From assembly GCA_964389655.1 (NCBI GenBank), contig CAYMED010000008.1:1-64000 (forward strand): a stretch of DNA of 64,000 bases, written 5' to 3'. The stretch comes from an uncultured Candidatus Poseidoniales archaeon (GTDB lineage Archaea; Thermoplasmatota; Poseidoniia; Poseidoniales; CAYMED01). This document shows positions 1 to 64,000 of this stretch, one piece after another. Positions within the stretch are counted from its first letter, which is position 1, and each line of letters begins with the position of its first letter. The position numbers were made by a program, and so were the translations under genes. The notes beneath the pieces are model-generated. The model ran no database searches. It was not told the DNA's origin and saw only the letters and a program-made list of their open reading frames with translations.

Positions 1-2
1 CA

Positions 3-674
3 AATCAAACGCCTACTGTTTGGGGCCTAATTATGCTTCCAATTTTGCTCATAGCATTGATGTATGGCTTGTCCTTGATCAAAGGGCAAACTTCGATTCG
101 TGTTGAGTTGGACTCTAATGCAGCACCCCTCCATGTCCAAAACTTCAAGGCACACGTTGAAGCTGGAAACTACGATAATGTTGTATTTCACCGCATCATC
201 GATGAATTTATGATTCAAACTGGTGATTATGAACGGGGTGATGGCACGGGTGGTGCTGCTGCAGAGTGGTTTGGTTATTGCAATGGTGTCCAAAGTGCAG
301 ATTCATCTGCTTGCACATCTGCCGAATGGACCGTTCCAGATGAGGCCACCAATGGACTCATCCATGAACCGGGTGCGTTGAGCATGGCGAAAACATCAGC
401 ACCTCATACGGGTGGGAGTCAATTTTTCATTGTCGACCGTGGATCAAACCCTTCTCACCTTGATGGTGTACACACAGTTTTTGGGAGAGTTGTTGGAGGT
501 ACAATAGATGGAGCGGAGTTGTCCGATGTTGAGGGGGCAATGGACCTCGTCGATCAAATTAGCCAAGCCCCCGTGGATGGCGATAGTCCAGCCGGAGACC
601 CGCCTAGGATTACCAAAGCAACCATTGACCCAGACAATCCAAATATCGTCATTCTTGTTCTTGACATTCCATGA
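3..674 (+). CDS. Membrane-anchored cyclophilin-type peptidyl-prolyl cis-trans isomerase (probably 5'-truncated; first ATG at 33)
   Basis: Cyclophilin motifs FHRIIDEFMIQTGD, GALSMA, GSQFFI and HLDGVHTVFG. Hydrophobic N-terminal segment. The frame is open upstream of ATG33 to the window edge. Confidence 0.93.
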   Translation, partial: NQTPTVWGLIMLPILLIALMYGLSLIKGQTSIRVELDSNAAPLHVQNFKAHVEAGNYDNVVFHRIIDEFMIQTGDYERGDGTGGAAAEWFGYCNGVQSADSSACTSAEWTVPDEATNGLIHEPGALSMAKTSAPHTGGSQFFIVDRGSNPSHLDGVHTVFGRVVGGTIDGAELSDVEGAMDLVDQISQAPVDGDSPAGDPPRITKATIDPDNPNIVILVLDIP

Positions 675-736
675 AGCGCATGTACTTGATTAGTAGGTTC
701 AAAGATGGTATTTGATCATCAATTTTCAGGGGGATA

Positions 737-3454
737 TTGGGCATGGTTCGTAATACTTCTACCTCCAATCTTCCGGAAGAATGTCTTGATTCGTTTGAGA
801 CATTTGATGGGGATTCAGCTTATTTCTCATCGCTGATCAAGTATGGTGAATCGCGTGATATTGAGGTTGGTGCGCTACCTTATTCGATTCGCATATTGCT
901 TGAAGCAGCCATTCGGAATTGTGATGGCTTTTTGGTAACTGAAGATGATGTTGACCAAATTGCTAGTTGGAGTGCTACAATGACTCCTGTTGAGATTCCA
1001 TTTATGCCTAGTCGCGTGATATTGCAGGATTTCACTGGTGTTCCCGCAGTTGTTGATGTTGCCGCCCTTCGAGATGCAATGGTTGCCCTAGGGGGCGATC
1101 CAGAGTTAGTAAACCCACAAGTTCCAGTTGACCTCGTCATTGACCATAGCGTCCAAGTTGATGTTTCAGGCCGCTTTGAGGACGCCCAAGAACGCAATTT
1201 GGAGATTGAATATGAGCGCAACATGGAGCGCTATCGTTTCTTGAAATGGGGTCAGAAAAGTCTTGACCGCTTCCGGGTGGTTCCTCCAGGTCGGGGCATC
1301 GTACACCAAATAAATCTTGAATGGATTGCCTCAGTGGCCCGGGCCGAGAATGGCGTTTGGTTGCCCGATTCACTTGTGGGGACAGATTCGCATACCACTA
1401 TGATCAATGGGCTTGGTGTCCTTGGATGGGGGGTTGGGGGGATTGAAGCAGAGGCCGTGATGCTAGGGCAACCAATATACATGCTCCTCCCAGAAGTTGT
1501 TGGGTTTGAGTTAACTGGTAAATTACAGCCGGGAGTGACGGCTACAGATCTTACATTGCGCATTGTTGAGGTGCTCAGAGAGCATGGCGTGGTTGGGCGT
1601 TTTGTCGAATTTTTTGGATCAGGATTCTCTCATTTATCCCTCCCAGATCGAGCCACGATTGCGAATATGGCTCCCGAATATGGTGCGACCTGTGGATTTT
1701 TTCCAGTGGATCAAACTACTTTGGATTATTTGCGGCTTTCAGGTAGGGATGAATCTCAAGTAATCAATATTGAACGATATTTGAGAGCACAACGTCTCTT
1801 TTTGGATGATTCCAATCCCCTTCCATCGTATACATCCATGATCAATCTTGATTTGGCATCAATAACTCCGTCCCTTTCGGGTCCAAAAAGACCTCAAGAT
1901 CGCGTATCTTTATCCGCAATGAAGAATCATTGGAATGCAAGCCTTCACAACCCACTTGGTCACCATGGGCATGGTATAGCCAAAGAAAGGAAGATGGATT
2001 CAGTAATCCTTGATGGTATGGGTGCTCATTTACAGCATGGTGATGTTGTCATTGCAGCCATTACGAGTTGCACAAACACCTCAAACCCGGGCGTCATGTT
2101 GGCTGCAGGGTTGGTGGCAAGAAATGCCCTTCAACATGGTCTTTCAGTACGGCCTTGGGTCAAAACAAGTCTCGCCCCCGGAAGTCGTGTGGTGACGGAA
2201 TATCTGAATGCAGCGAACCTGCAACCTGATTTGGACAGACTAGGATTCCATAATGTGGGGTATGGATGTACCACGTGTATTGGTAATTCTGGACCTCTTG
2301 ACCCATTAATCGAGGAAGCCATTGATGAAGGGGAGTTGGTTGTCGGGAGTGTCATTTCGGGAAACCGCAATTTTGAGGGCCGCGTGCATCAAAAAGTCAA
2401 GGCAAATTATCTTGCTAGTCCTCCACTTGTCGTTGCTTACGCTATTGCAGGGACTTTGGATATTGATTTTGATTCAGACCCAATTGGCTCAAATTCGGAA
2501 GGCGATGATGTTTTCTTGTCAGATATCTGGCCTTCAGATTCAGAACTACTCCAAACTTTGCGGACAGCAATCTCCCCTGAGATGTTCCGAGAGCGATATG
2601 CAGATGCTACTGAAGAGCCGCGTTGGGATGCGATACCTTGCGAGCCTTCTGCTCTTTATCCTTGGGATGATCACTCAACTTACATTCGGCTGCCCTCTTT
2701 CTTTGAAGGCATCACAGCAAAACCAGCACCTATAGAACCAATCGTTCAAGCAAGGGTCCTTTTGTCATTAGGAGATTCTGTCACAACAGATCATATCTCC
2801 CCGGCAGGCGCATTTCCTCCTTCAGGCCCGGCGGGGTCGTATCTACGCGCACTCGGTGTGGAACCGCGCAATTTCAACTCTTTTGGGAGCCGTCGTGGCA
2901 ATCATGAGGTGATGGTGAGGGGCACATTTGCGAATGTCCGAATCCGCAACCAAATTGCGCCCAGCACTGAAGGCGGCTATACGCTTCATTTCCCTAGTGG
3001 TGAAGTCACTTCAATTTATGAGGCGAGCACACGTTATCAGAAAGAGGGAGTTCCCCTAATTGTTCTTGCAGGGGAACAATATGGTGCGGGCAGTAGTCGT
3101 GACTGGGCTGCCAAAGGCACTTTATTGCTGGGCATACGTGCAGTCATTGCAACCTCATATGAGCGGATCCACCGCTCAAACCTAGTTGGAATGGGGGTTC
3201 TTCCCCTCACCTTTTTGGAAGGTCAAAATGCCAATTCAATAGGCCTTGATGGAACTGAGTCGTTCGATATCCCCGCATCTATGGACCTCGTTCCATTCTC
3301 CCACATCCCGATTCTTGCAGTCCATCCCGATGGCCGAAAGACCGAGTTTGAAGTGATTGTGCGCTTGGATACTCAAGTCGAAGTAGAATATTATCGAAAT
3401 GGTGGGATTCTGCCCGCAGTTTTGCGCAATATTGCTGGTGTTGTGCCAACCTAA
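737..3454 (+). CDS. acnA: Aconitate hydratase A
   Basis: QDFTGVP, DHSVQVD, GTDSHTT, Fe-S ligands AITSCTNTSNP and GYGCTTCIGNSG, SGNRNFEGR, GSSRDWAAKG; 905 aa. Confidence 0.98.
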   Translation: MGMVRNTSTSNLPEECLDSFETFDGDSAYFSSLIKYGESRDIEVGALPYSIRILLEAAIRNCDGFLVTEDDVDQIASWSATMTPVEIPFMPSRVILQDFTGVPAVVDVAALRDAMVALGGDPELVNPQVPVDLVIDHSVQVDVSGRFEDAQERNLEIEYERNMERYRFLKWGQKSLDRFRVVPPGRGIVHQINLEWIASVARAENGVWLPDSLVGTDSHTTMINGLGVLGWGVGGIEAEAVMLGQPIYMLLPEVVGFELTGKLQPGVTATDLTLRIVEVLREHGVVGRFVEFFGSGFSHLSLPDRATIANMAPEYGATCGFFPVDQTTLDYLRLSGRDESQVINIERYLRAQRLFLDDSNPLPSYTSMINLDLASITPSLSGPKRPQDRVSLSAMKNHWNASLHNPLGHHGHGIAKERKMDSVILDGMGAHLQHGDVVIAAITSCTNTSNPGVMLAAGLVARNALQHGLSVRPWVKTSLAPGSRVVTEYLNAANLQPDLDRLGFHNVGYGCTTCIGNSGPLDPLIEEAIDEGELVVGSVISGNRNFEGRVHQKVKANYLASPPLVVAYAIAGTLDIDFDSDPIGSNSEGDDVFLSDIWPSDSELLQTLRTAISPEMFRERYADATEEPRWDAIPCEPSALYPWDDHSTYIRLPSFFEGITAKPAPIEPIVQARVLLSLGDSVTTDHISPAGAFPPSGPAGSYLRALGVEPRNFNSFGSRRGNHEVMVRGTFANVRIRNQIAPSTEGGYTLHFPSGEVTSIYEASTRYQKEGVPLIVLAGEQYGAGSSRDWAAKGTLLLGIRAVIATSYERIHRSNLVGMGVLPLTFLEGQNANSIGLDGTESFDIPASMDLVPFSHIPILAVHPDGRKTEFEVIVRLDTQVEVEYYRNGGILPAVLRNIAGVVPT

Positions 3455-3487
3455 ACTTCATGCGTAATTGATTATGGGGTTATAATT

Positions 3488-4243
3488 GTGGAAACATATC
3501 ACCAATATCGCTTCTCACATGGCGCGGTTGATGTATTATTAGAAGGGCCTCTAGATTGGATCAAAGAACTTCAATCAGAACTTGGTCTTGTGGATGTGGG
3601 GTGGAGCCGGCCAGTTCCTGGAAACCGAAGCGCGAGCAGTGATGGTCGTGAATCTAAATCCAAATTAACAAATAAGGGTCTTCCGGGTCCTCCTCCTGAT
3701 CCTGCTAGCATTCCAACAGTGATTCGCGTAATTGGGTCTCTTCCTTCAGAGCCGGATCGGGGTGTGCGGGAGGAAGCACCGCCCTCGGCTGAGCTCAAAT
3801 CAGCCCTTTCAAGTCTTGATAGGCCGCCAGTAGTGACTGATCCGACCTCCTCAGATCCCCTTGCAGAAGGGTGGCTCCGTGCCTTGTTTCAAGCTAGCAT
3901 TGCAGCTGGATGGTCGAAAGGCCTTTCACTCGAATTAATCGGAAATGCTGCCGAAGATTGGCTAGAACGATCAGGTGGTGGGTTGGAACTCTGGCTTGAA
4001 GAATTGCATCATCAGGGCCGCATCGCTCGAATCCACAGAGGTACAAAAGTTCTTTTTTCCCCGACACCAAGGTGGTTAAGAGCAGACGCGGCAGCTAAAG
4101 AAGCAGAAGAAGCAGAAGCATCAGAATTGGAAATAGCCCGAGCCGCAGCCCTTGAAGGGTTAACTCTCATTGAATCCGAAGACTCCACTTCAAAAAAAGA
4201 ATCTGATGAGTTTGAAAGCTCAACTCCTGCATCAGAGTTCTAA
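3488..4243 (+). CDS. Hypothetical protein: Pro-rich linker, possible C-terminal winged helix, acidic tail
   Basis: 251-aa ORF filling the gap between genes. LELWLEELHHQGRIARIHRGTKVLFSP resembles a wHTH recognition helix plus wing. Confidence 0.6.
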   Translation: METYHQYRFSHGAVDVLLEGPLDWIKELQSELGLVDVGWSRPVPGNRSASSDGRESKSKLTNKGLPGPPPDPASIPTVIRVIGSLPSEPDRGVREEAPPSAELKSALSSLDRPPVVTDPTSSDPLAEGWLRALFQASIAAGWSKGLSLELIGNAAEDWLERSGGGLELWLEELHHQGRIARIHRGTKVLFSPTPRWLRADAAAKEAEEAEASELEIARAAALEGLTLIESEDSTSKKESDEFESSTPASEF

Positions 4244-4310
4244 ATGGTGGTTTTCTCCCTCACTTTGGATAATCGTCAACCCCAAAGTGATATGAAGAAC
4301 CCGGGAGCAG

Positions 4311-7300
4311 GTGATCTTGATCATCATGACTTACAGTACTCTCGGACTAGGCCGAACTCGGAAGAGTCTCATGTTAGTTTTCCTTCTCCTAATTGCAGCA
4401 CCCCTTGCAATGGTCGACGTTGGATCCGCCTCAGGTGTTCGCAATCAGCGAACAACTGTTGATCCAGATGATGTGGCATTAGCCGATTTTGATGGTGATG
4501 GTGATCTCGACATGGTCACCTCGTCAGCCGTAGGCCACCGCATTTCGGTCACATACAATCTTGGGAATGGAGAATTTGGCGATCGCAGTGACATCTGGAT
4601 CAGCAGAAATGGAAGTGATCGAGCAGGGACACTTGACCTTGCAATGGTCGAGCAAGTTGAAGTCGGTGACTTCAATGGAGATAATTGTCCTGATATTGTG
4701 CTCTGGCAACAGGGTTTTGTGGCTCAAATCACAGCCAAAGGAAATTTGACTTTTGTACTCAATGATGGTTGTACTGGTTCCCCTCATGCGGGTTTCACAG
4801 TGGATACATCAAAAGATATCTCTCTTGCAGCATTTGTTGTAGACCTTGTAGTTACTGATATTGATGATCCATCGACTGAATGTACCAATTTGGCGCAAGG
4901 AAATCCCGGGTGTAATGACATCCTTCTCTATGGTCTCGATTATATGCAGACAAGCACATTTGTGCATTTGTATCGGGGAGGTACTGCTACTCAAGCAGGC
5001 ACTCCTGATGTGAATTTGACGCTACCAGCATCGGAATCATGGGACTTCAGCCTCGGTGTCGGAGATTTTGGAGAACAAAAGGCAGCGATTGGAGATTGCG
5101 ATGACCGCGATTTGTGGCTTGTCAGTGGGCCACCAACGGGGGGCGTTGGATGGACGGACAATGTGTCTGTAATAACTTACAATTGCATCACACAGCAGTT
5201 TGACTCGATGCCTGCGCCGGGCTCTGCACAACGATTCAGCGTTGGGGTGCCCTATGGCGGATTTGGGATTGGAGATGAAGATGGTGACAACATCATTGAT
5301 GTCGTCGCCATGAATAATGGGTGGAATAGAAATGCCACTGTGATCAAGCGAGCAGCAACCGGGAATCCTTTTTCACAAGCAAATGCACAAGTCGTCCCGA
5401 TTGGAAATCATGCTGGTGACAGAATTTTCCTCGACCACATTAATGGTGATTCGAAAATAGATGTAATTGTTCCTTCTGTAATTCCAGTGGAAACATACAC
5501 CGATAGTCTTGGTGGTTCGTTTGATTCGCGAACAGTTGACGGTCTTGGCGAACCCTCGGTCGTTCAAGTAATGATCAGTGACGGGTCGGGTGGATTCCTT
5601 TCCCCCCTCTCATTCCCCACAACTGGCCGAAGGCCGAATATAGTCCAAATAGCTGACTTATTTGGTGACACCACACCCGAACTTGTTGTTGGGCACAGGG
5701 ACTATCGGTTCATGGTAGGGGGATATGGATTTTTCAATCTCGATAGTGATGGTGATGGTGTTGCAGATACAAATTTCGGTTATTGGGAAGACTCATGGAC
5801 TGAAGCCGGTCAAATCGATGGGATTGGTATCATAAATATCGATGCTGAAGATTTGGCAATTACCAGCCTTTCAGTATCCCCTGCAGGATATGGAACTATT
5901 GGGGCAGGAACAAGGAATGTATCTGTTGATATTACAAATACTGGCTTAGATCAACTGGGTGGCACAATTGATGTTACTACCACGGTCAAGGAAGTTACTG
6001 GGGGGACAAATACAACGGTTTACCAGAATGATTTCGACTCGGCTGCAGTGAACCCCCTTAACGCAAACCTTGCATTTGAGCAATATTTGGGTGGGACTAA
6101 TTCCTGGCACATCGAAACGAATCATCCAACTGCTTCTCAAATGGAAGTCAATGATACATCTGCAAACCTGACCAACCCGACGAATTTCATGTGGGCGGGA
6201 ACAATGGAGACCAATACCTCTGATGGTGTGAGCCATAGTGGGTATTTACCGAACCGCGATGATGCGATGTTGATCCAATCAATCGACCTTACTGGAGCCG
6301 ATGCAGCTCGATTAGGTGTTCAGGTATACTTCGATGCTTGGTTTTCGGTGATACGTTATGGGGGCGGTGCAACGGGCGTGATCGAACCTAGAACAATCAT
6401 TGAAGATGTGGGCTTGATTGAAGTCCGCCGCCAGAGCGGTGGATGGGAAACACTCCAATTCTATGGGGGCTTCGACTTTAATCGGCAAATGAATGATGCA
6501 TTTGGCCTTGATGAAGGGCAAAATGCAGGAAGTGCTCAACAACTAGGATATAGCAATGGATATCATTGGGGATATCGAAGTTATTATGGATGGTTAAATT
6601 TTACAGATGGATCTGAACTTGATCTGAGCAGATATGCTGGTGAAGTGATCGACCTTCGTTTCCGTTTCCGTTCAAACACGTTTGGCTCAGTGAATGCAGA
6701 TGATGATTGGTATATCGGATTTGATGGGTTCGCAGTTGATAATCTATCGATCACAAAAGAATCACTTGTGTATGGTGGTGGGCCTCAACAAAAAACCAAC
6801 CCAGTAGCTCTTGGAACGTTCAAATCCAGTGATCAAATCACCACGAATATGTCCTTTAATTTTGATGCAGATAAAGAATACAAAATCGATGCAGCAATCT
6901 CAAATTTCGGATCTGTAAATGACGGTGATGACCGAAATGATGAGTCGGGTTTTCGCTTATACACTGAAAATATCTATGATCCAGAAATGCTGGGAATTGA
7001 AATGTTTGGTCCCGACGAATTTGCACAAGGGCGATCATATGCGGATGGTGCTAGGGATGTGTCTGTACGTGTAGCTCATCGAGGAAGTACTGTTGTTGAC
7101 TTTGACGTCGAACTCGAAATTCTATCCGCAACAGCTGCGACTCCGCTTCTTGAGGATGACTTTGAGAAGGACAATATTGGTTATACTGCATCATATCAGC
7201 CAGCAGAATCGAATCAGGGTGCAGTAATTGATGATTCATCATCAACAAAATTATTCAACAGTTATGCGTGGTGGTTCGGTGACCCAATTTCGGGATATGG

Positions 7301-10300
7301 TGCTAATTGGGATAATTATATCAATTTCACAGGCATTGACTTGACATCAACCACTGCTGATTATGCATTCCTTGAATTCGATTATTTCGCAGATCTTCAT
7401 TACCTTGTAATGTCTGATGGGACGCGATACCCATCCGATGCACTTCGCCTCTACCTGCAGTGGGACAATACCTCATCAGGTGGTACACACGGTGGTGTCT
7501 ATGAGGGCCAAGTTTTGGGTTCTTGGGCCAATTACGAAGATGTATATTCCCCCGGAGATCGTTGCACAATTGAGCGAGGAAGTGCCTATGGGGAAGAGGA
7601 ATATTTTGGTGATGTAATCAATTTTGATGAAAATCGCCGGGGCGAATGGCTCTTCTCTACTGATGGACGTGTTGAGAGCGTGAAACTCGATTTGACTCAC
7701 CTTTGGGTTGAGAACCGCAGTGGCCAATTTTCCCGATCAGAATGTATTGATCTTAGCGGAAGCATGGTTGAATTCCAATTCCGTTTTACTTCAGACAGCG
7801 ACTTCAATGGTGGTGATGGATTCAAGGGTGTTGCTCTCGATAATGTTACGGTTGCAGAATACTCGTTTTCCCCTGAAGCAACCCTGAAGCAGACGGTCAC
7901 TGGGCTCGATGCGCAGGAAGAGCGCGTGGTTACGATGGGTAATCACTTGTTTGACACAGGCATTTATCAATTACGTGCCACCAGCATCTATGACAATCAA
8001 ACCATAGGTAAGGATTGGTACGACCAACCAGAATTACGTTGGTCGAATAACAAGACTTCAAGCCAAGTGAACATTGTCTCTACAAAGGCTAAATTTGGCT
8101 CTATGAGAACTTTGGATGGAGTATACCCAATTAGTTCGACACTGGACCATACATTCCGCACATCAGTAAGTGCCGGAACGCTTGGGGCAGAATTTACATT
8201 TGCACTTGAAATTCTGGACTCTGGCGGATCTGTAGTCCAAACAAAGGATTACTCAAATGGTGCAACAGTAGAGTTGGAAGCCGGCGAACGCAAGGCACTT
8301 GAGATTACGCCCGATTATAATTTCCAATCGGATGAAACATATACAATTCGATGGACTGCTACTTATCCAAGTGATGGTTCAGAGGCAGCAGAACCCATTG
8401 AAATGAATGCTACTTTTTCAAATTCAATCGATGTCTTGGTGCTGAATACCGATGCTTCTTTGATTTACAAGATTAAGACTGAACTTGATGCCTTAGGTCT
8501 CGATTATACCATGCTCCGGGGTAATCCTTCGCAACCTGATAAGGATGATTGGGGCGATTACTTCAATCAAGGATGGTTTGAGGCATATGATCGAATTCTC
8601 ATCCAACGCCTGAAAGATGAGGCCGCATACAACCGATTGTTCACACTTGATAATGATGATTCTCGTGGTCCTCCCGGTGTTGTTACTGCACTAGAGGCAT
8701 GGGCTGGACAAATAGGGCATACATTGCAGGTGCATTTGCCAGCAGCGAATCCAACATGGCTGACAGAGTATGACAATGCTGGAAAAGATATCGGGAAGCT
8801 TCCATTTGGCCTTCGCCCAGCAGCAAATAGTGAATTCCCTGCATCTGAAGCGACAATCTTGGATCCTTTCCATCCATTGACGATCAACCTCTCCTCTGCT
8901 GAGATTCAGACACTTGGTTCAGGGAGCGCGATTGAGGCGAGAATCGAGACCAGTTCTGCATTAACAGATGTTCCTAGTGTCTGTACGGCCGAATCTGCGA
9001 CAGCAGGACTCAGTTGGCGTAGCCTTATTGGAGATGACACCGCTGCAGATTTCAATTCCGAGCGCAGTGTTCTTGCCTCTTGCCAAGTTAACAATAAAGG
9101 TACAATTCTGATGACAACTCTCAATGTTGACAGCACCTCTACAGACCTTTTGAGTACAATGCTATCAAGTCAATTTTCCCCATATGAGGCGGCATTTGAT
9201 GAATCCACGGATATTGGTATCCGGCTTGATCCAACTTCTCAAGAACAAGCACCTCTTCTCGCTGACCAAGCGAGTTACGCAATTCATTGGATGAAGAATG
9301 ATGTAACTGTATCGTTTGACTATTTGTCCATTCTTGATGCCTCACGTCTCACTGCTTATTGGGCATTAACGGGCCCTTCAAAGTGGTCTGGCGCTACGAG
9401 TAATTCAGCGGATAGTGCTGATGTTAAACAAGCTGATCAATCATCTGCGCGCTTCTGTGTTGAAGACACCTCAAAGGCCTTGAGCGACCCTGACTTTTGC
9501 CGTCGCCCAAGTGCTTCAAGTTATACTGAATTTACAGTTGGTACAGAAACAAGATATGGAGTGACTGATGAGAATAATTTCCTTTCCCTTGGTTGGAAAG
9601 TTGACCTGTATCTGTACGATGACCTTGGGCACAGCCTAAAGCGCACGCTTCATTTGGGAACGAACCCAGATTTGGCAGACTCTGAATTCCCAATGGCGAA
9701 TTTCACGATCAAAGACCCCACGTTGCTGAACAGTGCAGACAACCCTGACGGCTGGATATGGGACATGGGAACTCTTGATGGAGTACCTTATTACGTCATA
9801 CAACTCGATTCTGATGGACTTCGCTCATTGACGTTCGATGCAGGCATCTCTAATGATCCGGATTATGACACAAACCCCTCATCAAATGGAATCGCTGCCT
9901 ATGAATGGACCATAAGGCAGGATCTTGATTGTGATTCAACTGATGATGCTGATGACTTTACTAAAACCTCTACGGATTCTGATTTCGCTCGCACATTCCG
10001 CTCAATTACTGTTGGTAAACAGCGCTCCGATCGCTCCATCGATCCACTATGCGATGTCAGTTTAGATCCATTAGGTGAGGATAAATGGGATATTGGTGTT
10101 ATTTATGTCGATCTTCGAGTACAAGATCTCTCAGGAAAGTGGTCTAATCAAAGCACTTCTGGATCTGGGAAACACACGATTAAGATTGCTACAGTTCCTC
10201 ATTACTATGATGTGTCCACCAACTCGAGTTCATTAGCTCAACTTGACTGGGATGCAGCAACAGAGGCACTTGACGATGCCCCTCTGTCGAAAGCAGATTA

Positions 10301-11288
10301 TTCATCAATCACTTTGAGCGGTATCTTGACACGTGGTCCTGCAGATGGAAGTGTGGAAATACGAGCAGTTATTGATGACAAGAGTACATTTGAATCTAGT
10401 TTCCAGATAGCCAAGAAAGAAGGAAGTGCAGATGAAATGATGGTCAATGCAGGCGATCAGTTTTCCCTGACACTCGACTTGTCTGATAAATTCAGCGAAG
10501 ATCAAAATGTTGATCTAACAATTCATATAAGGTATGTTGAAAAAGATGCAGATAACAAGATTTTGAAGATAGATGGGCAGGACGTTGGCTATGTCTTTGA
10601 AGAATTTAAAATCACATTGGCAGCAGCTCGTGTCCGCACGGTTGATGATATTGTAGCTAAGGTAGAGAGTGTTACTGATCGCGCAATTTGTTCAAACCTT
10701 GGTCTCCGCTTGCTTGCTGGAAAAGATGCGAATACCAATGGTGAACTTGATGAGAGTGAGATTGCGCTAACGCTGATCGACTGTAATTCTGAGACACAAA
10801 TCCTTGCCCATAACAACCTTGCTGAAGTAGCACCTGGTGGCATTTGTGGTGATAAAACGGGTCTCCGTTATCTTGTTGTTTGGGATGCAAATTCAGACGG
10901 GCGCGTAGGTGGTACTGAAACCCCACAACGTGATTTGACCATGTGTGCTGGGGATGACCTTGAGGCATTGAATAGTAATCTCGCAGCGAGTAATGTTGCT
11001 TCCGACGATTCAGGTTCAGGTGGTCTTAGTTCAACATTGATTTACGTGATTGCAGGCGTCCTTGGACTTGTCGTAGTTGGGGTGCTCATCATGTTCGTCT
11101 TTGGCCGTGGCGGAGGTTCTGGCAGTGATGGTGACCTCCGAGCAGCAGTATCTGGAGGCGGTGTTGCTGTAGGTACTGTAGGCACTATGGACCCGATGGA
11201 GGCTTATGTTCAGCAGTTAGTTGCTCAAGGATATCCTGAAGAAACCGCTAGAGCGTATGCTGTACATTATTTCCAGCAACAAGGTTAG
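4311..11288 (+). CDS. Giant secreted, C-terminally anchored surface protein (FG-GAP/VCBS propeller, CARDB/Ig-like, jelly-roll and PKD-like domains)
   Basis: Signal peptide. FG-GAP repeats (LADFDGDGDLDMV, VGDFNGDNCPDIV, IGDEDGDNIIDVV, DHINGDSKIDVI, IADLFGDTTPELV). Two DLS.....FRF.S....G.A.DN jelly-roll ends. PKD-like LTFDAGISNDPD..IAAYEW. C-terminal TM IYVIAGVLGLVVVGVLIMFVF; 2325 aa. Confidence 0.85.
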   Translation: MILIIMTYSTLGLGRTRKSLMLVFLLLIAAPLAMVDVGSASGVRNQRTTVDPDDVALADFDGDGDLDMVTSSAVGHRISVTYNLGNGEFGDRSDIWISRNGSDRAGTLDLAMVEQVEVGDFNGDNCPDIVLWQQGFVAQITAKGNLTFVLNDGCTGSPHAGFTVDTSKDISLAAFVVDLVVTDIDDPSTECTNLAQGNPGCNDILLYGLDYMQTSTFVHLYRGGTATQAGTPDVNLTLPASESWDFSLGVGDFGEQKAAIGDCDDRDLWLVSGPPTGGVGWTDNVSVITYNCITQQFDSMPAPGSAQRFSVGVPYGGFGIGDEDGDNIIDVVAMNNGWNRNATVIKRAATGNPFSQANAQVVPIGNHAGDRIFLDHINGDSKIDVIVPSVIPVETYTDSLGGSFDSRTVDGLGEPSVVQVMISDGSGGFLSPLSFPTTGRRPNIVQIADLFGDTTPELVVGHRDYRFMVGGYGFFNLDSDGDGVADTNFGYWEDSWTEAGQIDGIGIINIDAEDLAITSLSVSPAGYGTIGAGTRNVSVDITNTGLDQLGGTIDVTTTVKEVTGGTNTTVYQNDFDSAAVNPLNANLAFEQYLGGTNSWHIETNHPTASQMEVNDTSANLTNPTNFMWAGTMETNTSDGVSHSGYLPNRDDAMLIQSIDLTGADAARLGVQVYFDAWFSVIRYGGGATGVIEPRTIIEDVGLIEVRRQSGGWETLQFYGGFDFNRQMNDAFGLDEGQNAGSAQQLGYSNGYHWGYRSYYGWLNFTDGSELDLSRYAGEVIDLRFRFRSNTFGSVNADDDWYIGFDGFAVDNLSITKESLVYGGGPQQKTNPVALGTFKSSDQITTNMSFNFDADKEYKIDAAISNFGSVNDGDDRNDESGFRLYTENIYDPEMLGIEMFGPDEFAQGRSYADGARDVSVRVAHRGSTVVDFDVELEILSATAATPLLEDDFEKDNIGYTASYQPAESNQGAVIDDSSSTKLFNSYAWWFGDPISGYGANWDNYINFTGIDLTSTTADYAFLEFDYFADLHYLVMSDGTRYPSDALRLYLQWDNTSSGGTHGGVYEGQVLGSWANYEDVYSPGDRCTIERGSAYGEEEYFGDVINFDENRRGEWLFSTDGRVESVKLDLTHLWVENRSGQFSRSECIDLSGSMVEFQFRFTSDSDFNGGDGFKGVALDNVTVAEYSFSPEATLKQTVTGLDAQEERVVTMGNHLFDTGIYQLRATSIYDNQTIGKDWYDQPELRWSNNKTSSQVNIVSTKAKFGSMRTLDGVYPISSTLDHTFRTSVSAGTLGAEFTFALEILDSGGSVVQTKDYSNGATVELEAGERKALEITPDYNFQSDETYTIRWTATYPSDGSEAAEPIEMNATFSNSIDVLVLNTDASLIYKIKTELDALGLDYTMLRGNPSQPDKDDWGDYFNQGWFEAYDRILIQRLKDEAAYNRLFTLDNDDSRGPPGVVTALEAWAGQIGHTLQVHLPAANPTWLTEYDNAGKDIGKLPFGLRPAANSEFPASEATILDPFHPLTINLSSAEIQTLGSGSAIEARIETSSALTDVPSVCTAESATAGLSWRSLIGDDTAADFNSERSVLASCQVNNKGTILMTTLNVDSTSTDLLSTMLSSQFSPYEAAFDESTDIGIRLDPTSQEQAPLLADQASYAIHWMKNDVTVSFDYLSILDASRLTAYWALTGPSKWSGATSNSADSADVKQADQSSARFCVEDTSKALSDPDFCRRPSASSYTEFTVGTETRYGVTDENNFLSLGWKVDLYLYDDLGHSLKRTLHLGTNPDLADSEFPMANFTIKDPTLLNSADNPDGWIWDMGTLDGVPYYVIQLDSDGLRSLTFDAGISNDPDYDTNPSSNGIAAYEWTIRQDLDCDSTDDADDFTKTSTDSDFARTFRSITVGKQRSDRSIDPLCDVSLDPLGEDKWDIGVIYVDLRVQDLSGKWSNQSTSGSGKHTIKIATVPHYYDVSTNSSSLAQLDWDAATEALDDAPLSKADYSSITLSGILTRGPADGSVEIRAVIDDKSTFESSFQIAKKEGSADEMMVNAGDQFSLTLDLSDKFSEDQNVDLTIHIRYVEKDADNKILKIDGQDVGYVFEEFKITLAAARVRTVDDIVAKVESVTDRAICSNLGLRLLAGKDANTNGELDESEIALTLIDCNSETQILAHNNLAEVAPGGICGDKTGLRYLVVWDANSDGRVGGTETPQRDLTMCAGDDLEALNSNLAASNVASDDSGSGGLSSTLIYVIAGVLGLVVVGVLIMFVFGRGGGSGSDGDLRAAVSGGGVAVGTVGTMDPMEAYVQQLVAQGYPEETARAYAVHYFQQQG

Positions 11289-11332
11289 CCTTAATTCAAT
11301 GAATTCACGCTTGTCATACGTCCAACGCAGCG

Positions 11333-11827
11333 TTGATACACAGAGCCGTCTCGCCCCGAGATGTGGTAGATGTATTCAGCGGACAGGTGATTGGCCCAAG
11401 CCATGAAGGTGGCTTGCTAATTTCCTTTCAAGGATCCTTTCCTGCGCTAGGTACACAATTGGTGACTACTGATGGGTTGCGCCTAGGAAGAGTTGATACA
11501 GTTCTCGGTCCTTTGTCGAACCCTCAAGCGCACATACTGCCTGTAGATGCCAAAGACCTTCCTAAAGCAGGAACTAAGGTGAAAATCGGCCCTCGTCGTG
11601 CTAAAGGTGAAACAAAAAAACGAAAGGAATCACGGCCAACAAATAAACCCCGATACCAACATGGAGAGCGAGTTGATGACTCACGCCAATCGACTCGTTT
11701 CCGTGATTCGAATTTGAAAGGTCGAAGAGGTGGTAGCCGTGACGTAACTGGGCGTCGTCATTCCTCTGCGGGGAAGCGAGGGCCCTCTCGCAAATTCTAT
11801 GGCCGTAAGGGCCAGAGGAGGCGCTAA
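11333..11827 (+). CDS. gar1: Gar1/Naf1-family H/ACA RNP protein with Arg/Lys-rich tail
   Basis: PALGTQLVTTDGLRLGRVDTVLGPLSNP matches the archaeal Gar1 pattern P.IG..V....G..IG.V.DVFGPV..P. Confidence 0.75.
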   Translation: MIHRAVSPRDVVDVFSGQVIGPSHEGGLLISFQGSFPALGTQLVTTDGLRLGRVDTVLGPLSNPQAHILPVDAKDLPKAGTKVKIGPRRAKGETKKRKESRPTNKPRYQHGERVDDSRQSTRFRDSNLKGRRGGSRDVTGRRHSSAGKRGPSRKFYGRKGQRRR

Positions 11828-12917
11828 TCTGTCTCAAAAAGTCGATGCTTTACAAACTGAAGCCGCTACCCTTCTCGCAGAAGGTCGACGGATTGAATCT
11901 GTTGAAATAGGGCGTAAAGCGCTTGAAATAGATGCTACACACCTAGATACGCATTGGGTTGTGGCACGAGCTCTAGTCCCCGAGAAAGGCTCTATAGGTT
12001 TGGAGGACGCATCATCAAGTTTTGCTCATTGTGAATATCTTGTCAATGAGGAGCCCTCTCGTGCAGAGGCATGGGTGCAAGGTGGTGCACTCCTTACGCA
12101 TCAATTGGGCATGGTTGAAGAGGCATTAGCATGGTGGCAAGGGTATCGTGAAATTTGTCCAACAGACCCGCGTCCACTCCTTCAGCAAATCTCAATCCTA
12201 GCAGACCTTGGGCTTTACGATGAAACTCTTGAACAATTTACCCGTATTGTAGATGATGGTGTTGAATCATTGCCCGTGCGTGACGCCAATCAGATGCGTC
12301 ATCTTCACATGACCGTTTCTGAAGCAGCACGCTCATCCCGCGAAAATTGGTTCCGCCCTTGGAATGAGAGCGACAAAGGGTGGGATGTCATTCGGACACG
12401 GATGACTCGTCGTCCAGCCAATGAGAGTGTACTCTTCTTACTCTTGGTTGCCCCTGTGATGTGGTTTGAGGCTTGGTTCATCACCGCTCGCCCGATGGCT
12501 GTTTCCGGTTGGCTAATGGCCATGGGGCTTATTTTTCTAACCTTCATCTTTGGAATGCGAATGACTAGAGGGATGACTCGTCGTCTTAATCTTCCAGCCA
12601 TGAATTTGATCAGGGCAATGGAAGTTGAGACAAGCAGTGGGCGCGTAGTCATTCCCGAAGATATTCGCGCTTCCAAACTCTATGGTGCAATATTACTTCA
12701 ACGTCCACCAGCGCTCAGAGATCGTCATGACCGAATCGCAGCACTTGGGCGCCCCCTGGCTTCTGGTTGGCGTCCTCATGTTCCAGACCTTTCATCAGCA
12801 GACGATGCCTTAGAGGAAGTATTGATCAACAATGGCCGTGCCGAACTTTCAATTGAGGATGAGTTGGAATTTTCGGGGGACCTCACTCCCTTGACAGACT
12901 TACTTGAAGAAGAATAA
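11799..12917 (+). CDS. TPR-like repeat membrane protein
   Basis: TPR-like helices ([28 protein letters not shown]), two hydrophobic segments, acidic C-terminus. Confidence 0.65.
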
Positions 12918-12931
12918 TTGGATATGATACA

Positions 12932-14344
12932 ATGGATCTTTCAGAAAATTACCACGTTGCTGATCTTTCATTAGCAGATTGGGGCCGAAAAGAGATTGAC
13001 ATTGCGGAACAAGAGATGCCCGGTCTAATGTCTGTTAGGAAAAAATATTCTGATGGGAAGCCGCTTTCCGGTGTTCGAGTTACGGGCTCACTTCACATGA
13101 CTATACAGACAGCAGTTTTGATCGAAACACTGGTTGAATTAGGTGCTTCTGTACGCTGGGCAAGTTGCAATATATTTTCTACTCAAGATCATGCTGCTGC
13201 TGTGATCGCAACAAGCGGCGTTCCAGTCTTTGCGTGGAAGGGGATGACATTGGAAGAATATTGGGATTGCACTTTCCGTGCGATAGACCATGGAGATGGT
13301 CAAGGTCCAAATTTGATTGTGGATGATGGTGGGGATGCCACGCTTCTCATCCATAAGGGATATGAAATGGAACAGGGCAGTGATTGGGTCCATCAGGCGA
13401 CAACAAACCATGAAGAACAGTGCATTAAGAATCTCTTGAAGAAAATAAATTCAGAACGACCAAGTTATTGGACGCAAGTTGTCGCTGAATGCAGAGGCGT
13501 TTCAGAAGAAACAACAACGGGCGTTCATCGACTGTATCATTGGGTTGAAGCAAATTCTCTTCTTTTCCCTGCGATAAATGTAAACGACTCCGTAACGAAA
13601 TCAAAGTTTGATAATCTCTATGGGTGTAGGGAATCTCTAATTGATGGAATTAAAAGAGCTACTGACGTGATGATTTCAGGAAAAACAGCCGTTGTTTGTG
13701 GCTACGGTGATGTCGGAAAAGGCTCTGCCCAAGCCCTCAAAGCAATGGGGGCTAAGGTAATTGTAACTGAAATTGATCCAATATGCGCTTTACAGGCAGC
13801 GATGGAGGGTTTTCAGGTTCTTACGATAGAAGACACACTGGGATCAGCAGACATTTATGTCACAACAACTGGAAATAAAGATGTGATTCGATTAGAACAT
13901 ATGGAGTGTATGAAGGATCAGGCGATTGTCTGCAATATTGGGCATTTTGATAATGAGATTCAGGTAGAATCATTGGAACAACAGACCGGTATTGTTCATC
14001 TGAATATCAAACCTCAAGTGGATAAATATACATTTTCTGGAGGGAATAGCATATTCTTGTTGGCATCAGGTCGCCTAGTCAATCTTGGCTGTGCAACCGG
14101 CCACCCTAGTTTTGTCATGTCGAATAGTTTCACCAACCAGACCCTTGCTCAGATTGATCTGTGGAAAAATAAAGATGTGTATGAGAATAAAGTCTACATC
14201 TTACCTAAGCACCTAGATGAGGAGGTGGCGAGACTACATTTGGAAAAGATTGGATGCAAATTGACGACCATGACTGAAGAACAGTCTGCTTACATCAATA
14301 TCCCGGTTGAGGGGCCATACAAACCAGACCACTATCGCTATTGA
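12932..14344 (+). CDS. ahcY: S-adenosylhomocysteine hydrolase
   Basis: [58 protein letters not shown]-terminal KPDHYRY. Confidence 0.99.
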
Positions 14345-14363
14345 GCCGTACTTTGAAAATCAC

Positions 14364-16397
14364 TCATGCCGATATTTTTCTATCACTGATTTGTCTTCTC
14401 TTTCTCGTTGCAGCAAGTATGATGCTACCAATAACCACAAAAAAGCCGAATCCCGGCAACCCCCCCTCGCCATCAGAAGCGATTGCAGGTTTTGGAATTG
14501 AGTCCTGATTCGGTTTGCTGTCTGCATCATTTGGATCGGTACCCGCCAATACTTCTTCTCGGTCACTGATGCCATCTCCGTCACTGTCCGCATTAATTCC
14601 TGAATTCAGATGAGATGCGTCAAAAACCTGCGTTGCCGTTGTACAAGATGTCGTATCTTCAGCATCACATATGTCAAATGTAATTGTGAGGTTCTCATCA
14701 ATCGAATCGAGATAGCGTGTATCGATTTTGATGGATAGCTGATCGATTCCTATCCTAGATGTAAATTTTCGGTCTCCAACTGTTGGAGTAATACGGACCT
14801 CATCCCCCTCTGAATCTTGTACAGTTACTAGAATTGTAAGTATGTCTCCTTCCCAACTGCCGCGAGCACTGACAAATTCAGGTGGGGCATTTGTGCGCAG
14901 TATGTTTTCATCGGTTTTGAGGGAATAGGGTGCCAGATCGCTTGTTCCTTCCGAATTGATCCATATTGCATATTTTCCAGGGCTGAGTGAATCGAGATCA
15001 ACCTCTACTGCGGTGGACCCACTACTTGGAAGCAGTGTTTTATCAGACCAAATAGTGACTGCATCAGACCCAGCTTTACTCATTCCCACTTGAATTTCAT
15101 GAACTGGTGCATCATATGCAACACTAATGGGAATAAATACTGTTTTACTCGCTTCAGAAGGTACATTTCCGATCAAAACAGGTGCACCGACAGTCCATTT
15201 CCTGCTTGAGGAGTTTCCTTCTGAATCGGTGATCATGCATTCAATCTCTTTGGAGCTATCTGTTGAAGGGATTGTGGCAAATAAACCAGCACCCCTGTAA
15301 TGGTTAATCATCCATCCATTTTGGGTTGTAGTGTAAGAGCAATTCAAATCCCAATCTGGCACACTTGAGTCAATCCATGTGGCCAATATCGCTGAGTCGA
15401 TAAGTGCTGAACTATCACCAGGCCATGCCCCTATCATGGTGCCATTTGTGGGCGCATCTGAGCCCCAACGGGGGGGTCTAGGTGGGTCTGTGGTGAAATC
15501 AAGTTTCCATATCCCATAGTCTGAATCGATCTCAACAAGTGTTCTATTATCGGATAATGTGGTTATTCGGGGGGCATTTGTACTTCCACTTCCATCCCAG
15601 CGGGCAAGCCGCAGCACTTCATCGTCAGAAAGATCTAGTATGGGTGGGAGGATGAGGCGATAAGTTGCGTTTGGGGTCCCATTCATGAGGATTGTGAAAT
15701 TTTTCGGATTTGTAATTCCATTCCAACTCAAATCCCCAGTCATGTTCAGATACACGTCTTCTCCCACAATTGTGGTTGGATATTCCCAACAATTACTCTT
15801 GGTGGGCCCATCACATTCTTTGGTCTCTGATGGCTCATCTCCAGTATTGTATTCGCCATCAGGGCCGGCAGGGACTCCATTTTCTTGTTGAATGACCATA
15901 CTCTCTTTACCTTTCCATGAGACATTATTCCATGAATCTAAGCCATTTGACCACGGAGACGTAAGTCCAACACGGGTGGATATCTGCTCCAAACATTCCG
16001 GTCCTGCATCCGTCAGGAGGGATACTTCATCAGTACCTAAGTGATCATCGTGAGCATCCGCATCTCCGAAAGTCATTGTGATGTTTGAAACCAATTCATC
16101 GACATCAGCTCTCAGAACGGGCGCAAGAGTATCATTTACCCAAGCATCAGCTCTTGAATTTCCATCTTTCCATTCCCATTCGCTAGTCGTGTTATCAAAA
16201 GTTCCTAGGTTCATTGTGAAAATACCATGTGTATAGACAAACATCCATTCAAATGTTTGGCCCTCACATTCCTTGAATGCTTCAGAATAGTCAATTCCTT
16301 GCCTGGAATCAGCTGAAATTGGTGGGAGTGACGAGATAATAATAGAAATCAGAATTGCTGTGGATACTGTCCTTCGGCCTCTCGCCATGTGCGCCAT
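14364..16397 (-). CDS. Secreted surface protein with a Ca-binding (TSP3-like) repeat and PGF-CTERM archaeosortase signal
   Basis: Signal peptide; DSDGDGISDREEVLAGTDPND; C-terminal LPGFGFFVVIGSIILAATRKRR (PGF + TM + basic residues). Confidence 0.8.
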   Translation of the reverse strand: MAHMARGRRTVSTAILISIIISSLPPISADSRQGIDYSEAFKECEGQTFEWMFVYTHGIFTMNLGTFDNTTSEWEWKDGNSRADAWVNDTLAPVLRADVDELVSNITMTFGDADAHDDHLGTDEVSLLTDAGPECLEQISTRVGLTSPWSNGLDSWNNVSWKGKESMVIQQENGVPAGPDGEYNTGDEPSETKECDGPTKSNCWEYPTTIVGEDVYLNMTGDLSWNGITNPKNFTILMNGTPNATYRLILPPILDLSDDEVLRLARWDGSGSTNAPRITTLSDNRTLVEIDSDYGIWKLDFTTDPPRPPRWGSDAPTNGTMIGAWPGDSSALIDSAILATWIDSSVPDWDLNCSYTTTQNGWMINHYRGAGLFATIPSTDSSKEIECMITDSEGNSSSRKWTVGAPVLIGNVPSEASKTVFIPISVAYDAPVHEIQVGMSKAGSDAVTIWSDKTLLPSSGSTAVEVDLDSLSPGKYAIWINSEGTSDLAPYSLKTDENILRTNAPPEFVSARGSWEGDILTILVTVQDSEGDEVRITPTVGDRKFTSRIGIDQLSIKIDTRYLDSIDENLTITFDICDAEDTTSCTTATQVFDASHLNSGINADSDGDGISDREEVLAGTDPNDADSKPNQDSIPKPAIASDGEGGLPGFGFFVVIGSIILAATRKRRQISDRKISA

Positions 16398-16461
16398 GAC
16401 CTCTGACCTCTCGTGTCCCGATTTTGTTGGTTTCGCTAATCAACACCTGTTTGGCTTAATT

Positions 16462-17298
16462 TCATGGTCGAAGAATACGGAAGCGGCGGATGACGAAGAT
16501 TATGGGGAGGATGGTCCAAGCAAGAGCGGCTGAGAAAACCCAATGTATGCCTATGGGCAAAGCACCGGTCCCTGATGCCCGTGTTTGTATGAGCAGCTGA
16601 TAAACACCATTTGGTGATAGTAGGTCGACATATGCATTTACTTCGGAGAATTTGATGTCACTTTGGCCTGAAATTTCAGCCCCAAGTAATCCGGCAATGA
16701 CAAGTGTAACTAGAACCCAAAGAGTCGTGAAAACCAACCATGCCCCAATTCCGATTGCAACAGCACTTCCTCCATCGCGTGAAATGGAAGATGCAAGCAG
16801 TTGAATTGAGGACCACCAAAGAAGCATGAACATGCTCGCTCCTAAGAATGCAAATACATCTACTAAATTTGGACCCACCTCCATCCGAGCCGCAACAATT
16901 ACGCAGGATATTGCGCTGAATATGAATACTGGAAGTGCTACTGTGATCCATACTCCAGCAAGATGGGCAAGCGCAAGAGTTGGCCTACTGACGGGCTGGG
17001 CCAATTCAATTGCCAATGTTCCTTGCGATCTAGGGCCGCTGATGCAATCGAACCCCACAAGTACAATTCCTAATGAACCTGCTAACAAAACAAATGCAGA
17101 TAGAATGTATAGCACATCTCCTCCTGTTTCCATCCCAATGCTGGTTGTTAATTTGGTCTTTGGATCTGACAAACCCCATGCCATGCCAACAATAAACAAG
17201 AGAAGTACGGGGGTTAGTGCCCACATTCGAAGAGAGCGCCAATGAGTGTTTGCAATATCACTGGAGACCCGTGCAATTATCTTGGGGTTAAGCGTCAT
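16462..17298 (-). CDS. ABC-2 type exporter permease (NosY-like)
   Basis: About six TMs; GFDCISGPRSQGTLAIELAQPVSR matches the D.IS.E...GTL..LL..PVSR family motif; overlaps the ABC ATPase gene. Confidence 0.85.
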   Translation of the reverse strand: MTLNPKIIARVSSDIANTHWRSLRMWALTPVLLLFIVGMAWGLSDPKTKLTTSIGMETGGDVLYILSAFVLLAGSLGIVLVGFDCISGPRSQGTLAIELAQPVSRPTLALAHLAGVWITVALPVFIFSAISCVIVAARMEVGPNLVDVFAFLGASMFMLLWWSSIQLLASSISRDGGSAVAIGIGAWLVFTTLWVLVTLVIAGLLGAEISGQSDIKFSEVNAYVDLLSPNGVYQLLIQTRASGTGALPIGIHWVFSAALAWTILPIIFVIRRFRILRP

Positions 17299-18299
17299 TC
17301 TTCTTCCCCCATTGCAGCATCAATTAATCGATCTAGCTCAATTGGTTCTGCCAGAATCGTTGATATTGCCGCTCCGCTGGAGATCATTCTCTTTGCCAAC
17401 AAAGCGCGTTGTTGTGTGGTAACCTCTCCACTAGATGGGCGGACGACGAGTCTCCACTTTTCCTCATTAACGTGATCTAATTTGGTAATTTCAGGTTTTA
17501 TGATGCCAATCTCAGATGCAATTTCTAAGAGTTTAGATTTTGGTAATTCATCGGTAGTTCCCCCCAAAATTGCGCCTCTTGCCAGATGCAAATGCTTGCA
17601 CGCCCCCTCAATCGTATCGGTTGTCAGGACTAAACCCGATTCAATCACTGCGATTCGATCAACTAATGTGGCGAGTTCTCGCAACCGATGTGATGAGATG
17701 AGTATTGATGTTCCTTGGTCGCGTAGCCCTTGAAGCAAGGCATGAAGGGAACGTTGAGCTAAGGGATCAAGTCCATTGAGGGGTTCATCAAGAAGCAAAA
17801 TGTTGGGGTTCCCCAATAGGGCAGAAGCAAGGCTCAACCTTTGTTGCATGCCTTGGCTGAGAGTATTCAATTGTGCTTTTGCCTGCCTCTTCAGACCAAC
17901 GACTTCTAATTTCTCCTTAATTTCATATTTTGGGATATCCCTAAGCATTGCTATGCGGGCCAAGGCTTCTTGAGCAGTTTTTCGCCCTGACCACCGTACA
18001 CGTTCCGGCATTATCCCTATACAAGCGCGTGCCTGATGAGCAGTTTTTGGGTCATGAAGGTCATAAGCCTCAATGCTGGCAAATCCACCATGCATCGGCA
18101 AAATCCCGGCTAATACTTGTAGAAGTGTTGTTTTACCTGAGCCATTTCTCCCTACGAGTCCCACAATTTCTCCCTTTCTCAAATTGAGATCGATGCCGTG
18201 TATCCCTGCGCCATCATCTTTGGTATGTGGGGCTTTAGATGGCTGCCGCCCCGGGTGGCGGTGGACGAGTCCGCGAGCCCTCAATCTTGCATCCATCAT
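17295..18299 (-). CDS. ABC transporter ATP-binding protein
   Basis: GRNGSGKTT, LSQGMQQR, LLLDEP, ISSH. Confidence 0.95.
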   Translation of the reverse strand: MMDARLRARGLVHRHPGRQPSKAPHTKDDGAGIHGIDLNLRKGEIVGLVGRNGSGKTTLLQVLAGILPMHGGFASIEAYDLHDPKTAHQARACIGIMPERVRWSGRKTAQEALARIAMLRDIPKYEIKEKLEVVGLKRQAKAQLNTLSQGMQQRLSLASALLGNPNILLLDEPLNGLDPLAQRSLHALLQGLRDQGTSILISSHRLRELATLVDRIAVIESGLVLTTDTIEGACKHLHLARGAILGGTTDELPKSKLLEIASEIGIIKPEITKLDHVNEEKWRLVVRPSSGEVTTQQRALLAKRMISSGAAISTILAEPIELDRLIDAAMGEEE

Positions 18300-18333
18300 T
18301 CGACGAATGTCTCAATGCCTTTGGGACCTTTGC

Positions 18334-18552
18334 TTATTCGGCGGCAATTCGTATGGAACCATCTTTGTACGTGATCTGAATTTTATTAGGGACCTTGCGT
18401 GCAATTGCCACAATTGCTTCTCGAATTGCATCCTCGTCAGTTTCAAAATCTTTAGCTGCACGTTTGGTTGACCATCCCACCTTGACGAAGTCTGAACGAA
18501 TGAGCCAAGCTAGGAGCCTTGACTCAAACTCGCTTAGATCTTCTTCGGCCAT
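18334..18552 (-). CDS. Small hypothetical winged-helix-like protein
   Basis: 72 aa with a helix-turn-helix pattern (WSTKRAAKDFETDEDAIREAIVAI) followed by a beta hairpin. Confidence 0.55.
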   Translation of the reverse strand: MAEEDLSEFESRLLAWLIRSDFVKVGWSTKRAAKDFETDEDAIREAIVAIARKVPNKIQITYKDGSIRIAAE

Positions 18553-18594
18553 AGTTGCGGCAACCTCTTGTTGAATATGAATCGCCCGGCCGCT

Positions 18595-19347
18595 CTATCG
18601 GCGGGCATGAATTGTCATTCTCCCTTGATTTACTGTTTGGAAAAAGCCGCCACGTTTCTCAAAAATCCCTTTTATCGCCGAAAGAATTCGGATAGGAAGT
18701 GCATATCTAAGCCAAGCTTTCTTTGGATATGTGATTTCAAAATGGGAAAAGCCGAGGTCCCGTAACATGCCCTTAAGGGCGGCAACATTTGGTGCCCAGT
18801 AATTTGTGTCATCATTATTCATCGAATTTTTTGGATAATATACCATCGAGGGTTTGCGACGATGTAAGTCATCGACTAATGTCTCAATGATCAACAAATC
18901 ATCGCATACAGATGCAGCGATTTCAAGTCCATGCATTGGGTCCTTTAAGTGATACAGAACTCCGAGAAACAAAACCACATCAAAGGTACCAACTGTCTCG
19001 GGGCTGATGTCTTCTACGCTAATTTCTAAGTCTTCGACTTTTGAATTAAGGATCTCACGAGCGAGGTCAAAGCCATCTTTTGTACCCCATCCAGGACCTG
19101 ACCAGCAGAAATGGTCTGTTGCAAGAACTCTCTCCGCTCCTTTTTTTTCAGCCTCAAATGAAAAAAATCCATTCCACGCACCAATATCAAGCACGCTCTT
19201 CCCATCTAAATCATTAGGTATGCAGACCTGTTTTGATTTTTCAGAAGAGTCATCTTGGCCAGCAGTGGTAATCCCATTACCTAGGTCGATTGAATGGAAC
19301 CACCGAATTGCTTCAACCCGCTTTCGCAGTTCATCAAGCGAATCCAC
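18595..19347 (-). CDS. Class I SAM-dependent methyltransferase (DUF1698/CmoB-like)
   Basis: WFHSIDLG, VLDIGAWNGFFS, FDVVLFLGVLYHL, TNYWAPN. Confidence 0.88.
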   Translation of the reverse strand: MDSLDELRKRVEAIRWFHSIDLGNGITTAGQDDSSEKSKQVCIPNDLDGKSVLDIGAWNGFFSFEAEKKGAERVLATDHFCWSGPGWGTKDGFDLAREILNSKVEDLEISVEDISPETVGTFDVVLFLGVLYHLKDPMHGLEIAASVCDDLLIIETLVDDLHRRKPSMVYYPKNSMNNDDTNYWAPNVAALKGMLRDLGFSHFEITYPKKAWLRYALPIRILSAIKGIFEKRGGFFQTVNQGRMTIHARR

Positions 19348-19371
19348 ATTGTCGGCATTGCAAGTTCGTTT

Positions 19372-19878
19372 TCATTTGTTCCCTGTCGTACGTCGCCTAT
19401 CCCAACTTTGAACCACGTCTCTTTGCCCTTGTGCTTCTGACCCGATTCCTAATTTAGCAAGGGAAAAAGCAGCATCATCTACTGTGATCTGATTGAGTTC
19501 AGAAAGTACTCCTGTGAGTATGGTTCCCGCGCGCCCGATCCCATAGTGGCAGTGTACTGCAACAGTTTGTCCATCTAGGACGCGCTTAACAATTTCTGCG
19601 ATAACATCACCATATGTATTAACCGGCCACGTCCCATAATCTTGTGTGGGATGATACAGTACGTCGATCCCTGCATTGCGATAATCTTCCATCAGATTGG
19701 GATTTGAATATCGTGCAATCTCAGATTGGTCAACTAATACGCAAATCGCTTGCACATTTTCATCAATTAGTCGCTTGAATGCGATTTTTTTAGGGTCGTT
19801 GTGCCCATATGGCATTGCACACCTCAGAAGTGTGCCCGGAGCTTTTGTCTCAATTGGCGTAACTACATCTAATGGCAC
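19372..19878 (-). CDS. Dual-specificity / protein-tyrosine phosphatase family protein
   Basis: CX5R P-loop VHCHYGIGRAG and upstream general-acid loop HPTQDYG. Confidence 0.9.
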   Translation of the reverse strand: MPLDVVTPIETKAPGTLLRCAMPYGHNDPKKIAFKRLIDENVQAICVLVDQSEIARYSNPNLMEDYRNAGIDVLYHPTQDYGTWPVNTYGDVIAEIVKRVLDGQTVAVHCHYGIGRAGTILTGVLSELNQITVDDAAFSLAKLGIGSEAQGQRDVVQSWDRRRTTGNK

Positions 19879-19936
19879 AATTCACCGGTAGGTGATGTGG
19901 TATTTTGCTTCATGGCTACTCGCTTGTCGTGTTTAG

Positions 19937-20023
19937 TGGTGCAGGGGGCAGGATTCGAACCTGCGAACTCCTCGAGATCGGGTCCTAAGCCCGACGCCTT
20001 TGACCTAGCTTGGCTACCCCTGC
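19937..20023 (-). tRNA. tRNA-Leu (anticodon TAG), CCA encoded, no intron
   Basis: Minus strand reads GCAGGGGTAGCCAAGCTAGGTCAAAGGCGTCGGGCT-TAG-GACCCGATCTCGAGGAGTTCGCAGGTTCGAATCCTGCCCCCTGCACCA. Acceptor, anticodon and T stems pair; long variable arm. Confidence 0.97.
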
Positions 20024-20125
20024 TCAAATCTAGCGGAACATGGGTTGGACATGAAATCGACGGAAGGAATTTCCCCACTGATCCTTCTACCAAGTGCTTA
20101 CAATGTGATGCTGCCTGTGCCCTAA

Positions 20126-21187
20126 ATGGTGGCCCCTAAAGACCCTGACCGAGAGATGTACACCACCTTCGATCAACCGTGGTGGGCAAATGACATGCTC
20201 ATCCTCGTTTTTGCACTATTTTCGGTCATATTGATTGTTATTGACATGGAAACATCGTTACGTACAACAAATCCTGGAATTTGGTGGGCATTAGCCATTA
20301 TTGATCTTGGAATGGTCGGATTTTTCCTTGCAGATTTGATTGAAGACCGATCTCGCTGTATCGATAAAGGTTGGTGGTGGCGGCGCAATTGGTGGGAATT
20401 TCTCGGCCTTGTGCCAATGATGGTGATGGCACTACAGGATGTCGAATTTTTGGCAACTAGTGTGGCATTGTTCTCAGGACTCAGGTGGTTGCGAATATTA
20501 CGCGCATTTTCGGCCATTGTCCGCCTTCTTTCAACAACACGCAAGATTGGTCCCATCACGGTGAAAACACAAATATCTCATTTGGGGATGATTGTTGCAA
20601 TCCTGATCTTCACTGGTGGTTTCATGACTTATGTCTTTGAATTAGAGGCCCATACGACGTGTATTAAGGATGAATTCCGAGAAAAGGGGCAAGATGAGAT
20701 GGCTTCAAATTACAAGCGTGGCGATCAAGTCGAGAAAGAAATCTGGGAAGTCTGCAATGCTGAACACACATTAAATTCTCTTGGTGAATCGCTTTGGTGG
20801 GCTATTGTGACTACCACGACTGTTGGTTATGGCCATTCCTACCCCGTTACTCTAGGTGGGCGTTTGGTGGCTACTGTGCTGATGATGGTAGGAATTGGAG
20901 TGGTCGGTATGCTAGCAGCCACCCTTTCCCAAGCACTCTATGGCCAAACGACCATGGAAATACATCGTCGATCTGACTTGCGAGAGGAGTTACTTCGAAC
21001 ATTAGAAATGATGGCCGAACTTCACATTGAAGGTGAATTGACAGACGCAGAATATAATCAGATTAAATCTCAACTAATCTCTCAAATAAATGATATCGAA
21101 GATGAAGTCGACACGTCGGCCATGCCTATGCCCATGCGGGTTGCTGCACAAATGCGCCGCATAGAGTCATTCGATGAGTCTGAATAA
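20126..21187 (+). CDS. Voltage-gated-type (6TM) potassium channel with C-terminal SHOCT-like domain
   Basis: S4-like LRWLRILRAF; pore helix and filter SLWWAIVTTTTVGYGH; S6 GRLVATVLMMVGIG; LEMMAELHIEGELTDAEYNQIK. Confidence 0.9.
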   Translation: MVAPKDPDREMYTTFDQPWWANDMLILVFALFSVILIVIDMETSLRTTNPGIWWALAIIDLGMVGFFLADLIEDRSRCIDKGWWWRRNWWEFLGLVPMMVMALQDVEFLATSVALFSGLRWLRILRAFSAIVRLLSTTRKIGPITVKTQISHLGMIVAILIFTGGFMTYVFELEAHTTCIKDEFREKGQDEMASNYKRGDQVEKEIWEVCNAEHTLNSLGESLWWAIVTTTTVGYGHSYPVTLGGRLVATVLMMVGIGVVGMLAATLSQALYGQTTMEIHRRSDLREELLRTLEMMAELHIEGELTDAEYNQIKSQLISQINDIEDEVDTSAMPMPMRVAAQMRRIESFDESE

Positions 21188-21188
21188 A

Positions 21189-23291
21189 TCAGTTCACTTG
21201 GACATCGGATTCGATCGTTGCAACTAATGCTTCTTTTTGCATGACTTCAAACAACTCGGCTTCTCTTCTTTTCTTTGTCGAGCGCATGTGGAGGAATGCA
21301 ATGAACACAAAAGTCGCTATGACAAATGGAATAAGTGCTTCTAACTTCCACTTGTGCATGAGTTCGATAATCCATTGAGCACTATAAGCCCAAGTGATTG
21401 AAGCAGCAACACCCCCGACAAGTGTTGCGGCAATGACGATTTGGCTCCGCATTCTCGCTACAAGCCCAAGAACTGCACCCACAATCACGCCCGATGCTAG
21501 GAATGGTATCCAGACGAAAATAATCAGGCCAAAGAATCCCCACCGGTCAATAAGGCGTCGATTTTCACTTGCAGTGAATTCTACAGTAGACAGAATACCA
21601 GATACAATCGATGACTGTAGGATTTGTCCTGATATGCCTGCTTGACGAGCAATAAGTGCTTCATCATCGGTAGCACCATGTTTTTCCTTCTTTCCAACAT
21701 GCTCAATGTATGATGAATCTCTTGCATGTGGGTTTGTGGCAGCAACCCGTAATTTTCGAGATCCAATTGAGTCACCTAGTTGTTTGAGGATGTACTGGTG
21801 CAATTCATCAGTAATATCAATCCCGCGGGCGGCCTTGCGAGAGAGGTCCGATTTTTTTTCTCGAACAAACGATACACGCACATAAATTTCGTCAAGGTCG
21901 GGGTCAGTGATCATCAATGCCTTGACCAACTTTAGTCCAGGCTTGGCTTTGTGAAAGAAATTCTTGACTGCATCATTTACGAGAGTTCGGGCTGAACTAT
22001 GGTCGCTAACGGCTGCAAAGAATGTGCTATAGTCTTCAATTTCAATGGTGTCATCTCCCTCATCCTCTGTATCATCGGTATCATGGTCAAATCCAACCGC
22101 TAGGAAATCGGGGCCCTCCCCTTCACTACCCTCAGCCTTCAATCGCATTGGTTTGAATATTCTGAATGTGCTAAATTCTTTTAGAATCACTTTCAATATG
22201 CCTTGTTTCACGCGGTCAGGGGGCAATGCCGTGCGGCTAGTTACTTGATAAGCGACAAAAATATCTATTGAAACCTCGCGTATATTCACGTCAAAAGAAG
22301 CCCAATCAACCTTTAAAGCATATTTTTCGGCAGCCTCTTCGATACACCGAAGAGCCAGTCTTTCAGTTTCCTCATCTGTGAGTTGATCATCAATGGATTG
22401 GTGATAGACTTTGTAAAGCAACGGATAGAGAATGAATAGACTAACTAGGCTGAGGCTGAATGAGATGAATGCCATCCACCATGCGGGAACTCCTGCTGCA
22501 CCCCCAGTTAGCATTGCAGTTTCACGACCGCCTCCAAGTTCGGCAGCCATCAAGCCCCAACCCCATCCCGCCAAGGATTTGGTGGACCAGCATCCTCTCG
22601 CCCCTTCTCTTTCGATGCTAGCATGCTCTGAAATTTTTGATGACACACCGGGTAAAAATGCAAAAAATCCTTTTTCTTCTTTACTAATTGTAACTTTTAA
22701 TTCAGCAAACACAACTTCTTCGGTTTGGTTTGACGTTTGGTTAAGTTTTCCTACTGAGATTCGGATGGTGTGCTCACCTTCATCCCACCCCGAAAATGGT
22801 GTTTGAAAGCGTGATGTATTTTCCACATAAGTCGCACTTTCAGCATTTGCATCTAGGATGATGCTCGTGTTTGTATTTTGAATGTTGACATTTTGTGTTG
22901 TCATAACAATCACGTGCGCATCGTTGTTTGGATATGCGTTGATCCATGGGCTTGATTCTCGGTCTTCACAAGGGTCGCCAGTATCGAGCATGGTTTGGGA
23001 GAAGCTTCGGTCAATCCAAACTGATTCGCTCATAGCGGCAGGCATCAGTGGAACAATTATGAGTAAAATAGCATACAATATACCATATGCGAATCCAATA
23101 ATGAGGAGAAGGTCTTCGAATGTACGTGGGAACCTAGTTGCCTCACTTTTCGTCCTTCTTGCGCGTATGTCCTCGATTTTCGCGTCAATCCTGTCTCGCG
23201 GTATGCTCGATGCATATTCCGAAGTTTCCCTCTCAATGGCATCATCCTCTTCGGCATTTATGCCGATCGGATGCTCATCGCTGGAATCCAC
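21189..23291 (-). CDS. Multi-domain membrane protein with a split small-multidrug-export (COG2426-like) domain
   Basis: ELGGGRETAM...GVPAWW and IDRWGFFGLIIFVWIPFLASGVIVGAVLG motifs separated by a large soluble insert. Confidence 0.65.
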   Translation of the reverse strand: MDSSDEHPIGINAEEDDAIERETSEYASSIPRDRIDAKIEDIRARRTKSEATRFPRTFEDLLLIIGFAYGILYAILLIIVPLMPAAMSESVWIDRSFSQTMLDTGDPCEDRESSPWINAYPNNDAHVIVMTTQNVNIQNTNTSIILDANAESATYVENTSRFQTPFSGWDEGEHTIRISVGKLNQTSNQTEEVVFAELKVTISKEEKGFFAFLPGVSSKISEHASIEREGARGCWSTKSLAGWGWGLMAAELGGGRETAMLTGGAAGVPAWWMAFISFSLSLVSLFILYPLLYKVYHQSIDDQLTDEETERLALRCIEEAAEKYALKVDWASFDVNIREVSIDIFVAYQVTSRTALPPDRVKQGILKVILKEFSTFRIFKPMRLKAEGSEGEGPDFLAVGFDHDTDDTEDEGDDTIEIEDYSTFFAAVSDHSSARTLVNDAVKNFFHKAKPGLKLVKALMITDPDLDEIYVRVSFVREKKSDLSRKAARGIDITDELHQYILKQLGDSIGSRKLRVAATNPHARDSSYIEHVGKKEKHGATDDEALIARQAGISGQILQSSIVSGILSTVEFTASENRRLIDRWGFFGLIIFVWIPFLASGVIVGAVLGLVARMRSQIVIAATLVGGVAASITWAYSAQWIIELMHKWKLEALIPFVIATFVFIAFLHMRSTKKRREAELFEVMQKEALVATIESDVQVN

Positions 23292-23550
23292 GGAGGCCGG
23301 TGGGGCGGTGGTCTTTTCTCCTTTCGCTATTTTGGCTATAGATTGCTGATCTGTAGTTTTTGTTCAAAGCAATCATTGGTATGTGTCTTTATGATTTGTT
23401 TGACACGAATAGTTCAAAGACGGCCAGCCAAGAACCGCTGCCTCGGAGGACAGAATGTGCACCCCCTGACCCACCCCGCACAAGTTGAATTTGAGATGAA
23501 TAGTCCCTTGCGATTCATGATGTCGCATGCCTTTGGTCGGAGGTGTATAG

Positions 23551-25254
23551 ATGAGTGAGGGGGGGGTTGACTCCATTCACGCAGAGGAATTAGACCGGGC
23601 GGTCCAACGGGTACTCGAAGCAGTTCCTAGTGCTGACCCCGATTTAGTGCGCGAGGAATTTGAACGGTATGAGAAAGATTTTCTCATGCCCCCAAAGAAT
23701 GCCGTTCGATCGGTAGTAACTCGCATGCGAAAATCAGTAGGGGTGGTTGATTCTGAATCAACCTATGAGCCCCCAGAAACTCAAGTGATAGAGACACTTG
23801 ATGAAGTCGAACCTGGGACTTCAAACCTCACAATAGAAGTGCGCATTCTTGAGCATCGTCGTGTAGAACGAACAGTACGTGGTGAGCGCCGAACGATTGG
23901 GGCAGCCCGAATTGAGGACCGGCCTAATGCCCCTTCAAGTGAGAGGAATCGTTACGATTGTACTGACTGGGGGGACAATGAGGATTCACTTAGACCAGGG
24001 GCAGTTGCGCGCATCGAAGGTGCGCGGGTAAGTGAGTGGGAAGGGCGCCGCCGCCTTGAGATAAATCGGTCAAGCAGAGTTGTAGTTCTTGAGGCATCAA
24101 CAGCCCCTGTGGTTCGTAGTGGGGATGTCATGAATATCTCAAAAGCATCTCGGGTGGAGGGTTCGGTCACCCTAGTTGCCCGCGTGATGTCGAAGGCAAA
24201 TCGCACAATAACTCGTCGAGACGGATCTCAAATAGAGGTTGTTTCAGGCCGTCTAGGTGATTCAACAGGTGCAGTATCATTCACAGCCTGGGAGGGGTTT
24301 GACTGGGATGTTGGGGGGCTAATCCGAATTGCCGATGCCCTAATGCGTCGATATCGAGACACTCCAGATCTGAGTTTTGGTCGTTATACAACAATCGAAG
24401 AATTTCATGATGCTGAATTCCCGACGCTGGATGAATTAGAACGTGATTCCGCAACTGAGATTCGCTCATTAACTGAAGGTGCCAGAGGTGTCTCTATCAC
24501 GGCCGAAATCATTGAGATTTCATCCCGCAAGATCACAGTTCAAGGTGAAGAAAAAACCATTTGGGGTGGCGAAATTATAGACCCCACGGGAAGATGCCGA
24601 TTCACTGTTTGGTCTGACCCGGAAATTGATTCAAGCAATACTCCCATGCCTGTACGTTTGCAAGATGTCCGCATCCGTGCTTGGCAAGGATTGCCTGATG
24701 TAACTATTGACAATGCAACTCAGATCATTCAACTAGAGGAAGTGCCATGGGAGGCTATAGACCCAATGAATCATTGGGTGACCTCTTCAATCGAGGAACT
24801 CACTGACAGTTCTTCAAGATCTTCTGTGCGCAGTACTGCCAAGATTGTATCCATCCGTGATGATTGTGGTCCTATCGAACGGTGCCCCGATTGTCGCCGC
24901 GTTTTGCGTGATGGAGAATGTGCAGATCACGGCCGAGTTGAAGGCATTCCAGATCTAAGATTGCGTTTTGTCCTTGATGATGGAAGGGCAGCTCTTACCA
25001 CACTTCTTGGCAAAGATGCCACGGAATCTTTGTTATCTAAAACCCAAGATGTAATCGAAAAAGAAGTGCGGGAAGAGGGACAAGAACGCTTTGTCAATGA
25101 ATTGCGTAAGCAGTGGCTGGGTGCTCAAATTGAAGTGACTGGCAGGACTAGGATGGATGATTTTGGCGGTTTTTTACTAGTTGACTCAGCGAAATCAGTG
25201 GGGCTTCGTGGTGCCGAATCAGTTGCTGAAATCAGAGAGAGGTGGGGTTTGTGA
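23551..25254 (+). CDS. rpa: Replication protein A, large multi-OB-fold subunit with Zn finger
   Basis: Repeated OB folds (GRLGDSTGAVSFTAW, GEIIDPTGRCRFTVW, LRFVLDDG); CPDCRRVLRDGECADH Zn finger; SD GGAGGTG. Confidence 0.9.
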   Translation: MSEGGVDSIHAEELDRAVQRVLEAVPSADPDLVREEFERYEKDFLMPPKNAVRSVVTRMRKSVGVVDSESTYEPPETQVIETLDEVEPGTSNLTIEVRILEHRRVERTVRGERRTIGAARIEDRPNAPSSERNRYDCTDWGDNEDSLRPGAVARIEGARVSEWEGRRRLEINRSSRVVVLEASTAPVVRSGDVMNISKASRVEGSVTLVARVMSKANRTITRRDGSQIEVVSGRLGDSTGAVSFTAWEGFDWDVGGLIRIADALMRRYRDTPDLSFGRYTTIEEFHDAEFPTLDELERDSATEIRSLTEGARGVSITAEIIEISSRKITVQGEEKTIWGGEIIDPTGRCRFTVWSDPEIDSSNTPMPVRLQDVRIRAWQGLPDVTIDNATQIIQLEEVPWEAIDPMNHWVTSSIEELTDSSSRSSVRSTAKIVSIRDDCGPIERCPDCRRVLRDGECADHGRVEGIPDLRLRFVLDDGRAALTTLLGKDATESLLSKTQDVIEKEVREEGQERFVNELRKQWLGAQIEVTGRTRMDDFGGFLLVDSAKSVGLRGAESVAEIRERWGL

Positions 25255-26177
25255 GTGCCGATATGCGTTCAAGGCGTCGGCGCGAGCCAGCATTGCGTAT
25301 GTTCTCCGAAGAGATCAATCATTCCCATCTTCATCAAAAAGGGACTGGTGAATTTGACCCCTCGTATGTGATTAGTCGATTAGGTGCTAGAGCCAATCGA
25401 GTGATCGTGGCGGGGCTTGTTGAGCGAATTGAGCGCCGCGATAATGAATCAGGTGCATCTTACAATGGCATCCTTACAGATCCATTGGGCCGCACGTATT
25501 TCCAAGTAGGGTCTTTTCAAGAAGATGTTCTTGACATCTCTGAAGAACTTGTTTCACGGCACGAAGAAGGTGAATCCTTGCTTCTTATGATTGTGGGGAA
25601 AACTAGGCATTGGGCGAGCCCAGAAGACGGCTCGGTATACATCAGTCTACGCCCAGAGGAGATCGCCACGATCGATCGAGACCGCTATGCGGATTGGATC
25701 CTTGAAACAGCAGAACATACTCTTGGCCGGATGCAAACAGTTCATGCTGTGAAGGAGATGGAACCTAATTATGAAGCGCTTGAATCAGCCGGAATCCGCG
25801 AAAATGATATCCAGCCACTTCTTGATGCACGCGCATTTTATGGCGACCGTTTTGATCCTGATTCCTATGCATTAGGGATTCTTCGTGCGCTTGACATGAT
25901 CGGAAGCGGTGCAACTCTTGAGCCACCCAAGAATGCACCAATGGATGATGAAGTTTCAATTGATGATCAAGTCTTGCGTGATCATCTAATCCGATATGTC
26001 ACCGAAACGGATGGGGGTAAGGGAGTTGATCACGAATCCATCGTACGCGCGGGTGAAGGTTTAGGTGCAAGTAGGTCACAAGCGGAAGAAATGCTCGAAA
26101 CACTAACTGAAGAGGGGATTCTGTGGGACCGAGAGTTCGGATGGTACCGCGTTGTTGAAGAATCGGATGCTTCGTGA
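25251..26177 (+). CDS. RPA-associated OB-fold + winged-helix protein (Rpa2/COG3390-like)
   Basis: RRREPALRMFSEE, PSYVISRLGARANRVIVAG, SLRPEEI, C-terminal wH. GTG start overlapping the rpa stop is preferred (ORF track starts at 25242). Confidence 0.85.
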   Translation: MSADMRSRRRREPALRMFSEEINHSHLHQKGTGEFDPSYVISRLGARANRVIVAGLVERIERRDNESGASYNGILTDPLGRTYFQVGSFQEDVLDISEELVSRHEEGESLLLMIVGKTRHWASPEDGSVYISLRPEEIATIDRDRYADWILETAEHTLGRMQTVHAVKEMEPNYEALESAGIRENDIQPLLDARAFYGDRFDPDSYALGILRALDMIGSGATLEPPKNAPMDDEVSIDDQVLRDHLIRYVTETDGGKGVDHESIVRAGEGLGASRSQAEEMLETLTEEGILWDREFGWYRVVEESDAS

Positions 26178-26236
26178 AGTCCCAACTCGACGGAGCAGTT
26201 TGATAATGCAACCCGATAGTCCAACCCCGATAACCC

Positions 26237-26584
26237 ATGTCCGGTACACAGACCTGCTTCCTCCGCGCCGCTGGTGGAGAGGATTGGCTCCAACTAGATG
26301 AATGTGCGATTAAGGTCTCAATTAATCGTCGGATGACCCGAACAGTGACGCATGGGGGTGAAGGCGATGACCTTGTTGATGAAGGTGCGGAATCTGCAGA
26401 ATACAAGATTACGGGGAAGATTTCTCTCGATGATTATAAGAAAGTCCTTGAGATCTTTCGTGGTGGTCAGCCCTTTTTCCACGAACCATATGAAGAAAAA
26501 GAGATGAAAGTCGTGTTCACCCGTCTAGAGTTTGATGGGGGTACAGGTGAATACACATTCTCCTTGTCCGAGGACATTCGTTGA
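26237..26584 (+). CDS. Hypothetical protein with a phage tail tube/hub-like (Mu gpN N-terminal / P2 GpU-like) sequence pattern
   Basis: RRMTRTVTHGGEGDDLVDEGAESAEYKITG...FHEPY...VVFTRLEF...YTFSLSE; first gene of the Tad-like operon. Fold assigned by eye only. Confidence 0.5.
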   Translation: MSGTQTCFLRAAGGEDWLQLDECAIKVSINRRMTRTVTHGGEGDDLVDEGAESAEYKITGKISLDDYKKVLEIFRGGQPFFHEPYEEKEMKVVFTRLEFDGGTGEYTFSLSEDIR

Positions 26585-26597
26585 ATGAGGTGATGAG

Positions 26598-27164
26598 ATG
26601 GTCCTTCCTGAAGAGCGTGATTTACTCTATGCTCTCCGGACTATGGAAGTTATGATGTCTTCTGGGATTGGACTCGAAGCGGCTCTACTGAACCTCAGCC
26701 AGGGCGGGTATGGAAAGATCACCTCTGATTTCTCCAAGGCTCTAGAGGCTGTTGGGAAAGGAAAGCCATTGGATGCCGAATTAAGCAGGATGATGACAAA
26801 GACAAAATCAAAACCTTACCGGAAATTTATCACAACTCTGTACAATAATGTAACTAAGAATACTGATGTGGTTGATGATTTGCGCAAGCAAGGTGATTCA
26901 GAAGAAACTAGTCGTTCGGACAAGGTTGAGAAGTATATTGAAGCTCTGGGTGGACTTCCTGAAACCCTCCTCTCAATAGGTATGACCAGTCCATTGATCC
27001 TATCTATATTGGGCCTTTTCCCGCAATTGATGGGTGATTTGCAATTCATTGATGTCCCTGATCAGGGGACAATTATGGCTGTGGTAAATGGAGGGCTCGC
27101 ATTTACTGCCTTTGGTATGGCAATGGTTGGGATCAAAGCTCATACAAAAGATCCTGGCCTATGA
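26598..27164 (+). CDS. Type II secretion system F-family (TadB/TadC/ArlJ-like) platform protein
   Basis: ALRTMEVMMSSGIGLEAAL...GYGKITSDF...GKPLDAEL; two C-terminal TMs; SD GAGGTGA. Confidence 0.85.
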   Translation: MVLPEERDLLYALRTMEVMMSSGIGLEAALLNLSQGGYGKITSDFSKALEAVGKGKPLDAELSRMMTKTKSKPYRKFITTLYNNVTKNTDVVDDLRKQGDSEETSRSDKVEKYIEALGGLPETLLSIGMTSPLILSILGLFPQLMGDLQFIDVPDQGTIMAVVNGGLAFTAFGMAMVGIKAHTKDPGL

Positions 27165-27174
27165 GGTGATTAGA

Positions 27175-27933
27175 ATGGTCGCAATGTTATTTGATTTCCT
27201 TGAATTCATAGGGGACTATCCCTCTATGAAGTGGTTTTTTCCTTTAGCACTCGCTTCACTTGGAGGGGCAGTCCCCCTCATGAGGGAGCGTGCTCGTAGG
27301 CGCGGCCTTGAACGCGGTCTCCCTGAAATGCTTGACACGATGGCGCAAACAGTTGGTGCCAATGAATCTGTGCAGGCTGCACTTGCGGCATATGCCGACT
27401 CAGGTCAAGGCCCCCTCGGTGACTTGGCTCGGACAGCGGTTCATGAAAGTCGTGAAACCACCTTTGAAGCCGCCATGACAAATCTGGCAGTTAATTCGCG
27501 CTCTGCCCAAGTCCAACGATCTGTGACAATCTTACTTACTGCAATCGAACAAGATTCTCCTCTTCGTGACCTGTTGCAACGAATGGCAGAGGGGATTGAA
27601 CGCCTAAATGACTTGATGGACCAACGAGATTCGAATATGGGAGGTGCATCATTGATGATGAAAATCATGGTTGGTATCATGCTTCCAGCAATTATTGCCA
27701 CAGTAACTGGTTTATTCGCCTCACCTGCCTCGGGGATAGATGCTAGTGATCTCAATTCCTCAATTTCCACATTTTTAGGGGCTGCAACGATGATTTCGGT
27801 TGCAATTGGTGGCCGAATGCTTGGTCGTTTCCAAGAAACACTTTGGCAATTGCCGCTGTGGGGTTTCTTGTCAATGTTTTTGTATTCGTTCTTGTATATC
27901 GCAATTGGAAATACGATGGGCGGTGGGGTGTGA
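27175..27933 (+). CDS. Second T2SS-F-family (TadC-like) platform protein
   Basis: LERGLPEMLDTMAQTVGA, FEAAM...RSAQVQRSV; TMs. ATG27175 follows SD GAGGTGA (ORF track starts at 27088). Confidence 0.85.
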   Translation: MVAMLFDFLEFIGDYPSMKWFFPLALASLGGAVPLMRERARRRGLERGLPEMLDTMAQTVGANESVQAALAAYADSGQGPLGDLARTAVHESRETTFEAAMTNLAVNSRSAQVQRSVTILLTAIEQDSPLRDLLQRMAEGIERLNDLMDQRDSNMGGASLMMKIMVGIMLPAIIATVTGLFASPASGIDASDLNSSISTFLGAATMISVAIGGRMLGRFQETLWQLPLWGFLSMFLYSFLYIAIGNTMGGGV

Positions 27934-27944
27934 GGTGATCAGAA

Positions 27945-29189
27945 ATGCGTGATGATTTGGAAATACTTGAGCAATATGGGCGGGTAACAATTTACAAGGA
28001 ACCAGGCCATCCAAGCCCGATATACCACGTAGATGGTAATATTGAACCCAATCCATATGGGAAGTTAAAGGCCCTATTTGATGATGACAATCTGGAAGAA
28101 GTAATGTACAATGGTGGAACTCAGTGCGTGAAAATCGCTCATCGTGAGCATGACATGTGTCGTACCAATATTTGGATCGAAGATGAAGAAGGACTGCAAG
28201 TGGCAAAAAATATTGCTGCATTTACTGCAGTTCCGCTGGGTGATGGGCCAGGTCTTGTCCCAATTTTCGACGGGAGGCTACCAGATGGGTCGCGTGTGAA
28301 TGGCACAATCCCCCCTGTATCTCCTGATGGTCCTACTCTGACAGTCCGTAAATTTCAGGAAGATCCTCTGACAATTATTAATCTCCTCAAATTTGGAACA
28401 ATGAGCACTCGTTTAGCTGCAACGCTTTGGTGCTATGTCGAGGGACTTGGTGCGAAACCGGCTAATTTTGTCATAGCAGGGGGTACAGGTTCAGGTAAGA
28501 CCACGACACTCAATTGTCTTGGAATGTTCATTCCCTGGGACGAAAGGGTTCTTTCAGTCGAAGATACTGCTGAACTGCAGATTTATCATGACCATTGGCT
28601 TCGTATGGAAACTCGTGCTGAACGCCCCGATGGGACAAATGAAATTGACATGGATGCATGTCTGAAGTCGAGTCTTCGAATGCGCCCAGATCGTGTTATT
28701 GTTGGTGAAGTTCGTGGGCCAGAGGCGGCGACATTATTGATGGCAATGAATACAGGCCACGATGGGTCATTTGGCAGCCTTCATGCAAACACTGCTGCAG
28801 AATGTGTAAACCGCATGATCAATCCCCCAATGGTGGTTCCAACGATCATGCTTAGTGCATTGGATATGATCATTATTCAGGCAAGGTTACATTATGGTGG
28901 CCGAACCGTGCGAAAAATCCTAGAAATATCTGAAATTGCAGGCATGGAGGGTTCTAAGCCAAGGTTGAATCAAATTTGGAAGTTTGATCCTATGACTGGT
29001 GAAATTGTTGAAACTGGAGTGCCAAGTAAATTGCGGGAAATAATATGCAAAGCAGCCGGGCTAACGCCAGCTGATTTCGATAATGCAGTTGAAGAGCGCG
29101 ACAGGATTCTGACGGATTTACTTGAACGTGATATTGACAATATTCAGCAAGTTACTCGGGTTATTCAAGCCTATCACACGGCGCATTAA
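27945..29189 (+). CDS. CpaF/TadA/VirB11-family secretion ATPase
   Basis: [49 protein letters not shown]; SD GAGGTGA. Confidence 0.95.
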
Positions 29190-29211
29190 AATTGCACAGT
29201 TGGAAGGTGTC

Positions 29212-31233
29212 TTAATCCTCAATTGATGTACCTTCGTCTTGGAGGACGATGCCCTCTTTTCTTGATCCACGAAGGCGCTGCATCAGATGATCTGCTTTGG
29301 ACATGCGTTCGCGTATCTCATGAAGGCCCTTGCGTGCTTCAGAATAAGCATCATCATCGATGGATGAATCATGCTGGTTTAGGTCCTTGATGGCTTCTCT
29401 ATCACTACCAAATTTGTCAGCCAAGTCCTTCAAATTTGACACAACCTGGGCTAATTGGTGCTCGTCCATTGTAATCCCAGTTGGAAGCCGAGGGGCATTT
29501 TCTCGGCTTAGGTACCCCAATTCAACAGCCAATACTCCTGCTGCAGCTAATACTCTCGGGCGTATTTCGGGAGTGTTTACTGCATATTTCCGTTCTTCTA
29601 ACATGCGTACCATCAGAGCCTGTTGTCGTGCGGCGAAATGTCCGTCATATCGCCGCATAATTGCCTCTACTAATCTCTCAAAACCTTCTATCCGTTCAAC
29701 AATCCTGTCGATGACGTCCATTGATGCGGCACTGAGGCGATGGGCATCAAAACGCAAGGATTCTATGGCTCTTCTCCGTCGTTCAGCGATGGGATCTAGG
29801 TTTGCTGCAGTTTCCCGGAGAGATACGTGCAAGTCAAACAGCCCGTGAACGCGGCCACTGACTGCAGGAAGTTCAAGTTCCAAACCATGTTCTACCATGG
29901 CCCTTTTTTCATACGCAACCCGTATTTCACGGACATCACCCCCAAATTCTTCAAACAAATCTTCTATAGAATCAACGAGATCTCCTCTCCGAAGTTCAAA
30001 TCGGCGCAACGCCTCTCTTTCTCTCCAACTGCCGGGTCCGCGTGATTGGGCTTCATTTTCCGCACCCCGTAGTGAATCCATTTCTAGAAGAACTTCAATC
30101 AACCTTCTTTGAACAGCCGGCGAATCAGTAAGAATTCCAATCTCTCCACATTTTTCGACGAAACGTGCCCTATCTCGCATTGCTGAGGGGTCCAGATTTA
30201 GGACCAATAATTCTCTAGCGATAGAGCGTATTTCTGCGACTCTCGCTTCTACTTGGGCAATTTGGATTTGTACTTCTTGGGTGATGGTTTTTTCGTCCTG
30301 TTCTACTTCAAGTAACGATCTAGCACGCACTCTCGCCGAAGCGTCTTCTAGCCAACGATCGAATGCTTCCCCTGCCCTTGGGCGATGGAGTGGTACTCCG
30401 GATGCAACTAGATCAGTCCTCAATTTTGCTTCATCTTCAAACGCCCATCCTCCAGGATGTGCGTCTGCGAATGCTTCTATTCGACTGCGTAGTAAACTGG
30501 CTTCTGTTGCGTCTAATACTCCTTCGATGGCAAGAGGTGATGCTGGACTAGGGATTTGAAGAGCCACTTTTTGATGTTTGTTGGATTTGTCAATTGTCTC
30601 AACTAAATCTGAGAAGTCAGTTTTTTCTTCAGAAACGTCCATCAAATTTTCTTTAGGGTCTAGTGTGATATCAGGGGATGTTGTCTCCTTTTCAATTTCT
30701 CTTGGATTTTCTTCATGATCTAGTGTCATCTCTGCGGTGGACGGTAGGTTTCGTGGGGCTGAAACTGCTTGGGGTACATTGCTTCTCCGCATCGTTTTCT
30801 TTGCTTCCCCCCAATCTCCAGCATGCCGTTCTAATAATCCCGCCACCCTTCTCTCCATGTCTTTGGTCTTTCCAGATGTTGGTACACCTAACCCCTCGAG
30901 GAGGCTTTGAATTGATTTTTCACTGAGCTTCTCAACGTCATCGGGTTTTAATTGGCGCCGGTCGTAATTAGCGTGTAAGAATAGGCGCTGTCGCTTTTCA
31001 CTTTTTGATCCGGATGACTTTACGCCGAATGATTTTAGAAGATCTGTTAGGTGTGCGCTAGATAGTCTAGAGATTCCATCTGCAGTTAGGTCCCAATCCT
31101 GAAGAATTAGGTCCCTAATCAATCTTGATCGAAGATATCCGACACTTCCGGTTTTCGGTAATTTGTGATTCGTTGCTACTTCTTTGAGGGTTTCATGTCG
31201 AGCTGCAAGTAAATCTCCAAGTGCGATGCTCAT
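29212..31233 (-). CDS. Protein with three N-terminal SAP-like domains and C-terminal helical repeats
   Basis: LKEVATNHKLPKTGSVGYLRSRL, LTDLLKSFGVKSSGSKSEKRQRL and IQSLLEGLGVPTSGKTKDMERRV each match the SAP consensus L...L...GL..SG.K..L..RL. Confidence 0.7.
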   Translation of the reverse strand: MSIALGDLLAARHETLKEVATNHKLPKTGSVGYLRSRLIRDLILQDWDLTADGISRLSSAHLTDLLKSFGVKSSGSKSEKRQRLFLHANYDRRQLKPDDVEKLSEKSIQSLLEGLGVPTSGKTKDMERRVAGLLERHAGDWGEAKKTMRRSNVPQAVSAPRNLPSTAEMTLDHEENPREIEKETTSPDITLDPKENLMDVSEEKTDFSDLVETIDKSNKHQKVALQIPSPASPLAIEGVLDATEASLLRSRIEAFADAHPGGWAFEDEAKLRTDLVASGVPLHRPRAGEAFDRWLEDASARVRARSLLEVEQDEKTITQEVQIQIAQVEARVAEIRSIARELLVLNLDPSAMRDRARFVEKCGEIGILTDSPAVQRRLIEVLLEMDSLRGAENEAQSRGPGSWREREALRRFELRRGDLVDSIEDLFEEFGGDVREIRVAYEKRAMVEHGLELELPAVSGRVHGLFDLHVSLRETAANLDPIAERRRRAIESLRFDAHRLSAASMDVIDRIVERIEGFERLVEAIMRRYDGHFAARQQALMVRMLEERKYAVNTPEIRPRVLAAAGVLAVELGYLSRENAPRLPTGITMDEHQLAQVVSNLKDLADKFGSDREAIKDLNQHDSSIDDDAYSEARKGLHEIRERMSKADHLMQRLRGSRKEGIVLQDEGTSIED

Positions 31234-31258
31234 GACCGGGGACGCTCCAATTTCCTCT

Positions 31259-31342
31259 CTTCGGCCTTCTAGGTATCATATCCTTTTCCTTACCCGTGAC
31301 CTATAATATGCCGTTCCGTGCACAAAGGATTGAAGGCCGAAG
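31259..31342. promoter_or_regulatory. Divergent promoter with a perfect 11-bp inverted repeat (CTTCGGCCTTC ... GAAGGCCGAAG)
   Basis: 31259-31269 and 31332-31342 are exact reverse complements. Each lies 25-28 nt upstream of one of the two divergent ATGs. Confidence 0.55.
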
Positions 31343-31370
31343 CCAAAGACGGCCCGTTTGGGGTCAAACC

Positions 31371-32051
31371 ATGGGAAGCTATTCCCGGCAGGCCAAGCGC
31401 GCACAACGCTCGGCTGAAGATGCACTAGCATCTTTGATCCAGACTATGCGTGCAGACCTTGATACTGTGATGTCTCGCTCGACAGAGAGGATGAAACGAC
31501 GACTGGATGAAGTCACTTCAGCCCTTCATGCCGTTGCTTATTCGCGAGATCAAGCCGGGGGGGATGCTGCTGATGTCTCTCGCCAGCTTGAGCGCTTTCG
31601 CCGCAAAGTGGAAGACCCTCGCACCTCCCGTGAGGATTTGGCGCATCATTTAGAATCCCTCAAGGCCGAGATTTCTCGCGTCACTGGCCTATTTGATGAG
31701 TTGAGGCGTGAGGCTCAACAAGCCCTCAGTGATGGGCAGCGCAGTTCACACTCGATCAAGGATATTGAGATGCGAATGAGTGAGTGTATGGCAAAATGGC
31801 AAACCAGTGCGAAAAGAGTAGATGAACTGGTATTTGACATGGATGACCGTGGCCAGCCATCTGATCTTGCAGATGCAATAAAGGCTATCGAGGTAGAAGG
31901 TTTTGATCTCCTTTTAGAGGATGACGTGGATCAAGTGGTGGGTGGTGCTCAAGGGCCCGAACTCATTGATCGATTGGAACCCGCTAGAGAAGTCGCAGAG
32001 CGCATTGATGCTGAAGTGGATCGGGATAATGAGCCCCAACCTATTGGATGA
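31371..32051 (+). CDS. Coiled-coil hypothetical protein
   Basis: Long heptad-rich helical sequence with an acidic tail. ATG31371 preferred over GTG31296. Confidence 0.6.
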   Translation: MGSYSRQAKRAQRSAEDALASLIQTMRADLDTVMSRSTERMKRRLDEVTSALHAVAYSRDQAGGDAADVSRQLERFRRKVEDPRTSREDLAHHLESLKAEISRVTGLFDELRREAQQALSDGQRSSHSIKDIEMRMSECMAKWQTSAKRVDELVFDMDDRGQPSDLADAIKAIEVEGFDLLLEDDVDQVVGGAQGPELIDRLEPAREVAERIDAEVDRDNEPQPIG

Positions 32052-33069
32052 ATGCGGCCGATGCCGGTCCATGGCGCGGGTCATCAGGGACTTCAGCCAT
32101 CCAAATATCACAAGCCTCTTTCCATTCTCTAACCATCAACCTCCCTACAAATGCGGCTTCTGCAACGGGCGATAATCTAGATATTCCAAAACTCCGTAGG
32201 CCTCCACGGCCGATGTATTCAATTTCTATTTCAATGCGGCGCCCGCCCGTTTTGATTTTTCCACTTGGGTTAACCAATTCATCACGTAGTATTTGGTCCT
32301 CGGGGCGCTCTTTCAAGAGGCTACCAGGACGCCGCAAATCAACCCGCATTCCTATATGGGGTCTGAGTCGTTGGTGGATTGTGGGCCATATTGTCTTTTG
32401 AACATCCCAAGATATAGCAGCGTCATCGTCTAGTGTTAGCGGGCATTCATCTGCTAATTCACCAGACCTTGCCAAGATCAAGGTAATCCCTGAATAGGGA
32501 TGGGCAAGGAATCGCCCGTCATTATTGGCTCCAACTTCAAGGCCAAGTCGGTGCCGTCGACGCCTACCCCCCTGTGCTTCCCAAATTTCCCTGTCAACGA
32601 CGATTCCATCGACAAGGCCAGAGTCAATCTGTTTCAATCCCCATTTTAACAGTTCATTTTTCTTTGAAGGTGGCCCTTCCAGCCCGTTCTTTTGCGCAAA
32701 ATCATCTGTATTCCTGATGCTCAAGTCATGTCTAAATCGGCGCAACTGGCGTTTTACAAGGGGCCGGTCGCACAATATCCTAGCGCGCCGAGGGAGGTGT
32801 TCTGGTCTATCATCAGAGACCAATACGCTTCCCACATTTCGTACTGGGAGTGCGCCGATAATGTCGACGCCATCAGGCATCGGCCCTTCAAGATCGGTAG
32901 CGAATACTGCTAGGTGGTCAAATTCACGTTCCAATAATGACTCTAGTGCATCGCCTAAATTCTCGAAAACAGCACATTCAATATCTAATTCGCTGCTTTC
33001 AACTGGTTCAACCCTTGACCTTGCCGGCATGCCTACGGCTGCCATCAGGTGGGGTTGGTTGGGGGGCAC
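32041..33069 (-). CDS. Degenerate porphobilinogen deaminase (HemC)-fold protein, likely catalytically inactive
   Basis: LESLLEREFDHLAVFATDLEGPMPDGVDIIGALPVRNVGSVLVS...LPRRARIL...RQLRRFRHDLSI and IDSGLVDGIVV are colinear with HemC. Substrate-binding Arg motifs and the cofactor Cys are absent. Confidence 0.65.
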   Translation of the reverse strand: MPPNQPHLMAAVGMPARSRVEPVESSELDIECAVFENLGDALESLLEREFDHLAVFATDLEGPMPDGVDIIGALPVRNVGSVLVSDDRPEHLPRRARILCDRPLVKRQLRRFRHDLSIRNTDDFAQKNGLEGPPSKKNELLKWGLKQIDSGLVDGIVVDREIWEAQGGRRRRHRLGLEVGANNDGRFLAHPYSGITLILARSGELADECPLTLDDDAAISWDVQKTIWPTIHQRLRPHIGMRVDLRRPGSLLKERPEDQILRDELVNPSGKIKTGGRRIEIEIEYIGRGGLRSFGISRLSPVAEAAFVGRLMVREWKEACDIWMAEVPDDPRHGPASAAFIQ

Positions 33070-33137
33070 TAAATGCCCGCCCGTGGATCATGGTTCATAA
33101 ACGCCGTCGAACAGCACATGGTGTGATTTTGCGTGAG

Positions 33138-34112
33138 ATGGTCGGCGGGGAGCTCCGTGGAGTCAGTGATTTGCTCGAACTCATTGAGTCCGCCCTCGTA
33201 GATTTGCTCGATCGCCTAGAATCCGAAGGCCATGGCCGAGCAGTAGAATTATCACGTTATGTGCTCATGGCGGGAGGTAAGCGCCTACGTCCCTTATTTG
33301 CCCTACTTGTTCATGAGGCGTGTGGGGGGGAGGCTCGCGAAGAGATTTTGCCCATGGCTCTTGCCTTTGAGATGATACATACGGCAACTTTGGTCCATGA
33401 TGATATGAATGATCGGGCAAAATTACGGAGGGGTGTTGTTACGCTCCATGAAAAATATACCCCTGTTGAGGCATTAATTGCAGGTGATTTTTTGTTTGTG
33501 CAAGGGTTTGGCTTAGGGGGTGCCTACCAAGGTTCAATTGTTGATGTATTCACTCGCTGTTGCTCGATGATTGCCACTGCTGAAATGGCTCAATATGCGA
33601 GTATTGGCAATCTGGATTTGTCTCGTGAACAGCATTTTGAAATTATTCAAGGAAAGACTGCAGGGCCATTTTCCGCATGCTGCGAAGGTGCTGCCATGAT
33701 TGCGGGAGCAACTCCAGATGTGGTATCCTCGATGCGCCGTTTTGGCTTAGAACTTGGAGTTGCATTTCAACTAGTTGATGACATTCTTGATCTTGAAGGT
33801 GATTCTCGAACCGGAAAAGGACGCTGTTTAGACCTTATTGAGGGTAAAGTTACTCTTCCCCTCATCGAGGCCATTGACCGGCTTGAGTCACCCGACCGTG
33901 AGAGGCTAATCCATATTGTCTCAGACTACCATGAAAAGCACCTTGGGGAAGTGATTGAATTGATACGGGCCTGTGGCGCATTTGATGCTTGCCGGGTAGA
34001 GGTCGACCGCCGAATTAGGTGTGCTCGGTCTGAATTATCCTCTCTCCCTAAAGGCCGTGCATTGGGAACCCTTGAGCGTCTTCTTGACCGTTTGGGAAGC
34101 CGCCGTTTCTGA
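33138..34112 (+). CDS. trans-Polyprenyl diphosphate synthase
   Basis: GGKRLRP, FARM HTATLVHDDMND..LRRG, GKTA, SARM FQLVDDILD. The track start 32937 overlaps the divergent gene, so ATG33138 is preferred. Confidence 0.93.
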   Translation: MVGGELRGVSDLLELIESALVDLLDRLESEGHGRAVELSRYVLMAGGKRLRPLFALLVHEACGGEAREEILPMALAFEMIHTATLVHDDMNDRAKLRRGVVTLHEKYTPVEALIAGDFLFVQGFGLGGAYQGSIVDVFTRCCSMIATAEMAQYASIGNLDLSREQHFEIIQGKTAGPFSACCEGAAMIAGATPDVVSSMRRFGLELGVAFQLVDDILDLEGDSRTGKGRCLDLIEGKVTLPLIEAIDRLESPDRERLIHIVSDYHEKHLGEVIELIRACGAFDACRVEVDRRIRCARSELSSLPKGRALGTLERLLDRLGSRRF

Positions 34113-34122
34113 GGTTCACTCA

Positions 34123-35223
34123 ATGCCCTTTTCTGATCATGCAGATGTTGTCGTGATTGGAGGGGGTCCTGCGGGGAGTACTGTCGCTCGATACTTGGCA
34201 AAAGAGGGCGTTGATGTACTTGTAATCGATGGCCGTGAATCTATAGGATCTCCGCTTCAATGTGGTGAATTAGTCCCAAGTAATGCGGAGTTGTGCAGAT
34301 TGTGCCCGGATGTCCCTGAAATCGCGGAACTATTCCAAACGCCCGAGGCAGTGGTTTCTTGCAGGGTTGATGAATTACATGTCATTGCTCCATCGGGAAA
34401 GCGACTTGCGTATCCCTTTGAGGGCGTCATGCTCGATCGAGTAGCGCATGACGAAGCACTGGTGGAGCGCGCTCAATCTCTTGGTGCGCGTTATCTGGTT
34501 GGGAAGCGCGTTGATCAGATCGGAGCAGATTATGTACAATTAAGAGATGGGTCCAGTATCTCCGCCAAGATTATTGTCGGTGCGGGGGGCCATAATGATC
34601 CTGTGCGTAGGGACTTTTGGGATGAAAAATCTCTCAAGATCCCGGTGAAATTTGTACTGATGGATGGGTACGTACCAGACGCGCTAGAATTTTATTTTGG
34701 TTCTTTGGCTCCTGGTGGCTATGCTTGGGCGTTTCCAAAGAAAGGAGGGGCGAATGTTGGCTTGGGCGTACAACCAGCAATGGCTAAGGGTGCAAATGTG
34801 AATACTTGCACAGATCGCTTCATCTCTCGGTTTTCAGGAGATGCTGTGTTCAAGGGGGCGGGATCTCTTCCAATGTCGGGCACAATTAAGAGGTTTGTAA
34901 AGGAAAACTATGTTCTTGTGGGGGATGCTGCGGGAATGGTTCTTCCATCGAATGGGGCAGGAATTACGATTGCAATGATTGGTGGTAGAATAGCGGGGCA
35001 GGTAATTGCAGCCCATATCCAGTCGGGTGTGCCGCTAGTTGAGTATGAACGCCGTTGGTCTCAACAAATGGGCAAAGTCATGCGGAATTCAAAACGGTCG
35101 TTTAGGTTGGGTAGCATTCTATTCCGGTGCCCCGACTGGGTCATAAATATGGCTTTCAATCGATTGACTAAACCGATTATTTGGCGTGCCATTACATGTC
35201 GACGGATGTTTTGGATTGTTTGA
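34123..35223 (+). CDS. Geranylgeranyl reductase family flavoprotein
   Basis: VVVIGGGPAG, LQCGE, PGGYAWAFPK (PxxYxWxFP), LVGDAAG. ATG34123 preferred (track start 34021). Confidence 0.9.
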   Translation: MPFSDHADVVVIGGGPAGSTVARYLAKEGVDVLVIDGRESIGSPLQCGELVPSNAELCRLCPDVPEIAELFQTPEAVVSCRVDELHVIAPSGKRLAYPFEGVMLDRVAHDEALVERAQSLGARYLVGKRVDQIGADYVQLRDGSSISAKIIVGAGGHNDPVRRDFWDEKSLKIPVKFVLMDGYVPDALEFYFGSLAPGGYAWAFPKKGGANVGLGVQPAMAKGANVNTCTDRFISRFSGDAVFKGAGSLPMSGTIKRFVKENYVLVGDAAGMVLPSNGAGITIAMIGGRIAGQVIAAHIQSGVPLVEYERRWSQQMGKVMRNSKRSFRLGSILFRCPDWVINMAFNRLTKPIIWRAITCRRMFWIV

Positions 35224-35280
35224 ATTTTGATCAGACATGATCATAAACCGGTGACTAGTCGCTGGTTTTGGCGATCTTTG

Positions 35281-35598
35281 ATGACATCTGCCTCTCTTCT
35301 TGAAAGCATCCGAAATGCCGAAGCAGAGGCGGATAAAATCCTCACCTCTGCAAAATCTGACGCGTCAGAGCGCGTGAATGCCGCTAGGGAAGAATCTGCA
35401 AAGATCGTTTCTGAGGCCCGCTCAGAGGCCCAATCAATTGTGGAATCTGTTATTGAAGGTGCTCTTTCCGAAGCTGAAGATGAAGCAGAATCACTTCGAG
35501 CGTCCGCCGAATCTGGCCTCGGGGCAGCGCGAAAAACTGCCGAAGATGGCATGGACCGTGCTATTTCTACAATTATTGGCGCATTGAATATGAATTGA
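35281..35598 (+). CDS. atpH: A-type ATP synthase subunit H
   Basis: LLESIRNAEAEADKIL coiled coil; first gene of the operon. Confidence 0.85.
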   Translation: MTSASLLESIRNAEAEADKILTSAKSDASERVNAAREESAKIVSEARSEAQSIVESVIEGALSEAEDEAESLRASAESGLGAARKTAEDGMDRAISTIIGALNMN

Positions 35599-35609
35599 GG
35601 CGACCTAAG

Positions 35610-37709
35610 ATGGCCAACCCACTATTGCCCATCCCAATGGTTAGGGTCCGCGTCGCAGGGATACGGCCACGCCTTGAGGAGGTGTTGCGGCGAACAGCCA
35701 AACTCCGCGCGCTGCATCTTATTGATCATGATGGGGGACATGCCGGTTTTTCTTTGGGGGCTCCCCTCTTAGGGGCGGACCAAGCATCTGAACGTCTATC
35801 ACGATTGCGAAGTGCCGCATCGAGGTTGAACCCCTTATTTCCCGAAGATAAGATTGACCCTGGGGCCATTAAGCAGATTGTTGAGGATGACCTCGACGAA
35901 GAACTCACGTCTCTATTTGGCATGATGGATGATGTTCAGGCCCTAGAGGAAGACATTGAAGCCGCTGAAACAGAGATTGCGACCCTATCATCTATTTCAG
36001 AATTAGGAATCCCCCTTGACCTCCTCCATGGTCGCAGGACTGTTGACATTATTGTGGGAAAAGCACCTGCTAAAGCTCATCCAAAAATATCAGGTGCACT
36101 AAATTCCTCGATCGGAGATGGCGTTTCATTGATCTCTAAAAGTCAATTATTGGTCATTATCGTGCGATCAGGCCAAGGCGGCACAGCCTCTCAAATTGCT
36201 ACTGCTAGGGGATTTGAGGCCATTCCCGTCCCGGAGCGGTCAGGTGATACGGATTCAGTAATTTCTTCAGTAAATAGTGAGATTGAATCCAGTAAGGAAA
36301 AATTACGCACCCTTAGTGATGGGATTGAACGGTGGAACCATCGACATGGCCCCTTCATCGTGAGTGGTGTTGAGCATCTCGAGTGTGAAGTCGATATCCT
36401 CGGCGCGCCTGTCCGCTTAGCCACTACTCCTCATTCATTCATCATCGATGCCTGGGTCCCCAAAACTCTAGCGGATGATGTGCAAGATACATTGCTGGCA
36501 GAGGGCGGTGCTAGTTATTCTGAAGTGGAAGAGTGGCATCCCTCACACGGTGGGCACGATGAAGCACATGAAACTCCCCCTTCTGCTTGGGCAGACCATG
36601 GGGCAGCCAAACCATTGCGTTTTGTTACCGAACTCGTGGGTAGGCCAAAATATGGCACGATTGACCCTACAGCATTCATGCTTTTCACATATCCATTGAT
36701 CTTTGGGATGATGCTCGGGGACATCGGATATGGCTTGATTGTTTTAGGCGTGGGCTTTCTTCTCCGTTCAAAAGTATCCGAAGATTCGATGGGTGATTAT
36801 GGCGCGCGGCTTCTAATTTATATTGGTATGTCGACGATGATTTTTGGCCTCATTTATGGCGAAATATTTGGATGGGAGGTCGCGCCCTCCTATCATCATG
36901 GGGGTGGACATGGGGAAGCGGAAGGTCATGCTGTCCCCTTCCTCTTCCAATGGATGGCCAAACTCTATCCCGCAGACCACGCATTGCATAGTCCGACCAT
37001 ATTTGGCGTCTACCTCGCTTATCCGTTCCACCGGGTGAGTTCGGATATGTCCACCCTCATGGTTCTAACAATTTACTTGGGGGTCGCCCATCTTATGCTC
37101 GGCTTCATTCTTGGTTTTATTAATGTGCAAAGGGCTCATGGATTTGCGGCGGCTCTCTTTGAAAAAGGATCTTGGGTTGTGCTTCTGCTTGGCGGCTTCA
37201 TGTTTTGTTATGCGTTTTTGAATATACCTCTACATAGCGATGCAGGGTATGTTGTGCTCCTAGAAAAAATGAGCATGCTGGGCTTAATTCTCATGGGTAT
37301 TGGGTTACCGATGCTTGCGGTTGGCCTAGTGATCTATGAAAAAATGGGCGGAGTTGGGATAATTGTTGCACCGATTGAGAGTTTTTCCCTCCTCTCGAAT
37401 TCCCTTTCTTATGTCCGCATTTTTGCAGTGGGTGTGGTGGGCGTCAAGATTGCAGAAGTTGGAAATCAACTTCTTTGGCCAGCAATCTTCGATCATATAG
37501 GGCTGGGCACGGTTTCAGGAGTGCTTCTTGGCTTTGGTGCACTGGCCATGTGGCTTGCAGTTCAGACATTAGCAATAATCCTTGGAATTCTTTCTCCAAA
37601 TATCCATGCAGCGCGATTACATATGGCAGAATGGATGAGTAAATTCTATGACTCGCCGGGCGAGCCATACGAACCATACGGGCGTGAGCCCACCCACATT
37701 GCGACATGA
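35610..37709 (+). CDS. atpI: A-type ATP synthase subunit I (a)
   Basis: PKYGTIDPT, FGMMLGDIGYG, essential Arg in SYVRIFA, RLHMAEWMSKFY. Confidence 0.95.
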   Translation: MANPLLPIPMVRVRVAGIRPRLEEVLRRTAKLRALHLIDHDGGHAGFSLGAPLLGADQASERLSRLRSAASRLNPLFPEDKIDPGAIKQIVEDDLDEELTSLFGMMDDVQALEEDIEAAETEIATLSSISELGIPLDLLHGRRTVDIIVGKAPAKAHPKISGALNSSIGDGVSLISKSQLLVIIVRSGQGGTASQIATARGFEAIPVPERSGDTDSVISSVNSEIESSKEKLRTLSDGIERWNHRHGPFIVSGVEHLECEVDILGAPVRLATTPHSFIIDAWVPKTLADDVQDTLLAEGGASYSEVEEWHPSHGGHDEAHETPPSAWADHGAAKPLRFVTELVGRPKYGTIDPTAFMLFTYPLIFGMMLGDIGYGLIVLGVGFLLRSKVSEDSMGDYGARLLIYIGMSTMIFGLIYGEIFGWEVAPSYHHGGGHGEAEGHAVPFLFQWMAKLYPADHALHSPTIFGVYLAYPFHRVSSDMSTLMVLTIYLGVAHLMLGFILGFINVQRAHGFAAALFEKGSWVVLLLGGFMFCYAFLNIPLHSDAGYVVLLEKMSMLGLILMGIGLPMLAVGLVIYEKMGGVGIIVAPIESFSLLSNSLSYVRIFAVGVVGVKIAEVGNQLLWPAIFDHIGLGTVSGVLLGFGALAMWLAVQTLAIILGILSPNIHAARLHMAEWMSKFYDSPGEPYEPYGREPTHIAT

Positions 37710-37748
37710 GAGTCCCTTAGATTAACACGGACATAGGAGGAAATAACG

Positions 37749-38060
37749 ATGCAAAATAACATCTTGAAAAACGGAATGAGAATGGCGATTGCTTGTTTGT
37801 TACTAGCCCTGCTTTCGCAGAGCGTGGCGGCAGAAGGAGATGCACCAGATAATGCGCAGACGGTGGAAGCCTTTGGCAAGATTGGGGCTGGTATAGCACT
37901 CGGCCTTTGTGGTGTGGGCGCTGGATATAGCCAAGCACAATTAGGAGCAGCCTCTGTAGGCTATATGGCAGAAGGCGGCAATTTTGGGCAAGCCTTGCTG
38001 TTCACAGTGTTGCCAGAGACAATCCTTATCCTTGGTCTTCTGCCACTCTTGATGGGCTGA
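37749..38060 (+). CDS. atpK: A-type ATP synthase subunit K (c, proteolipid)
   Basis: One hairpin GAGIALGLCGVGAGYSQ...LFTVLPETILILG; SD GGAGG. Confidence 0.93.
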   Translation: MQNNILKNGMRMAIACLLLALLSQSVAAEGDAPDNAQTVEAFGKIGAGIALGLCGVGAGYSQAQLGAASVGYMAEGGNFGQALLFTVLPETILILGLLPLLMG

Positions 38061-38084
38061 GTAGAGAGGGAGCTCTGGGGGGTA

Positions 38085-38663
38085 GTGTGCGTGTCGTCAA
38101 TTGACGAGTTAGTCTCGGAGATCACTGCGCTTGCTCGCGAGGAGGCCGAAGGTATTCTCGCAGCAGCGGATGCGGAAGTAAATGCACTCATTGGTGCAGC
38201 TAAATTAGAGGCCAAAGAAGTTGTGGATGAAGCTAGTTTGACTGCAGAAAGGCGTGGTATTCAGCAAGCTTCTGAAACCGTTGCATCTGCGCGCCAATCT
38301 GCACAGACCGCCCGTCTACTAGTCGAGCGGGAAGCACTTGAAACAGCGCGCAGTCGCGCGGAAGAGCAACTTGGATCTCCCGGACTTAGTGGGCGTAAAG
38401 ATCTGTTGAAGGCTCTGCTTGCAGAAGCGAAAGATGCTGATGTGGAAAAACCAATAATGCGTCCCGTTGAGGTTGATCGACCTACGCTTGAATCGATGGC
38501 AAAGAATAGCAAATTTGGCGATTCAGTTGATGGCCTTGGCGGCTTTGTCCTTGAATCAGCAGATCAGACCATTCGTCTTGACTTCAGATTCGACGCCCGT
38601 CTTGATCGCGTCTGGGATGAGAAAATCCCCGAAGTTTCTCAAATACTGCGTGGCGAGGCATGA
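38085..38663 (+). CDS. atpE: A-type ATP synthase subunit E
   Basis: N-terminal coiled coil; GLGGFVLESADQTIRLDFRFDARL; operon position. Confidence 0.9.
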   Translation: MCVSSIDELVSEITALAREEAEGILAAADAEVNALIGAAKLEAKEVVDEASLTAERRGIQQASETVASARQSAQTARLLVEREALETARSRAEEQLGSPGLSGRKDLLKALLAEAKDADVEKPIMRPVEVDRPTLESMAKNSKFGDSVDGLGGFVLESADQTIRLDFRFDARLDRVWDEKIPEVSQILRGEA

Positions 38664-38675
38664 GGGGGAATATCA

Positions 38676-39728
38676 ATGTCAGGTGGAGGCAAAGGTGGGT
38701 GGTCATATGCCGCTACTCGTGCCAAGGCCCGACGCGCCAAACTGATTGATAGCATGAGATATCGCCAAATGCTTCAACAAACTCCAAATCAAATAGTTAC
38801 TACGATCGCAGAACTAGGCTACCGTGAAGAAATTGATCTTTATGCTAATCGCCTGCAAGGTTCTGACCTTGTCGAAGCAGCAATCTCTCATGCGTTTGAT
38901 GTCGACATTGCTCAAGTGCTTCACTTCTGCCGGGGATCTCAACGCCGGCTCGCTTCAGTATATGCGTCTAGAAATGAAATTGACAAGGTGCGTATCGTGC
39001 TAAGGTCTATCGCTGGTTCTATCGATTCTGATGAGGTGGGCGTCTCCATTCTTCCTTCGGAAAATGAGACAAATGGGCCTTGGTTGGATATGATACGCAG
39101 CTCTGATGACTTTGATTCTGCCATTTCTCAATTGCCCATTGGACCAGTTAAACAAGCCCTTAGTTCCCTTCCATCGGGAACCTCACTGCGCGATTATGAG
39201 GACGCAATCGACCGTTCATCTACGAGGATGAGTCTTGATGCCCTTAAGGAAAATGATGCACCCACCCGCGTCCTTCGAAAGATTCTACGGCATGAAGTGG
39301 ATCAGAGAAATTTGGCCAATTTATTGCGTGGTCTACGTCAAGGCCTTGACCTTGAAACCCGACGAGGCATGATGCTCGATGGCGGCCTGCGCTTTTCCGG
39401 CCTAACCCTTTCCTCTATGGCTGAAGCAAGCGATGTCGAAGGTCTTCGATCGGCTCTCTCAGGCGTGCGGGGTTTTGATCATGCGGGATTTGAAGAAGCC
39501 CTTGATGGCGTAGATGCTACAAATTCGCTCGACCCGGTGATGGTGTGGGCTCGTAAAGACCGAGACCTGATGATTGGGAGGCTAGGTCATCAGCATCCTG
39601 TTTCAGCCATCCCAGTCGTACATTACATCTTCTCCAAGCGCGGTGAAATCGCGAATTTGCGACTTATTGCACGTGGCTTGTCAGCAGGGCTTTCGGCAGA
39701 AAAATTGGAGACCCGACTTCACATATGA
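38676..39728 (+). CDS. atpC: A-type ATP synthase subunit C
   Basis: YAATRAKARRAKLI, EVDQRNL, KRGEIANLRLIARG. Confidence 0.92.
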   Translation: MSGGGKGGWSYAATRAKARRAKLIDSMRYRQMLQQTPNQIVTTIAELGYREEIDLYANRLQGSDLVEAAISHAFDVDIAQVLHFCRGSQRRLASVYASRNEIDKVRIVLRSIAGSIDSDEVGVSILPSENETNGPWLDMIRSSDDFDSAISQLPIGPVKQALSSLPSGTSLRDYEDAIDRSSTRMSLDALKENDAPTRVLRKILRHEVDQRNLANLLRGLRQGLDLETRRGMMLDGGLRFSGLTLSSMAEASDVEGLRSALSGVRGFDHAGFEEALDGVDATNSLDPVMVWARKDRDLMIGRLGHQHPVSAIPVVHYIFSKRGEIANLRLIARGLSAGLSAEKLETRLHI

Positions 39729-39736
39729 GGTGTATT

Positions 39737-40039
39737 ATGATGGATCTTGTTGTTGTTGGCCCGAGCGAATTCACACTAGGTTTCGAACTTGCTGGAGTTC
39801 GCAGTGTACACAACCCTCCCGATGATGATGCGCTGGCAGTGACTATGCGCAACGCGATGTCCGATGCTGATGTTGGAATCGTGGTCTTACACTCCGACGC
39901 ACTCGCCCGCCTCCCGGCGCGAATGCGTTTAGAGGTCGCAGAAAGTGTGACCCCAACCGTCCTTGCAATCGGGGGTGCAGAGGATAACTCGCTACGAGAG
40001 TCAATTCGTAGAGCGATCGGAGTCGATCTTTGGAAATAA
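39737..40039 (+). CDS. atpF: A-type ATP synthase subunit F
   Basis: VVGPSEFTLGFELAGV, LRESIRRAIGVDLW; SD GAGGTG. Confidence 0.93.
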   Translation: MMDLVVVGPSEFTLGFELAGVRSVHNPPDDDALAVTMRNAMSDADVGIVVLHSDALARLPARMRLEVAESVTPTVLAIGGAEDNSLRESIRRAIGVDLWK

Positions 40040-40048
40040 GGTGAAATT

Positions 40049-41791
40049 ATGTCTGAATCAGGAAGAATCCATAGAATATCTGGGCCGGTAGTGACGGCCG
40101 TTGGCATTGATACAGCGATGTATGACGTCGTACGGGTAGGGCATGAACGGCTTATGGGTGAAGTGATTGAGATACACGGTGAAAAATCGGTCATTCAAGT
40201 CTATGAAGATACGAGTGGAATGCGGCCAGGTGAACCAGTGGTAAACACAGGTCAAACACTTTCAGTTCAACTTGGTCCGGGTTTGCTGACTCAAATCTAT
40301 GATGGGATTCAGCGTCCTCTACAAAACCTTGAGGAAGTTATGGGTGTATTCATTACCCGTGGTGTGGATGCTGATGGTCTCGATTTAGAGAAGAATTGGG
40401 CATTCAGTCCTTGCGTTTCAGTGGGTGATGAGGTTGTAGCCGGTCAGGTAATTGGGACCGTACAAGAGACCGAGACCATTGAGCACCGAATAATGGTCCC
40501 TCCTAGGAAGTCGGGTAAAGTTACTAGCATTGAATCAGGTGACTATAACGTGACCCAAACAATTTGCACCCTAGATGGTGAAACTGAACTTCAAATGATG
40601 CAATTGTGGCCTGTGCGAACCCCACGTCCGTTCCAACAGAAGTATGCACCAGACGTCCCATTGATCACAGGTCAACGTATTCTTGATTTCTTATTCCCTT
40701 TGGCCAAAGGTGGAACTGCTGGTATTCCAGGTCCTTTTGGTTCGGGAAAAACCGTTACTCAACAGCAACTTGCTAAGTGGTCGGATGCACAACTTGTGGT
40801 CTACATTGGATGTGGGGAGAGGGGAAATGAGATGACAGAAGTACTTACTGAATTCCCTCACCTCATCGACCCAAATACGAATAAGCCTTTGATGAACCGT
40901 ACTACGATGATTGCTAACACATCTAACATGCCTGTTGCGGCAAGAGAAGCATCGGTGTACACGGGAATTACAATTGCGGAATATTTCCGTGATATGGGGT
41001 ATGATGTCGCTCTTATGGCAGATTCAACAAGCCGATGGGCGGAAGCCATGCGTGAAATCAGTAGCCGTCTTGAAGAAATGCCTGGTGAAGAAGGATATCC
41101 AGCATATTTGTCCAGTAGGTTGGCTGAATTCTATGAACGCGCTGGGCGCGTTCAAACTCTCAACGGGGATGATGGATCCGTATCGGTGATAGGGGCGGTA
41201 TCCCCTCCTGGTGGGGATATTTCTGAGCCCGTAAGCCAAGGAACTCTTCGAATTGTCAAAGTATTTTGGGGACTCGATGCAGGCCTTGCCCGACAGCGCC
41301 ATTTCCCTGCAATAAATTGGTTACAATCGTATAGCCTATATCCTCAATCTCTTGATGCATGGTATCGAGAACACATTGCACCGGATTTTCCCGAAATACG
41401 CACAAAAATCAGTAGTTTACTTCAGATTGAGGCAGAATTACAAGAAATCGTGCAACTAGTGGGGTCCGATGCATTGCCCATTGACCAACAACTGACGTTG
41501 GAAGTTGCTCGCATGATTAGGGAATTTTTCCTCCAACAGAATGCTTTCCATGATGTAGATACTTATTCAGCTCTTGAATTGCAATATCGCATGGCATTGG
41601 CAATCCTTGCATTCCATGAATCAGCAAAGCGTGGGTTGGATGGCGGCGCATCACTAGAGGATGTAGTCAATGTACCTGCAAGAACCGACCTCATGCGAGG
41701 CCGATTTGAACAAGGCTACACGGAAAAATTCGATACATTAGTTGAGAAAATGACTGAGCAAATCGCAGCAGCGGTTTTGGAGAATGACTGA
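40049..41791 (+). CDS. atpA: A-type ATP synthase catalytic subunit A
   Basis: [31 protein letters not shown]; no intein. Confidence 0.99.
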
Positions 41792-41802
41792 GGGGTGAGT
41801 AT

Positions 41803-43200
41803 ATGGCACAAAAAGAATACAGAACAATTACTGATATCAAAGGACCTTTGGTCTTCCTAGATCGAACTGAAGCTGTTGCATATGGTGAAATTGTAAATTT
41901 ACGCTTGTCAGATGGTACCATCAAAGCAGGACAAGTTCTAGATACATCTGATGACATGGTTGTCGTTCAAGTGTTTGAGGGTACAGCGGGTGTTGACCGG
42001 CATACTGGTATCCGTTTCTTGGGTGATGTGTTTCGCCTACCTGTGAGCAAGGACCTCGTTGGCCGCATTCTTTCGGGTGCTGGAAGGCCTAGAGATGGTG
42101 GGCCAGACATCGTTCCCGAGCGGCAAGCAGACATTATTGGTGCAGCAATTAACCCATATAGCCGGCGTAGCCCTGAGGAATTCATTCAAACCGGAATTTC
42201 AGCAATCGATGCCTGCACAACACTCGTTCGTGGGCAAAAGCTGCCGATCTTTAGTGCCAGTGGCTTGCCACACAATGATATCGCGCTTCAAATCGCTCGT
42301 CAGGCAAAACTCAAAGATAGCGATGAAGAATTCATTGTCGTGTTTTGTGCTATGGGGATTACAGCAGAAGAGTATAATTTCTTCCGCAGTGACTTGGAAC
42401 GGACAGGGGCACTTGAAAATGCAGTGCTATTTGTCAATTTAGCTGATGACCCTGCTGTGGAGCGGTTGATTACTCCCCGGCTTGCCCTTACTGCAGCAGA
42501 ATATCTGGCGTTTGATCATGATTACCATGTTCTCGTTATTTACACTGATATGACAAATTATTGCGAATCTCTGAGGCAAATTGGAGCAGCACGTGAAGAA
42601 GTTCCTGGTAGGCGTGGCTATCCTGGATACATGTATACTGATTTGGCTATGCTCTACGAACGTGCAGGGATTGTCAAAGGGAAAGTGGGCAGCATTACCC
42701 AATTCCCAATCTTGACAATGCCCGGTGATGACATTACACACCCGATTCCAGATTTGTCAGGATATATCACCGAAGGACAAGTTGTGATAAGTCGTGAGCT
42801 GCACCAAAAAGGAATTTATCCACCAATCAATGTTCTTCCTTCTCTTTCTCGACTAATGAATGCAGGAATTGGAGATGGCAAGACTAGAGAGGATCATAAA
42901 TCGGTTTCTGACCAAGTGTATGCTGCATACGCTCAAGGCCGTGAACTTCGGGGCTTGGTTGCAATTGTTGGTGAAGATGCGCTCAATGAGCGAGACCGAC
43001 AATTGTTGGCGTTTTCAGACATTTTTGAGGACCGCTTCTTGCGGCAAGACCGAGATGAAGATCGTAGCATTGATGAGACGCTTGGATTAGCATGGAATCT
43101 CCTTTCAGATATAGATACCAAATACCTTGTCCGCCTTGATCAAAAATGGATTGAGAAGTATCACCCTAATGAGAGTACAGGTTCTAATGAAGAAGAGTGA
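41803..43200 (+). CDS. atpB: A-type ATP synthase subunit B
   Basis: [35 protein letters not shown]. Confidence 0.99.
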
Positions 43201-43227
43201 ATGGGGTTAAGTCCAATTTGGTGATGT

Positions 43228-43857
43228 ATGATGGCACTCGACATCAAACCAACTAGGAGCGAACTACTAAACCTCGTTCGTCGCATTGAGCAAACCGAGA
43301 AAGGTTACAATCTTTTAAAAATGAAAAGAGATGGCCTTTTCCATGAGTTTCGTGAACTGCTTTCTGAAATGATTGAGGCAAGGGCCGAGCTCAAATCAAC
43401 TTACGATGAAGCAGAGAGGGCCATTGGCCTTGCACTAGCAGTTAGGGGTGGCTTGGAAGTACGTTCTGCAGCACTTTGTTCTGGGGCAAAACCAACAGTT
43501 AATGTCGAGAAACATAACATCATGGGGGTTGTGGTCCCTCGAATAGAAGGTCAGAACCTTTCTTCTACAATTGTAGAGCGTGGCTCTGGATTGATTGATG
43601 GAAGTCCGTATGTTGATGAAGCCGCTGATGCATATGGGTCTCTGATTGAGAGAATTGTGAGAGCTGCAGAAATGGAATCTACCCTCAAGCGCTTGTTGCG
43701 CGAGATTGAGGCAACAAAACGGCGTGTTAATGCCCTTGAATTCAAGGTCATACCTGAAATGGAGGAGGCCCGTGATTTCATTCGGCTCAGGTTAGAGGAA
43801 ATGGCACGTGAGGAAACATTCCGCTTAAAGCGCTTCAAGAATAAGGGCGATGATTGA
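43228..43857 (+). CDS. atpD: A-type ATP synthase subunit D
   Basis: KPTRSEL, LLKMKRDGL, TKRRVNALE. Confidence 0.96.
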   Translation: MMALDIKPTRSELLNLVRRIEQTEKGYNLLKMKRDGLFHEFRELLSEMIEARAELKSTYDEAERAIGLALAVRGGLEVRSAALCSGAKPTVNVEKHNIMGVVVPRIEGQNLSSTIVERGSGLIDGSPYVDEAADAYGSLIERIVRAAEMESTLKRLLREIEATKRRVNALEFKVIPEMEEARDFIRLRLEEMAREETFRLKRFKNKGDD

Positions 43858-43910
43858 GCATTACATTATATCAAAACCATTTCCGCAGAATGGCTGCTGG
43901 AGGCGTCTGA

Positions 43911-46493
43911 ATGTCCGGTAATGAGTCGGTTGAAGATGCCCTTTCGCCGCTTGAAGTCGATGCTGAATTATGGGATGAAAATGACTTCATCGAAGAAATA
44001 ATATCGCGCGATTGGGAACCTCTCGATCGTTTACGTGGTGATGTTCCAGGTTGGGCTATTGAAGCAATTGATGAGGATGTTGAATCGCGGCAAATTCGTC
44101 TTAGGTCATACCTCGAACCACTCGGGCTGATGCCTCGCCTTCGCCGCGGCACAACATCTTGGCGAATTCGTATCCTTCCCTTGCCTAGGTCTCCTGCTAT
44201 GGTGAAGGGTATTGTTCTCCTTTGTGCATGGGTTGCCAGCATCATTTGCTTGTTGGCGATGGGTGTTCGTTGGATTGCTATGCACAACGACGCACGATCT
44301 TGGATGGATCTTGATGTGTGGTTACAATCAGCCCTATTTTACACCACTCCCGTCTTGCTAGTTCTAGTTATTGTCGATAGATTAGATGCCACTTTTCACC
44401 GGCAAGTTGGGATGTCCCGTTCTGGCATGCTACCAATCCCTTGCCCAATCGCTTTGCCAGGATGGCCGTTTGGGTTGTTAGGTATGACTTCAGTACCTCG
44501 TATTGAAGCGCAGGTGTGGATGGACCGGAAGACATTGTTGCGTGTTTCTTTTACAACACCCCTCATCCTTCTATTCTCAGGTGTGATGGCAATATCGCTC
44601 GGAATTTACCTTACTCCATCTTTGCCGTCTGGAGTGCAAGGCGATGTGCTGAGAATTCCCCCTGTTATCTCTTCCATTTTTGGATTATTTCTGGGGGATG
44701 CAGAACTTGCTCGTCGCAGTGCTTGGGCACACCCGTTAGCCCTTTCTGGCATGTTTTTCTTGATGTCTGGATGGATCTCTCTCCTGCCTCTACCTACTTT
44801 CCCAGGTGGCCGTTTACTCGTAGGGGTTCTTGGCCCTGAAAATGCCAATGGAAGGCTTGCACAAACAGTTCGTCTTGCGGCAATTATTTTGCTATTGTTA
44901 ATGGTTCTACAGTATGGTGATGCTGCCGCTTCAGCGACAATGGTTTGGCTTGCTCTTGCCCTTATTGGCTTGACTCTAAATCATCAGTTTGGTTCTAACC
45001 CTGGAATTCCTCTGATGCTTGACCCAGACCAACCAGTTGCTTCAGAGGTCCGGTGGAGAGTTAGTGTTCTCTTGATCGTTGGAATTCTTGTTGCTTGTCC
45101 ATCTTTGACTCCAATTAATGACTCCGCAGACCGAGGCAGCTTACTCGTCTTTGGTTCCTCCTCTTTCAATGTGGATGCCCAGGAGAATTCTACTGGCAGC
45201 CTTTTACTTCCCCTTGAGCAGCAGGGACTTACTTCATCTAGTTGGTACGTGAATGGGGCTGTTGACCCAATGCATGATGCTTGGAATTTGACTATGATTT
45301 GTCCAGGTAGCATGGAACATGTTGATTTGCACGTGGGTTGTGCAGGGGAGGACCTTGCCCCCGGAAAAATTACTGAAATAGAACTTTCATGGATTACCCC
45401 CCCTGCTCATCAAGTTGCATTGAACCCAGTCATTGCATTGTTATTGGATGGTGTTCCCGCTAATCGGGTTGAAATCAATGTTAAGAGAGCATTTCGGAGT
45501 TTGTCTGTTGGTTGGGAAATGGCGACGAATCACATGGCCCCAACTCTTTCAATGGAATTTCAGATGAGCGATACGCATGGTCACCTCAATCTCAGTTTAC
45601 TCGATCCTGCTTGGAGTCTTGATATGAATTCACAAATAATTGATCCCTCAAATTCAGTAATGTCCATCCGCGCAATTGGGGGTGCGGGAGCCATACATGG
45701 GCTTAATACAATTGACCGATACAATCGTCCACATTTTTCCTTAGATGGGGTTGCTGATGATGGGACACGCCTTTCTTGGTCCCTTCCCATTCTTGCGCCC
45801 CTGCAATCTTTAGCGACTAATTCAGAGGGGTTAGTTGATCTGCACCATGGAGACCTCACAAACGCAAGTTCTTGGGGGCGTATTCCGGCGCCAAGTTGGG
45901 CACTAGATGGGCACGTCATTCTCTCATCAGCAAATTTGAGTGATGTGCGTGACGCCGGTTGTGGGCAAAACCCGCGCACACCCATATTCTCCTCGGACGG
46001 AATACACGTCCGTCCTAGTTCAATTCGGTCCACTACAATGCCGGGCCAGGACTTCGTCAATCTCACTGTTGAGACGACTGGTTTGTCGGCTATGAGGGTC
46101 TGCTATGATCCTTCAAACCAGTCTCTTGAGCGTACCTTTTCGTTGCAAATCGCCCCTGCAATTGGTGTCAATGATGGACAAGGATGGCATGCAGCTTGGA
46201 TCGGGCACCCAATTCTTGTAGATCCAACCACGTCCAATCACTCTGTCTCATTTACTTTATTCAATCCCAGTTCAGAGAATGTTGAATTTAGAATTGAATC
46301 GATGGGTACTCTACAACTGATATCTGGGCGTGGATGGAATCTGGCGGATACTTCACCGATATCAATTCCAGCACATGGTTCTATAGACTATGTCCTTCGT
46401 TGGTCACAAATTGAAACAGGAGATAGATTACGTGCTTGGCTTGATTTTGATGAGCGTGGACCGCTGATCGCATTGACTGGTGAAGGGATATAA
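43911..46493 (+). CDS. Site-2 protease (M50)-like membrane protein lacking zinc ligands, fused to a large extracytoplasmic domain
   Basis: Colinear with archaeal M50 (MDRKTLLRVSFTTPL, AHPLALSG, SLLPLPTFPGGRLL), but HExxH and LDG are replaced. Confidence 0.65.
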   Translation: MSGNESVEDALSPLEVDAELWDENDFIEEIISRDWEPLDRLRGDVPGWAIEAIDEDVESRQIRLRSYLEPLGLMPRLRRGTTSWRIRILPLPRSPAMVKGIVLLCAWVASIICLLAMGVRWIAMHNDARSWMDLDVWLQSALFYTTPVLLVLVIVDRLDATFHRQVGMSRSGMLPIPCPIALPGWPFGLLGMTSVPRIEAQVWMDRKTLLRVSFTTPLILLFSGVMAISLGIYLTPSLPSGVQGDVLRIPPVISSIFGLFLGDAELARRSAWAHPLALSGMFFLMSGWISLLPLPTFPGGRLLVGVLGPENANGRLAQTVRLAAIILLLLMVLQYGDAAASATMVWLALALIGLTLNHQFGSNPGIPLMLDPDQPVASEVRWRVSVLLIVGILVACPSLTPINDSADRGSLLVFGSSSFNVDAQENSTGSLLLPLEQQGLTSSSWYVNGAVDPMHDAWNLTMICPGSMEHVDLHVGCAGEDLAPGKITEIELSWITPPAHQVALNPVIALLLDGVPANRVEINVKRAFRSLSVGWEMATNHMAPTLSMEFQMSDTHGHLNLSLLDPAWSLDMNSQIIDPSNSVMSIRAIGGAGAIHGLNTIDRYNRPHFSLDGVADDGTRLSWSLPILAPLQSLATNSEGLVDLHHGDLTNASSWGRIPAPSWALDGHVILSSANLSDVRDAGCGQNPRTPIFSSDGIHVRPSSIRSTTMPGQDFVNLTVETTGLSAMRVCYDPSNQSLERTFSLQIAPAIGVNDGQGWHAAWIGHPILVDPTTSNHSVSFTLFNPSSENVEFRIESMGTLQLISGRGWNLADTSPISIPAHGSIDYVLRWSQIETGDRLRAWLDFDERGPLIALTGEGI

Positions 46494-47425
46494 TGCGTGT
46501 TGGGATTCTTGGTGCTGGTGCGATAGGAACTGTTTTCGCGGCCGCCCTTTCGGAAGTTGCAACTAGTGTCTCAATCCTTGCTCGAGAGCCTCAGGCGTCT
46601 TATTTGGAAGTAGAGGGTCTAGAAATGACCTTCTCAAATGGGGATGTCCGAAGATACCCGCCTTCTTCATGGTCGATCCTACGCCCGGGTGACTTGGCTC
46701 CTGAAGTCGACCTTCTTCTCTTATCTGCAAAAGCTTCCTCAACACGTGAATTGGCACCAATTGCATCACAGTGGCTTGCTCCCTTGGGCTATGTGATCAG
46801 TTTGCAAAACGGTCTTGGCCATGCGCACCAACTTGGACTACATTGCGGCCATTCTCGGGTGATCCCGGCCATCACAACACATGGAGCTAATCGCCAAGGC
46901 CCGGGCCACACTCATTGGGCAGGGGTGGGGGAAGTTATTCTAGGAAACAGCGGGGAGTCTCCAAGTGATGCTATGCAGCCAATTCTTGACTTATTTGCCA
47001 AAGCATCTTTGCATCCGCGATGGTCCACGTCCATTGATTCTGAAATATGGTTGAAATTGATTTACAATGCTGCAATCAATCCTATTGCCTCGATTTGTGG
47101 GATTACCAATGGTGAGATCCTCTCGTCCCCTGATTTACGCGCATGCGCATCATCTATTGTGCAAGAAGCAACACGAATGGGGCATTTACATGGGGCTGAC
47201 TTGCCTCCCTTGCTTGAAATTGAAGCGGGACTTGATCATATTCTCACTATGACTTCAAACAATGAATGCAGCATGCTCCAAGATTTGAAAGCGGGCCGAA
47301 AAACGGAAATTGAATCTATTTGTGGGGTTCTTATTGAGACATCGGAAGAACACGGTGTTCCTATTCCGACCCTGCGTGCGGTATACGCGCTTGTGCGAAG
47401 TCTTGAAGCGGGCATATTGGTCTAA
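46493..47425 (+). CDS. panE: 2-dehydropantoate 2-reductase
   Basis: GAGAIG, LQNGLG, WLKLIYNAAINP, SMLQDL..GRKTEI. Confidence 0.92.
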   Translation: MRVGILGAGAIGTVFAAALSEVATSVSILAREPQASYLEVEGLEMTFSNGDVRRYPPSSWSILRPGDLAPEVDLLLLSAKASSTRELAPIASQWLAPLGYVISLQNGLGHAHQLGLHCGHSRVIPAITTHGANRQGPGHTHWAGVGEVILGNSGESPSDAMQPILDLFAKASLHPRWSTSIDSEIWLKLIYNAAINPIASICGITNGEILSSPDLRACASSIVQEATRMGHLHGADLPPLLEIEAGLDHILTMTSNNECSMLQDLKAGRKTEIESICGVLIETSEEHGVPIPTLRAVYALVRSLEAGILV

Positions 47426-49038
47426 TTTTGCACATGATCAAGGTTATAATGCAACCCTATGTTTTGTTTCCTGTTAGCTGCAGCATGTGCTATTTTTGTT
47501 GATATGAGTGCTAAATTTCTCAATTCAACCAATTCTTTTGTTGGTTTCGATGTATGCCAGTGGCGCATGATTTCATCGTTAATATGCAGCAACCTTCGTT
47601 CCGCCCTTTCAAGGCGCTGAATCGTGCGAACAACCCCCACGTCTCTTGTCATTGTTCTCCCTAAGGCCAAGCGGTCATGGATTAATGGGCCATGTGCTGT
47701 AAGGTGTTTGAGATCATCAGACCTCCAAAAGGGAAGCCTTCGATTTTTCTTTTTCCGCCTACTTTTTTTCGATAACAAACGCACTAACCTTCGGGCAAGA
47801 ACTACTGCTTCAAGCAGACTATTGGATGCGAGTCGGTTAGCGCCATGGAAGCCACTACAGGCAACCTCGCCTATGGCATATAATCCCCCAATAACTCTGT
47901 TACCTCGGGTGGAAGTGAATGAGTTTAGGGTCTCTGCTTGCCAGACACCTCCGTCTTGATTGACATCAATACCCCCTACTGAATAGTGTGCTGCGGGGGT
48001 GATCGGTATTGGGTTGTCACCTAAATGAAGCCCATGCTTGGCTAGATGGCTGGCAGCAGTTGGAAATTGACGTTGAAGATCTCTTTGGTCGAGGTGACTG
48101 GTGATTAGCCATACTTGTTCATCGCCTGTTTTAGTTAATTCTAGGTCGATTGCTCGTGCAATAATGTCCCTTGTTGCTAGCCGCCCTCTTTCGTCATGGC
48201 GCTTTAGGAATGAATATGATTCAGGATCGCCTTTAGAACCCCATGCGACCAAGTCCCGTTCTGAAAGGATCGAGGCGCCTTGCCCCCGCATTGCTTCGGT
48301 CAGCAGAAAAGGCCTTTCTCCAGGTAAGTGAAGGACTGTTGGATGGAATTGTATGAATTCTAAATCCCGTGTGGCTGCCCCTGCGCGCAAGGCGAGGGCA
48401 ATCCCATCCCCTGTTGAGACAGTAGGATTTGTCGTACGTTCAAAGACTTGGCCAAGGCCGCCTGTTGCTAAAATGACGGAATCAGCATCCATTGCCTTGA
48501 CCTGACCGTGGGGATCTAATGCCCACACACCACAGACGTTTCGCAAATGCGAGGTTTTTTCCTCAAGGATCAGGTCAATTACCATCGTATTCTCCATTAC
48601 TTCGACTTCACTCATTTCGATCCTTTCGGATAGTGACCTTTCGATTTCTGCGCCAGTTCTATCTTGGTGGTGGAGTATTCTTCTTTGCATGTGCCCACCT
48701 TCTAGGCTTAGATCAAATTCCCCGTGCTGGTTTGTGTCAAATTGAGCACCCCCTTCGATAAGATATTGGACAGCATCAGCAGCTTCCCGGATAACCATCT
48801 CTACGAGTGTTCTGTCGTTATGCCCGCATCCAGATTGGATGGTATCCTCCACATGATCCTGAATTGCTTTGTCATCGTCTGGGTTAAGTATCGCTGCGAT
48901 ACCGCCTTGTGCCCAATTTGTTGATGAATGCTTGAGGTCTGACTTGGTGATGACAGTTACGTCACGCCCTTGTTGGGAACACCCTAAGGCCACGGTCAAG
49001 CCGGCGATGCCCGAACCAACGACAACGATCTTGCCCAT
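47422..49038 (-). CDS. nadB: L-aspartate oxidase
   Basis: VVGSGIAGL, TNWAQGGIA, EGGH..RRILH, QFHPT, HGANRLASNSLLE. ATG49038 preferred (track start 49068). Confidence 0.93.
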   Translation of the reverse strand: MGKIVVVGSGIAGLTVALGCSQQGRDVTVITKSDLKHSSTNWAQGGIAAILNPDDDKAIQDHVEDTIQSGCGHNDRTLVEMVIREAADAVQYLIEGGAQFDTNQHGEFDLSLEGGHMQRRILHHQDRTGAEIERSLSERIEMSEVEVMENTMVIDLILEEKTSHLRNVCGVWALDPHGQVKAMDADSVILATGGLGQVFERTTNPTVSTGDGIALALRAGAATRDLEFIQFHPTVLHLPGERPFLLTEAMRGQGASILSERDLVAWGSKGDPESYSFLKRHDERGRLATRDIIARAIDLELTKTGDEQVWLITSHLDQRDLQRQFPTAASHLAKHGLHLGDNPIPITPAAHYSVGGIDVNQDGGVWQAETLNSFTSTRGNRVIGGLYAIGEVACSGFHGANRLASNSLLEAVVLARRLVRLLSKKSRRKKKNRRLPFWRSDDLKHLTAHGPLIHDRLALGRTMTRDVGVVRTIQRLERAERRLLHINDEIMRHWHTSKPTKELVELRNLALISTKIAHAAANRKQNIGLHYNLDHVQN

Positions 49039-49128
49039 ATTGGCGTTTGCTAGGGGTGCGTGGTTCAATCCTGCGATGGCTTGTTCGCCCGATACGGCTA
49101 TGGGTGCACGCTCTTGTCCCCCCCTTAG

Positions 49129-49956
49129 ATGGGTGTTCTCCGCGTACTCGGCGTCGTGCTTGGCCTTGGCCTTGCAGCCATATCAATCCTCAACGTGATG
49201 GGCTTTTTAGCCGTCGATGCAGAGGGTGGCCCCATCAAAATTGATCTGTCTGTTGCCAGCGAATGTTTCAACTCAAACGACGTGAGTGATTGCGCCACCG
49301 CCCCCGGCCTATTTCAGGCACCAGATATTGCACTCGTCCTTGTTGGCGCACTATTGTTTTTCAAAGCCCTCTTGGGTAAAAAGAAAAGGAAAAAGGGGGC
49401 TGCTGTACAATCAAAGAAGAAAAGACGAAGGGGGCGCTTACAGATTGCAATTGGCCTCACATTCATTGGAGTGGCTGCTTTTGATATGATGGGCATCATT
49501 CAACCCTTGATCTCAGGAAGGGCCGGGAGGACTTCCTTGCCTTATGATGAATTATTTGGGATTCCCAATCTCCCTAGTTTCATTCCTTTGGACAAATTCG
49601 TCCAAATCCCTCTCCTTTTGATAGGGTTGCGCTTCTTTATCTCAGGTCGTGGAAATGTGCGCCAAGCCGGCCGCAGTGATACGCTCATTGGGATGGGTGC
49701 AATATCTGGGTCTGAATCATCAGGTAGACACTCACACCGAAAAAGTGACTCCAAATTGTTCAAAGGGAAATTGGAAAGCAAAGGAATAGATAAATTTGCT
49801 ACTGTTGGTGACCTCCGGCGAGCATATGATATGGATATGCACACGGACTCATTCCAAATTAGCACTACCGACAATGATGATGAGGTGGCTGGAAGGACGT
49901 GCCACTATTGTAGTGGTGGTGGTTGCAAGGAATGCAATTTCTCCGGTGAAATTTAA
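49129..49956 (+). CDS. Membrane protein with a C-terminal CxxC-GxG-CxxC zinc finger
   Basis: About four TMs, a Lys/Arg-rich loop, C-terminal CHYCSGGGCKEC. Confidence 0.65.
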   Translation: MGVLRVLGVVLGLGLAAISILNVMGFLAVDAEGGPIKIDLSVASECFNSNDVSDCATAPGLFQAPDIALVLVGALLFFKALLGKKKRKKGAAVQSKKKRRRGRLQIAIGLTFIGVAAFDMMGIIQPLISGRAGRTSLPYDELFGIPNLPSFIPLDKFVQIPLLLIGLRFFISGRGNVRQAGRSDTLIGMGAISGSESSGRHSHRKSDSKLFKGKLESKGIDKFATVGDLRRAYDMDMHTDSFQISTTDNDDEVAGRTCHYCSGGGCKECNFSGEI

Positions 49957-50082
49957 TCGGCATATTGGTGTACCCTCTCGAATCGATATTGAGAGGGGAT
50001 TGCAAACGCATGCCTTATAGTCCAATGAATGACGCTAGCGTATTCGGGGTCGGGCAAGCCCTCCTCAAAGGATGGGAAGTGA

Positions 50083-53000
50083 ATGTATCTCTCGAACGTT
50101 GTTGTCGAGAATTTCAAGTCATTTCGCGGGACGACTATAATACCCTTTGAATGCGGATTTACTGCAATCACGGGTCCAAATGGATCGGGGAAATCGAATT
50201 GTGGCGATGCGATTCAGTTTGTACTGGGCCCACGTTCATCGAAAAGCCTCCGTGCAGGTAGTGTGAGTGACCTTATTTTCAATGGAGGAGGTACACACCG
50301 TCCAGCAACTCATTGCTCAGTCTCGCTTATTTTCGCTAATCCAGTGCTTGCAGATGGAAAGCGCCGCCTCCCGCTTGACCAAGATGAAATCAAGTTCACG
50401 CGATCAGTGAAAATAGGGCGCAAAGGTCAAGCAACATCATCGTACCATCTTGATGGCCGTGTTTCAAGCCTAGGTGAATTCCGCCGTCTTCTTGCCTCCT
50501 CTGGTATACGGGCAGATGGGTACAACATCGTTCTCCAAGGTGACGTAACTGCTTTGGCCAATATGGGAAGTGTTCCACGCCGTAGGGTCTTGGAAGAAAT
50601 TGCAGGAGTAACTGCCTATGACCAAGAGATCACAAAGGCCAACCGCCAAAAAAACAAGGCTGAAGCATCCATCACACACCTAGAACTTCTGCATCATGAC
50701 CAATGCCAGCGTCGAGATGACTTGAAATCAGAGAGAGAATTGGCCCTGAAGCACAAAAAATTGCATGATGATCTAGCAGATGCGCGCATCACACACCTCT
50801 GGGCACGCCACCGCGCCAAATTTGAAGAAATTGAATTAACACTTGAACAGGTTGAAATTCAGCGCCAGCGGTCAGAATTCGAGAAAGAATCAGTCGATCA
50901 GGGGCACAAGGATCGCCTGAAACTGGACGAGAATCTTGCTCAGATCGAGAGATCATTAGAGGAGATTTTGGGTCCAGACCACAAGACATTGACGTCTTCA
51001 ATTAACAATCTTCGTGTACGTATTGATCGTGCCAAAGATCGCATAGATGAAGCAGAAGAGGCATCCCTCAGGGATGTTGCGGAGATGGAACGATTAGAAA
51101 GTGACAAGGAAGGAATTGTGGAGGAAATTGCGGAAGTCCGCAATTCAGCAGATGAAGCCGAAGCAGCTGCCGTTAATGCAGCAGCTGCACTGAAAAAGGC
51201 CCTCGATGATGAGCAGTCGGCTAGGGATGCAGTGGATGCGGGCGATCGCCGAAGTCACGAACTTCTTCGCACCTTGGCTCAAGCCAATGAGGCGGTTGGC
51301 CTTGCAGAAGAAAATGTGGGAAAGGCTCGAGCAGAGTATGAGCGGGCTCAAGCGAGACTTGAATCAGTAGAGGCAGCCCTGGGTGAGGCAGAAGAGCGAC
51401 TGGAGGACTTACGGCTTGATGTTGACGATGTTAAACACCGCCTTGAAGAAATTGGGGGGGATACGCCAGCAGTTGACAAGAAGGCTCTCCTCTCCCGTCT
51501 CCAGCAGCTCCAAGAGGAAGATCGCTCTTTGTGTGCGCAAAGGGATGACCTTGATGCACGAGCGCGCAAAGCACGTCGGGATTTGGATGAATCTCAACGA
51601 GCAGCAACTAAACGCGGCGATGACCTTGGCGGCCAAAGCCCAGCAGTCCGCGCCATATTGCAATTAAGGGATGCAGGAGATGTGCGCGGAATCCACGGGA
51701 CCTTGGGTGAATTGGCGGCCCCTCGTGACCCCTTGCATGAAGAAGCCCTAGCTCTCGCTTTAGGTGGTAGACTCAACAGCATTGTAGTCGAAGATGATGA
51801 GGTTGCAGCATCTTGTATCAAGTGGTTACGCTCAGCTCGAATAGGGCGCGCTACGTTCCTCCCCCTATCGAAATTAAGCCCCCTCCGCGATGGTGGCCGC
51901 GCCCAATTAGTTTCAAGAAAAGATGGCGTTGTTGGATTCGCTTGGTCATTGCTCCATATCGAGGAGCGCTTTTCAGTGGCCCTCCGACATGCTGTTCGGG
52001 ACACACTTGTCGTCGAATCCACTTCAGTTGGCCGTACACACATGGGTGGCGTGCGTATGGTATCACTAGATGGTAGTGTCTTCGAACCAGGGGGTGCAAT
52101 GAGTGGGGGTAAGGGTCCTAAATCCCAGCGTGCCTCATTCGGTGGCGACGCGCGCCGTAAACACGCAGTAGACGAATTTCGCAGTGAAGTTACTCGCTTG
52201 GAAATGGCACTTGATGCCATTTCCTCTGCCGTTGATGAAAACCGTGCGTCTCAACGAAAAGTTCGAGGGGATATACAAACTGCCTCTGCAGCCGATCTAA
52301 ATGATGAAGTCCAAGAATTACGCATGCGTGCAGATTTACTGGAGAAGGACCGTCCCAAAGTCAATGCAGCAGTAGCCGCACGAAAATCTGAATTGGAGAA
52401 GGCAACGGCAGGTGTTGAGGCTGCTCTTGTATCTATTGATGAAGCAGAATTGGAAGTGGGGCAGTGCATTGAGGAACGTGAAGCCTCTTCTAAGGAAGTG
52501 CATGAACAGACACCGGAGCACCTTGCAACTCGCCTAAGGGCGGCCGAAGAGGCCCGTCTTGCTTCGCGTGAAGCGGGTGCGGAAGCAGATGCAGCGAAAC
52601 TCAATGCAGAGGGGCGGATCACCTTGCTTGAGTCCGCAAAGTCTGATATTCAACGTCGCATGGACCGGCTTATTTCTGATTCAGAAACGCGAGAAAAACT
52701 TGTTGCAGAAGAAAATAGCGAACGTTCTGAAGCAGCTTCTGAGTTGGAAGGATTAGAACGCCAACAATCTGAAATCTCGGAAGAAGCTGATGCTTTATCG
52801 GCCTCTCGCCTTGAAGCAGTTGAACGAAGAGCTAGAATTGAACAAAACATTCGTTCAGCAGAAGACCGAATGCGCCGGCATGATGAGAGTCGTATGGCCC
52901 TAGAGCAACGGATTTTAGCTCAGAGGTCGGAATTATCTGAACTTGATTCAGAAATAGAAGATGGGGAAATTGGTACGCCTCCTGCTGGTCTTGACCTTCC

Positions 53001-54003
53001 CTCAGTTGAATCGGCTAGGGACCGTGAGCGTCGATTATCTAGACAACTCGAACAACTTGGGCCGGTCAATATGCTGGCTATTGAGCAATATGAAAGCACT
53101 CTTGAGCGCCTAGCGGCATTTGAATCGGATCTCAAAATTCTAGCCCAAGAGCGCGATCACCTCGATGGGCTTACAGAACGCCTTGAGGATGAGAGGAAGG
53201 CGCGCTTGCAAGCGGTATTGGAGGCAATCGACAAGAATTTCCAAGAGATCTATCAGCGATTGGATTCGGGCGGAGAGGCCCACCTCGAACTTGAAAATCC
53301 AGATGATCCCTTCAACGCGGGCTTAGCCATGGTTGCAAGACCAGCAGGCAAAAGCAAAGTTACTCGTCTTGAATCGCTTAGCGGGGGTGAGAAATCAATG
53401 GTTGCTCTTGCCTTTGTCTTTGCCGTGCAGCAATTTGATCCATCTCCCTTTTATTATCTGGATGAAGTGGATCAGAATCTCGATGCTGCTAATGCACAGC
53501 GAATTGCTGAATTGTGTAGGGAAGTAAGTTCACACGCCCAATTCATTATGGTCAGCCTTCGGAAAGTGAGTTTACAGCTCGCAGACCATCACCTCGGAGT
53601 AACTCACCCAGGAGATGGGGTGAGTCAAATAATCACGGATCTCGACGCAGACCGCGCTGTTGAAATCGGCGAAGCAGCATTGAAAGAGCAAGTGGATGGT
53701 GCCAAGAGCCAACGCAGCAAGGTGATTGAGGGCTTGCCGGATCCAACTAATATGGAGCGGGTTCCAGAACCTCATGTAGTTCTTTCAATCCTTGAATCTG
53801 ATTCGGTCGGTCCGGACCAAATTCCTGAATCAATGAGTCACTTGGTCAAGCGTTCAGTAACAAACCCTGTTGATGATCCATCTATTGGAGGTCTTCTTTC
53901 TCGTGCAGTTGATGGTGTGGGGTCAGAGGAACCAGCAGGGGGAGAATTGATTGAAAAGGACGCTGCATCAGTTCCTAGTATCGATGGAGATGGTGCTCAA
54001 TGA
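50083..54003 (+). CDS. smc: Chromosome segregation protein Smc
   Basis: FKSF, GPNGSGKS, hinge (IGRATFLPL, GGAMSGG), LGPVNMLAIEQY, LSGGE, YYLDEVD. Confidence 0.98.
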   Translation: MYLSNVVVENFKSFRGTTIIPFECGFTAITGPNGSGKSNCGDAIQFVLGPRSSKSLRAGSVSDLIFNGGGTHRPATHCSVSLIFANPVLADGKRRLPLDQDEIKFTRSVKIGRKGQATSSYHLDGRVSSLGEFRRLLASSGIRADGYNIVLQGDVTALANMGSVPRRRVLEEIAGVTAYDQEITKANRQKNKAEASITHLELLHHDQCQRRDDLKSERELALKHKKLHDDLADARITHLWARHRAKFEEIELTLEQVEIQRQRSEFEKESVDQGHKDRLKLDENLAQIERSLEEILGPDHKTLTSSINNLRVRIDRAKDRIDEAEEASLRDVAEMERLESDKEGIVEEIAEVRNSADEAEAAAVNAAAALKKALDDEQSARDAVDAGDRRSHELLRTLAQANEAVGLAEENVGKARAEYERAQARLESVEAALGEAEERLEDLRLDVDDVKHRLEEIGGDTPAVDKKALLSRLQQLQEEDRSLCAQRDDLDARARKARRDLDESQRAATKRGDDLGGQSPAVRAILQLRDAGDVRGIHGTLGELAAPRDPLHEEALALALGGRLNSIVVEDDEVAASCIKWLRSARIGRATFLPLSKLSPLRDGGRAQLVSRKDGVVGFAWSLLHIEERFSVALRHAVRDTLVVESTSVGRTHMGGVRMVSLDGSVFEPGGAMSGGKGPKSQRASFGGDARRKHAVDEFRSEVTRLEMALDAISSAVDENRASQRKVRGDIQTASAADLNDEVQELRMRADLLEKDRPKVNAAVAARKSELEKATAGVEAALVSIDEAELEVGQCIEEREASSKEVHEQTPEHLATRLRAAEEARLASREAGAEADAAKLNAEGRITLLESAKSDIQRRMDRLISDSETREKLVAEENSERSEAASELEGLERQQSEISEEADALSASRLEAVERRARIEQNIRSAEDRMRRHDESRMALEQRILAQRSELSELDSEIEDGEIGTPPAGLDLPSVESARDRERRLSRQLEQLGPVNMLAIEQYESTLERLAAFESDLKILAQERDHLDGLTERLEDERKARLQAVLEAIDKNFQEIYQRLDSGGEAHLELENPDDPFNAGLAMVARPAGKSKVTRLESLSGGEKSMVALAFVFAVQQFDPSPFYYLDEVDQNLDAANAQRIAELCREVSSHAQFIMVSLRKVSLQLADHHLGVTHPGDGVSQIITDLDADRAVEIGEAALKEQVDGAKSQRSKVIEGLPDPTNMERVPEPHVVLSILESDSVGPDQIPESMSHLVKRSVTNPVDDPSIGGLLSRAVDGVGSEEPAGGELIEKDAASVPSIDGDGAQ

Positions 54004-54983
54004 GCCTTGCAGTATCTGGGGTGGATACCGCTCAATTACGCCTTGATGATACGGTCATTCAAAGTTTAATTCTCCAAAATGGACCCTCATTACGCCAGCG
54101 GGATCTTTTGGTTGAGGAGGCCCTTGAAGAGGGGCGGCACCATCTTGACCTTTCTGACCCATTTGATCGTTCTGTCGCTCTTGTCTTTGAATTAATTTCG
54201 ACGCATGACTTTGATCCTTGGGCTATCGACTTGCATCGCTTCATCGAATTATTTACCGAGCGTATTGAAACAACAGAAGGTCTTGATTTACCCGCCTGTG
54301 GGCGGTTATTACGCCTTGCATGGGGTGTGCTTGCTGGGCGCGCTGAAGAGTTACTCGGCCGTCAACAAATGATGGATGTTGAGGAAGATGACTATTGGGA
54401 TGGATCTGAGATTGATGGTTGGCAAAGTGACTTGGATGATGCATCTTTTGAATTCACAATGCGGATGGTCGATGGAACCGGCCATAATGCACTTGAGAGC
54501 TTACTTTCCCCTAGGCTACGGAGGGATGAGGGGCGACCAGTTACGTTGACTGAACTGCTTGCAGGCCTGTCTGATGGTCAAGATGATATGGCGATCCGGG
54601 CGGAACTCGAAGCGAATAGGAAAAGGCACGCTGCAAATCTTGAATTGGCTTTGTCAAATGTAAGTAATCGGGCGCACGATGAGAACTTGGAAGGTGATTT
54701 GGAACGCGTCTGGCAAAATTTGCAATCGTTAGATGGTGGTAAAGGGGTTTCCATGCCTGATTTGAGGAAGAAAATGGTTGATGTCGAGGGAGTAACTGAG
54801 GATTTGGATCGAAGGGAGGTCGAAGTTGCAACATTCATTGCGGTATTATTTCTCACGCGCCTCTCAATTGCAAAAATATCTCAGTCGGATGCAGGTGTTG
54901 TCCACATCCGTAATTTGTGGCCGGAGGCAAATAATTTTCATGAGGCTCAGGCACTTGGTGGACAGAAAGGGTTGGGGATATGA
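54000..54983 (+). CDS. scpA: Kleisin ScpA
   Basis: DPWAIDL, RPVTLTELL, VATFIAVLFL; ATGA overlap with smc. Confidence 0.85.
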   Translation: MSLAVSGVDTAQLRLDDTVIQSLILQNGPSLRQRDLLVEEALEEGRHHLDLSDPFDRSVALVFELISTHDFDPWAIDLHRFIELFTERIETTEGLDLPACGRLLRLAWGVLAGRAEELLGRQQMMDVEEDDYWDGSEIDGWQSDLDDASFEFTMRMVDGTGHNALESLLSPRLRRDEGRPVTLTELLAGLSDGQDDMAIRAELEANRKRHAANLELALSNVSNRAHDENLEGDLERVWQNLQSLDGGKGVSMPDLRKKMVDVEGVTEDLDRREVEVATFIAVLFLTRLSIAKISQSDAGVVHIRNLWPEANNFHEAQALGGQKGLGI

Positions 54984-55543
54984 TGGAAGGTGGACTTGAG
55001 CCGATGGTCGAGGCTCTGCTCTTTATTGCAGGTAAACCACTTACTGTGGGTGATCTTTGTGAACGCCTCAATGCGGGGACGGGTGATGTTGAAGCAGCTT
55101 TGCAATCTTTGCAGAAGCATCACAGGCGTCGAAAAATTGGGTCTCTAAGGGTGAATAAAGCGGGAAAGGGCTGGGTTCTTGAAGTTGCTACAGGTCTTTC
55201 GGAGCAATTGGAAAGTGTTGCGAGGGCTGAGATTCCAAAGCGCTTGCTTCCAACAGCGGCCCTGATTGCTTACCATCAACCAATATCACAATCTGATTTG
55301 GTCCAGATGATAGGGCAAAAAGCGTATGATCATGTCCATGACCTTTCATCATTTGGTCTCATCGATCGCCGGCGTGATGGGAATACGCGTCGTCTGACTA
55401 CAACGGCGAGGTTTGCTGAGTACTTTGGTTGCCCATCGGCGGATCGTAACGCCGTACGTGCTTGGTTCAGGGAGCGTGCTTCTGCCTTGGGCCTTGATGC
55501 TTCGGACCCCGCTATGGAAGGGGATCGTTCAGTTATTGTTTGA
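54980..55543 (+). CDS. scpB: Segregation and condensation protein ScpB
   Basis: VEALLF, ALIAYHQPISQ, TTARFAEYFG. Confidence 0.93.
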   Translation: MMEGGLEPMVEALLFIAGKPLTVGDLCERLNAGTGDVEAALQSLQKHHRRRKIGSLRVNKAGKGWVLEVATGLSEQLESVARAEIPKRLLPTAALIAYHQPISQSDLVQMIGQKAYDHVHDLSSFGLIDRRRDGNTRRLTTTARFAEYFGCPSADRNAVRAWFRERASALGLDASDPAMEGDRSVIV

Positions 55544-56845
55544 GCGAAGGTCCTTGATTGCAGCTTCAACAGATGCCATTGTGATTCTTGTTCCACTGGA
55601 TCGCAATTTGGAGGCTACTTCATCGACTTCACTGCCTTTGGCGCCAGCAGATGCGGCCATATTGCGCACATGGAGTTTCATGTGGCCTGCTTGGATGCCT
55701 ACTGTTGCTAAGGCGCGCAGTGCGCCAAGATTTTGAGCGAGTCCCGCGGCAGCCATTACGGCAGCCAATTCGTTGGCGCTTTCTGTTCCAAGTAAAGCAA
55801 CATTGGCTTTGGCACCAGGGTGGACGCGAATTGCTCCCCCTATTAGGCCAACTGCCATTGGCAATTCGATTGAACCAATCAGGTTGCCACTTGCATCTTT
55901 CTTCCACGTAGTTAGTGATGAGTATGTCCTATTGTGGGCAGCATATGAGTGGGCGCCTGATTCAATTGCTCTCCAATCTTGGCCACACGCGATTGCAATT
56001 GCTGAGATTGCGTTCATGATACCTTTGTTGTGGGTGGTTGCTCGAAACGGGTCTGCTGCGGCAAAATGGTATGCTTGAATGATGCCGTTGATCGTAGAGT
56101 CGCCATTTTGTTCCTTTCCCCCCATTTCTTCAGGGGTGAATATTGCAGATACTCTTGCCAGCCGGTGTATTGCTAGGTTGGAGATGATTCGGAGGATGAC
56201 GGTGCCGCCAGTGAGGTGTTCAATCGCTGGTGCAATGGACTCGGCCATTGTGTTTACTGCATTTGCTCCCATTGCATCCCTGCAATCAACGAGCAAATGG
56301 GCAATTACCATGGGTCCGGACAGTGTGTTCAATACTTTTGCTTCAATATCTCTGCACCCTCCGCCGAAACGAACTAGGATTGGATCAACTTCATTGCAAG
56401 CATCTATGAGCTCGTTTTTTGCCTCTAAAAGGCGCTTTTTAGCTAATTCTGGCTGATCGCAATCAACAACTTGTATCTGTCCAATCATGATTGGGTCTGT
56501 GTTGTCTGATGTGAACCCGCCTGAGGATAGGCATCGCTTTGCCATGTTTGAGGCAGCAGCCACGACAGATGGTTCCTCAAGAACGAATGGGATTAGGTAT
56601 GATTTTCCATCAACTACGAAGTTTGTTGCTACTCCGACGGGTAGTGACATGGTGCCCACGACATTCTCGATCATTCGGTTGGCATCTTCTTCAAGCAATT
56701 CCCCTGATGCGGACCATGCATCAGTATGGACTTTTTCTAATCCTGCGAGTTCGGCGGCAATCTGCCGGCGCTCGGATACAGTATGTCGAAAGAAACCCTT
56801 GATGCGGCTATCTTCTACTGGCATATACTTCGTGCGAGCCGCCAT
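55529..56845 (-). CDS. hmgA: Class II HMG-CoA reductase
   Basis: ENVVG, EEPSVVAA, DAMGAN, THNKGIMN, GQDWRA, GIQAGHMKLH. ATG56845 preferred (track start 56887 lies inside the repeat array). Confidence 0.95.
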   Translation of the reverse strand: MAARTKYMPVEDSRIKGFFRHTVSERRQIAAELAGLEKVHTDAWSASGELLEEDANRMIENVVGTMSLPVGVATNFVVDGKSYLIPFVLEEPSVVAAASNMAKRCLSSGGFTSDNTDPIMIGQIQVVDCDQPELAKKRLLEAKNELIDACNEVDPILVRFGGGCRDIEAKVLNTLSGPMVIAHLLVDCRDAMGANAVNTMAESIAPAIEHLTGGTVILRIISNLAIHRLARVSAIFTPEEMGGKEQNGDSTINGIIQAYHFAAADPFRATTHNKGIMNAISAIAIACGQDWRAIESGAHSYAAHNRTYSSLTTWKKDASGNLIGSIELPMAVGLIGGAIRVHPGAKANVALLGTESANELAAVMAAAGLAQNLGALRALATVGIQAGHMKLHVRNMAASAGAKGSEVDEVASKLRSSGTRITMASVEAAIKDLRSNNN

Positions 56846-56870
56846 CCCCCCTTCATCATTCGGACGCTTC

Positions 56871-57011
56871 AACGCGTTAATTAACACATCAACGCGTCAA
56901 CCAACGCGTTAACAAAACACCCCTACGCGTTAACAAAACCCCCCAAACGACAACCATAACGCGGCGTCGCACCACGAAGAACGCGTTGAAATGGCGCGTT
57001 CTGACGCGTCA
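56871..57011. repeat. Intergenic array of ACGCGT palindromic boxes
   Basis: Exact ACGCGT at 56872, 56892, 56904, 56925, 56981 and 57004; near copies at 56959 and 56994; 15-bp direct repeat ACGCGTTAACAAAAC at 56904 and 56925. Confidence 0.9.
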
Positions 57012-57036
57012 ATCAACCGAACCTTGAAGGAGTCTC

Positions 57037-58440
57037 TTGGTTGCCCAAGGCTCAATGTTGTCTAAGTGGAAATTTGATCTTCCAGCACTTCGATCGAATC
57101 CATTCTCACTTGCGCCACTTGAACCTGAGTCTCGTGATTTACTCGTTGGCAGGGGAGTTGAAGTTGAACGATTTTATGAATCGGTTCATTACAGTTCAGC
57201 TCGCCAAATTCTCCTTATCGGGGAATCAGGCAGTGGGCGCACATCGCTATTATCGGCAGTTGCGGGAATGGTGGATGCTCCAAAACGCTTCACGATGCTT
57301 CCTGAAGATGGTGATTTAGACCGATGCTTGGGTGAATTGTATTGTACATTGGTCTCGTTTGATTCCCCGCAAGGTGGCCGATCCTCAATCGTAGAGCACA
57401 TTGTCGCTTCTCTTGCACCTTCACCGAATGGGGAGATCCCTCTGATTATTCTTGATGATTCATCAATTGATGGGGGCATCCTCGCAGAACTTACCATGCG
57501 TCTATTACCTCTTTTTCGCCGCATGAAGGCAGTTGTAGTTATTTCCGTTACTCCTGCACAAATTGCATCTTGGTCCGATGATCTCGTCGAATCATTTGAT
57601 CTAATTGGGCCATTAAATCCGCTCGCAGAAGAGGAAGTAAAGGACTTGATCTGCTCGAGAATGAACAGAGCAGGTGCACACGGGTGGGTTCCTCCTCAGG
57701 GCTTAGTTGAGGAGATTCTTGACCAAACAGGAGGGCATCCTAGACGTATTGTTCGGCTAATGCGAGATGCGATAGACCATCAGAGAACTGGGCGTGATCG
57801 AACTTCTGCCCTTGCAGAACTCCATTTGCGAATGCAAAGCCAACTGGAAAATTCCTCCTCCCTTGATGAATTAGAATCTTCACCTTCTCCGCCAGTTCAT
57901 TCATTATCGCCTCTACCAATTCCCGTATCAAATGTGCAAACTCCAGAACCGATCCACACTCAAACTTTCCAAGAGGCACCAGGAGTTGAATGGTCAGCTT
58001 CTCCGGAGATATTGGGTCACTCTCCGTCTCCTCCCGGATTTGGTGGTTTGGCAGCGCGTAATAGGAATTTCTTGGACGCATCCAATGAATTTCCATCCCC
58101 ATCGGATCAACCAGTAACGCCACTTCCACTAGCTCCGGATCCAAGGATCGATCAAATTTCTCCAGAACCCGAACCATCTCTCTTAATAGACGATCTAAAG
58201 GGGATGGAAGTCACATTACTGATTGCAGCGGCAGGTCGCTCAATTTCTCCTTCGGACGAAAAATTGCAACTCGACTTTGGCATTGGACGTCCTCGTCTTT
58301 CACAGATTCTCAACGGTTTGCGAAAGCGCGGATATCTCAATGTTGAGATGCAAGGCCGCCATCGCATGTTCCGCACTCCCGTTTCTATTCACACATCGCT
58401 GATACATGCCGGTCACCTTGAGGAGGTGGAAAGTACATGA
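57037..58440 (+). CDS. Atypical AAA+/STAND-like P-loop ATPase with Pro-rich linker and C-terminal winged helix
   Basis: NPF..LVGR, Walker A GESGSGRTS, Walker B LIILDD, TGGHPR, wHTH IGRPRLSQILNGLRKRGYLNVEMQGRHRMF. Confidence 0.75.
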   Translation: MVAQGSMLSKWKFDLPALRSNPFSLAPLEPESRDLLVGRGVEVERFYESVHYSSARQILLIGESGSGRTSLLSAVAGMVDAPKRFTMLPEDGDLDRCLGELYCTLVSFDSPQGGRSSIVEHIVASLAPSPNGEIPLIILDDSSIDGGILAELTMRLLPLFRRMKAVVVISVTPAQIASWSDDLVESFDLIGPLNPLAEEEVKDLICSRMNRAGAHGWVPPQGLVEEILDQTGGHPRRIVRLMRDAIDHQRTGRDRTSALAELHLRMQSQLENSSSLDELESSPSPPVHSLSPLPIPVSNVQTPEPIHTQTFQEAPGVEWSASPEILGHSPSPPGFGGLAARNRNFLDASNEFPSPSDQPVTPLPLAPDPRIDQISPEPEPSLLIDDLKGMEVTLLIAAAGRSISPSDEKLQLDFGIGRPRLSQILNGLRKRGYLNVEMQGRHRMFRTPVSIHTSLIHAGHLEEVEST

Positions 58441-59480
58441 GCAGTGAAAATTCGTGGACTATTGCATGGTCTCATGAATTTGAGAACAATATTTCAGCAC
58501 TTGGAATTGATATGAACGGTGCCATCGTTCTAAGTGACGACAAAGTATACGCTTTTGACCCAAATGGTTCTCAGATTTGTTCGACAAGATTGCGTGCTTC
58601 GACTTATTCGGTTTCTATTTCAGAGGGAATCGTTGCAATTCTAAGTGGCCCAGATCTTTGGTTTCTCAGCCGCGAGAATCTAGATTCAGTATTTGAACCA
58701 AGGCGTGTTCCAGGTGGTTTTCATTCAGTGATCCCTAGAGTGGGGGGTGGATGGGTTGCTGCAGACCGTGGAGACCATATCCATCTTTTTTCTGAGCGTG
58801 GACGTGGATTAAGACGAATACGTAGTGGCGCAGTTCGCCGCCTCTTGGGTTGGTTTGATCGAGAGCATTTGTTATTGCAAGGCCTCGATGGGCGTCTTTC
58901 TTGTATTTGTGTTACTGGAAGAGGGCGTAAGCGCACAGTCGACGAACGCCCGTGGTCATATGCGAGTTTGTTGCATGATGGTGCTTGTTTAGTAGAGTCG
59001 ATTGATGGTGCTTTGCATATTGGAGTGCCGGATCCTTTTGGCTGGTCTCGTTTTGACCTTGCTTCACCCCCTGGTGTTCTAGAGCCATCCTCTTCCGCTC
59101 CCTGTGTCGACGGGTGGCTTGTTGTCGACCTTTCAGGTGAGGTTCATCTTGCTCCAATTACTGAAAATCCCTCCCCAATTGTTCAGAAAGCAGACCTCAT
59201 TGCCTCAGATGGGCAATATGCTGCAGGTGTTGGAAATCGATCTGGCTTATTCCGGTGGATCGATGCTCCTGTAGCAAGTCATCAACGTGGTATTGACTTG
59301 CGGAAGCGAGCAGCAGAAGCGCGAGAGAAATCAGATTGGGATCAAAGAGAAAGCCTCTTTGAAAAGGCCCGAGATGCGGAAGATGGGGGTGCAATTACCC
59401 GCGCGATTGAACTTTATCGGGCCTTAGGCCGAGATGAAGATGTACGCCGCTTACTTGCTGTGCAGGAGGAAGATCGATGA
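58437..59480 (+). CDS. Beta-propeller (WD40/PQQ-like) protein with C-terminal helical segment
   Basis: Repeated blades (KVYAFDPNG, HIHLFSERG, GLDGRLSC, SIDGALHI, DLSGEVHL); ATGA-coupled to both neighbours. Confidence 0.65.
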   Translation: MSSENSWTIAWSHEFENNISALGIDMNGAIVLSDDKVYAFDPNGSQICSTRLRASTYSVSISEGIVAILSGPDLWFLSRENLDSVFEPRRVPGGFHSVIPRVGGGWVAADRGDHIHLFSERGRGLRRIRSGAVRRLLGWFDREHLLLQGLDGRLSCICVTGRGRKRTVDERPWSYASLLHDGACLVESIDGALHIGVPDPFGWSRFDLASPPGVLEPSSSAPCVDGWLVVDLSGEVHLAPITENPSPIVQKADLIASDGQYAAGVGNRSGLFRWIDAPVASHQRGIDLRKRAAEAREKSDWDQRESLFEKARDAEDGGAITRAIELYRALGRDEDVRRLLAVQEEDR

Positions 59481-59776
59481 GTGATGATATGGTAATGGTA
59501 ACTCTTGAACGAATTGAGAAGGCACTTTCAATTACTGCTGAGGCTCGAAAATTGTTGTCTCCTCTTGTAACTGCAGATTCACATCTTGGAAAAATTCTGG
59601 CAGATATGCTTCGTATGGCCGATGATTACATCGCTGATGCATCTCATTTCAGAGATAAAGGAGATCTTGTGCGGGCGCACGCCGCTTCTTCTTATGCGCA
59701 TGCTTGGCTTGATGCCTCGGTGCGAATCGGTCTTGCTGATGGGCATGGCGATGATCGACTATTCACTCTACCATGA
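59477..59776 (+). CDS. DUF357 family protein
   Basis: MADDYIADASHFRDKGDLVRAHAASSYAHAWLDASVRIGL is the DUF357 signature. Confidence 0.85.
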   Translation: MSDDMVMVTLERIEKALSITAEARKLLSPLVTADSHLGKILADMLRMADDYIADASHFRDKGDLVRAHAASSYAHAWLDASVRIGLADGHGDDRLFTLP

Positions 59777-59883
59777 CTATTCATCATTTGTTAAGGATGA
59801 CCCCATAGTACCGCACAATTTGGACTCCATCTGAGGCGGTAGTTGCGAGATATTCAAGAACGACCGAATATGGGTTTATTTCC

Positions 59884-61053
59884 ATGCCCTCATATTTGGA
59901 TCGCATTGGAGCAGGTCTTGTGATTCGAGATCCAGTTCCATTGGGGTATGAATTTGTTCCTTCAGAACTTGTGGGCCGAGATCATCAACTTGAATCTCTT
60001 GCTTCACTATTTACGGGTATTGATCGACCAAACATAAGTTGTAGGGCTGCGATTACTGGTCCAGTTGGTTCAGGAAAGAGTGTTATTTCTCGCCGTTTTG
60101 GCCTCGACCTTGTCTCCCATCTTGCTTTAGTACGTCCAACCAAAGTTGTCCGAGTCAATTGCCGTAATCACCCGACAACGCCACAAGTAATGCAGCGTTT
60201 AATCACATCACTAGATGCCCGGCACCCTGAACGCGGGTTGGGTCGAGGCGAAATTCTGCAATCATTGCGTCGTCATTTGATCCAAGATAATCTTCATCTT
60301 CTCATAATCTTGGATGAGATCGATCATTTGTTGTCAAAGGAAGGGGATGATTTACTCTATCAGTTACTGCGGATTGATGAGGATCAAGACACCGCAGGTT
60401 CTGTTTCTCTTATCATCATCAGCCAAGAGCCAGTTCTTGAACGCCTTGATGCATCAGTGCTCTCTCGCTTTGGTCGGAGCCATCAACTTTCTCTTCAGGC
60501 ATATGACCGAGCATCTTTATTCCAAATTGTTGAACAACGCGCATCTTTGGCATTAGTTGATCATGCCTGTGATCCATCAATTATGCGATTGATTGCGGAG
60601 GCAGCTAGTGACATTGGGGATGCACGACTTGCCATTGAGATGCTTGATGAGGCCGCAAAAAGGGCAGAAAGAGCAGGACGTGATACAATTGAGCCCAAGG
60701 ACGTTCAGCGCGCTACATCTGTCCGGCCAACGCATGTTGAACCATTTGATTTTGACACGCTTCCCAAACACGCTAGCCTTGTTCTCCTTGCGGCCGCCCG
60801 TCGTTTGCGAAAAGAACCCGAAGTATCGAGTGGAGAAATTGAGCAATTATACCGTCTAGTGTGCGAGGAAGTCGAAGAATCAGCCCGTGGCCATACTACC
60901 GTATATTCACATCTAAAACGCCTTGAACAAGCAGGAATTTTGACAGCCCGTCAATCAACAATTGAAGGTGGTCGTGGTCGTACACAGTATTTTTCGATGC
61001 CCACGCTTTTACCCCAAGATCTCGTGGTCCGGCTTGAGAAAACGATCCGATAA
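59884..61053 (+). CDS. cdc6: Orc1/Cdc6 replication initiator
   Basis: VPSELVGRD, GPVGSGKS, VNCR, IILDEID, GDARLAI, C-terminal wH ending GGRGRT. Confidence 0.93.
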   Translation: MPSYLDRIGAGLVIRDPVPLGYEFVPSELVGRDHQLESLASLFTGIDRPNISCRAAITGPVGSGKSVISRRFGLDLVSHLALVRPTKVVRVNCRNHPTTPQVMQRLITSLDARHPERGLGRGEILQSLRRHLIQDNLHLLIILDEIDHLLSKEGDDLLYQLLRIDEDQDTAGSVSLIIISQEPVLERLDASVLSRFGRSHQLSLQAYDRASLFQIVEQRASLALVDHACDPSIMRLIAEAASDIGDARLAIEMLDEAAKRAERAGRDTIEPKDVQRATSVRPTHVEPFDFDTLPKHASLVLLAAARRLRKEPEVSSGEIEQLYRLVCEEVEESARGHTTVYSHLKRLEQAGILTARQSTIEGGRGRTQYFSMPTLLPQDLVVRLEKTIR

Positions 61054-61132
61054 TTCCCTTCAAGTTGATTCCCTACGTCCCGAAGTGCTGATATACGGTT
61101 GTCAGGTGGGCGACCTCGCAGGTCGTTGAATC

Positions 61133-61651
61133 ATGGCTAAGGGTGAGGAATCCGTATTCAAAGCGGTTGTCAATGATACAGACCCTGAAGCGAAAGGCAA
61201 ATCCTATTCTATAGAGATTAAGGGCCCGAATTACAGTCAATTTCTCGGAAAAAGAGTTGGCGATGTAGTTGATGGAATTTTTGTCGGTGAAGGCGATACG
61301 ACACTGGCCGGTTATAAGTTGGAGATCCGAGGGGGCAGTGACCTCACAGGTACGCCCATGAGAGGCGATATTACTGGAGGAAATCGAAAACAGGTGATGA
61401 CTGCTCCAACAACAGGCTTTGCAGGAAAGAAACGAGTGCATTACAAACAGAAAACTCTCAGACGTCGTAAGCACGATGTTGCTCTCGTGCGAATTTCCAA
61501 ACCCAAAGGGCTGCGTATGCGGCGTGTATTTCGAGGAAACACAATCACGACCGACATCATTCAAATTAATCTCAAGGTTGTAGAACGTGGAAGTAAGCCA
61601 CTTGGTGTGATCTTCAACAGCGAGGACGAGGAAGCCGGCGAGGACGCCTGA
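61133..61651 (+). CDS. rps6e: 30S ribosomal protein S6e
   Basis: FLGKRVGD, YKLEIRGGSDLTGTPMR, RGNTI..DIIQINLKV; upstream of aIF2-gamma. Confidence 0.93.
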   Translation: MAKGEESVFKAVVNDTDPEAKGKSYSIEIKGPNYSQFLGKRVGDVVDGIFVGEGDTTLAGYKLEIRGGSDLTGTPMRGDITGGNRKQVMTAPTTGFAGKKRVHYKQKTLRRRKHDVALVRISKPKGLRMRRVFRGNTITTDIIQINLKVVERGSKPLGVIFNSEDEEAGEDA

Positions 61652-61668
61652 GGTGCGGGGGTGCGCTT

Positions 61669-62901
61669 GTGGCTGTCATGCCAAGCCAGCCAGAAGTCAA
61701 CATCGGATTAGTTGGTCACGTAGACCATGGTAAGACTACTCTAACGCGTGCACTTTCTGGTGAGTGGACAGATACCCATTCTGAGGAGCGAAAGCGTGGC
61801 ATCTCAATTAAACTCGGTTACGCTGATACAGCATTCTATCGGACAAAGGATGGACGAACATACTCAAGTGGTCGTCACCCAGATGAAAAGGAAGATCAAT
61901 CCGAGGATTTGTTACGTGTTGTATCGTTTGTAGATTCGCCAGGTCATGAGACCCTCATGGCGATTATGATTACGGGCGCCTCAATAATGGATGGAGCATT
62001 GCTATTGGTCGCTGCAAATGAAACGTGCCCGCAACCTCAGACAATTGAGCATCTTATGGCGCTTGAAATTGCTGGAATTGACCGTCTTATTGTGGTTCAG
62101 AATAAAGTCGATGTCGTGAGCAAAGAACGGGCAATCGAAAACCAAGCCGAGATCAAAGAATTTCTAGCAGGTACAATTGCAGAAGATGCTCCCATCATTC
62201 CAGTTAGTGCCCATCATGATGTGAATCTAGATATTCTAATTGAGGCCATAGAAAAGGTGATTCCAACACCCGACCGGGATGCAGATGCCCCCGGAATCAT
62301 GCACATTGCGCGTTCATTCGATGTCAATCGGCCAGGAACCCGCCCTGCTGGGTTGAGGGGAGGAGTCATTGGAGGTAGCATTGTAATGGGATCCTTCCAT
62401 CTTGATGATTCAATCGAAATTGGCCCAGGGAGAAGAAATGCGAAAGCTGGAAAGTGGGAACCAATTGAAACTAAGATCTCAGGCCTAAAAGGTGGCGGTT
62501 TGGACCTTGACCATATGCAAGCAGGTGGGCTTTGTGGAATTTCCACGCCCTTGGATCCGATTGTAACAAAGGGTGATTCATTATCAGGACAAATCGTTGC
62601 AAAATCTGGCCATCTTCCTCCAATTCACGACTCGATTCGAATTCAGTTACATCTCCTCAAAACAATGCTCGACCCAGAAGGTGGATCATCCTCCAAGGTT
62701 GCTCCCCTTCAATCGAATGAGACATTAATGGTGAATGTCGCTACAGCAACCAGCGTTGGAGTGGTTAAAGAAACCAAATCTGGCAAGGCCACACTTCGCC
62801 TTCGTCTGCCAATATGTGCTGATGTTGGAGGAAGGGTTGCCCTTTCACGTCGAGTTGGTATGCGTTGGCGTCTGATTGGCTATGGCGTCATTATTGAGTG
62901 A
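61669..62901 (+). CDS. eif2g: Translation initiation factor aIF2 gamma subunit
   Basis: QPEVNIGLVGHVDHGKTT, RGISIKLGY, DSPGHE, QNKVD, RWRLIGYG. Confidence 0.98.
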   Translation: MAVMPSQPEVNIGLVGHVDHGKTTLTRALSGEWTDTHSEERKRGISIKLGYADTAFYRTKDGRTYSSGRHPDEKEDQSEDLLRVVSFVDSPGHETLMAIMITGASIMDGALLLVAANETCPQPQTIEHLMALEIAGIDRLIVVQNKVDVVSKERAIENQAEIKEFLAGTIAEDAPIIPVSAHHDVNLDILIEAIEKVIPTPDRDADAPGIMHIARSFDVNRPGTRPAGLRGGVIGGSIVMGSFHLDDSIEIGPGRRNAKAGKWEPIETKISGLKGGGLDLDHMQAGGLCGISTPLDPIVTKGDSLSGQIVAKSGHLPPIHDSIRIQLHLLKTMLDPEGGSSSKVAPLQSNETLMVNVATATSVGVVKETKSGKATLRLRLPICADVGGRVALSRRVGMRWRLIGYGVIIE

Positions 62902-63275
62902 TTCAGGTGGGCCGCACGGTCCTGATTGATGCATGCGGGTGGGTCGCGCTTGTTGATGCAGGGCTAAATCTCGATCTTGCTTTGAAAGAGATTGTTGGAA
63001 AAGCGGATCTTGTCGTAATCGACAAGGTGAAGAAGGAATTAGATCATATTGGAAAGCACCGAAATAATTTACTCCTTGACCTATTGTATTCTAAATCTCG
63101 AACGGTTTCAGCGCATGATGGTGGGCACACAGATGATCATTTGCTTGAATTATCTAACAAATTGGATGCACCTGTATTGACAGTCGACAAGATGCTTAAG
63201 CGGCGGCTCATGAAAAGAGGCTGTTCCGTGATTGAAATTGTGCGTGGGAAGTATTTGCGATTGCTTGAGCCTTAA
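62898..63275 (+). CDS. PIN-domain protein (Fcf1/Utp24-like)
   Basis: VLIDAC, KKEL, HTDDHLL, VLTVDK acidic PIN residues; conserved position after eif2g. Confidence 0.85.
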   Translation: MIQVGRTVLIDACGWVALVDAGLNLDLALKEIVGKADLVVIDKVKKELDHIGKHRNNLLLDLLYSKSRTVSAHDGGHTDDHLLELSNKLDAPVLTVDKMLKRRLMKRGCSVIEIVRGKYLRLLEP

Positions 63276-63350
63276 ATCTCCCCTAATATTGAATGCATCA
63301 AAGGGCCATCTTCCCAAGCATTGAATGCTCGCCTCCCACCCCTTGCGACC

Positions 63351-64000
63351 ATGCGGGATGTCATACTTGTCGTGATGATCTCGCTTTGCCTTTTTTCAGC
63401 TGGTTGCGTCGAGAAAATCCCTGAAGAGGCGGTTGACCCAAATGGTGATGATGATCAAGATGGCTTACCGAATGGCTGGGAATTGGAACAGGGTCTTGAC
63501 CCAAATAATGGGCAAGATGCCCCAAACTGCATGGGCGCTGTTGAATACTGTCTACGGGCATATGACAATTTTACGTTTGCTGAAACCCACAATTCGTTTG
63601 CAACATCGGATGATGGTGTTTACTATCCTGCATCAAATCATGACACAGGGCTTGACGCTCAATGGAATGGTGGCATTCGTGCGTTTATGCTGGATACACA
63701 TCACCGTTCTGATACTGAAACCGATCAAGATGACATTGCTTTCTGCCATGGGAGTAACGATGCACTCATTCACCCATGCCTGTATAGTGAAGTTGATGCA
63801 TTTGTTTGGCTTGAACAGTTACGCACTTTCATGGATTCAGACTCAAACCAGATTGTAACTTTGTTGTTGGAGAATTATGTTCCTTCCAGCCACCTTGAGT
63901 ACCTATTTAACCAGACAGGAATGCTTGAACGTGCCTATGTCCATCAGATTGGCGATACGTGGCCAACATTGGGTGAAATGATACTTTCAAACCGCACTTT
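63351..64000 (+). CDS. Lipoprotein with a PI-PLC X-domain-like phosphodiesterase (3'-truncated; absent from the ORF track)
   Basis: Manual translation: MRDVILVVMISLCLFSAGC lipobox; DDDQDGLPNGWE Ca repeat; FAETHNSF, GIRAFMLDTH, FCHG, IVTLLLEN, WPTLGEMI; frame open to the window end. Confidence 0.85.
   Translation, partial: MRDVILVVMISLCLFSAGCVEKIPEEAVDPNGDDDQDGLPNGWELEQGLDPNNGQDAPNCMGAVEYCLRAYDNFTFAETHNSFATSDDGVYYPASNHDTGLDAQWNGGIRAFMLDTHHRSDTETDQDDIAFCHGSNDALIHPCLYSEVDAFVWLEQLRTFMDSDSNQIVTLLLENYVPSSHLEYLFNQTGMLERAYVHQIGDTWPTLGEMILSNRT

Follow-up and report, generated by a model that had tools for sequence, protein, structure and literature searches.

What does a dense group of short palindromes do in an intergenic region of an archaeal chromosome, with hmgA and a divergent ATPase gene as immediate neighbours, smc-scpAB on one side and a cdc6 homologue on the other? 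The host genome (G000) falls into a third, small family of the Poseidoniales (Marine Group II archaea), uncultured organisms that abound in surface ocean waters. In a literature search that covered few subscription journals, no paper was found on the array or on Poseidoniales origins, replication or chromosome segregation. The window, which is the whole stretch of DNA analysed, is 64,000 nucleotides long. The original prediction for this locus considered a non-ORB replication origin, a centromere-like or SMC-loading site, an operator, and a group of methylation sites.

The box array and its conserved half-site

Six exact copies of ACGCGT are located within 141 bp, at 56872, 56892, 56904, 56925, 56981, and 57004, and two copies with one mismatch at 56959 and 56994. 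These positions agree with the original prediction (six exact and two mismatched boxes in ~140 bp), and its 8-bp and 10-bp box extensions, its 15-bp repeat at 21-bp spacing (56904 and 56925), and its A/C bias of the spacers (77 of 105 spacer bases are A or C on the + strand) have also been borne out. Its list of spacings left out gaps of 34 and 22 bp, and a degenerate ninth box at 56881–56892 was overlooked. It expected a given 6-mer about once per 4 kb; ACGCGT is in fact rarer, at once per 10.3 kb (203 copies in 2.1 Mb). Every other 1-kb stretch of the genome contains at most two copies, which makes the array the sole cluster, and a Poisson estimate by hand for six copies in 141 bp gives ~1e-14 per stretch of that size. 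Other hexamer clusters of like density in the genome scan resemble low-complexity coding repeats. The genome count, the absence of a rival kilobase, and the low-complexity, coding look of the other dense hexamers therefore show that the ACGCGT cluster is real. The array region is 51% GC and not AT-rich, and its inner gap is 57% GC.

In all 30 loci compared, which come from three families, the hmgA and AAA+-wHTH genes are divergent and 230–390 bp apart. Comparing these orthologous intergenic regions by motif search, as the original prediction had suggested, shows that the array is kept in all of them. ACGCGT itself is present in only 19 of the 30, while GCGTTAA is found in every region and is ~100-fold enriched over the flanks. 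The conserved unit is the 9-bp half-site AHGCGTTAA, with ~7.8 copies (about eight) per intergenic region throughout the 30 loci. A half-site matrix built without the host genome gives ten matches in 150 bp of the host array against at most four elsewhere in that genome. In the host family, two half-sites usually overlap to give a 12-bp palindrome, which accounts for the palindromic ACGCGT boxes first noticed. The CGCG core and the A/C-rich spacers are traits of the host lineage, whereas the half-site is the order-wide unit. ACGCGT is also the yeast MCB cell-cycle box (56872–57009 in the window), a match that is probably a coincidence because the ACGCGT core is not conserved across the order.

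The half-sites are regularly phased. Spacings between half-sites of the same direction peak at 11, 22, 32, and 42 bp, and the box centres of 34 loci fall on a single 10.75–11-bp lattice when measured from the AAA+-wHTH start (R = 0.71–0.72). The same centres measured from the hmgA start give R = 0.20, compared with 0.71 at 11 bp, and none of 5000 locus shifts reaches the observed R. Related genomes are not independent samples. With one locus per genus, R is 0.58 from the AAA+-wHTH start and 0.30 from the hmgA start.

The nine boxes of the host, both mismatch copies included, are at most 2 bp off this lattice. Relative to the ATG at 57055, Box 1 (56869–56880), a near-perfect 12-bp palindrome, is centred at −180; Box 2 (56881–56892), the degenerate box, at −168, with a half-site of 9.3 bits on the minus strand; Box 3 (56889–56900) at −160; Box 4 (56901–56912) at −148; Box 5 (56922–56933) at −127; Box 6 (56956–56967) at −93; Box 7 (56978–56989) at −71; Box 8 (56991–57002) at about −58; and Box 9 (57001–57012) at −48, immediately upstream of a putative BRE. 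Boxes 5 and 7 are assigned to the plus strand and Box 2 to the minus strand, while the others carry no strand. Boxes 6 and 8 are the one-mismatch copies, which score under the threshold and lie on the lattice; Box 8 was placed by direct reading. The positions near −147 and −70, occupied by Boxes 4 and 7 in the host, recur in all three families. In one family the final box, at −36 to −38, coincides with the expected BRE; in the host family its position is −48.

The pattern is confined to this locus. In 41 genomes, the exact 11-bp tandem pattern has 50 matches, 49 of them within the array; outside the order it gives scattered single matches, no more than a reversed control, and the hmgA upstream regions of four outgroups contain no boxes. 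A wider regulon was also looked for. Strong half-sites outside the array are no denser between genes than inside them, and none is shared with orthologues in partial samples (40–50%) of two genomes.

On one side of the array, hmgA (HMG-CoA reductase; 55529–56845, minus strand) starts at 56845 or 56824, and its promoter probably overlaps Boxes 1 and 2 in the host genome. On the other side is the Poseidoniales-specific AAA+-wHTH pseudo-ATPase gene (57055–58440, plus strand), which encodes the candidate binder. Its putative BRE and weak TATA have been placed at 57017–57029 (plus strand) from their position and the aligned upstream regions. A purine-rich, Shine-Dalgarno-like stretch at 57026–57039 precedes a TTG at 57037, a possible alternative start, which makes the beginning of the gene in the host uncertain. 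In the assemblies of two relatives (L152 in G026 and L161 in G022), the gene appears to be in two pieces or to have an internal stop.

Downstream, a propeller-like gene (58437–59480, plus strand) overlaps the ATPase stop, and a DUF357 gene (59477–59776, plus strand) is the last of the putative operon. The propeller has been rejected as an obligatory partner, since a search with the host gene product found no match in five streamlined relatives whose array is retained. The putative operon is followed by a divergent Orc1/Cdc6 paralogue, not of the Orc1-1 type (59884–61053, plus strand), whose distance and orientation to the array vary. The paralogue moves together with the S6e, eIF2-gamma, and PIN genes (59884–63275) as a unit, and in 11 of 15 related loci this unit has the opposite orientation relative to the array. 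Beyond hmgA, and convergent on it, is smc-scpA-scpB (50083–55543, plus strand).

The candidate binder and its proposed mode of action

The protein encoded at 57055 (or 57037) is the best candidate for binding the boxes, in line with the original prediction. It has been detected by profile in 36 of 36 Poseidoniales, at one locus each (sometimes in two pieces), while 165 other Thermoplasmatota, including two Marine Group III genomes, gave nothing bar one weak match of 66 positions. A related-locus search with this protein alone returned only an unrelated weak match. Array and protein are co-distributed.

In the predicted model (pLDDT 79), an AAA+ domain (residues ~1–250) is joined by a disordered linker to a wHTH (residues 383–451), an AAA+ plus C-terminal winged helix build that is a trait of the Orc1/Cdc6 family. 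Across the order, the protein is 460–840 aa long, with a linker of 100–400 aa. The best structural matches of the model are Cdc6/Orc1 (Z 15.4–15.8, rmsd ~12, ~305 aligned, residues 9–458), and MuB and TnsC tie with them for the AAA+ domain (Z ~15, rmsd 3.8, ~218 aligned). The Orc1/Cdc6 family profiles TIGR02928, Cdc6_lid, and Cdc6_C do not match the protein, and its only profile matches, to AAA_16, AAA_22, and nSTAND1, are sub-threshold. The Walker motifs depart from those of Orc1/Cdc6: the Walker A Lys is replaced by Arg in 29 of 30 orthologues and the Walker B Glu is absent in all 30. With both residues lost, ATP hydrolysis is unlikely. The wHTH is the most conserved domain (0.64 compared with 0.51 for the AAA+ domain), with a near-invariant recognition helix and invariant SPSD and R-x-R-x-SQ motifs, and on its own it has no significant sequence match among solved structures. 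The linker contains one short conserved motif (residues 319–340; 58009–58074 in the window), with invariant Leu and Arg, which looks like a partner-binding motif.

Three AAA+ domains are predicted to form an open head-to-tail trimer (ipSAE 0.57, compared with 0.00 for the best control), with runs that agree in at least 95% of contacts and a pLDDT of at least 83. The ipSAE mark was calibrated on solved homo-pairs, of which 20 of 30 pass, and single chains, of which 1 of 23 passes, and these counts are only roughly valid here. The predicted interfaces hold the invariant residues N15, P21, D134, R237, and D241 and the near-invariant R50. Conservation is somewhat higher for polar interface residues than for others (p = 0.026), but not for the interface taken together (0.51 vs. 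0.50). The oligomer prediction may stem from model memory of MuB, TnsC, or ORC structures. MuB and TnsC rank with the best rigid matches to the AAA+ domain, for which a head-to-tail polymer is predicted here; they are, however, active transposon ATPases, whereas the AAA+-wHTH protein is the product of a core single-copy gene, has a wHTH, and has no catalytic Glu.

The AAA+-wHTH protein is probably the cognate binder of the boxes. From this we infer the following scheme, which extends from DNA binding and promoter position to the sign and purpose of regulation. One wHTH would occupy each 9-bp half-site, with overlapping half-sites giving the 12-bp palindrome, and the catalytically degenerate AAA+ domains would join head-to-tail. 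As a result of this joining, ~8–9 sites one helical turn apart would be filled cooperatively on one face of the DNA over ~150 bp. The final sites would adjoin or overlap the BRE of the gene that encodes the protein, leading to feedback on the level of the protein, and the far end of the array may also tune the divergent hmgA promoter. The array would then be both the phased docking platform of the AAA+-linker-wHTH protein and its operator, with a mainly transcriptional role overall, a reading to which we give about an even chance.

This keeps two parts of the original prediction, the operator and the site array for a sequence-specific binding protein, and agrees with the uniqueness of the array and its conservation in orthologous regions. 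As in autoregulatory arrays, the sites are at fixed positions over the candidate regulator's own putative promoter. On the other hand, it is hard to explain why a plain regulator with only its own promoter and hmgA as targets should be a conserved protein of 460–840 aa, and the long flexible linker fits poorly with an AAA+ polymer that sets the 11-bp spacing. Also, the nearby Cdc6 paralogue is likewise order-wide and was not found in the two Marine Group III genomes searched, and is a possible alternative binder.

The closest parallels in layout are plasmid partition centromeres: in R1 parC, the par promoter is flanked by two groups of five 11-bp repeats (PMC2241845), and in both R1 parC and tubC a split repeat array serves to repress the operon and to build the segregation complex (PMC2241845, PMC6009700). 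R1 parC/ParR (type II) and tubC/TubR (type III) have, like the array, one site per replicon and split repeats at the binder's promoter; their cooperative, autoregulating binding is proposed for the array. Unlike them, the array is chromosomal and has sites in both orientations, and its candidate binder is a large AAA+-linker-wHTH fusion. The array operon has no ParM, TubZ, or ParA motor, and a segregation role would be hypothetical here.

Segregation, replication, and other readings

The array could alternatively be a centromere-like or chromosome-organising site. The Poseidoniales would then have a single such site, at which a polymer of the dead Orc-like protein loads or stalls SMC-ScpAB, via the linker motif, or anchors the chromosome for segregation. 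The protein-DNA filament would be the segregation handle or the SMC-ScpAB loading or stalling site, the conserved motif of the disordered linker would recruit a partner, and autoregulation would be a side function. We regard this reading as unlikely and keep it alive because no regulon has been found, and a large conserved protein that controls only itself would be odd. The single site per chromosome fits it, as do the invariant Leu and Arg of the linker motif, the grouping of the 11-bp-spaced sites into two clusters at the promoter of the candidate binder, which resembles R1 parC (PMC2241845), and the likeness to the split tubC sites (PMC6009700). The array is a split, phased, single array at the promoter of its candidate binder, as in type II and type III centromeres, but no cytoskeletal motor is linked to it and no active motor is encoded beside it. 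The adjacency of smc-scpAB in 14 of 15 related loci also points in this direction; however, panE and nadB are nearly as tightly linked (13–14 of 15), so that the smc linkage is perhaps ordinary synteny and is weakened as specific evidence. In one genome (G018), the array is kept while smc is on another contig.

The parS/SMC idea of the original prediction has survived in part. A ParB-type parS has been rejected, without ParB above the cut-off and without origin proximity, while another centromere-like or SMC role stands as the rival just described. In five genomes, 91–98% complete, no ParB (PF02195) was found above the cut-off; G000 gave one weak 22-bit match, and the control search worked. 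In three genomes, the array is 24–27% of the chromosome away from the ORB origin described below; it is therefore not a classic parS, and this distance counts against a centromere in general. The bacterial parS/ParB-SMC-ScpAB system shares palindromic sites with the array, and smc-scpAB is nearby here, but the array is a single locus, separated from the origin by a quarter of the chromosome. The absence of ParB above the cut-off is compatible with a ParB-independent centromere, and ParB is apparently not the SMC loader in Thermococcus (PMC11840125). Sulfolobus SegAB (PMC12284271) resembles the array in being on an archaeal chromosome, with a cluster of palindromic sites upstream of the gene that encodes the binder. 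In contrast to what is found here, SegB is of the ribbon-helix-helix type, is partnered by a ParA protein, and has tens of chromosomal sites and an unrelated motif.

Two MamK/BeeR-like actin genes have been observed in the host, at L114:6006–8253 (G000:C4:20006–22256) and G000:C15:58162–59151. One actin-like gene is 3 kb from the ORB pair and is followed by a coiled-coil gene. Actin-like genes are present in 28 of 41 genomes. The search detected none in the streamlined genera, which lack the propeller-like gene as well, and the two absences are probably one shared loss. The actin-like genes are unlinked to the array and went undetected in 13 of the 20 genomes from one family, and in these 13 relatives the array is intact wherever seen. 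This argues against the centromere reading, and actin as an obligatory motor has been rejected, since the streamlined genera keep the array.

By the original prediction, an ORB-type origin elsewhere would refute the array as an origin, and a likely origin of this kind has been located, so the reading as a non-ORB main origin fails. The Methanomassiliicoccales ORBs of PMC4153887 served as the search set for a weight-matrix scan. Matches in the host genome were found on contigs C1, C4, C24, and C2, with inverted pairs on C4 (23996–24170, or L114:9996–10170) and C24, and the predicted absence of ORBs from the array and from upstream of the window's cdc6 holds. The inverted pair, 125–165 bp apart, is near GGGP synthase and reductase genes (C4; L078, L132, L133), and in three relatives (G003, G022, and G026) it occupies the same gene junction, with the same beta-CASP gene as neighbour. 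The spacer of the C4 pair is 17% GC, whereas the array lacks an AT-rich unwinding element. A single-ORB pattern is found in 33 of 41 genomes, with controls near zero, and a strict ORB-pair pattern in only 5 of 41 because the pattern is too narrow. The C4-type ORB pair is likely the true oriC of the Poseidoniales, unlinked from both cdc6 genes.

The strand skew leads to the same rejection of the array as main origin. At the C4 pair, the codon-corrected GC skew changes from +0.18 to −0.10 and the TA skew from −0.05 to +0.07, whereas the TA skew is positive on both sides of the array (+0.152 left, +0.094 right) and the GC shift is within error. The skew check proposed in the original prediction thus reveals no turn at the array. 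The GC polarity at the C4 pair is opposite to the usual bacterial one. In G003, the array is inside a long stretch with positive TA skew and a gene bias to the plus strand that extends from near the ORB pair to ~1 Mb on; in G026, the gene orientation agrees, while the skew windows are noisy, with a sign change near the array among them. In G003, G022, and G026, 403–491 kb separate the array from the ORB pair (24–27% of the genome).

The initiator gene is also elsewhere. The window's cdc6 matches Orc1-1 structures with 93–108 bits and the copy on C1 with 302–307 bits, placing the Orc1-1-type initiator gene on C1 and not beside the array. C1 also has a perfect or near-perfect single ORB (G000:C1:83849–83870), inside a long ORF and 5 kb from the Orc1-1-type gene, with no skew turn, and single near-perfect ORB motifs occur away from the pair in G003 (C1:305933 and 1824164). 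These lone ORBs are possibly initiator-titration sites. Contig C24 (L115) duplicates the C4 origin region and C22 genes. Of its 20 ORFs, 14 are second copies of genes found elsewhere in the assembly, and the contig is the compositional (tetranucleotide) outlier; it is therefore probably a contaminant from another Poseidoniales. C4 is native, since its actin-like protein is closest to that of a congeneric genome (77% identical, compared with 62–69% to others).

A dormant origin could escape the skew analysis, which leaves a small probability that the array is a secondary or dormant origin or an initiator-titration site, read by the Orc-like neighbour or the Cdc6 paralogue; we consider this improbable. 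The array shares with an archaeal ORB oriC and its Orc1/Cdc6 the intergenic repeats near a cdc6 homologue (3–8 kb away in 15 of 15 loci) and a neighbour of AAA+ plus wHTH build whose best structural matches include Cdc6/Orc1, and its 11-bp arrays of opposite orientation are reminiscent of arrays of low-affinity DnaA sites. The differences are the absence of ORBs, of an AT-rich spacer, and of a skew turn, the conserved ORB pair and Orc1-1-type gene found elsewhere, and the missing catalytic Glu of the neighbour.

An operator for another protein is similarly improbable. Here, the Cdc6 paralogue would act over the ATPase operon and hmgA in the manner of Sulfolobus Orc1-2, a non-initiator that binds promoter motifs (PMC6061795). 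The Walker motifs of the paralogue are intact, its helix is conserved across the order, and it was not found in two Marine Group III genomes. However, no boxes are located upstream of its gene, it changes place and orientation along with the S6e-eIF2gamma block and not with the array, and the lattice tracks the ATPase gene. Orc1-2 is an Orc-like AAA+-wHTH protein that binds promoter motifs including that of its own gene (PMC6061795), but it has many targets in a large regulon and an unrelated hexamer as motif, whereas the array is single. The AAA+-wHTH protein differs from Orc1-2 as well, in failing the Orc1/Cdc6 models, in its degenerate Walker motifs, in its 100–400-aa linker, and in its one putative target locus.

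It is highly improbable that the array is a structured RNA, a DNA cruciform, or a methylation-target cluster: the host region folds far better than shuffles (z −4.6) because the boxes are palindromes, but z ranges from +0.6 to −3.1 in 25 relatives, two well-aligned groups show no compensatory changes and differ in their consensus pairings, and Rfam has no match, while the CGCG of the box cores, proposed as methylation sites in the original prediction, is missing from most orthologous boxes and is not avoided genome-wide (observed/expected 0.93). A structured RNA has been rejected on these grounds, and the boxes lack the fixed recognition sequence of a restriction-modification cluster. AGCT, on the other hand, is strongly avoided genome-wide (observed/expected 0.48, with every other 4-bp palindrome at 0.8 or above), which suggests a restriction-modification target.

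The array is thus neither the main origin nor a ParB parS, it belongs to none of the families tested, and it most likely works like a parC-type autoregulatory operator.

Significance for the Poseidoniales

The array and its neighbour make up a two-part system that is testable in vitro with an 80-aa domain and 150 bp of DNA. As a by-product, the likely true origin of the order has been located. If the array is structural, it bears on the positioning of archaeal SMC, which would be ParB-independent. If it is regulatory, an Orc-like protein would have been turned into a single-locus switch beside the gene for the key enzyme of archaeal lipid synthesis.

What the first reader, a model, noticed from the sequence alone, without database searches (positions are those of the whole stretch)
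57037..59776. Translationally coupled atypical ATPase-wHTH / beta-propeller / DUF357 operon driven from the ACGCGT array
Seen: three genes joined by ATGA overlaps (58437, 59477), followed by cdc6. The ATPase has Arg in place of the Walker A Lys (GSGRTS), DD in place of DE in Walker B, a GHP motif, a long Pro/Ser-rich linker and a terminal wHTH. Established: ATPase+wHTH is the Orc1/Cdc6 and STAND architecture, and STAND sensors often use WD40 propellers. Inference: a split, possibly hydrolysis-impaired ATPase with a propeller partner that reads the upstream array, i.e. a candidate undescribed replication, segregation or cell-cycle module.
Basis: partly seen in the sequence, partly recalled or inferred. 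Interest (0 to 1): 0.8.

Follow-up and report, generated by a model that had tools for sequence, protein, structure and literature searches.

The report
Hydrolysis-dead AAA+ DNA-binder operon of Poseidoniales
Every genome checked of the abundant marine archaea Poseidoniales carries one operon for a DNA-binding ATPase that has lost its catalytic residues, sitting behind a unique phased repeat array that it most likely binds; its cellular role is still unknown.

Summary
Three genes are joined by ATGA overlaps. The first encodes a P-loop protein with Arg at the Walker A Lys position, no Walker B Glu, a disordered linker and a C-terminal winged helix. The second is a confidently predicted seven-bladed beta-propeller with a helical tail. 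The third is DUF357.

The interpretation needs refining.
- **ATPase class:** it is a degenerate offshoot of ExeA-like AAA_22-wHTH proteins (hhalign 99.9%, E 1e-31). Orc1/Cdc6 scores far lower (94%, 1e-7).
- **Distribution:** single copy in 41 of 41 Poseidoniales genomes, and not found in 71 other genomes of the phylum.
- **Array:** the gene always lies behind half-sites (GCGTTAA type) phased at 11 bp. This cluster is unique in this genome.
- **Propeller:** accessory, missing from 12 of 41 genomes.
- **DUF357:** a near-universal archaeal gene whose operon partners change between lineages.
- **cdc6:** a second, divergent paralogue in a gene block that flips orientation.

No AT-rich unwinding element accompanies the array. 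The best reading is a hydrolysis-dead AAA+ protein that polymerises on its own promoter array and controls itself and perhaps the divergent HMG-CoA reductase gene. A centromere-like or origin role is neither supported nor excluded. An earlier follow-up in this scan described the array on this same DNA.

The parts
56872..57009 (.). Array of six ACGCGT-core palindromic sites (T[T/C]AACGCGTT[A/G]A type) in the 149-bp intergenic region shared with the divergent HMG-CoA reductase gene. This is the candidate binding array of the ATPase-wHTH protein.
   Evidence: the only cluster of this kind in the genome; homologous GCGTTAA-type arrays in 21 of 21 loci, with a spacing mode of 11 bp.
57037..58440 (+). 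Gene 1: a 467-aa degenerate AAA+ (ExeA-like AAA_22 type) protein with a disordered linker and a C-terminal wHTH. It starts at TTG, with GGAG 4 nt upstream.
57220..57246 (+). Walker A P-loop GESGSGRTS, with Arg68 at the Lys position.
   Evidence: Arg in 82 and Lys in 7 of 89 family members. The P-loop glycines and Thr/Ser are nearly invariant.
57442..57459 (+). Walker B LIILDD. Asp140 is invariant and the catalytic Glu is absent.
   Evidence: Glu in 0 of 88 members.
57733..57765 (+). Sensor-2 region GGHPRRIVRLMR ('GHP motif'). The Arg residues are conserved.
   Evidence: it aligns to GDAR of Cdc6 and to GxPR of ExeA-like proteins.
57805..58164 (+). Pro/Ser/acidic disordered linker (aa 257-376) holding the conserved short motif FGGLxxRxR.
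   Evidence: pLDDT below 50; linker length varies and the motif is kept in all lineages.
58201..58407 (+). C-terminal winged helix-turn-helix, the most conserved part of the protein (SPSD...GRPRLSQ..NGL...G....GR.R).
   Evidence: ArsR-type match; it aligns with the Orc1 WH domain.
58437..59480 (+). Gene 2: a 347-aa seven-bladed WD40/BamB-like beta-propeller (aa 8-276) with a three-helix C-terminal tail (aa 278-346). It is specific to the order and accessory.
59477..59776 (+). Gene 3: DUF357 (arCOG01224), a small helical protein that is near-universal in archaea.
   Evidence: PMC6393860 and PMC12680538.
55529..56887 (-). The divergent neighbour, HMG-CoA reductase, which shares the array-bearing intergenic region. 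It is a possible co-regulated target.
   Evidence: divergent in 21 of 21 loci; no array upstream of this gene in the class-level outgroup.

Best explanation
Gene 1 encodes a sequence-specific DNA-binding protein derived from ExeA-like AAA_22-wHTH ATPases. It keeps a strongly conserved phosphate-binding loop but has lost the Walker A Lys (now Arg), the Walker B Glu and the Arg finger. It probably still binds a nucleotide and hydrolyses it very slowly or not at all.

Its highly conserved wHTH most likely recognises the GCGTTAA-type half-sites phased one helical turn apart just upstream of its own gene. The AAA+ modules, tethered by a long disordered linker, would then pack head to tail into a stable nucleoprotein assembly over the promoter.

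The immediate consequence would be control of the operon itself, and probably of the divergent HMG-CoA reductase gene. The propeller would be a lineage-specific accessory partner. DUF357 would be a co-translated housekeeping gene whose functional tie to the ATPase is uncertain.

Shown here: gene structure, folds, catalytic degeneracy, phyletic pattern, array co-occurrence and array uniqueness. Inferred: DNA binding to the array, nucleotide binding, oligomerisation and the regulatory outcome.
For: - **Homology:** the N-domain profile matches ExeA-like AAA_22-wHTH archaeal proteins at 99.9%, E 1.1e-31 over 239 columns. In those proteins Lys, DE and the box VII Arg are intact.
- **Fold:** AAA+ fold with structural neighbours Orc1/Cdc6, MuB, TnsC and RFC at Z 13-15.
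- **Active site:** P-loop G62, G67 and S70, Walker B D140 and R243 are invariant in a domain only 23-41% identical. Arg occupies the Lys position in 82 of 89 members, and Glu never follows the Walker B Asp.
- **DNA-binding domain:** the wHTH is the best conserved segment.
- **Array:** CGTTA/TAACG is enriched in the upstream intergenic region in 21 of 21 loci (P 1e-4 to 1e-16), with a same-orientation spacing mode of 11 bp in 32 of 77 intervals. The proximal sites abut the TATA-like box. The cluster is unique in the 2.1-Mb genome.
- **Distribution:** the gene is single copy in 41 of 41 genomes of the order and was not found in 71 other genomes of the phylum. The one class-level outgroup lacks both the gene and the array upstream of hmgA.
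Against: - No binding, nucleotide or oligomerisation experiment exists, and no multimer or DNA complex could be modelled here.
- Eight phased sites at a single locus are more than a simple operator needs.
- A regulator with only a local target is an odd thing to keep universally across an order.
- Another protein could bind the array.
- Arg at the Walker A position could abolish nucleotide binding instead of merely slowing hydrolysis.
Confidence: 0.5

Rival explanations
1. Centromere-like or SMC-loading element. The protein-array complex would mark one chromosomal site next to smc-scpA-scpB and act in segregation or condensin loading, as an AAA+-based analogue of ParB-parS or ParR-parC.
For: - The array is unique in the genome and phased.
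- SMC-ScpA-ScpB lies within about 2 kb upstream in the window and in 19 of 20 relatives (one of these shows only the end of ScpB at a contig edge).
- The gene is universal and single copy in the order.
- A hydrolysis-dead scaffold suits a static complex.
Against: - Synteny in this order is conserved generally, so adjacency is weak evidence.
- G018 keeps HMGR-array-ATPase-DUF357 without SMC/ScpAB nearby.
- HMG-CoA reductase sits between the array and scpB.
- No motor or partition ATPase partner is present.
- No data on SMC interaction exist.
Confidence: 0.15
2. A secondary replication origin with a dedicated, diverged initiator. AAA+ plus a DNA-binding domain on oppositely oriented 11-bp phased site arrays resembles DnaA on oriC or an iteron-Rep pair.
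For: - Structural neighbours include archaeal Orc1/Cdc6 (2qby_B, Z 15.4, 308 residues aligned).
- Archaeal origins usually lie next to their initiator gene (established knowledge).
- A cdc6 paralogue sits in the adjoining gene block.
Against: - There is no AT-rich unwinding element. The intergenic region is 53% GC in this genome against 47.7% for the window, and its lowest 40-nt stretch is 42.5% GC. Several relatives likewise have no 40-mer below 33-38% GC.
- The protein is far closer to ExeA-like proteins than to Orc1/Cdc6.
- The canonical Orc1/Cdc6 lies elsewhere: 1.13 Mb away in G003 and about 92 kb away in G026.
- The cdc6 block flips orientation.
- GC skew in G003 was uninformative.
Confidence: 0.08
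3. Split STAND-like signalling switch. The propeller would be the sensor that gates the ATPase-wHTH.
For: - When present, the propeller gene is always immediately downstream and overlapping.
- The propeller and the ATPase gene were found only in this order (ATPase; for the propeller only same-phylum MAG hits turned up; no outgroup search was run).
- Weak nSTAND1 and AAA_16 Pfam hits.
Against: - The propeller is absent from 12 of 41 genomes (5 genera), which keep the ATPase, the array and DUF357.
- The conserved linker motifs do not track propeller presence.
- The Pfam STAND hits are below threshold.
- Without hydrolysis the usual STAND on/off cycle is missing.
Confidence: 0.12
4. The array belongs to another factor, for example a regulator of HMG-CoA reductase, and the ATPase-wHTH acts elsewhere. 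The adjacency would be historical.
For: - The intergenic region is shared with hmgA in 21 of 21 loci.
- No direct evidence shows which protein binds the array.
Against: - The array was seen only where the ATPase gene is present. The outgroup hmgA upstream region has no such sites.
- The proximal sites hug the ATPase promoter.
- No other array cluster exists for the wHTH to bind in this genome.
Confidence: 0.1

Closest known systems
ExeA-like AAA_22 ATPase fused to a C-terminal wHTH (uncharacterised archaeal proteins of 350-420 aa; some sources label them 'type II secretory pathway predicted ATPase ExeA / predicted transcriptional regulator')
   Same: - N-terminal NPF...VGR motif, AAA+ base and lid, GxPR sensor-2 and C-terminal wHTH.
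- hhalign 99.9%, E 1e-31.
   Different: - The relatives keep Walker A Lys, Walker B DE and the box VII Arg, and they have no long linker.
- The Poseidoniales family has Arg in place of Lys, no Glu, no Arg finger, and a disordered insert of 110-400 aa.
- It also has an order-wide fixed locus with an upstream array.
Archaeal Orc1/Cdc6 initiators (for example S. solfataricus Orc1-1/Orc1-3 on origin DNA, PDB 2qby; A. pernix Orc1, 2v1u)
   Same: - Three-part plan of AAA+ base, lid and DNA-binding winged helix.
- Top structural matches (Z 14-15).
- Two helices between beta2 and beta3, as in the initiator-specific motif.
   Different: - Only remote profile similarity (94%, E 1e-7).
- No match above the curated cut-off to Cdc6_lid, Cdc6_C or TIGR02928 (only 12.3 bits against a 181.3-bit cut-off).
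- Catalytic residues are lost, a long linker is inserted, and the repeats are not ORB-type.
DnaA on phased low-affinity boxes of E. coli oriC, and ParR on the 11-bp iterons of R1 parC (own knowledge; the parC comparison was made by the earlier follow-up e1-5624137)
   Same: - Arrays of short sites one helical turn apart, in two groups.
- The arrays lie at the promoter of the binding protein's own operon.
- Cooperative same-face binding is expected.
   Different: - DnaA is an active ATPase next to an unwinding element, and ParR is a small ribbon-helix-helix protein with an actin-like partner.
- Here there is no unwinding element and no motor partner, and binding is not demonstrated.
HerA-like ATPase-DUF357 operon of other Thermoplasmatota
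   Same: DUF357 is translationally coupled to the 3' end of a P-loop ATPase gene (earlier finding e1-727591).
   Different: - The partner there is a HAS-barrel/DUF87 ring ATPase of a different superfamily.
- This genome has only a distant 872-aa HerA-like gene elsewhere.

Membership tests
AAA+ ATPases, ExeA-like AAA_22 group with C-terminal wHTH | Significant profile homology across the AAA+ base and lid, including the N-terminal NPF...GR motif and the GxPR sensor-2 | tested here: met
   hhalign A5 against A7 gives 99.9%, E 1.1e-31 over 239 columns. The hmmsearch second tier consists of such proteins.
AAA+ ATPases, ExeA-like AAA_22 group with C-terminal wHTH | Catalytic set: Walker A Lys, Walker B Asp-Glu, Arg finger | tested here: not met
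   Arg replaces Lys in 82 of 89 members and Glu is present in 0 of 88. The box VII Arg is replaced. The family is a derived, catalytically degenerate offshoot.
AAA+ ATPases, ExeA-like AAA_22 group with C-terminal wHTH | Pfam AAA_22 (PF13401) match above the gathering score | tested here: not met
   16.2 bits against a cut-off of 27. No Pfam or NCBIfam model reaches its cut-off.
Orc1/Cdc6 replication initiators | Match to TIGR02928, Cdc6_lid or Cdc6_C above cut-off | tested here: not met
   TIGR02928 scores 12.3 bits against a cut-off of 181.3. There is no Cdc6_lid or Cdc6_C hit. The two true paralogues of the genome score 425 and 225 bits.
Orc1/Cdc6 replication initiators | AAA+ with an initiator-type insertion plus a C-terminal DNA-binding winged helix | tested here: met
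   The AF2 model has two helices between beta2 and beta3 and a terminal wHTH. It aligns to 2qby_B at Z 15.4 over 308 residues. This plan is shared with other AAA+ groups.
Orc1/Cdc6 replication initiators | Adjacent origin with ORB repeats flanking an AT-rich unwinding element | tested here: not met
   The repeats are of GCGTTAA type. The intergenic region is 53% GC and its lowest 40-nt stretch is 42.5% GC.
STAND NTPases | NOD module (NB-ARC, NACHT or nSTAND profile) above threshold, followed by a sensor repeat domain | tested here: inconclusive
   nSTAND1 scores 23.7 bits (cut-off 27.1) and AAA_16 scores 22.5 (cut-off 32.6). STAND structures appear among the fold hits at Z 12.5-13. The candidate sensor (the propeller) is a separate gene and is dispensable.
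WD40/PQQ-type beta-propellers (gene 2) | Seven four-stranded blades closing a ring | tested here: met
   AF2 pLDDT 92.5 with about 26 strands. Foldseek hits COP1, WDR5 and BamB at E 1e-12 to 1e-14, TM 0.5-0.64. No Pfam WD40 match.
DUF357 (PF04010, arCOG01224) (gene 3) | Pfam match above the gathering score | tested here: met
   69.1 bits against a cut-off of 29.4. Matches PDB 2oo2 at 8e-6.

The most novel reading that the evidence does not exclude
The hydrolysis-dead AAA+-wHTH protein and its unique 11-bp phased array form a chromosomal landmark of Poseidoniales next to smc-scpAB. It would be an archaeal, AAA+-based counterpart of ParB-parS (condensin loading or segregation) or a DnaA-like secondary origin. 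Archaea have no known system of the first kind.
Probability: 0.15. Interest if true: 0.85.

Novelty: new variant of a known kind. Interest (0 to 1): 0.55.

Why it matters
Poseidoniales (Marine Group II) are among the most abundant archaea of the surface ocean and have no cultured member, so their chromosome biology and gene regulation are known only from sequence.

This operon is one of the few order-defining, universal and uncharacterised gene sets that comes with a clear and unique DNA target, which makes it directly testable in vitro.
- If it is a local regulator, it would be a candidate for the first described control element of archaeal HMG-CoA reductase, the entry step to membrane lipid synthesis.
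- If it is a chromosomal landmark, it would bear on how archaeal SMC is positioned.

It is also a natural example of an AAA+ protein that keeps a conserved P-loop while losing every hydrolysis residue. Finally, it gives a new genomic context for DUF357, listed in 2019 as a top-priority unknown of archaea (PMC6393860).

Tried and rejected
- **GC skew.** I sampled 39% of the complete relative G003 (40 stretches of 20 kb). The skew was weak and noisy, with no extremum at either cdc6 locus, so it gave no origin call.
- **Pattern search.** A three-unit phased pattern over whole genomes was too brittle: degenerate sites and a masked N run in G003 spoilt it.
- **Sequence searches.** Sequence-only searches of PDB, Pfam and NCBIfam gave only generic P-loop hits below the cut-offs.
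- **Linker motifs.** FGGLxxRxR and LW are kept whether or not the propeller is present, so they are not evidence for a propeller docking site.
- **Outgroup propeller.** The secreted propeller gene divergent from hmgA in the class-level outgroup is not homologous to gene 2 (hhalign 29%).
- **Viral or plasmid origin.** tblastn found no phage match. IMG/VR gave one weak partial P-loop hit.
- **Literature.** I found nothing on this family or on Poseidoniales origins.
Full report
**Setting.** The window comes from a Poseidoniales (Marine Group II) archaeon. Homologues carry names such as 'Candidatus Poseidoniales archaeon' and 'Euryarchaeota archaeon'. The assembly has 2.1 Mb in 104 contigs and is 93% complete. 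Gene order around the finding is SMC, ScpA and ScpB (+), HMG-CoA reductase (-), a 149-bp intergenic region, then the three genes of the finding, an Orc1/Cdc6 gene, S6e, aIF2-gamma and a PIN protein.

**Observation.**
- The three ORFs are 57037-58440, 58437-59480 and 59477-59776.
- Both junctions read ATGA, and each downstream start has a GGAGG-type ribosome-binding site inside the preceding gene.
- The first protein has GESGSGRTS, LIILDD, TGGHPRR, a Pro/Ser-rich middle and a C-terminal helix-turn-helix.
- The third matches DUF357 at 3e-19.
- Six ACGCGT copies lie at 56872-57009. This is the only cluster of its kind in the whole assembly.

**The ATPase.** No Pfam or NCBIfam model reaches its cut-off. 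The best are nSTAND1 at 23.7 bits and AAA_16 at 22.5 bits.

AlphaFold2 on a 30-sequence alignment gives an AAA+ base and lid (aa ~16-255) and a wHTH (aa ~389-457) above pLDDT 90. A disordered stretch at 257-376 joins them.

Solved-structure neighbours lie within about two Z units of each other:
- archaeal Orc1/Cdc6 (2qby_B, Z 15.4, 308 residues aligned, rmsd 10.7 because the domains sit differently);
- Drosophila Cdc6, MuB, TnsC, RFC and STAND proteins.

Fold alone therefore places the protein in the initiator, loader and STAND part of AAA+ and no further.

Profile comparisons separate the candidates. Against the Orc1/Cdc6 proteins of the same genomes, hhalign gives 94.3%, E 1e-7. An exhaustive profile search of 1.84 billion representatives found 68 clusters at E below 1e-30. 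Below the family's own full-length and fragment hits came a second tier near 1e-15 to 1e-10. This tier consists mostly of proteins of 347-416 aa (two of the ten scanned are 599-662 aa, with TPR repeats or a second AAA_22 domain) carrying AAA_22, AAA_16 or ATPase_2, most with a terminal wHTH. Some sources label them ExeA-like ATPase/transcriptional regulator, and one comes from an Asgard archaeon. Against an alignment of these, hhalign gives 99.9%, E 1.1e-31 over 239 columns. The match includes the N-terminal NPF...VGR motif and the GxPR sensor-2. The family is thus a derivative of ExeA-like AAA_22-wHTH proteins.

**Catalytic degeneracy is a family trait.**
- Among 89 members, the Walker A position is Arg in 82 and Lys in 7. 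The residue after the Walker B Asp is Tyr, Phe, Val, Ala, Leu, His or another residue, and never Glu.
- The box VII Arg of Cdc6 (SRF) and of the ExeA-like relatives aligns to a non-basic residue.
- The P-loop glycines, Thr69, Ser70, Asp140 and the sensor-2 arginines are invariant or nearly so, in a domain that is only 23-41% identical overall.
- My inference is that the pocket is still used, most simply to hold a nucleotide, while hydrolysis is lost or very slow. It is established that Lys-to-Arg Walker A mutants such as RecA K72R bind ATP but hydrolyse it poorly.

**Distribution and linkage.**
- The gene is single copy in 41 of 41 Poseidoniales genomes from 15 genera.
- The N-domain profile finds it at E below 1e-80 in 10 of 10 genomes of the order. 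In 71 other Thermoplasmatota genomes, including the class-level relative G066, it finds nothing beyond generic P-loop matches (E 2.5e-6 or weaker).
- In 20 relatives the order HMG-CoA reductase (divergent), ATPase, [propeller], DUF357 is fixed, and the junctions overlap or abut.
- SMC-ScpA-ScpB lies upstream in 19 of 20. One of these shows only the end of ScpB at a contig edge, and G018 lacks the cluster within 6.5 kb.
- The cdc6-S6e-aIF2gamma-PIN block is always adjacent. It lies as in the window in only 4 of 20, is inverted in 15, and in one only cdc6 is inverted. cdc6 is therefore not part of the transcription unit.
- Each genome has two Orc1/Cdc6 genes. The neighbour here is the divergent one (205-234 bits against TIGR02928, versus 380-425 bits for the other). 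The other lies on another contig here, 1.13 Mb away in G003 and about 92 kb away in G026.

**The propeller.** The model has pLDDT 92.5, with about 26 strands followed by three helices. Foldseek matches WD40 and BamB-type seven-bladed propellers at E 1e-12 to 1e-14. Homologues turned up only in Thermoplasmatota or Poseidoniales MAGs. The gene is present in 29 of 41 genomes, always directly after the ATPase gene. It is missing from five genera with genomes of 1.3-1.6 Mb, which keep the ATPase, the array and DUF357. It is a likely partner but not a core part.

**DUF357.** It is one of the 76 archaeal single-copy core genes used by anvi'o (PMC12680538). As arCOG01224 it is present in 463 of 524 archaea and is listed as a top-priority unknown, usually linked to DUF555 and a cytidylyltransferase (PMC6393860).

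In the sampled Thermoplasmatota it is present in 52 of 61 genomes. There it follows a HerA-like DUF87 ATPase in six loci, a CTP-dependent riboflavin kinase with a wHTH, or a DUF4443-wHTH protein, or it is fused to a GNAT domain. In the class-level relative it stands alone. This genome has no close orthologue of that HerA-like partner.

Because its partners vary so much, the coupling here is weak evidence for a shared function. The repeated pairing with P-loop ATPases is still worth noting.

**The array.**
- Across the order the conserved unit is a GCGTTAA-type half-site. ACGCGT arises where two half-sites abut, and in this genus every site is such a palindrome.
- CGTTA/TAACG is enriched in the intergenic region of 21 of 21 loci (P 1e-4 to 1e-16). 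The same-orientation spacing peaks at 11 bp in 32 of 77 intervals, with minor modes near 22, 30 and 42.
- In most relatives, a cluster of about five to seven sites is followed after 25-75 bp by one to three proximal sites next to a TATA-like box of the ATPase gene.
- The outgroup hmgA upstream region has no such sites.
- This agrees with the earlier follow-up of this scan on the same DNA (e1-5624137), which I re-tested independently.

**Reading.**
- The most economical explanation is that the wHTH binds the half-sites, and that the AAA+ modules, which pack head to tail in this superfamily, stabilise a cooperative assembly on one face of the DNA over the protein's own promoter. That assembly would control the operon and perhaps hmgA.
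- The divergent regulator-target layout and the uniqueness of the site fit a local regulator.
- The number of sites and the order-wide conservation leave room for a structural chromosomal role.
- An origin is unlikely. The intergenic region is 53% GC in a window of 47.7% GC, with no AT-rich 40-mer here or in several relatives, and the protein is not an Orc1/Cdc6.
- GC skew could not decide the matter.
- No viral relatives were found.

**Verdict.** This is a real, conserved, order-specific operon built around a new, catalytically degenerate branch of ExeA-like AAA+-wHTH proteins with a defined candidate DNA target. Its replication or segregation reading is unproven, and two of the three genes are less central than it proposed.

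Noticed in passing
L033:870-889 and L033:2532-2551 (G000 contig C1, around the canonical Orc1/Cdc6 gene at L033 1393-2631, minus strand): A 20-nt inverted repeat with a G/C string (ACAGAATAGACTCCCACATC / GATGGGGGAGTCTATTCGGT) flanks the canonical cdc6 gene. It looks ORB-like and may mark the main origin.
   Followed up: no
L027:7973-9998 (G022) and L028:7987-10111 (G026): In two genomes of one genus the ATPase gene is split into two overlapping frames within the disordered linker (295+393 aa and 454+275 aa). Whether this is a real split or an assembly frameshift is unknown.
   Followed up: no
L055, L056, L048, L058, L041 and L051 (other Thermoplasmatota): DUF357 is tightly coupled to the 3' end of a 450-480-aa HerA-like (HAS-barrel/DUF87) ATPase gene. 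In other loci it follows a riboflavin kinase-wHTH or a DUF4443-wHTH gene, or it is fused to a GNAT domain.
   Followed up: partly
L026 (G018:C3:14500-32300): This genus keeps HMGR-array-ATPase-DUF357 and the cdc6 block, but has no SMC/ScpA/ScpB within 6.5 kb upstream, unlike the other 19 relatives.
   Followed up: no
window 57805-58164 and the homologous linkers (alignment A2): The otherwise hypervariable acidic/Pro-rich linker holds short conserved motifs: FGGLxxRxR in all lineages, and MEPGTEPP and xLW[VT]xD in most. The window's genus has the shortest linker and lacks the LW motif. These are candidate docking motifs for unknown partners.
   Followed up: partly
L120:2114-3193 (metagenome-assembled archaeon, GCA_964576855.1): One of the closest catalytically intact ExeA-like AAA_22-wHTH relatives lies near PCNA and the topoisomerase VI subunit A gene. 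Another (L123) is the first gene of a block with a restriction-modification system and many small ORFs.
   Followed up: no
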